Shown: positions 1 to 27,250, numbered from the stretch's first letter. The stretch is DNA of 27,250 nt from Fibrobacterales bacterium (GCA_051532055.1 JAOPTX010000054.1:1-27250), one strand, 5' to 3'. Numbers and translations: made by a program. Notes: generated by a model not told the origin, from the sequence alone.

Positions 1-2
1 AA

Positions 3-890
3 TATAAAAACAGCGGTATTTATCGACCGAGTAACGGCAGTAAAATGAATGGTGGCCCTGATGACTGTCACGCTCTCAATAATGATTGTGGCCATAACAT
101 GGTGGGGATCGAAAAGATCATTCATGACATTTATGAATTGGTAGACCCTGTTGATTTTCACACTGACACCAGCAAAACCCTCATCAATCCAGAAACCCTA
201 ACCCTCTCACTTATTGACTCTACAGTCTCTATGGTTGATTGGATTATTGACGGTGACACCATTCTCCCCTACGGTCCCACACAGCTATCGCTTAAGGAAT
301 ATTTGACAACCCCCGGAACCTACACCGTAACCGCGCGGATTTGGGATGAGGTTATTGCTCACGCTTTTTCTGACAACGTAAATCCTAATCCCCTTGATTT
401 GGTACGGAGCGATTTAGACAAACTTGAGAAAAGTGTGACATGGACTGTACAAATAACTGATGCGTATGGTATGAGCAGTTCTTCTGAGGTACTTTCCTCT
501 GCAACACCACTCAGCTCTTCAAGTGAGTTCGTATATTCAGAAGACATTGAAAATCCACCAATACTCCTTGAATCATCAGCTGAAGATATAGAAAGCTCCA
601 TAGACGCACTGGATGAAAGCAGTGAAGCGAAGACTGCTTTGGGTACACCGGTGACACCATTCTCAATTTCCCTTTCTTCACAAGGGTTGAGTATTAGATC
701 CGAATTGAATGGAGTAGCCCACATCAAAGTTTGGGATGTAATGGGTCATCTTCTCCTGAGTAAAGCAGTTCATACAGGGAATAATTCTCTACCGACACAC
801 CTCCCGACCCAACTCCCTACAGGCCTTTTGATCTATGGGATTGAGCACAATGGTGTGAGTGCTTCAGGAGTACAGTATTGGGTTCGTTAG
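3..890 (+). CDS. 5'-partial secreted protein, probable peptidase M64 (IgA peptidase-like) family C-terminal part, with Ser-rich linker and T9SS/Por-like C-terminal sorting domain
   Basis: The frame is open from the window edge (YKNSGIYRPSNGSK precedes the M at 45). GIYRPxxxSKM...EKIIHDIYELVDPVD resembles the C-terminal motifs of M64 metallopeptidases; the HExxH site would lie upstream of the window. An Ig-like segment, an SSSS linker and a tail (IKVWDVMGHLL...LPTGLLIY) resembling FCB-group T9SS sorting domains follow. Confidence 0.6.
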   Translation, partial: YKNSGIYRPSNGSKMNGGPDDCHALNNDCGHNMVGIEKIIHDIYELVDPVDFHTDTSKTLINPETLTLSLIDSTVSMVDWIIDGDTILPYGPTQLSLKEYLTTPGTYTVTARIWDEVIAHAFSDNVNPNPLDLVRSDLDKLEKSVTWTVQITDAYGMSSSSEVLSSATPLSSSSEFVYSEDIENPPILLESSAEDIESSIDALDESSEAKTALGTPVTPFSISLSSQGLSIRSELNGVAHIKVWDVMGHLLLSKAVHTGNNSLPTHLPTQLPTGLLIYGIEHNGVSASGVQYWVR

Positions 891-895
891 GGATT

Positions 896-920
896 GGGGT
901 AGTCGTCGCTACCCCCATTT
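896..920 (+). terminator. Possible intrinsic terminator
   Basis: GGGGTAG-tcgtcg-CTACCCC hairpin 5 nt after the stop, followed by only a short T run (cattt). Confidence 0.4.
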
Positions 921-1118
921 CAAACATAAGTTGTAGTCGAATACTGACTTGTTAGGAAGGGCTACAACGTGATACATTAACACAACCAAAACGTATCACC
1001 AAAAATAAATCATCTAAGCAGAGAATCACATTTGACTATTTATTTAATATATTTGCCTCTCAACGTCATAGACCTTGTATTACCCTAGCAGAACCATATA
1101 CACATTAGAGGCACTCCA

Positions 1119-3035
1119 ATGAAGCTCTTGCTTAACCTTCTTCTTATTACATCTATTTTTCTATTAACGCATTGCATCAATGAAACATCACTTGCTCAAT
1201 CAAGAGACTATACCATACAGGTAAATACCGATAATCCCATCACCATCGATAGTATATCCTTTACCCTTTTGAATAACAACTCTCAAATGAGTATCCCTAC
1301 TTTGACGAGTAGCAGTTGGGGAACGGGGACTTCCATTTCAAAAACTCTCACCATCAATGGTGATGAATCTTCTATTATCAATGTACAATATTCGGTTTAT
1401 TCACATGAGGTACTCCTTCTTACCAGAGAAGCTCATTTTAATTACACCGATAAGAACGTAGTCCCTAGAACCATTTATGAAAACAAGCCTGCTATTGCTA
1501 CGTTAACAGAATATGAACTTTTGTTGGAATCTTCTGACCTCAGCAAAAGCACACTCTTTGACTCCCTCTTCGTAATACATATAGTCGACAGTGATGATTC
1601 GTTATCGCAACAACTCGGAGTAGCGTACCTTTCGAGACCTCAAGCTGATACAACAAAACTCCTTGAGATGATACACGAGTTACTTTCTTTTCGCCATACG
1701 AGTGATGAGTATATTGCTGAAATAATTAAGAACAAATTCTCTGATGAGACACATCTTCCTGAACTCCCAAGCGCTATAGCCATTATTGAAACGTCCTCCT
1801 CTGAACCATTAAGCTCCAGTTCAATTGAATCGCCCCCCGAAACCACCCTTGCCTTTTGTTCAGACTCTTTAGATAACGACCACAATGGACTTATCGATTG
1901 CGATGAACCGTTATGTTTAAATTTTTCAGTGTGTTCTGAAAGCGGTACTGATTTTTGCCAAGACCAGTTAGACAATGATAATGATTCTTTTATCGATTGC
2001 CTCGATGACGAGTGTGCCTTAGAGAGCCATTGCCTTAATGAATCTTCTGCACTTTCTTCTGCCGTATCTTCATCACTATCCTCATCAACAATATCTTCTT
2101 CTTCAGCTCTCGTATCATCTTCTTCCCTGTCTTCATCTCTGTATTCATCTTCATCATTATTCTCTTCTTCCGCGCGCTCTTCTTCCGTATCATCGTCACT
2201 TGTGGTATCGTCCTCTTCATCCCTCTACTCGTCGAGTATAGAAATACCTACGAACGTTGAAAACACTGATGCCCTTTGTAGTGACCGCAGAGACAACGAT
2301 TCAGATGGGTTAATAGACTGTGAAGATGTTGATTGCGCCTTAACCTATGTATGTTCAGAAAAGGACTACCGTAACTGTAGTGATGGCCTTGACAACAACT
2401 ATAATGGCTACATAGACTGTGATGACCCTGAGTGTACCCCATTAGATATCTGTAAATGGTTTCCTTCTGATGCAAACGCTCTAGACTATTACCATTGTTT
2501 TGAAAACGGTACCGATCTTGAAGCGGTTCCCTGTATTCAAGAGTTTGATAACAGTACCACCAGTAATTTTAATACCTACACCAAAAACCTTCAAGGTGAC
2601 GTAGCCCTCACACTTTTGTCAGATAACAATTCAGACCTCGCATCGAAGTGTCAGTTGTGCATGGAAAATGACCCCCTTAAAATAACAAATGCCGAACTTA
2701 TATATAGACTTGGTACTCGGAGCTCTACAACGAAAGTAGATGTCTCTCTAGCCACTCTAACCCCCAGCACCAATGGTAACAGCTATATTGTATTTGATTT
2801 TTACACAAACAATACTTTTCAATCCGATTACTCATTAATAGAAATATGGGAAAGTGATCCTAAAGCATTTGTATTAGATATCTTAAGACTTTGGAATACT
2901 GACTCAAGTTATGTCGTTGAATATGAGCACCCACACTGGGCGGCTGGAGTAATGTCATTTCCGACAAATGAAGAATTAGTGGATTGGACCCTTAGGAGCG
3001 CATATTGCAATCACGCATTATGCTTAACTGATTAG
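1119..3035 (+). CDS. Lipoprotein with Ser-rich linker and four Cys/Asp-rich (CxDxxDNDxxGxIDCxDxxCx5C) repeats
   Basis: 638 aa; signal peptide ending LLTH-C; AGAGG upstream. Two pairs of repeats (e.g. CSDSLDNDHNGLIDCDEPLCLNFSVC) flank a ~65-aa poly-Ser tract. Confidence 0.85.
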   Translation: MKLLLNLLLITSIFLLTHCINETSLAQSRDYTIQVNTDNPITIDSISFTLLNNNSQMSIPTLTSSSWGTGTSISKTLTINGDESSIINVQYSVYSHEVLLLTREAHFNYTDKNVVPRTIYENKPAIATLTEYELLLESSDLSKSTLFDSLFVIHIVDSDDSLSQQLGVAYLSRPQADTTKLLEMIHELLSFRHTSDEYIAEIIKNKFSDETHLPELPSAIAIIETSSSEPLSSSSIESPPETTLAFCSDSLDNDHNGLIDCDEPLCLNFSVCSESGTDFCQDQLDNDNDSFIDCLDDECALESHCLNESSALSSAVSSSLSSSTISSSSALVSSSSLSSSLYSSSSLFSSSARSSSVSSSLVVSSSSSLYSSSIEIPTNVENTDALCSDRRDNDSDGLIDCEDVDCALTYVCSEKDYRNCSDGLDNNYNGYIDCDDPECTPLDICKWFPSDANALDYYHCFENGTDLEAVPCIQEFDNSTTSNFNTYTKNLQGDVALTLLSDNNSDLASKCQLCMENDPLKITNAELIYRLGTRSSTTKVDVSLATLTPSTNGNSYIVFDFYTNNTFQSDYSLIEIWESDPKAFVLDILRLWNTDSSYVVEYEHPHWAAGVMSFPTNEELVDWTLRSAYCNHALCLTD

Positions 3036-3043
3036 TATTTCCC

Positions 3044-3099
3044 CTTCTACCAATATGAAGACTACCTATTGCTCAATAAATTGAACCCAATCAGTATTA
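3044..3099. repeat. 56-bp exact direct repeat, copy 1 (orphan copy of the 3' end of the 6765-8636 gene)
   Basis: cttctaccaatatgaagactacctattgctcaataaattgaacccaatcagtatta is identical to 6743-6798 (offset 3699). Confidence 0.95.
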
Positions 3100-3215
3100 G
3101 AACACACCAAGCGTTTACCAGGGGTAAGCAAAACCGTGATATCTAAATCAAAATCGTAAAAACTTGATGAAACAAAGATCATGACTTACCTTTACACTAT
3201 CAACGTAGAGGGCTT

Positions 3216-5339
3216 ATGAAATACTTCGTACCATTATCGCTATTGTTCTTTCTGATATGTATCGCAGCATGTGGAAATACAGCAACAACACCCACTGACC
3301 TTTCAGTATCTTCATCAGTAATTGCGTCATCCGCAGTAGTAAGTTCTTCAGCAAATTCAAGTAGCGCAACCAATACTCAATCTTCACCCCTTTCTTCAGC
3401 AACACTCACAATCTCTTCTTCCCAAACAGCCCCACAAATTTCTACTCGTTCATCAAACAATAAGGCACTCTCGTCACAAACCACTCAACACACTACCTCT
3501 CCAAACCAAAACAATCATGATGGTGAGCTCCCTAAACCAGGAGCGAACAATCCAGTGATTGTAGCAGACTCTGTAACCTACCCCACTGAAAAGCTTGCGC
3601 TTGTGCGCACTTCCGACCCGAGCTGTAGTGACGATGTATATCTCACTTGTGTAACCCCTTATGAACATCGATACGAACACATCCCCCCCATCACCTACCT
3701 CTACCTGAATAGTTGTCATAGTGATGCTGATTCAATGGTTTCGGTTACTGATAGATATTGTGCTCAGGAATATTGCGCGTTATTTAACCCGACGCCCGTT
3801 CCCAACTGTAATCAAGGGGATACTACGATTGTTGAATATAGTTACTGGGGATGTGTTGAAAAGGCACGCTGTATAAAGAAACCAGTGTGTCAAGACGACA
3901 GGTTTTGTAATCTTCCTGAGCCACTTGCTAACCACTTTGATTCTGATATTCGCGTAACTATAAATGATAGATCATGGTATTGGACCGAAGAGCTTGATGA
4001 GGATACTGAAGAGCCACGAGTACCCTTGTACTGGGAACTCAAAGATGATGGGGATTTTTATCGTCAGATCGGGAAATTCCCTATTGATGTACTCCCCTCA
4101 CATATTGAAAACATGCATCATACCATCACTTCAATTGCCGCCTATAAAACAGTTGTAGAAGTTGTATTGGGGGAGCCAGAAATTGAGTGTGATTCAATAA
4201 GTGCTTCATTTGGAGTCTCTTTTACTGTTGAATGTAGAATTATTGACTTTAACAACAGAACCTATCCTACCAAATATGCAAGTCTTTCTTGGGACTATGA
4301 TGGCGATGGGAGTATTGATACTCTTATAGAACGCCCCCACATTTATGACAACAACAAATCTGAAGCACAAAATCTATTTACGTTTTTCTATCCCTATGAA
4401 GAGCGTGACCGTATCATTACCCCTATTCTTACGCTCGTTGATGATGACAGCAATCGTGTGAGCGACACCCTATCTATAACCATGAAGAATCATCCGCCAG
4501 AAGTACGGAACCCTCATTTTTCGGGGAGTGCTTATAAAGGTGCTACTCTCGTGGCTCAATTCGACTATTATGATTTACTGAATGACCCAGAGGGAGAGCA
4601 TCACTACCAATGGTTGAGAGATGGCATTACTATTTCTGGAGAAACAGACAAAGTCTATACCATTACCCAAGAAGATTTAGGAACTGTTGAATTATCAGTA
4701 GATATTCTCGCGGTGAGTAACAAAGGCACTCCCAGCGCAGACAGCGCCACCCGAGTTTCATTACCCTATATCGCTGACTGGGAATCATTTGCAGATAGTA
4801 GAAATGGAAATGAATATGAAGCCGTTAAGATTGGCTCTTACTTTTGGATGCGCCAAAATCTTGATTACCGTGGGGGTGACCATAAATGCTACGATGATGA
4901 TATGGCACTGTGTGATACCTATGGTGCATTATATAGTGAATCAGTGGCCAAAACAGTCTGTCCTACCGGGTGGGAGCTTCCTTCACGTTCCGATTTCAAA
5001 AATCTTGAGGATGCTATCAAAGCTGCAGCCAAGGTAACCCTCTACCCTGATGTCCATGCTCACCTTAAAACCTCAGATGGCTGGTCTCCTTTTGGAGGTG
5101 ATGATTCCCTTGACGTTCAAGGCAAAGACACCTGGGGAGTTTCTATAACTCCTGCAGGATACTATAATGAAAACTATGGTTACTCAACACAAGGAACGAT
5201 GTTTTCCATGTGGCTCAATGAACCCCCTGCTACTTTTAGTCGCTATACAGATATTTGGGTCGATTTTTCAGGTGAATTACCAGCGAGTGAAGAGCCGTAC
5301 AATAACTATCTTTCTGTACGATGTATTCGTAGGCCGTAA
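3216..5339 (+). CDS. FISUMP (Fib_succ_major) domain lipoprotein with Cys-rich, PKD-like and Ig-like segments
   Basis: 707 aa; lipobox IAA-C and S/T-rich linker. WDYDGDG is a PKD-like motif, and NHPPEV...YQWLRDG...YTITQEDLG is an Ig-like module. The C-terminus (FADSRNGNEYEAVKIGSYFWMRQNLDY...YGALY...VCPTGWELPS...LSVRCIR) is typical of FISUMP domains. Confidence 0.9.
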   Translation: MKYFVPLSLLFFLICIAACGNTATTPTDLSVSSSVIASSAVVSSSANSSSATNTQSSPLSSATLTISSSQTAPQISTRSSNNKALSSQTTQHTTSPNQNNHDGELPKPGANNPVIVADSVTYPTEKLALVRTSDPSCSDDVYLTCVTPYEHRYEHIPPITYLYLNSCHSDADSMVSVTDRYCAQEYCALFNPTPVPNCNQGDTTIVEYSYWGCVEKARCIKKPVCQDDRFCNLPEPLANHFDSDIRVTINDRSWYWTEELDEDTEEPRVPLYWELKDDGDFYRQIGKFPIDVLPSHIENMHHTITSIAAYKTVVEVVLGEPEIECDSISASFGVSFTVECRIIDFNNRTYPTKYASLSWDYDGDGSIDTLIERPHIYDNNKSEAQNLFTFFYPYEERDRIITPILTLVDDDSNRVSDTLSITMKNHPPEVRNPHFSGSAYKGATLVAQFDYYDLLNDPEGEHHYQWLRDGITISGETDKVYTITQEDLGTVELSVDILAVSNKGTPSADSATRVSLPYIADWESFADSRNGNEYEAVKIGSYFWMRQNLDYRGGDHKCYDDDMALCDTYGALYSESVAKTVCPTGWELPSRSDFKNLEDAIKAAAKVTLYPDVHAHLKTSDGWSPFGGDDSLDVQGKDTWGVSITPAGYYNENYGYSTQGTMFSMWLNEPPATFSRYTDIWVDFSGELPASEEPYNNYLSVRCIRRP

Positions 5340-5390
5340 GTAGTAATTTTCTCAATAATGCAGTATTCGCTACTACGATACCCTGAATTT

Positions 5391-5416
5391 AGGCAGCCGG
5401 CCATGGCTGCTTTCAT
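5391..5416 (+). terminator. Probable terminator hairpin between convergent genes
   Basis: GCAGCC-ggccat-GGCTGC followed by TTTC. Confidence 0.45.
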
Positions 5417-5474
5417 AAAAACCAAGTCACGTAATTGAGAGCCCCCAGAGCAGTATCGCAGAACTATAGCCCGC

Positions 5475-6572
5475 TTAGTTACCGCAAAACTTCATAACAA
5501 AACAATCGGTATCGGTGCAATCGACTAATCCATCACGATCATTATCCATACCATCAGAACACAGTATCGCAGAATTTTCTAATACTTGAGAGCAGTTGAC
5601 CATAACAAGACAATCGGTATCATTGCAATCAATTAATCCATCGTTATCATTATCAGCACCATCGGTACAGTAATCTAAAGTATTTTCGACAGGGTCCATG
5701 CACACTTCAAAAGCTTCGCACTCCTGATCATCGCAATCAAACAAACCATCGTTATCATTATCAGCACCATCAGTACAGTAATCTAAAGTATTTTCGACAG
5801 GATCCTGACATACTTCAAAAGCTTTACAATCCTGATCATCACAATCAATTAAGCCATTAAAGTCATTATCATAAGTATCAGTACAGGTATTGATAGTACG
5901 CTCTTGGCAATGAACAAACTGAGCGCACCCAAGCTCCTCACAATCAGTCACCGAGTTATTATCATTATCAATTCCATCAGTACACTCTGCATAGGTGTCT
6001 TCAACGAGATCATTCCGAATTATGATGGTATCAAACACCGTTTCATAAATAGTGTCATGCTTCACAATAATTGTCGTATCATGTTCTAGGGTAATAATGG
6101 TATCATACACTACTTCGATGAGGGTATCAACGGTAATACTGTATACCGTATCAATGGTAAGTTCAGATACTGTGTCTACCTGAGTTACCGTTACAGTATC
6201 GTACAGCACAATAGAGATCGTATCAAAAAGATGAATAAAGAAGGTATCTATCCGAGAGGTTGGTATTTTCTTTGGTAAGGGTAGCGTATCAGTAACCGAG
6301 AGAGTATCGTAAATTGAAATAGTATCGAGTACAGGAGTTGTATCAAGAATTGATACCGTATCATGTTTCCAAAGCGTATCAAGGAGTGAGAGAGTATCAT
6401 ACTTCCAAAGAGTATCTGTCACCCTAATCGAATCCTTCACAACCAAGGTATCTACAGTTACGTCCGAAAAGTTATCAGGATCGGTACACTCTTCATTAGT
6501 GCTATTAACTTCTGGAACGCAGCTACTCAACCATAGAGATACAAGTAAAGCAAATACTGATAGATATTTCAT
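5475..6572 (-). CDS. Lipoprotein with periodic D-[ST]-x repeat stalk and five Cys/Asp-rich repeats
   Basis: 365 aa; lipobox LSS-C. 20 D-T/S motifs at 6- and 8-residue spacing, then five CxDxxDNDxxxxxDCxxxxCx5C units. Confidence 0.9.
   Translation of the reverse strand: MKYLSVFALLVSLWLSSCVPEVNSTNEECTDPDNFSDVTVDTLVVKDSIRVTDTLWKYDTLSLLDTLWKHDTVSILDTTPVLDTISIYDTLSVTDTLPLPKKIPTSRIDTFFIHLFDTISIVLYDTVTVTQVDTVSELTIDTVYSITVDTLIEVVYDTIITLEHDTTIIVKHDTIYETVFDTIIIRNDLVEDTYAECTDGIDNDNNSVTDCEELGCAQFVHCQERTINTCTDTYDNDFNGLIDCDDQDCKAFEVCQDPVENTLDYCTDGADNDNDGLFDCDDQECEAFEVCMDPVENTLDYCTDGADNDNDGLIDCNDTDCLVMVNCSQVLENSAILCSDGMDNDRDGLVDCTDTDCFVMKFCGN
5625..5850. repeat. Intragenic ~108-bp (36-codon) tandem duplication; boundaries approximate
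   Basis: ccatcgttatcattatcagcaccatc(g/a)gtacagtaatctaaagtattttcgacagg occurs at ~5638 and ~5746, encoding DPVENTLDYCTDGADNDNDG twice. Confidence 0.85.
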
Positions 6573-6742
6573 GAAACTTCCATCTACTTAAATAGGGGTA
6601 CTATAAGATAGAAAAAATGAAGCTTCCGTCAAAAAGGGAGTACCACGCAAATAACCATAGCATAAACTGTGCTCAACCACTCAACCTGTAATATAAGGAA
6701 TGCAGTGAATGATTACCCAGCGAAGAAAGGACCTATTTGGAG

Positions 6743-6798
6743 CTTCTACCAATATGAAGACTACCTATTGCTCAATAAATTGAACCCAATCAGTATTA
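6743..6798. repeat. 56-bp exact direct repeat, copy 2 (last 34 nt of the CBM lipoprotein gene plus 22 nt downstream)
   Basis: Identical to 3044-3099; encodes NTDWVQFIEQ-stop on the minus strand. Confidence 0.95.
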
Positions 6799-8636
6799 AA
6801 ATCTTTACCAACAAACTGAAACTTCATTGTCCCCGTACCTGCTTTTAAACTAAAACTTCCCGTAGAAAGTAGGGTCCATTTTTCCCAGCCTCCTGTACTG
6901 TGTTGCGTAAATATTTTATCGATGAAGTTTGGTGATTGTTTGTTCCACAAGAATTGAAATTCATTAATAGTATTTGATAAGGCATCGGCATAGCGAATTT
7001 TCATTTTGTATGTCCCTGCTTTTAGCGTAACAGTATCAAAGTAGAGTTTCTCATTATTATTACTTAAGCCACCAGCATACTTATATCCGGAGCCCTTAAA
7101 GGTGATACGCTCATTTCTCGTTGCATGTTCTAATTCAAAATGATAAATGGTCTTACTTTTTGCAGACTCATTGCCTACGGCATCGTAGGCTGTCACATTT
7201 ATTTTTCCCGATTTGAATGCACTCGTTTTAATATCAAAATACGTTTGAGCAGTTGTCGCATATACCGACCCATTCTTATAGATTTTGTATCCTACCACCT
7301 TTTCATTATCAGTTGAAGCATTCCAACTAAGCCTAAACGCTGTATTTGCCGTTGTCCCCTGACTCGTTTTTAGTGTATGAGGTTTTGTTGGTGGTGCAGT
7401 GTCACCGATATACACAGGAGCAATAACTACATCTCCCCCAGAAACACTAACAGTGGTTGATTTCCCATCAAATTTTGCAAAGACCACATCCCCCACTCCA
7501 CTCACTTTTTTCCATTTTTTGAACGTGAAGCCAGACTCTAATGAGACGGATATACTTTCTGCTTTGCCTGATTCAACGACCCGTGTTGAAGCTCCCGTAA
7601 GGGTGCCACCTCTGATGGTATTTATGACAAGAGTATAGGTAACGCTCATTTGACTTGAGCTTACCACTTCAGAGCTCGATTGAACAACGGTACTACTTGA
7701 ACTGATCAACTCAGAACTGGAAACAATAACGACACTACTTGAACTAACCAACTCAGAACTGGAAACAATAACACCACTACTTGAACTGACCAACTCAGAA
7801 CTGGAAACAATAACGACACTGCTTGATCTGACCAATTCAGAACTGGATACAATAACACCACCACTTGAACTGATGGACTGAGAGCTGGAACTGATTACGG
7901 CACTACTAGAAGGTATAGACTCAGAACTCGAAACAACAACGACGCTACTTACAAGGTCAGATTCAGAACTCGAAACAATAACGACACTACTTGAACTCAT
8001 TGAATAGGTACTTGAGGACACTGATGATGAGCTCGATAGTGTTGTTGAACTGAGCACTGATGACGATATGGGTGGCATAACAGAGCTACTCATTCGTACT
8101 GCTACACTACTACTCGAAGAGAGCATGTCTGTATTATCAGCCTGATCTAAACTACTATAGGTAAACGTTATTATTCCATCAGTTATCTCATTCACTATCC
8201 TCTTTGCACTAATCACACTACTTTTTGCTTTTTTAACTTCGATATTTGCAGCTTTAATTAATTCCTCAGTTGCACCACTCTCTATGATACGGATTAATTC
8301 TAATTCCATTACTGCTACATTTTTAACCTCTCTATCCACAAACAATTGGGCCGTTTCTTGTAACTGCACCTTTTTTTCTTCAATGGTTTGCGCAAGTATG
8401 AGTCGTTCCTCAGCTGATATACTGCTATTGTTTTGGTACTCTGCTTCTAATGATAGGATTGATTCTCTCAAGTCTCTAAGAGACTGTTCAGAAATGGGTA
8501 TGGTTTGGATTGCTGAACTCTCTTGGCCATCCAAAGTACTCGTATCAATGGGTTCAATTCCTGCTGAACACCCAATAATCCAAATAACTATTCCCAGCCA
8601 CAGGCCTACTCTCGTTACAATAGTAGTATACTTCAT
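6765..8636 (-). CDS. Lipoprotein: coiled coil, Ser/Val tandem-repeat linker, InlB-B-like repeat, fibronectin type III domain and C-terminal CBM6/CBM35-like carbohydrate-binding module
   Basis: Start moved from 8693 to 8636: GGGGGA precedes MKYTT...WIIG-C (lipobox). DTAPPTKP...WNASTDNEKVVGYKIY...AYDAVGNES is the bacterial FN3 pattern. YKMKIRYA...STGGWEKW...LKAG...FNTDWVQF is CBM6/35-like. No catalytic domain recognised. Confidence 0.85.
   Translation of the reverse strand: MKYTTIVTRVGLWLGIVIWIIGCSAGIEPIDTSTLDGQESSAIQTIPISEQSLRDLRESILSLEAEYQNNSSISAEERLILAQTIEEKKVQLQETAQLFVDREVKNVAVMELELIRIIESGATEELIKAANIEVKKAKSSVISAKRIVNEITDGIITFTYSSLDQADNTDMLSSSSSVAVRMSSSVMPPISSSVLSSTTLSSSSSVSSSTYSMSSSSVVIVSSSESDLVSSVVVVSSSESIPSSSAVISSSSQSISSSGGVIVSSSELVRSSSVVIVSSSELVSSSSGVIVSSSELVSSSSVVIVSSSELISSSSTVVQSSSEVVSSSQMSVTYTLVINTIRGGTLTGASTRVVESGKAESISVSLESGFTFKKWKKVSGVGDVVFAKFDGKSTTVSVSGGDVVIAPVYIGDTAPPTKPHTLKTSQGTTANTAFRLSWNASTDNEKVVGYKIYKNGSVYATTAQTYFDIKTSAFKSGKINVTAYDAVGNESAKSKTIYHFELEHATRNERITFKGSGYKYAGGLSNNNEKLYFDTVTLKAGTYKMKIRYADALSNTINEFQFLWNKQSPNFIDKIFTQHSTGGWEKWTLLSTGSFSLKAGTGTMKFQFVGKDFNTDWVQFIEQ
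7692..7997. repeat. Intragenic 42-bp tandem repeat (14-aa unit, approx. VVIVSSSELVSSSS)
   Basis: Unit approx. actacttgaactgaccaactcagaactggaaacaataacgac. About four well-conserved copies (7692-7873), then degenerate copies to ~7997. Confidence 0.85.
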
Positions 8637-8899
8637 GCTTGTCCCCCGGTACCATGTACAATCCAAAGATAATGGATTGTGATTATGATACATACGTCAT
8701 GTGATAGGTACCAATATATAACTTCTACTATCATTCTGCCGTGGAGTCCAGCTCTATTACTAACTTTTTACAAATGCGAACGGCCTGAGTACAGGATTAC
8801 CGTTGTACCTATAGCCTTCATTATTTAGGCATGGGGGGCTCCATATACAATTGATCGATTTTGTTGGTATCACTACAGTCCAACCCAGACTCCTTGTAA

Positions 8900-9838
8900 T
8901 TACAACAAAAATCTGCCAACCTCACTCTTCCATTCATCTTCAAAGCGCTTGACAAAGCGTTCGTGTTTAGCCCCTTTAAAAATCTTTAGAACTTTCTCAC
9001 CTTTTAGGTTTCCATAGATAGACTGCACACTTTTCATTGTTGCCTTTTTATCGGCATCACCATGCATAAGCAGAGTTGGTACGGAAATGAGCTTAGCATA
9101 CTCCATCGCATTGAGGTCAAAACCCCAGAAGTTGTTTTGAATACCACCCCACAGCACCAGAAGTTCTGAAAAACCAAAGGTCGGTGCGCCGAGTAATACA
9201 ACTCTATTTTTAATTGCTGACAAGAGTGAACCATAGGGGCATTCTAATATTAGTTTATCTGGAGTCACCCCTAAATGAGCAACCGCTCTCATAATAGCTA
9301 CTGCCCCCATAGACGGACCAAATAAGTGTATCTCTTTATCCTCAATTGTTTTTACATAATCAAAGGCATACTTCACATCATCTGCCTCGTAGTAGCCAAT
9401 GGTTGTGGTCATCCCTGAAGATAACCCTGAACCATGAAAATCTATAAGGAGTGTATTGTAACCATAATCATTAAAAATCTCTGCTTGTCGTATGAGATTT
9501 GATTTTTTCCCAATATACCCATGAAACATTAACACGGTGCCTTTAGAATTAGGTACTGCCATATACCAGCCATCCAATTCGTGATTATTTGAGGATAGAA
9601 TTTTTACCGTATGATACACACGCTTGGGTTCACTAAGAATTTTAGGCTTTGGTACCGTTACCCCGGTAAAAAGAGTCAGAGCCTTTTCTGACAAGGAAAG
9701 GTGCTCAGCCTTTTTGACGCTTCCTACGAGATCAGCTTCAAAATGAGTGAGCCTATAGGCATGATTAAAGATAATGATATTGGCGATGACTATCATTATC
9801 ACCACCGAAAGTCCCAGATATTTATTCCTGACATTCAT
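8900..9838 (-). CDS. Membrane-anchored alpha/beta fold hydrolase
   Basis: 312 aa; N-terminal hydrophobic segment. Motifs LMFHGY, IDFHGSGLS, nucleophile elbow GPSMG, PTLLMHGDAD and GAKHE give a putative Ser-Asp-His triad. Confidence 0.9.
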   Translation of the reverse strand: MNVRNKYLGLSVVIMIVIANIIIFNHAYRLTHFEADLVGSVKKAEHLSLSEKALTLFTGVTVPKPKILSEPKRVYHTVKILSSNNHELDGWYMAVPNSKGTVLMFHGYIGKKSNLIRQAEIFNDYGYNTLLIDFHGSGLSSGMTTTIGYYEADDVKYAFDYVKTIEDKEIHLFGPSMGAVAIMRAVAHLGVTPDKLILECPYGSLLSAIKNRVVLLGAPTFGFSELLVLWGGIQNNFWGFDLNAMEYAKLISVPTLLMHGDADKKATMKSVQSIYGNLKGEKVLKIFKGAKHERFVKRFEDEWKSEVGRFLL

Positions 9839-10088
9839 AACAATTCAAGTACTCCCTGCTCAGAGCTCTCTTATTAAAATACACTAATAGCGATGGCTCA
9901 TGACCATCGTATTCAATCTAGTGTACAAAAAGGATTAACTGATACAGGGAAGCTAAAATAACCCAATAACTTTTTGATGGGGTTGTCAGTTGTATATTAC
10001 TGCAATCCACTCTTGTTATTATACCATGAGGAAACTTGAATCTTCATGGTACCTTCAAAAAAGGTGATTTTCGAGGTCTTGGCCCCCA

Positions 10089-12380
10089 TTAATTCACACA
10101 TCCTTCAAAATCATTATTGTAGTCTCGTTTAATGAAATAATCAATAACTACTTGAGGCTGTCCATCTTTACAAAAGAGGTTCCCCTTTGATTCGAAGGTG
10201 AAAAATGATTCATCGATTTTCATTATACCGGCAGGAATAATACCACTGAAACTATTATTTACTAATTGAATCCGAGTGAGCTGACCAAGAGCCTCCAGTT
10301 CAACAGGGAGCGTCCCCTGGAAGTTGTTGTGTGCAAGGTTTAATTTACTCAGCATATTAAGATTACTAATGTCACTCGATAATTCCCCAGTTAATGCATT
10401 GTTTTCCATATCAAGATCACCTAACGATGTCAGGCTGTATAAAAAATGATCGAGCTTACCTTCAAAGGTATTTTCAGAAACATTAAGTTGTGTCAGTTTA
10501 GAAAGGTTACCAATTTCTGCAGGGATTTCGCCGCTAAAATTATTTTGAGCGAGTGATAACCGATTCAGCTTGGTTAGAGAACCGACACCTGGAGGGAGTG
10601 TTCCATAAAAAGAGTTTTCTGCAAGATTAAGCCATTCAAGATTAGCAAGTTTTCCAATATCAGTCGGCAGTGAGTCTTGTAATTTGTTTTCAGCAAGATT
10701 TAATATTTCCAGTTTACTCAGATCGGTAATTCTCTCCGGGAGAAGACCGGAGATTTCATTATCAGCTAAATTCAGTTCTACAAGGTTTTTCAAATCACCA
10801 ATTTCTTCTGGTAAACTTCCTGTTAACGACCCTTCTACTAAGGATATCTTGGTTATTGAATTGTTTTCAGTGTAAATATAGTTTTCGACCCATCTATTAT
10901 CCTCATCTGTGGTGGTTCTAAACCAGTTAAAACCATGGACACTATTTTTCCAATTCAACATATAGGATAGTTCGTGCAGCGCTCTAAACTCGGGTTCAGG
11001 AACACCAATCCATGCAATATAACCGGCAGAATCAAGACCAGAAGGCGGAAGGGTTACTTTTTTCACATTCGTGAAACAACTATTCCATGATAGAAAGGAC
11101 GATCGTAACAAATGAATAACGGCTGGAGACTGATCTTCTTTACAAAAATCATTTCCTCTAAGTTCCAGAGTAAGAGTATTTTTTCTATAGATCGCCTCAA
11201 CAGGAAACGTTCCGCCCATTTTGTTATCTGAAAGAGTCAGGCTTGTAAGACTTGGAAGAGTGGCTAAACTGACAGGCACATTCCCTGTAAACATATTATC
11301 TTCTAAATCAAGTCTTTTTAGTTTGGTCAGAGAACTCCAGTCTTCAAAAAGAGCTCCACTAAAATTATTACCCGACATACCTATCCACTCTATTTTCCTC
11401 AAACGAGTTATGTTAGCAGGTAGTTCACCCTCAAAGTTATTTGCAGATGCAAGTAATGTTGTTAATTCAGATAACGTATCTACTTCATCAAAAGAAATAT
11501 CAGAAAAATTATTTTCATGAATCTGAAGTGATGTCAGCTTAGGGAGTGACAATACTTCTAAAGGAACACTGCCTGATAGACTATTCTGTGCGACACTTAA
11601 CTGCACGAGATTAGTTAAGGAATGAAACTCAGCAGGAAGTGCACCGGTCAGCTTATTCATTGAGATATCAAGCTTGGTCAGTTGAGTAAGCATCGCCAAT
11701 TCTACGGGTATCGTACCAGAAAACTCATTATATACCAATTTGAGTGATTCCAACTTTTTCAACTTACATAGTTCAGACGGAATTGCACCGTTTTGTGCCG
11801 TTCCTGAAATAGACAACGTGACCAGATCGTTCAACATAAATACACTCTTGGGAAATACTTGGCCCACTACATCTCCACGTATTGATAAAGACTGAAGTTT
11901 AGAAAGGGCTGTTAGATCATTTGGAATGCGTCCAGCCATTGTAGGGGCAGTTAACGACAACCAACTTACATGTCCGTTACTCACCGATACACCTGGCCAC
12001 ATGTTAACAGTATCACTTTGTAACCACTGATACCGTTCATCCCAGTGAGCTCCATTGAGAGAAGTGTACATCGCTATTAAGGCATCATATTCATATTTGG
12101 GTATTCCATGTTTTGCTATATACTCATTATCTTCTTGAGTGAGCGGCCTGTCAGATTGCACCATAGGATCACACCCTGAAGTTATCTCTATATTCGAAAC
12201 AGTTGAAGGCGTAATTTGAGAAAGCCCCACTGATTCCCCACTAGAAAGAGCTGGTATGGCCTCTCCCTCTGTATGAGCGGGAGTAGAAACCTGGGTGCCA
12301 GATGTGGGTGATTCACTACATGCTGAACAGAGCATTAGTAAAAGAGTAAATACTGCATAGAAATGAAACGAATAGTTCAT
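10089..12380 (-). CDS. Leucine-rich-repeat lipoprotein, two capped blocks of 24-aa plant-type LRRs
   Basis: 763 aa; lipobox CSA-C; GAGGG upstream. Repeats follow LxxLxxLxLxxNxLxGxLP; N-cap EYDALIAMY...W...WPGV. Confidence 0.93.
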   Translation of the reverse strand: MNYSFHFYAVFTLLLMLCSACSESPTSGTQVSTPAHTEGEAIPALSSGESVGLSQITPSTVSNIEITSGCDPMVQSDRPLTQEDNEYIAKHGIPKYEYDALIAMYTSLNGAHWDERYQWLQSDTVNMWPGVSVSNGHVSWLSLTAPTMAGRIPNDLTALSKLQSLSIRGDVVGQVFPKSVFMLNDLVTLSISGTAQNGAIPSELCKLKKLESLKLVYNEFSGTIPVELAMLTQLTKLDISMNKLTGALPAEFHSLTNLVQLSVAQNSLSGSVPLEVLSLPKLTSLQIHENNFSDISFDEVDTLSELTTLLASANNFEGELPANITRLRKIEWIGMSGNNFSGALFEDWSSLTKLKRLDLEDNMFTGNVPVSLATLPSLTSLTLSDNKMGGTFPVEAIYRKNTLTLELRGNDFCKEDQSPAVIHLLRSSFLSWNSCFTNVKKVTLPPSGLDSAGYIAWIGVPEPEFRALHELSYMLNWKNSVHGFNWFRTTTDEDNRWVENYIYTENNSITKISLVEGSLTGSLPEEIGDLKNLVELNLADNEISGLLPERITDLSKLEILNLAENKLQDSLPTDIGKLANLEWLNLAENSFYGTLPPGVGSLTKLNRLSLAQNNFSGEIPAEIGNLSKLTQLNVSENTFEGKLDHFLYSLTSLGDLDMENNALTGELSSDISNLNMLSKLNLAHNNFQGTLPVELEALGQLTRIQLVNNSFSGIIPAGIMKIDESFFTFESKGNLFCKDGQPQVVIDYFIKRDYNNDFEGCVN

Positions 12381-12492
12381 AAGAGACCCTCAATTTTATT
12401 ATGAAAATAATGTAAAAATATAGTCATTACCAGACCATTTGGGATCATACAGCGAGCAATAATAAAACGGTGCTGGAGGTTTAAAAAAGGCT

Positions 12493-12651
12493 CTAATATT
12501 CAGATGATGAGTTCGAATCTTCAGAAGAACTAGAAGGGGCTTCTCTATCACATCCACAAGTTGTAGATTCGGAACCAAAGACACCCCCACTTCCACATCC
12601 AATAAATAGTGTCAGGCTAATAAATAATAATCCAATGAGTGTAACTCTCAT
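12493..12651 (-). CDS. 52-aa micro-lipoprotein (not in ORF track): MRVTLIGLLFISLTLFIGCGSGGVFGSESTTCGCDREAPSSSSEDSNSSSEY
   Basis: Translated by hand. AAAAAAGGA lies 5 nt before the ATG; basic N-terminus, hydrophobic core and lipobox FIG-C; paralogous to 19195-19338. Confidence 0.8.
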   Translation of the reverse strand: MRVTLIGLLFISLTLFIGCGSGGVFGSESTTCGCDREAPSSSSEDSNSSSEY

Positions 12652-12691
12652 ACCATTCCTTTTTTGATTAAGTCGCCATTTAAAGAGTAAC

Positions 12692-12769
12692 TTAATTGTT
12701 TATTAATAGTGAATCCGGAAAGGTTAAAGTGAGTAGTAATGAAATTACTATGGAAATAGATGTATTCAT
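12692..12769 (-). CDS. Possible 25-aa hydrophobic peptide MNTSISIVISLLLTLTFPDSLLINN
   Basis: Translated by hand. GGAG 5 nt before the ATG; co-oriented with the micro-lipoprotein and ending 40 nt upstream of it. No homology evidence. Confidence 0.35.
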   Translation of the reverse strand: MNTSISIVISLLLTLTFPDSLLINN

Positions 12770-12978
12770 GGGGGCTCCATTATGTTATTTACAGATATAA
12801 CGAATGATAATCCCCAATGTGATACTCGTGTCTTAAATTATGGTAAAAAGAGTGTTCCAATACTATTCTTAGCATAAAAGTTGAGTTCAGAAGAGACTCC
12901 ATAATAATACACAGTATTAAAACAACACAAATAGAGTACGCATTGGGAACACATAGTAGACGGAACCCAACACCAATA

Positions 12979-13008
12979 TTGACATCCATCATACCGATTC
13001 TGTATATT
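12979..13008 (+). promoter_or_regulatory. Candidate sigma70-type promoter for the 13042 gene
   Basis: TTGACA (12979-12984), 18-nt spacer, TATATT (13003-13008), ending 33 nt upstream of the ATG. Confidence 0.45.
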
Positions 13009-13041
13009 TCACTATAGAACCCTCAAGCACTGTGAAAATGT

Positions 13042-15030
13042 ATGAATAATTTGCTTTTGATTTGCCTAAATCTCTCTATTTGTCTCTATTTAGCCCTATT
13101 GACCAGCTGTAGTGAAGCTAATCCCGCTATGCCCGCGGAAGTATCGAGCCATGCTCAAGTAGCTGTACCTACTTCATCAGCAGTGACTATAAGCTCTTCT
13201 TCAGCCCAACTCTCATCATCATCTATTGCCCCCATTGCCAATCCATCCATGGAAACACTTATGCTGTATTACACCGATACGGTAACATCTACCAATGGTG
13301 ACTATTATTCTCGCTACTTCTATAAAATACCGTTAGATCTAGACTCGTATTTAAGGACTGGTGTACTCGATTCTGCAACCCATGCGAGTCATACTATCTG
13401 GTTAGAAAATAATGATTGTGATACCTATATGCGCTATTTTGAAACAATTGATGATCAAGGGTATGTTTACTGTCGACATGGTTCTTCTCGTGAGACCATG
13501 CCAACGGATTCAGGGATATATATCAGTGAAACAGAATGGCAATTCGGCTGTCGCTTAGGCGACTCAAAATATTTCACAGAATCTGATACTCTGTATACCC
13601 ACTATATCGGCCATCATAATGATTGTAGATCCGACTATACATCCAGCTCATTTAGAGTGTTGAATAATACTGATACAATCGAATACCAAGATTCAACCGG
13701 TTTAAAATGGAGTGTTGATGGTACCTTAAAAAAGGGATCCCGTAGTGCTATTGGCTTCTCTTGGGAAGTTGATTTACTCACTCAAGACACCATTACTCGT
13801 ACCCATTCTGCCATCGGTTCACTATCATGGACTACTCTCGATAGCATCAGAACGTTTGAATACCGGCTTGATAGCAATACCATTGAGTATTTTCACATTA
13901 ATCTATCAACCAATGACACAATACTCTATGAGAAGAAAGTAAATGGTGAGAAAGAGGGCGTATGTTATTACCAAAAATCAGAATTAGTGGCCCTCAATGC
14001 GTATATTTCTTTAACAGTGTATGAAACCTATGGATCAGGAGTGCTCAATGGTAGACGCTGGGCAACCAAAGTTAATAGAGAGTTTTATTTTGAAGAACAC
14101 TACATCGATGGCCTTTTCCATGGTGAAGTATGGTACTCTGCTCTTAACGGTGGTTATTGGAACAAAACACTATACACCTATGCTGCAGGCCTGAAAGAAG
14201 GTCCTTTTTTTAGAACACTCAATGGTGACACTCTTCTGTATGGTACTTTTCAAAATAACCAAAAGAATGGTACCTTTTATAAAAAAGAGGAAACACATCC
14301 AGGGTTTACCTATCAATACCTCACTCACTATACTGCAGATATAAAAGAAGGACCTGCATATGTGATGAATGCATTAGGTGACACCCTAAAGTATCAGCAC
14401 TACTCTAATGACACACTCCTGGCACCCGCAATACTACCGACAGAACAGTTTCCCACAATCAACAATCTTAAAATAACAAATCCTTCTAATGACACCATTA
14501 CCCAATGGAAATTTATTGATAGTACTTACACCTCTCAACAAATTAAAATCATAAGAAATGATTCCCTTTTTGCGTACACCTTTTCAGGCTCTATTTACGC
14601 GGCAGACTTCCGAAGGATTGTTGGCAAATCACTTATGATTGAAACAGGTGCCATTGGTGATATTGCTGTTATTGGAGCGATCAATCAATCTAGCCGCTAC
14701 AAAAGTACTGTGCTTGCCATTGATTACGATTCTCTTGATAGAATTGAACATATTTATTATCAACACTCCAGTTATTCTGACCCGAGCGCCCCTGTAGTCA
14801 ACAGTTTTGATGCAACAGTAAATAGTGATGGCGACGTTTCTAGAATGAATTTCCGAGCAAAAGATGGCAACTTTAATGAACATACTCTTTGTATTTCTGT
14901 AGCCACCTGTAGCACCCAAGATGCCCATTATTTGAATATTATTAGCGACGCCAAACAAATTCCATTTATTGATGTATCGACAATACCATTTAGTGGAGAA
15001 TGGAATAAGGTCGTTTCGTGGAAGCCATAG
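13042..15030 (+). CDS. Lipoprotein with MORN-variant (YwqK-like) repeats
   Basis: 662 aa; lipobox LTS-C and Ser-rich linker. Repeated units NGEKEGV, GVLNGRR, YIDGLFHGEV, YAAGLKEGPF, FQNNQKNGTF, YTADIKEGPA. Confidence 0.8.
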   Translation: MNNLLLICLNLSICLYLALLTSCSEANPAMPAEVSSHAQVAVPTSSAVTISSSSAQLSSSSIAPIANPSMETLMLYYTDTVTSTNGDYYSRYFYKIPLDLDSYLRTGVLDSATHASHTIWLENNDCDTYMRYFETIDDQGYVYCRHGSSRETMPTDSGIYISETEWQFGCRLGDSKYFTESDTLYTHYIGHHNDCRSDYTSSSFRVLNNTDTIEYQDSTGLKWSVDGTLKKGSRSAIGFSWEVDLLTQDTITRTHSAIGSLSWTTLDSIRTFEYRLDSNTIEYFHINLSTNDTILYEKKVNGEKEGVCYYQKSELVALNAYISLTVYETYGSGVLNGRRWATKVNREFYFEEHYIDGLFHGEVWYSALNGGYWNKTLYTYAAGLKEGPFFRTLNGDTLLYGTFQNNQKNGTFYKKEETHPGFTYQYLTHYTADIKEGPAYVMNALGDTLKYQHYSNDTLLAPAILPTEQFPTINNLKITNPSNDTITQWKFIDSTYTSQQIKIIRNDSLFAYTFSGSIYAADFRRIVGKSLMIETGAIGDIAVIGAINQSSRYKSTVLAIDYDSLDRIEHIYYQHSSYSDPSAPVVNSFDATVNSDGDVSRMNFRAKDGNFNEHTLCISVATCSTQDAHYLNIISDAKQIPFIDVSTIPFSGEWNKVVSWKP

Positions 15031-15257
15031 AATGTACACACTTACGGACCCGTAATATTACACATTTGTAATTGAGAGTGTTATGTGCCCTTTCCTCTCT
15101 CTATCGCTCAATCTGAAACCACTTTACTCGTGACCAGAGTACCGCCTCAGAGTGGATTAAAAGATCGAGGATCACTGAGTATCAGATATAGCTATTATTG
15201 TAATCCAAATGAAAACCCCTATTTACAGTAGAGTTACAATACTCAAAATGAGGACCC

Positions 15258-18200
15258 ATGCTCCATTTATCTAAACTTCATTTCAGTATGTTCGCCCTAA
15301 TGGCAACAACGCTTTTTAGTTACTACAATCCAGACCCTGATGATTGGGTCGATGGAACTGGTGGTACGGTCATGACCATTGCAGACTTGCAGTGGCTCTC
15401 TGATCACTCTGACGTATGGGATGAAGACTGGGTGCTTGGAGCTGATATTGACGCTGCCACCTCTGCTAGCTGGAACTCGAGTACAGGTATAGACCCAATA
15501 GGAAATGCGGGGACACATTTTACTGGGTCGTTTGATGGACAGGGGTTTACCATTTCAAATGTGACTATTGATCGAAGCGGCAAAGATACTCTTGGTTTTT
15601 TTGGGTATACTGATGGTGCTGCAATAACGAACCTTAATCTTAAGGATGTAATTATAACCGGAGACTATGTATTAGGTGGCCTTATTGGGTACAGTAATTA
15701 CTCTCAAATTGTGAATAATACGGTATCAGCAACTCTCACAGGAATAACGTCCGGAAACTATGGCAGAGTAGGTGGTTTGATTGGTTCGAGTAATTGGTCA
15801 ACAGTACGCTATAATAGAACCACAGGGACGGTTACGGGGAATCGTTATGTTGGTGGAGTCGCTGGCATAGCTAAGGAATCTACCGTTGAAATGAATTACT
15901 CATTAAGTATTGTAAGTGGAGTTCTATTTGCAGGAGGACTTTTAGGGTCGAGCGAAGGTACTGTGGTTCAAAACAATTTTTCGACCGGCGCCATTGTTGT
16001 TACAGATAGAGATGTTGGAGGGCTCATAGGGTATTGTACCAATTCCACCATTAATAAGAACTATGCCGCTGGAGAGGTTATCCATGCAGGAAGTAATTAT
16101 GGTGGCTTTATAGGAGAGAATGCTTCATCATCATCCGAAATTTCAGAAAACTATTACGACTCTGAAGGTGCGAATACTACAACGGGAGTGGGGTATGGTA
16201 ATGAAGTGGGTATGGTTTTTGGTAAAACAACTCTCGAGTTTGCTGCACAAAGTACTTTTGTAGATTGGGATTTTGATTCCGTTTGGGAGCTAGGGGTTAA
16301 TCCTGCTATTGATGCCCACACTCGCCCCTATTTCCAGACTCATAAAAAAGACTATTTTGTTTCGGTATATGCAATCACTAGTCTCGGAGGAACACTCCAG
16401 GGGGCCGGTTCACATAACAGTGGGGACATGGTTACTCTGACCGCTGTTCCAGATTATGGGTATCGATTTGTCGAGTGGAAAAAGAGTGGCGTGGTCGTAT
16501 CGACTGATAGTTCTTATACTTTTGCATTCACCGACTCTCACGATATTACCATTATGGGACTTTTTACAGAGGACCCGCAATTTGACGGCGGTGAGGGTAC
16601 TTCAAATAATCCATACCAGATATCGAGTATAATACAATTGAAAAAATTGAGCAATCTCCCAAATCTATGGGATAAGCATTTTGTATTAGTTGATGACATT
16701 GATGCATCTGAAACTGCGATTTGGGTAGATGATACTAATGCTGTGGTAGGTTTTCGCCCTATTGGTGAGCAAGACTACTCAATAAATGAGGTGAGAGTCC
16801 CCTTTACTGGAAGTTTTGATGGCGCAGGCCATGTAATAAAGGATCTATTTATAAGCCAGCCTAACAAACATGAAACTGGTTTTTTTGGTTATGTTGAAGG
16901 CGGAACTCTTATAAATATTGGTTTTGAAAATGCTCATATAACAGGTGGTTTTTATGTTGGTGGACTGGTTGGATTGATTAAAGACGGATCTATTCAGTCA
17001 AGCTACTCTACCGGTACGTTTGTTTCAGAGAGCGGGTATTCAGTAGGAGGACTCATTGGTACTGCCATAACTTCGACTATTACCGATTGTTACTCTGTGA
17101 GTACTGTCAGTGATGCAACCCGAACCGGAGGGTTTATCGGATTTAACTATGGCTCATCTCTTTCTAATAGTTATTCTGTAGGTCAGGTGAGCAGTATTGT
17201 TGCAAACTCTTTTGTAGGAAGTTTTGCCGGCATGAATTCTAGTTACCGTTCCCCTGGTGCTGATAATGCAATTATTACCTTTTCCTATGTGGATTCAATT
17301 ATTGAGAAGTCTTTAACCATTGCTTCACAAAATGAATCTGCAGATGTACGACAATTAACCACGGCAGAGTTTTTGGTGAACGATAGTTTTCCAAACTTTA
17401 ATTTTAACGACACTTGGCAAATAGGAACAATTGCAGATATCGATGGTGAAGCACGGCCCTATTTACAATGGCAACTCAATGGATATGATGTAGCGTTTAC
17501 CGTTGCAGAGTATGGGACTATTTTTGGGGCTACAACTCAAAATATTCAGGAAGGAAATGATGCCGGGAGTGTAACTGCAAGAGCGAATGAGGGATGTTAC
17601 TTTGTTCAATGGCTCGACAGTGATGGAGCGAATGTCACTTATGATACCACCCTCTCATTAACCAATATTCAAGAGTCAGCAACCTTCAGCGCTCAGTTTA
17701 ACACCACTTATAATAAGGTCACATTTTACGCCGATACACAGAGCTCTATTACAGGAATAGATAGCCAGCATGTTAATTATGGATCGGATGCCAGCCCCGT
17801 TGAGGCCACCCTGAACGAAGGATACGAGTTTGTTGCTTGGCTTGATAGTTCTGGTGCGGTCATTAGTGAAGATAATCCCGTTACGATCTCAACGGTAAAA
17901 GAGTATACGCGGTTGTATGCCTCAACTCAATTGATACATTCAACGGTGACTTTTGTGGCGGGAGACCATGGCTCTGTCGATGTAATAAGCATAACAAATA
18001 TTAGATATGGTGCAGGAACTGATAGTGTGACTGCCTCCCCCGAAACCGGATACCAGTTTGATGGGTGGTTTACTGACGGCTCAATCCTCCTTTCAAATGA
18101 AAATAAGTTTGCTTTTGAAAGTATCTTTTATGACTCAACCATTACTGCACTCTTTAGTATTAAACAATATACCATGCTCATTCAATCAGAAAGCAATGGA

Positions 18201-19061
18201 ACCATTTCTGGTGACACACTTCAAGTGATAGATCATGCCGGTTCAGGCGATACTGTAACTGCTCGAGCTGAAGAAGGATACTCTTTTAACTATTGGAAAA
18301 ATAGTACGGGTGATTCAGTATCTATAGAGAACCCTTTACCCCTTGAGTCCATTATTAATCCGGATACGCTTATAGCTACTTATACCATTAATAGCTACAC
18401 CCTTGATCATTCTGTTGGCTCAGGCACCGGAACTATTACGGTAGATAAGTCAGTAGCCAACCATGGTGATTCAGTTACCTTTACCGTTACTACTGCTCTG
18501 GGATATCTACTCGATTCTGCTCTCGTAAATGGGGTTATTATCCCCCTTGATGTGACCGTTGATCCTGGTGTGTATGTCAAAACTATTTCGGTTCAGCAAG
18601 CCGTAATGTTGACGATCTACTTTTCTGAGCTTCCCCTGAGTTCAAGTTCGTATAACTCATCTGCCGTGAGTTCCGCTGAGTCTCGATCATCTTTTCAAAG
18701 CTCTGAAGCGTTGATATCAAGTAGTCTACTCAGTTCCAGTAATATTCCGGATGGGGCGTCACTCAGTTCTTCAAGCGAACCTATAGTTCTTTCATCTAGT
18801 AATGACATGGTGGTTGTAAGCTCTTCAACTACAATTGCGCCGATATATGAAACTAAACGATTAAGAGGTGCAGCCTCAGCACAACTCATTAATATGGTGG
18901 ATGGATCTAATCAATTAAACATACCAGAACATGCACGTTCATATACCCTTTACTCGATACATGGAGTAGTGCTCTATAGAGGAGGAGTGATTGAAAGTGA
19001 CGCGCTTGTTTTACCTGAAAATGTATCCCGTGGATTAATGCTTATTAGGTTTAGTGAGTAG
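15258..19061 (+). CDS. Large secreted GLUG-motif/beta-solenoid protein with InlB B-repeat-like domains, Ser-rich linker and T9SS-like C-terminal tail
   Basis: 1267 aa; GAGGA RBS and signal peptide. Two homologous modules (DIDA...PIG...FTGSFDGxG..I...GFFGY plus VGGLIG repeats, each ending W...ID...RPY). About six TAxPxxGYxFxxW-type repeats. Tail YTLYSIHGVVLYRG...RGLMLIRF. Confidence 0.88.
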   Translation: MLHLSKLHFSMFALMATTLFSYYNPDPDDWVDGTGGTVMTIADLQWLSDHSDVWDEDWVLGADIDAATSASWNSSTGIDPIGNAGTHFTGSFDGQGFTISNVTIDRSGKDTLGFFGYTDGAAITNLNLKDVIITGDYVLGGLIGYSNYSQIVNNTVSATLTGITSGNYGRVGGLIGSSNWSTVRYNRTTGTVTGNRYVGGVAGIAKESTVEMNYSLSIVSGVLFAGGLLGSSEGTVVQNNFSTGAIVVTDRDVGGLIGYCTNSTINKNYAAGEVIHAGSNYGGFIGENASSSSEISENYYDSEGANTTTGVGYGNEVGMVFGKTTLEFAAQSTFVDWDFDSVWELGVNPAIDAHTRPYFQTHKKDYFVSVYAITSLGGTLQGAGSHNSGDMVTLTAVPDYGYRFVEWKKSGVVVSTDSSYTFAFTDSHDITIMGLFTEDPQFDGGEGTSNNPYQISSIIQLKKLSNLPNLWDKHFVLVDDIDASETAIWVDDTNAVVGFRPIGEQDYSINEVRVPFTGSFDGAGHVIKDLFISQPNKHETGFFGYVEGGTLINIGFENAHITGGFYVGGLVGLIKDGSIQSSYSTGTFVSESGYSVGGLIGTAITSTITDCYSVSTVSDATRTGGFIGFNYGSSLSNSYSVGQVSSIVANSFVGSFAGMNSSYRSPGADNAIITFSYVDSIIEKSLTIASQNESADVRQLTTAEFLVNDSFPNFNFNDTWQIGTIADIDGEARPYLQWQLNGYDVAFTVAEYGTIFGATTQNIQEGNDAGSVTARANEGCYFVQWLDSDGANVTYDTTLSLTNIQESATFSAQFNTTYNKVTFYADTQSSITGIDSQHVNYGSDASPVEATLNEGYEFVAWLDSSGAVISEDNPVTISTVKEYTRLYASTQLIHSTVTFVAGDHGSVDVISITNIRYGAGTDSVTASPETGYQFDGWFTDGSILLSNENKFAFESIFYDSTITALFSIKQYTMLIQSESNGTISGDTLQVIDHAGSGDTVTARAEEGYSFNYWKNSTGDSVSIENPLPLESIINPDTLIATYTINSYTLDHSVGSGTGTITVDKSVANHGDSVTFTVTTALGYLLDSALVNGVIIPLDVTVDPGVYVKTISVQQAVMLTIYFSELPLSSSSYNSSAVSSAESRSSFQSSEALISSSLLSSSNIPDGASLSSSSEPIVLSSSNDMVVVSSSTTIAPIYETKRLRGAASAQLINMVDGSNQLNIPEHARSYTLYSIHGVVLYRGGVIESDALVLPENVSRGLMLIRFSE

Positions 19062-19194
19062 ATGTTGATTGAATGGCCGATCTCTCCCCTCTTGAGTGCT
19101 TAGCTGATCAAAGCCGAATTATTTCATCATAGTTCTTGACTTGACTGTCAGGAAGGATCATGAGATAACCGATTCCTTAATCAGCTTTTGCATA

Positions 19195-19338
19195 CTAATT
19201 TGATGATGAACTCGGAGCCTCTTCCCGGTCACAAGGTGTTTTCATGTCAAATTCTCTGCATACACTATACCCATCCCCACACCCTATAACAGCAGTGGTA
19301 AGGAGTAATAGTGTCATTGAACCCATAATCATTTTCAT
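19195..19338 (-). CDS. 47-aa micro-lipoprotein MKMIMGSMTLLLLTTAVIGCGDGYSVCREFDMKTPCDREEAPSSSSN
   Basis: 3' part of the 117-aa track ORF. The start is placed at 19338 because AAAAGGA lies just upstream and a signal peptide with lipobox VIG-C follows. Paralogous to 12493-12651. Confidence 0.8.
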   Translation of the reverse strand: MKMIMGSMTLLLLTTAVIGCGDGYSVCREFDMKTPCDREEAPSSSSN

Positions 19339-19549
19339 AGTTTTTTTCCTTTTGAAATAGTGATGACCCCAAAATACAACGAGTCGGGTAAGCAGGGTAC
19401 TGAGAATTAAATATTTTACGCAACGATGACATAGCAAGCAAAGTATCAATGAAGAGTAGAATAGAGTTGATGTCGATTGAGTTGAGCGGAGGTGAGTAAT
19501 GTATGCTTGGAGAACATGATTGCCCAATGGAGCAATTTTACTAAACAAA

Positions 19550-21322
19550 TCACAGAGACATTTTGAATTCCAAAATCAATTCCTTGGCCTGTCTGGACCC
19601 AAAGCTCCCTGGGTTGTTTTCGATGTAGCGATCGAGCAGTTCTATCGCTTGAGGTTTTTTGCCAAGTTTTTCCATCGAAGAGGCGATTTCTTTGTAGAAA
19701 GGAAAGTATCCTGGAGAGAGCTTCCTTCCTGTTTGATAAAGGGCTATGGACTTCTGATAGTCTTTCTCCTGAAAATGATAAAAGGTTCCAAGATAGAGGT
19801 ACCCATCTCTATCATCCGGATACAGTTCGATTATCATCTGGTATTTTAACTTTGTCCTTTTCAGATCCCCTACAGCCCAAGCTATATTACCTTGATAAAT
19901 AAGCGCTTCTTTACTGAACCCGGTTATTTTATTTTCAAAACTGAGAGTCTTTTTTAAATACTTTTCCTGCCTAGCCTCATCCCCATTAAAATAGCTGGCG
20001 CACATAATACCTGAATAGGCCATTGCAAAACTCGTATCCAAAGTAATCGCTTCTTCGTAATTCTGAATAGCCAGATCAAATTCACCAGACATGATGTAAT
20101 TATGCGCCTGGAGGAACTTTCCGTAAGCCTCTATATTATTGGTGGTTAAATCACCAAAACTGAAATTCTTTTCTTCGGGGAGCTTTATGTTGTAAGCCTT
20201 GGATATCACCGTATAAAAATCGGACGTCAGTGCCTGAACCCCTTCTTTAAGTATCGATTCTATAGAAGAACTGGAATAGCTAAATGTTTTAAGCAATTTC
20301 TGTTCGCGTATGTCATAGAGAATTATGTTGACTTTGTAGGAATCTATTAACTTGGTTATGTCTCCTGTTATAACCAATGCACCTCCCAGAGATTTTGCCA
20401 CTGTATTGAGTAACCGATAATCCTGAGTTACATTTTTATTTCTTACGCCTGTCCTTTCCAGTTCATCTGCCACTCTGACCGGACTGATCATATGAACTTT
20501 TGGCCAATTGTAAAATTTCTCTGTAATGGAGTTCGCAATCATATCACCAATGGGGGCTTTAATTGTTGTATCTCCCAGGCTATTAGACACACTTAAAATC
20601 ACAAGACCAGGCCGCTTTACTTTATTTGATGCGATACTCCCTGTATTGAAAATACCGATCTCCCCTCCTGAAAAGGATAAAAAAGCCACCACTATTCCAA
20701 CTAAAAGAATCAACACACCTGCAATAACCGGAACCCTATTTGCTTTATTAATGCCGGCTTCTTTTTTTTCGGGTGTTTCTTTAGACGGGTGCTTAATTTT
20801 AACCGAAGGGTCCCAGAGTACATTAAACACTTCGATAGGGTAACTAATGTTTTTTAAATCCTGAATACCGACACTTTGAAATTTAAATTCACTGTTACTC
20901 TGGACGATATTGTACACCTGCTCTGATACAAAAATGTGGCCAGGCAGTGCTTTGGATTCAAGCCTTTGAGCAATATTTACCCCATCACCAAAATAATCTT
21001 TATCCTTTTCAATAACATCACCCAGATGTATCCCTATTCTAATTTCAAATATTGTACCTGCATCCAGAGTACTATTTCTTTTTTTGAATTGTGACTGGGC
21101 TTCTGCGGCGCTTTTAATAGCGTCAGTAACACTTTCAAATTCTACCATGTACGCATCACCAATAGTCTTAATCACTATTCCTTGATTTTCATGGATTGCT
21201 GAGTCCATTATGGCGTTGTGTTCCTGAAGCAGATTCAATGCCAAATTTTCATCCGTGTTCATCAGTCGGCTGTAGCCAACAATATCGGTAAACATGATTA
21301 TTTTGAGGTGCTTTTTATTCAT
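19550..21322 (-). CDS. Class III adenylate/guanylate cyclase domain protein with one TM helix and C-terminal TPR repeats
   Basis: IMFTDIVGYS, KTIGDAYM, IRIGIHLGDV and DYFGDGVNIAQRLE cyclase motifs; TM segment VPVIAGVLILLVGIVVAFLSF; TPR-like AIQNYEEAITLDTSFAMAY. Confidence 0.93.
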   Translation of the reverse strand: MNKKHLKIIMFTDIVGYSRLMNTDENLALNLLQEHNAIMDSAIHENQGIVIKTIGDAYMVEFESVTDAIKSAAEAQSQFKKRNSTLDAGTIFEIRIGIHLGDVIEKDKDYFGDGVNIAQRLESKALPGHIFVSEQVYNIVQSNSEFKFQSVGIQDLKNISYPIEVFNVLWDPSVKIKHPSKETPEKKEAGINKANRVPVIAGVLILLVGIVVAFLSFSGGEIGIFNTGSIASNKVKRPGLVILSVSNSLGDTTIKAPIGDMIANSITEKFYNWPKVHMISPVRVADELERTGVRNKNVTQDYRLLNTVAKSLGGALVITGDITKLIDSYKVNIILYDIREQKLLKTFSYSSSSIESILKEGVQALTSDFYTVISKAYNIKLPEEKNFSFGDLTTNNIEAYGKFLQAHNYIMSGEFDLAIQNYEEAITLDTSFAMAYSGIMCASYFNGDEARQEKYLKKTLSFENKITGFSKEALIYQGNIAWAVGDLKRTKLKYQMIIELYPDDRDGYLYLGTFYHFQEKDYQKSIALYQTGRKLSPGYFPFYKEIASSMEKLGKKPQAIELLDRYIENNPGSFGSRQAKELILEFKMSL

Positions 21323-21514
21323 TTGTTATAGAGGCTCCAGTTGTCAGGTCGAAGGTCTTCTATCTTACTATTCTAAGAGCGGTAAAGCAATGTATTCATT
21401 TTTAGACATCATCAAAAACCCTCTTTACGCGACATAAAAGCCCTATTCCGGTATTTCAAGGGTGTATTTTCTACAAATGGTATCGCTGCGGTATTACTTA
21501 AGAGGGGTTTTGTA

Positions 21515-21709
21515 TCAATCTTCCCATGTGTCACTGGTATCTTTTTTGATTACATCCATTCGGGTCAATGCTTCAGTAAAAAGTTCATTTTTCTTATTCC
21601 GTATAACATCTGAATCAACTTTATTCATGGTTATGTTTCCATTCTCGAAATTACTCAATATGTCTAATCCTGCTTTGATATCGGCTAGTGTATAGTCTCT
21701 CATGTTCAT
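21515..21709 (-). CDS. Small acidic hypothetical protein (64 aa)
   Basis: ATG with AGGT upstream; protein-like composition; occupies an otherwise empty intergenic interval. Confidence 0.55.
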   Translation of the reverse strand: MNMRDYTLADIKAGLDILSNFENGNITMNKVDSDVIRNKKNELFTEALTRMDVIKKDTSDTWED

Positions 21710-22044
21710 TATAGCAACCTAGTTCAATAAAACGATTCTCCTCAGTGTATCATAACTTATCAATAAGGTCTATGAGAAAGAATGGTACATCAGTTTAATT
21801 CAAGCCAGATACTGAGATACCGGCCTAAAACAGTGCCTCTTCGCCAACTCTGTTGCTCAGGCAAAATAAAGCACCATGACTTTATTTTATTATCTATTCC
21901 CCATTTTAAGGGAAAATAAACAGGTGCACTAGACTATTGAATACCATACATATTTTCTAACTTTGACATGCGTTTCCTTTAAGCTCAACCAAGAGCACAT
22001 ACGAGGAACAATGAATAAAAGATCTCACCCTTAGGCTTATATAT

Positions 22045-22581
22045 ATGCGACTGTTAAAAACTGCTTTTCATCCCGACGTATCTCCTACAGATATCTCTCC
22101 CGATAGTGATCTGACCCTTATTGAACGACATGCCTCGCGAGCCATTGTGGTTAAAAAAGACACCATTTTGTTGCTATTTACAGAGCGATATCATGACTAT
22201 AGTTTACCTGGTGGCGGAATTGATGAAGGCGAAGATGAAGTTGCAGGACTGATACGTGAACTACAAGAAGAGACCGGCGCACGAGGCATACGTAATATCA
22301 AAGAGTTTGCACGATACGATGAATACCGACCATGGTATAAACCAAATGCGGATATAATTCATATGATGTCGTATTGCTATGTGTGTGATATTGATGATGA
22401 GTTAGGCGAAACCGCTCATGAATCACATGAAGTACAAAATGTCATGACACCGGTGTGGATGAATATTCATGAAGCTATTGCGCACAATGAAGAAGTTATT
22501 GCTACGAGTGACAAGAAGGGGCTTTCGATTGAGAGAGAGACCTTTTTATTGAAGGTTATTGCGCGGGAGTTGGTTCTATAG
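22045..22581 (+). CDS. NUDIX hydrolase
   Basis: Nudix box GGIDEGEDEVAGLIRELQEETG (GX5EX7REUXEEXG). Confidence 0.95.
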   Translation: MRLLKTAFHPDVSPTDISPDSDLTLIERHASRAIVVKKDTILLLFTERYHDYSLPGGGIDEGEDEVAGLIRELQEETGARGIRNIKEFARYDEYRPWYKPNADIIHMMSYCYVCDIDDELGETAHESHEVQNVMTPVWMNIHEAIAHNEEVIATSDKKGLSIERETFLLKVIARELVL

Positions 22582-22715
22582 TTTAAGCGTCATAGTCCTC
22601 CCCCCAAAAATCCATAACGATTTTACACCGCTTTAGAAAAAGTTCTGATAGAAACTTTAATTTTCATGATTATAATATTACATTGCGTCTTTTAATTTAA
22701 TAAGAGATAAATCTA

Positions 22716-23369
22716 GTGAAAAATATCAAAAACAAATTATTAACTATTTCAATTATTACCATCACAGCTATGGCTTTAACTAATTGTGCAAATATGTCAT
22801 CCCTACAAACCGCTAAAACACTTGATCCAGGAAAGGGAAGATTAATTGCAGGTGGTGGATATTACACAAGCCCAGAAATTAATGAAATAGTTGACTCACT
22901 TACAACATCAGAAGAACTCGCATTTCCCTATCTTGAAATTGCATATCGTCGTGGAATTGTCGAAAATTTTGATATGGGACTTAAGTTAACACTTATTGGT
23001 ACTATGTTTTTAGACGGTAAGTATCAGTTAATTGACTCAGAAAGTTATGCTATAGCAACTGGTGCAGGGGTTGGATACGTATCGATTGAAAGCGGGTCAG
23101 GTGACTTTAAAACAAAAACAGATATCTATGATATTCAAGTTCCAGTATATGCAAGTTACCATTTAGGGGACTATGTTGCTGTTTATGCAACTCCAAAATA
23201 TAATCTACGAATTTTTGGTGGCGATGGTTCTGGCGCATCATCGATGGTTGGATCAACTGCCGGACTAAAAATTGGTAAAGATGCAGGTATATTTGTAGAG
23301 GCGACCTATATGACGGATGTATCTGATGACTTTTCACTAATGCAGTTTAATGGATCTGTATTTTTCTAG
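22716..23369 (+). CDS. Putative outer-membrane beta-barrel lipoprotein
   Basis: GTG start; lipobox LTN-C; alternating hydrophobic beta-strand pattern; C-terminal Phe (FNGSVFF). Confidence 0.75.
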   Translation: MKNIKNKLLTISIITITAMALTNCANMSSLQTAKTLDPGKGRLIAGGGYYTSPEINEIVDSLTTSEELAFPYLEIAYRRGIVENFDMGLKLTLIGTMFLDGKYQLIDSESYAIATGAGVGYVSIESGSGDFKTKTDIYDIQVPVYASYHLGDYVAVYATPKYNLRIFGGDGSGASSMVGSTAGLKIGKDAGIFVEATYMTDVSDDFSLMQFNGSVFF

Positions 23370-23416
23370 ACTTTTCTTTATTTAAACGGTTAGCCAAGTC
23401 TACACCAAATTTATTT

Positions 23417-23450
23417 AAAAATCCATCGGCAACACCGGTGGATTTTTTTT
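23417..23450 (+). terminator. Intrinsic terminator
   Basis: AAAAATCCATCGG-caaca-CCGGTGGATTTTTTTT: hairpin with one U-G pair and an 8-T tail, ~48 nt after the stop. Confidence 0.85.
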
Positions 23451-24028
23451 ATCTAAAGTGTTGATACGCAAGGGAGCACCATTGGAGTGGCGCGTCAGTA
23501 AAATAACTGTTACTCTCTATTTAGCAGCACAGGCGTTCATCAGGAGGATAATTCCTGATAGTATGATTACATTGATGTTTGGTAAGTGTTTAAGGTATTA
23601 CAATCCGTAGAGGCATCAATTTTGAATATTTATAAATGGCATAGCTTAATGGAGAAACACCACACTATCAAACGGCACGATAACCCCCTTGAGCGCACCT
23701 CTCATATTTGTTTTAGGGACCCCTAGCAGACCGTTACGACCATCTTTCTTGTCTGGGTAGCCTTTCCAAAGTTCGTTCCTCTATTAAATTCAGTCGTGAT
23801 CTTAAGTTTGCTGTCGACAAAAAATCATTCGTAAAAAAGGAACACTTCGACTTACTAAGTATTTCTTTAAATAACCCTTCAGTGCACCAAATGCTCTAGG
23901 GCCATTTGTTCTTCGCATGAAGTTTGATAAGGAGCATAGAAAATGTTTTTATGTAACGTTGAAATAACTTCCTGTTCTTAATGAGTATACTCTATAAGAA
24001 CTCGTTGGAAAACCTTCCGTATATTTAT

Positions 24029-24062
24029 AAAAAAAGGCTGCCTCAAATGTTTGAGACAGCCT
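24029..24062 (-). terminator. Intrinsic terminator of the metallophosphoesterase gene
   Basis: Minus strand reads AGGCTGTCTCAAA-ca-TTTGAGGCAGCC-TTTTTTT. Confidence 0.88.
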
Positions 24063-24095
24063 GTGAGAATTTAAAATTGTTGAATCAATCTACTA

Positions 24096-25373
24096 TTATT
24101 TTGTCATTTGATAATCCATATCAAATCGAGAATTACCGTCTTCTTCAAATTCATTACGGATGGGTGAATAGGTATAAGCCTCTATCTTATTATCATGCGG
24201 TTTGAAAACGTAATAGCGAGTGTTGGCAGTTGCGTGATATTTAACATCGCCTTCTCTACACCAGTCACCATCACCAGGTCCATCACCCTGGTAGTCAGAC
24301 ATTAGTTGATAATAGACACCACCGTGAAAATTATCCAGGGTAACATTTGATTCGCGACTACAATGATGCCCACCGAGGAGCATATACACGTTTGCATGCT
24401 CTTTTGCTAACTGGTTTGCTTTATCGTAATACGGATCGTGATTTATAATGATAGCCCGTTTATCTGCATGAGTATCAAGTATCGATTTTGCCCACTGCTG
24501 TACATCATCACCATACCCATATCTCAGGTGAATAATAATGAAATTCATTCCTGCTCCAGTGAAAAACTGATAATTATTTTTAATCGTTCCATCAGGGTAA
24601 CCCCCACCCCACCAAGGATAAATACTATAGCGATCAAGAGTAAAGTATTTATGCATTTGATCTAAACTCCCATAATCCATACCGTCAGCCCATGCGCCAG
24701 CCCAATCATCGGTATCATGGTTTCCTGGAGCAAGTCCATATGGCATATCAGCGTCTTCAAATACTTTCATCTCTTCTGATGCAAATGCCCATTCTTCTTC
24801 ATATGCTCCATTTTCAACGATATCGCCAAGATGGGTTACAAATTTTATATTGAGTGCATCTTTTTGTGACACAATCCAAGCCATTTGCTGTTTAAAATGG
24901 TCTCTAGTATGCCTGAAACCTATAAGCATATATTGAGTATCTGGAATAGCCACGAGAGTAAATGCCTCGTCATTCATAGCTGTATTGTCGGGATTACTTA
25001 CGACGGCTTCACTGGAAGAGAGTATCTTCTCTGATGAAGAAATTTCGACATTCTCACTGGAACTACTTACCTGCTCCACACTACTCACCACATTTTCAGA
25101 ACTAGAACGGGTGAGCGTATCCTGGGCTTCACTACTCACTACATCGACTACTTTGCTGGAACTTTCAGGCTCCGACCCTACGCCAGGCTCTGAAGACCTC
25201 TCTTCTGAACTCATTAAATCTTCTGAAGACAGCTCCTGAACATTACTGCTCGAATCACCATTCCCCTCTAAACTACTTGACTCCGATATTTCTGTCCCTA
25301 TAGTATCTTCATTACCACATCCTGATATTACCAATGCTAGAAATAACAGTATGAAAAATTGATTTATGCGCAT
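24096..25373 (-). CDS. Calcineurin-like metallophosphoesterase lipoprotein with Ser/Glu-rich linker
   Basis: Lipobox ISG-C; motifs PDTQ, HLGDIV, PGNHD, IINH and GGHH. Confidence 0.9.
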   Translation of the reverse strand: MRINQFFILLFLALVISGCGNEDTIGTEISESSSLEGNGDSSSNVQELSSEDLMSSEERSSEPGVGSEPESSSKVVDVVSSEAQDTLTRSSSENVVSSVEQVSSSSENVEISSSEKILSSSEAVVSNPDNTAMNDEAFTLVAIPDTQYMLIGFRHTRDHFKQQMAWIVSQKDALNIKFVTHLGDIVENGAYEEEWAFASEEMKVFEDADMPYGLAPGNHDTDDWAGAWADGMDYGSLDQMHKYFTLDRYSIYPWWGGGYPDGTIKNNYQFFTGAGMNFIIIHLRYGYGDDVQQWAKSILDTHADKRAIIINHDPYYDKANQLAKEHANVYMLLGGHHCSRESNVTLDNFHGGVYYQLMSDYQGDGPGDGDWCREGDVKYHATANTRYYVFKPHDNKIEAYTYSPIRNEFEEDGNSRFDMDYQMTK

Positions 25374-25763
25374 ACAAGCCCTCTTTTAAATGCTACTCAC
25401 TTTTATCACATGCATATCTAACCCCGCTCTTTTTTTGCGGAAACATTCCCTTTTACAGAAATTATGACATATGTATGTGTTACATCCATAATTCTGAAGA
25501 ATACACCCTTGATAAGGGTTTTCCTACGATCGTTTGATTTTGATATTCATGTCCCACTATACAATGTAGATTAGAAAAAACGCATATGTTGTAGTTTTTT
25601 CTAATTTTCGATTAAACTCTTACACGCTGCCGGCTATGTTTGCGTTTATTGAACAATTTGCGTTTCAGGCTATATATTCAACCACCTAAGACGAGAGTGT
25701 TCAGCACAAATTTATTACCAACGGCCTTGTAGAGCAGAAAAAAATAACTGGTTAGCATGATAC

Positions 25764-25793
25764 AAAAAAACACCCACCCATGGACGGGTGGTG
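25764..25793 (-). terminator. Probable intrinsic terminator of the TonB-dependent receptor gene
   Basis: Minus strand reads CACCACCCG-tcca-TGGGTGGGTG-TTTTTTT. Confidence 0.7.
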
Positions 25794-25916
25794 CGACAAC
25801 CTAAATTCCATATACTCGATTTAATATCTAATTGTGCAACCTTACACATCAACAGTTTTTCGGGGGGATTACAATATCACATACTCTTTTTTGCTAATTA
25901 CTATTCATACTGAAAT

Positions 25917-27248
25917 CTACAAACTATATGTCACATTTAAGGAGAGAGAAAATGGTTCAATTCGATACATACTCATTCTCTGGAACTCATTTCGTTTTGA
26001 AAGGTCTTCATTAATTAAATTGAGAAGATTGTACATATTCAGTCTCATAGTAAAGTTATAAGGAAGTTTATAACTACCACCTAAATTAAGATTGACGGTA
26101 GGACCAAATGCTTTTTCTGATTTTGATTCCATAGTATACGCTTGATTACTGTTTAAACTATCACTGTTATAGTGTGATGCATCAATAGCACCTTGAAATT
26201 TCCAATACGCCTGTAGTGAGCTCTGTACATTAAATTTATTGTTTATACTATAGCTGTAGTAGAGTTTAGATATATGATCGGGAAAATCCGTGAAGCTATT
26301 TCCATATCCATACTCCATTGCTGTAATAAAAATATTGTTTTCCCGTTTCAATAAATTAGATTCTAAAATTCTTATATAACTATGCGATCCTCGAATGTGA
26401 TGATTTCTGTTTCGATACTCTGCTGAGAGTTCTACTCCTGCATATTTAACATTACCTAAATCCATTGTTTTACCTAATGTCTCCTCACCACGAGTCCAAA
26501 CCCATCCAACAGGATTATACAGTGCACCATAGATTGTCGGTTTAACGGTTAGATTTTTAATAGGTTTAAATTCCGGTGAAATCTCAATATAATCTATTGT
26601 TTCAACTACTCCTTGATCTCTTTTGGTATCTATATAATCAACTCTGAGGTCGGTTTCATCATTCCTTCTATTTGACCGTGAGTAATTAACTCTATAGAGT
26701 GACCAATCATTTGCGGCCCATACTACCGAAGCTCTTGGGGAGTGCATATATTGTGTGTAATCATGTTTGTCAGAACGAAGTCCGAAGAGCAGATTAACAT
26801 TCTTATGCGGGTGAATCTGTAACTCTCCAATAGCTGAAAACATTGTGGTACTCCAGCTCTCCCCATACTCTTCCTGTCCTACTGAGTCTAGTTTCGTTGA
26901 GTTGAGATCTCCCGATACTCTCCATGCATCATCACTATTGAAAACAGGGAGTCCATATGTTTCATAGGTAATTGCAGGCCCAATAGCGATGGAGAATAGA
27001 TCATGATTAATTTTAAGGAGCGCTCTTGAATGAAACTCTCGTTCCTGATTTTCTATTGGTGCATAGTTATTTTTAAATTTTGGGTTTGGGTTAACCCACG
27101 CACTATCTTTTGCGATTGAAATGATATCTTGGATATCATACCCAACTCGAGCATCAATCCCAATCATGTCGTTAAAGTAGTGATCAAAACTGCTCATTGC
27201 AGATATTTGAGTATACCCAAGAAAATTTATTCCAGTCTCTCTAGGATC
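25917..27248 (-). CDS. 5'-partial TonB-dependent receptor (beta-barrel C-terminal part)
   Basis: The frame is open to the window edge (DPRETGINFLGYTQISA precedes the M at 27197). Barrel motifs FGLRSDKH...SPRASVVW, AGVELSAEY, NLNLGGSYK...RLNMYNLLN and terminal EPFSLSLNVTYSL. Confidence 0.85.
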   Translation of the reverse strand, partial: DPRETGINFLGYTQISAMSSFDHYFNDMIGIDARVGYDIQDIISIAKDSAWVNPNPKFKNNYAPIENQEREFHSRALLKINHDLFSIAIGPAITYETYGLPVFNSDDAWRVSGDLNSTKLDSVGQEEYGESWSTTMFSAIGELQIHPHKNVNLLFGLRSDKHDYTQYMHSPRASVVWAANDWSLYRVNYSRSNRRNDETDLRVDYIDTKRDQGVVETIDYIEISPEFKPIKNLTVKPTIYGALYNPVGWVWTRGEETLGKTMDLGNVKYAGVELSAEYRNRNHHIRGSHSYIRILESNLLKRENNIFITAMEYGYGNSFTDFPDHISKLYYSYSINNKFNVQSSLQAYWKFQGAIDASHYNSDSLNSNQAYTMESKSEKAFGPTVNLNLGGSYKLPYNFTMRLNMYNLLNLINEDLSKRNEFQRMSMYRIEPFSLSLNVTYSL

Positions 27249-27250
27249 TT

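Follow-up and report, generated by a model that had tools for sequence, protein, structure and literature searches.

Putative Micro-Lipoproteins with a Conserved Cys Pair in a Fibrobacterales Bacterium: Two Probable Genes of a Small Family

Introduction

Small lipoproteins are a known kind of bacterial gene. A few of them, such as LptM, have proved to be important parts of envelope machines, and most are missed or unnamed. Among the described systems that resemble the ORFs of this study, the colicin lysis (bacteriocin release) proteins (PF02402) are precursors of about 45–52 aa that give lipopeptides of about 28–35 aa, and the ColE1 lysis protein contains a Ser-rich stretch. Entericidin A/B and YhfL/DUF4223 are encoded by stand-alone lipoprotein genes of about 45–55 aa; to our knowledge, entericidins are amphipathic helices that possess neither a Cys pair nor an acidic Ser tail. 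LptM (YifL; PF13627, NF047847) belongs to the enterobacterial LPS translocon. According to two preprints, it is made as a small precursor (about 50–70 aa), and its function lies in a short N-terminal segment of the mature protein beside the lipid anchor, which is followed by a disordered, poorly conserved tail (bioRxiv 10.1101/2023.01.02.522452; 10.64898/2026.10.03.756453).

Short segments with a CXC motif have been described. In one report, the CGC loop of MauE is a disordered periplasmic active site that is needed for disulfide formation (bioRxiv 10.64898/2026.03.05.709764). In another, short designed CXC peptides can replace an essential oxidoreductase and mimic protein disulfide isomerase (bioRxiv 10.64898/2026.01.27.701630).

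In this study, we analyzed a contig of 27,250 nucleotides from a Fibrobacterales bacterium; this whole stretch is called the window below. A sequence-only reading of the window had proposed two ORFs, copy A and copy B, as members of a family of micro-lipoproteins of about 50 aa with a conserved CDRE(E)APSSSS motif. Their products resemble the above systems in size. In contrast to LptM, to which they show no sequence match, they belong to a family with a conserved Cys pair, which is multi-copy and varies between sister species. Unlike entericidins and YhfL/DUF4223, they match no family, and their mature part is predicted to have no structure. As in the MauE loop and the CXC peptides, a CGC sequence is predicted to lie in a disordered, membrane-tethered periplasmic segment. 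However, MauE is not homologous: it is a multi-pass, quinone-linked protein with a conserved Phe-Gly after the CXC, which is absent here. Furthermore, copy B possesses C-x8-C and not CXC.

Results

Two ORFs of 52 and 47 Codons on the Minus Strand

The window is the entire contig C54 of a 5.17-Mb assembly (G000; 181 contigs, 94% complete, 39.6% G+C). Translation of the minus strand gave exactly the two peptides quoted in the sequence-only reading, MRVTLIGLLFISLTLFIGCGSGGVFGSESTTCGCDREAPSSSSEDSNSSSEY (copy A) and MKMIMGSMTLLLLTTAVIGCGDGYSVCREFDMKTPCDREEAPSSSSN (copy B). The features of both ORFs and of their surroundings are listed in Table 1. The AAGGA sites and the lengths of the mature products were also found as had been claimed. 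In both ORFs, the ATG given is the first start in the frame. Copy B is nested in a longer TTG-started frame (19195–19548), which overlaps the end of the cyclase gene. Both peptides exist as singleton entries, from a 27,250-base contig, in a collection of 5.8 billion proteins; thus, some gene caller had called both ORFs, and they were hidden only from the track used for the sequence-only reading.

Table 1. Positions of the ORFs, their parts and related features. Positions without a locus name are those of the window.
Feature	Position	Strand	Remark
LRR lipoprotein gene, 763 aa	10089..12380	(-)	112 nt downstream of copy A, same strand; neighbor only
Copy A ORF	12493..12651	(-)	52 codons + stop; translation
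Copy A mature peptide, 34 aa	12496-12597	(-)	predicted from lipobox
Copy A lipobox F-I-G-C, Cys19	12595-12597	(-)	rule-based lipoprotein scan
Copy A signal peptide	12598-12651	(-)	residues 1-18; rule-based lipoprotein scan
CDREAPSSSS of copy A	12523..12552	(-)	its Cys is the second Cys of CGC
AAGGA Shine-Dalgarno-like site of copy A	12657..12661	(-)	5 nt before ATG; sequence
Metatranscriptome contig, 199 nt, no mismatch	12515..12713	(.)	run X2, same sample; strand not known
Copy B ORF	19195..19338	(-)	47 codons + stop; translation
Copy B mature peptide, 28 aa	19198-19281	(-)	predicted from lipobox
CDREEAPSSSS of copy B	19201..19233	(-)	sequence
Copy B lipobox V-I-G-C, Cys20	19279-19281	(-)	rule-based lipoprotein scan
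Copy B signal peptide	19282-19338	(-)	residues 1-19; rule-based lipoprotein scan
AAGGA Shine-Dalgarno-like site of copy B	19347..19351	(-)	8 nt before ATG; sequence
Class III cyclase-TPR gene	19550..21322	(-)	211 nt upstream of copy B, same strand; neighbor only
Loci of the Fibrobacteraceae family	L060-L084, e.g. L060:1501-1653, L061:489-638	(+) for both examples	

Consensus scans for promoters and terminators gave no match that supports gene A or gene B. Positions 12652–13041 are a 390-nt AT-rich intergenic region between copy A and a divergent gene for a 662-aa lipoprotein, and the sole strong sigma-70-like match in it (11/12) faces the plus-strand gene.

The Peptide of the Motif Shared by Copies A and B Is Kept with Different Codons

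A six-frame pattern search, a kind of check that the sequence-only reading had suggested, was run over the 5.17-Mb assembly. With C[DE]R[DE]E?[AS]P as the query, three matches were obtained: A, B and one unrelated match. Among 104,912 six-frame segments, A and B were reciprocal best phmmer matches, with weak scores (E 0.098 and 0.032). In a pairwise BLASTP comparison, 18/37 residues were identical (E 5e-6), and the DNA flanks of the two ORFs did not align. The ten shared motif codons differ at 12/30 nt. When 12 substitutions were placed at random, the peptide was kept in 0 of 1,000,000 placements; this test is post hoc, and the motif had been chosen for its conservation. These results support the proposal that it is the peptide and not the DNA that was conserved, and the motif common to A and B is more than chance. 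Among the copies, pairwise pS was 0.61–0.83 (saturated), pN 0.45–0.48 and pN/pS 0.56–0.77; since the synonymous sites are saturated, these ratios prove little. The copies are old.

Additional Members of the Family

A profile made from A and B was searched against 1.84 billion representative proteins, and the matches were A, B and P0003 only. P0003 is a metagenomic protein of 53 aa that was matched over its full length (E 1.6e-5). It has 11/17 residues identical to A in the loop GCGSxGVxGxxxTxCGC. The comparison of B with P0003 was not significant (E 1.8), and the only tie of B to the family is its similarity to A. A rule-based scan of the genome, blind to the motif, collected small lipoprotein-like ORFs outside long frames. 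The 17 candidates included a third copy of 46 aa at C3:207259-207399 (C3 copy). The sister species (G001) has one copy of 56 aa, which is preceded by an AAAGGAG site.

The five members (A, B, the C3 copy, the G001 copy and P0003) are each 46–56 aa in total length. In the alignment, an I-G-C lipobox was present in all five, and each member has exactly two further Cys residues. These form a CGC (+12 to +16, counted in the mature peptide), except in B, where they form C-x8-C (Cys at +8 and +17). An acidic, Ser-rich, disordered tail is common to all members. Only A and B carry CDRE(E)APSSSS; in the three other members, CGC is followed by ANPDD, IDPDL or IKLSS. Thus, the proposed micro-lipoprotein family gained members of the same size, whereas CDRE(E)APSSSS could not be kept as its motif. 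The idea of a constant scaffold with a variable loop is nearer the reverse for A and P0003, in which the loop is the conserved part. The absence of further homologues, which would have spoken against the family, was not what we found: the C3, G001 and P0003 copies are homologues of the same size. Five sequences, which come from three organisms at most, make up the family.

When A and B were each compared with entries of similar length in the 5.8-billion protein collection, only the queries themselves were returned. Searches of JGI metagenome contigs (P0003, P0001) and of GTDB genome contigs (P0003, A plus P0003) gave 86–600 pattern stretches, none of which was supported by tblastn.

Coding Signatures and RNA

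ORFs of 40–60 aa with both a lipoprotein signal and a Shine-Dalgarno (SD)-like site were found four times in the genome (A, B and the C3 copy among them) and not once in the reversed genome. The SD-like site was present in 4/4 copies for which DNA is available. Such a site precedes 31% of 2043 long ORFs versus 7.4% of 20,000 random ATGs; for AAGGA, the values are 8.9% and 1.1% of the same two sets. The codon scores were 0.154 for A and 0.144 for B, and 0.117–0.154 for the four copies with DNA. For comparison, 609 long ORFs had a mean of 0.140 over their first 50 codons, and the mean of 733 random small ORFs was -0.091; the four copies are typical of the former and lie in the top 2–3.5% of the latter. 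In all four, the proposed frame was the best of six by this score. The ORFs, the family and its coding signatures are direct observations.

The 199-nt RNA contig reaches from 62 nt upstream of ORF A through most of the ORF, at a depth of 2.3 in one unstranded run; the RNA comes from a sample from which the genome itself may come, and DNA carry-over is possible for this contig. RNA contigs of run X2 also cover the LRR gene downstream of A. Over positions 12916–14211 of the divergent 662-aa gene, no RNA depth was seen in run X2, and DNA depth was even. No listed RNA piece lies over ORF B; stretches free of RNA are not evidence of silence. Thus, transcription of copy A has been partly shown. The exact RNA contig over copy A speaks, at the level of the transcript, against a lack of translation, which the sequence-only reading had named as a ground for rejecting the gene.

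Lipoprotein Signal and Predicted Mature Peptide

The lipoprotein signal was assigned by a home-made rule: a positively charged n-region, an uncharged hydrophobic h-region and [LVI][ASTVI][GAS]C at about residues 15–25. Copy A fits the rule with R2 and F-I-G-C19, and copy B with K2 and V-I-G-C20. The genome encodes Lgt (PF01790, E 8.4e-60) and LspA (PF01252, E 2.4e-34), both over the cut-off. It also encodes DsbB and MauE, and no VKOR was found in it. With the five-row alignment, AF2 placed a helix only at residues 2–17 (the signal peptide), and pLDDT was below 60 elsewhere.

Residue +2 is G, S or T across the members. The six residues after the lipobox Cys are net negative in 4/5 members, with charges counted by eye. 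Net-negative residues at this place are the surface-export signal as defined for Bacteroidota in a preprint (bioRxiv 10.64898/2026.10.03.756453). Four of the five members would fit this definition, which may or may not hold for Fibrobacterota.

We also analyzed the large predicted lipoproteins of the genome (n = 250). The IGC lipobox was present in 34/250 and SSSS within 60 residues of the Cys in 32/250, and CxC within 30 residues of the lipobox was found in only 2/250. Since IGC and SSSS are generic and CxC is rare in large lipoproteins, the Cys pair is the special part of the family. The signal peptide and the Ser-rich acidic tail are the generic "anchor plus tether" of this organism.

Distribution and Genomic Context

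As the sequence-only reading had suggested, we searched the phylum with a profile and tabulated the neighboring genes. The five-member profile was searched against 296 Fibrobacterota genomes. G000 gave three matches at E<=1e-17, G001 gave one, and no other genome reached this level. The next-best match was a 192-aa frame at E 4.5e-5, and the other matches, tallied in 114 genomes at E<=0.05, were mostly signal peptides of long frames. No family member was found by the profile search in the 294 other genomes. The family is genus-restricted so far, with three copies in G000, one in G001 and one metagenomic protein.

Copy A and copy B: The LRR gene has no orthologue in G001. The cyclase gene has one, and the gene behind it encodes another small Cys-rich lipoprotein, not B. 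The sequence-only reading had linked A with the LRR protein and B with the TPR cyclase. Neither link recurs in the four known contexts, and G001 keeps the cyclase without B; these links are not supported.

C3 copy and G001 copy: The neighbors of the C3 copy are genes for a large secreted protein and a small gene, and no copy was found at the equivalent site in G001. The G001 copy is adjoined by a gene for a Lon C-terminus and by response-regulator genes, assigned by eye. It lies inside a clean indel of ~260 bp (L015 1394-1731), which is absent from the syntenic G000:C7:159870-159946. This indel holds exactly the micro-lipoprotein gene and its SD site, between the gene for the Lon C-terminus and a conserved terminator-like hairpin. 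A gene-cassette (attC) origin was considered for this locus, and inspection by eye revealed no obvious repeat at its flanks.

None of the four loci (0/4) is common to G000 and G001, and all lie at indels or synteny breaks. Copies A, B and C3 are separated from the adjoining genes by 49–134 nt; at the G001 copy, this distance is about 230 nt. Four loci in four neighborhoods suggest stand-alone, dispensable, fast-turning-over genes and not operon partners of the LRR or cyclase genes.

Some other features of these regions were observed. The lipoprotein that fills the slot of copy B in G001 (L010:1103-1306:-) is 43% identical to another in this genome (G000:C3:128810-129037, L085:111-338:-). Both are Cys-rich lipoproteins of ~67–75 aa with the pattern CxVNGKTYSDG..DGC..C.C.DG, and their Pfam matches, to fibronectin type I, VWC and pacifastin modules, are all below the threshold. 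A Fib_succ_major domain is present in the window (Pfam scan), and the runs in which this DNA occurs are labelled "marine metagenome"; both agree with an uncultured marine member of Fibrobacterales. Positions 15258–19061 (plus strand) encode a 1267-aa protein in which GLUG motifs and InlB B-repeat/Flg_new domains are present and whose C-terminal part is rich in Ser. From 15.6 to 18.2 kb, the DNA run contains second-strain contigs with many differences, and one of these skips 255 nt (18173–18429) and carries 27 other letters instead.

Comparison with Known Families

At E<=10, none of the five members (0/5) matched any Pfam family, including LptM (PF13627), Lysis_col (PF02402) and Entericidin. 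NCBIfam gave scattered sub-threshold matches to lipoprotein signals only, and LptM was not among the matches at E<=10. The entericidin-like reading offered earlier thus finds no match in Pfam or NCBIfam. Matches to PHROGs were weak and non-recurrent, to families without function (best E 0.0046, one member each), and no PDB sequence was matched at an E below 0.64. In the ESM Atlas, all scores were below 0.9 and nothing was above chance. The nearest named clusters were the colicin E1 lysis cluster, at 0.77, a score that the tool itself places within the range of chance, and DUF4223 clusters at 0.76–0.77. Among the 14 large ORFs of the window, we found neither a bacteriocin gene nor an immunity gene next to A or B; the neighbors there are the LRR gene, the cyclase gene and unrelated genes. 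No description of the family was found in the literature on small lipoproteins, Fibrobacter and lipoboxes that the search covered, from which most subscription journals are excluded. Based on these literature searches and the absent family models, we regard the family as not in print.

A Separate Family of Small Lipoproteins in Fibrobacteraceae

Weak profile matches in other genera led to a second lipoprotein family, in Fibrobacteraceae, with members of 46–62 aa. Its build is [GA]-C-G-[SD]-S-S ... [DE]-C-[TS]-x-D-P-x(2-4)-C, and the last Cys precedes an acidic tail. At E<=0.001, a two-sequence profile of this family had matches in 113 of the 151 f4-family genomes and none in G000 or G001. Many of the f4 matches are full length in frames of 50–110 aa, and some weaker ones are N-termini of long frames. 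There is usually one gene per genome. At 25 loci (Table 1), an AI-2E-family transporter gene lies upstream in 13/25 and carB downstream in 10/25; the corresponding G000 sites have no small lipoprotein. No Pfam or NCBIfam model was over the cut-off for this family.

This family is like the G000 family in belonging to the same order and in its signal peptide, Ser-rich spacer, exactly two further Cys residues and acidic tail. The C-x8-C of copy B resembles its C-x6-9-C. However, hhalign aligned the two families over the signal peptide only (columns 1–23), and neither A nor B contains the motif [DE]-C-[TS]-x-D-P-x(2-4)-C. The Fibrobacteraceae family is an analogue in build, and a distant common origin with the G000 family may exist. 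Two further lipoprotein ORFs of 56–57 aa were seen in other Fibrobacteraceae (L004:1486-1659:- in G024 and L025 in G163); they have acidic/Ser-rich tails and no extra Cys. Genes of the "anchor plus tether only" kind may be common in the order.

Discussion

Based on the comparisons above, copies A and B are very probably real genes and members of a small new family of lipid-anchored peptides. The fuller reading, in which they are translated paralogues of a genus-restricted micro-lipoprotein family and encode exported lipopeptides with a working Cys pair, is the one that we favor, with somewhat more confidence than doubt.

The ORFs could instead be leftover 5′ ends of larger lipoprotein genes, that is, truncated and decaying stubs of a signal peptide and tether without function. 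The IGC lipobox and SSSS are common in the large lipoproteins of this organism, and the profile weakly matches the N-termini of long frames. One example is a 504-aa frame on C42 of this genome with LFIGC (E 8.8e-4), which starts MKTLIILLITQLLFIGC...YSSSSSEE. Each of the four loci coincides with an indel or a synteny break between G000 and G001, and presence or absence between sister species also fits dispensable or decaying sequence. However, all five members end at 46–56 aa, there is neither room nor a remnant frame downstream, and the SD-like site and gene-like codon usage are intact. The Cys pair is conserved here, in contrast to its rarity in large lipoproteins. Furthermore, a search for longer relatives with A and B in the 5.8-billion collection gave 0/664 candidates at E<=10. 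Because of the common ends at ~50 aa, the short gaps, the lack of longer relatives and the intact coding signatures, we consider stubs unlikely. The sequence-only reading had been wary of homologues that are N-termini of long lipoproteins; the long ones found share generic features only.

A function like that of LptM is about equally improbable. Here, the lipidated N-terminal segment would dock into an outer-membrane machine, either the LPS translocon or the FCB surface-lipoprotein export machinery, and would tune it or compete with its cargo. The build is the same as that described in the LptM reports, a short conserved N-terminal mature segment with a disordered tail (bioRxiv 10.1101/2023.01.02.522452; 10.64898/2026.10.03.756453). 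The tail copies the tether of large lipoproteins, and the charge after the Cys is net negative in 4/5 members. However, there was no match to LptM models, and a housekeeping partner is unlikely to be multi-copy in one species and moved or missing in the next. E. coli LptM is also not known to possess a Cys pair.

We place slightly lower the possibility that the ORFs encode exported signals, RiPP-like precursors or ligands of the LRR lipoprotein (A) and the TPR cyclase (B). The Cys- and Ser-rich cores resemble RiPP substrates, and A is co-oriented with and close upstream of an RNA-covered LRR lipoprotein gene. Nevertheless, the N-terminus is a standard lipoprotein signal and not a leader, and the Pfam scan of the 14 large ORFs of the window found no modification enzyme: no radical-SAM, lanthionine synthetase, YcaO or peptidase-transporter. 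The RiPP-like reading offered earlier is not supported by this result. The four known contexts all differ, and the cyclase is kept in G001 without B.

Least likely of all are chance, untranslated open frames in AT-rich intergenic DNA that resemble signal peptides: the frames are very short, the genome-wide E between A and B is weak, no consensus promoter or terminator was found and most searches gave no homologues, but the reversed genome contains no such ORF versus four in the real one, P0003 is an independent full-length match among 1.84 billion, the ten motif codons keep their peptide with 12/30 nt different, the codon scores are near the top of those of random small ORFs, and an RNA contig lies over A.

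For the favored reading, real genes for lipopeptides with a working Cys pair, we infer the following route. The precursor would be exported by Sec, Lgt would add diacylglyceryl to the lipobox Cys and LspA would cut after Gly-1. The product, a lipopeptide of 28–40 residues without a folded domain, would be sorted to the outer membrane and might be exposed on the cell surface. In its mature order, a Gly/Ser/acidic spacer would be followed by two free Cys residues and then by an acidic, Ser-rich, disordered tail, of the same kind as the tether after the lipobox in the large lipoproteins of the organism. The genes stand alone, with no conserved partner, and are gained or lost between sister species.

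Lipidation and location, and likewise the state of the pair and a function, are inferred. An even number of free Cys residues in an envelope that makes disulfides suggests a disulfide, a redox site or a metal site. The pair may be the most likely working part of the peptide, a proposal of low confidence that draws on the likeness to the MauE loop and to CXC peptides. In a periplasm with DsbB and MauE, it would form a strained CXC disulfide or a dithiol, and could serve as a redox site, a metal site or an intermolecular link held at the membrane beneath a polyanionic tail. Our preferred guess for the product is a lipopeptide of the outer membrane or the surface that carries a disulfide, redox or metal site. 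A more speculative form of this idea, to which we give little weight, is that the peptides might be natural minimal catalysts or chelators. An anchor with little more than a CXC dithiol beneath a polyanionic tail would then act at the outer membrane as a one-motif thiol-disulfide exchanger, a counterpart of the MauE/PDI active site without a surrounding protein, or as a Cu/Zn site. In that case, this family and the separate one of Fibrobacteraceae would point to a phylum-wide unrecognized class of Cys-pair micro-lipoproteins.

The obvious motif (CDRE..SSSS) and the Ser-rich tail are in part a generic tether, which calls for caution with motif-based calls in this phylum. The gain is modest: two to four gene calls, a hypothesis on the Cys pair and a wider Fibrobacter analogue family that is open to culture work. 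The family has no Pfam or NCBIfam model, and its minimal design of an anchor, a Cys pair and an acidic tail is unusual.
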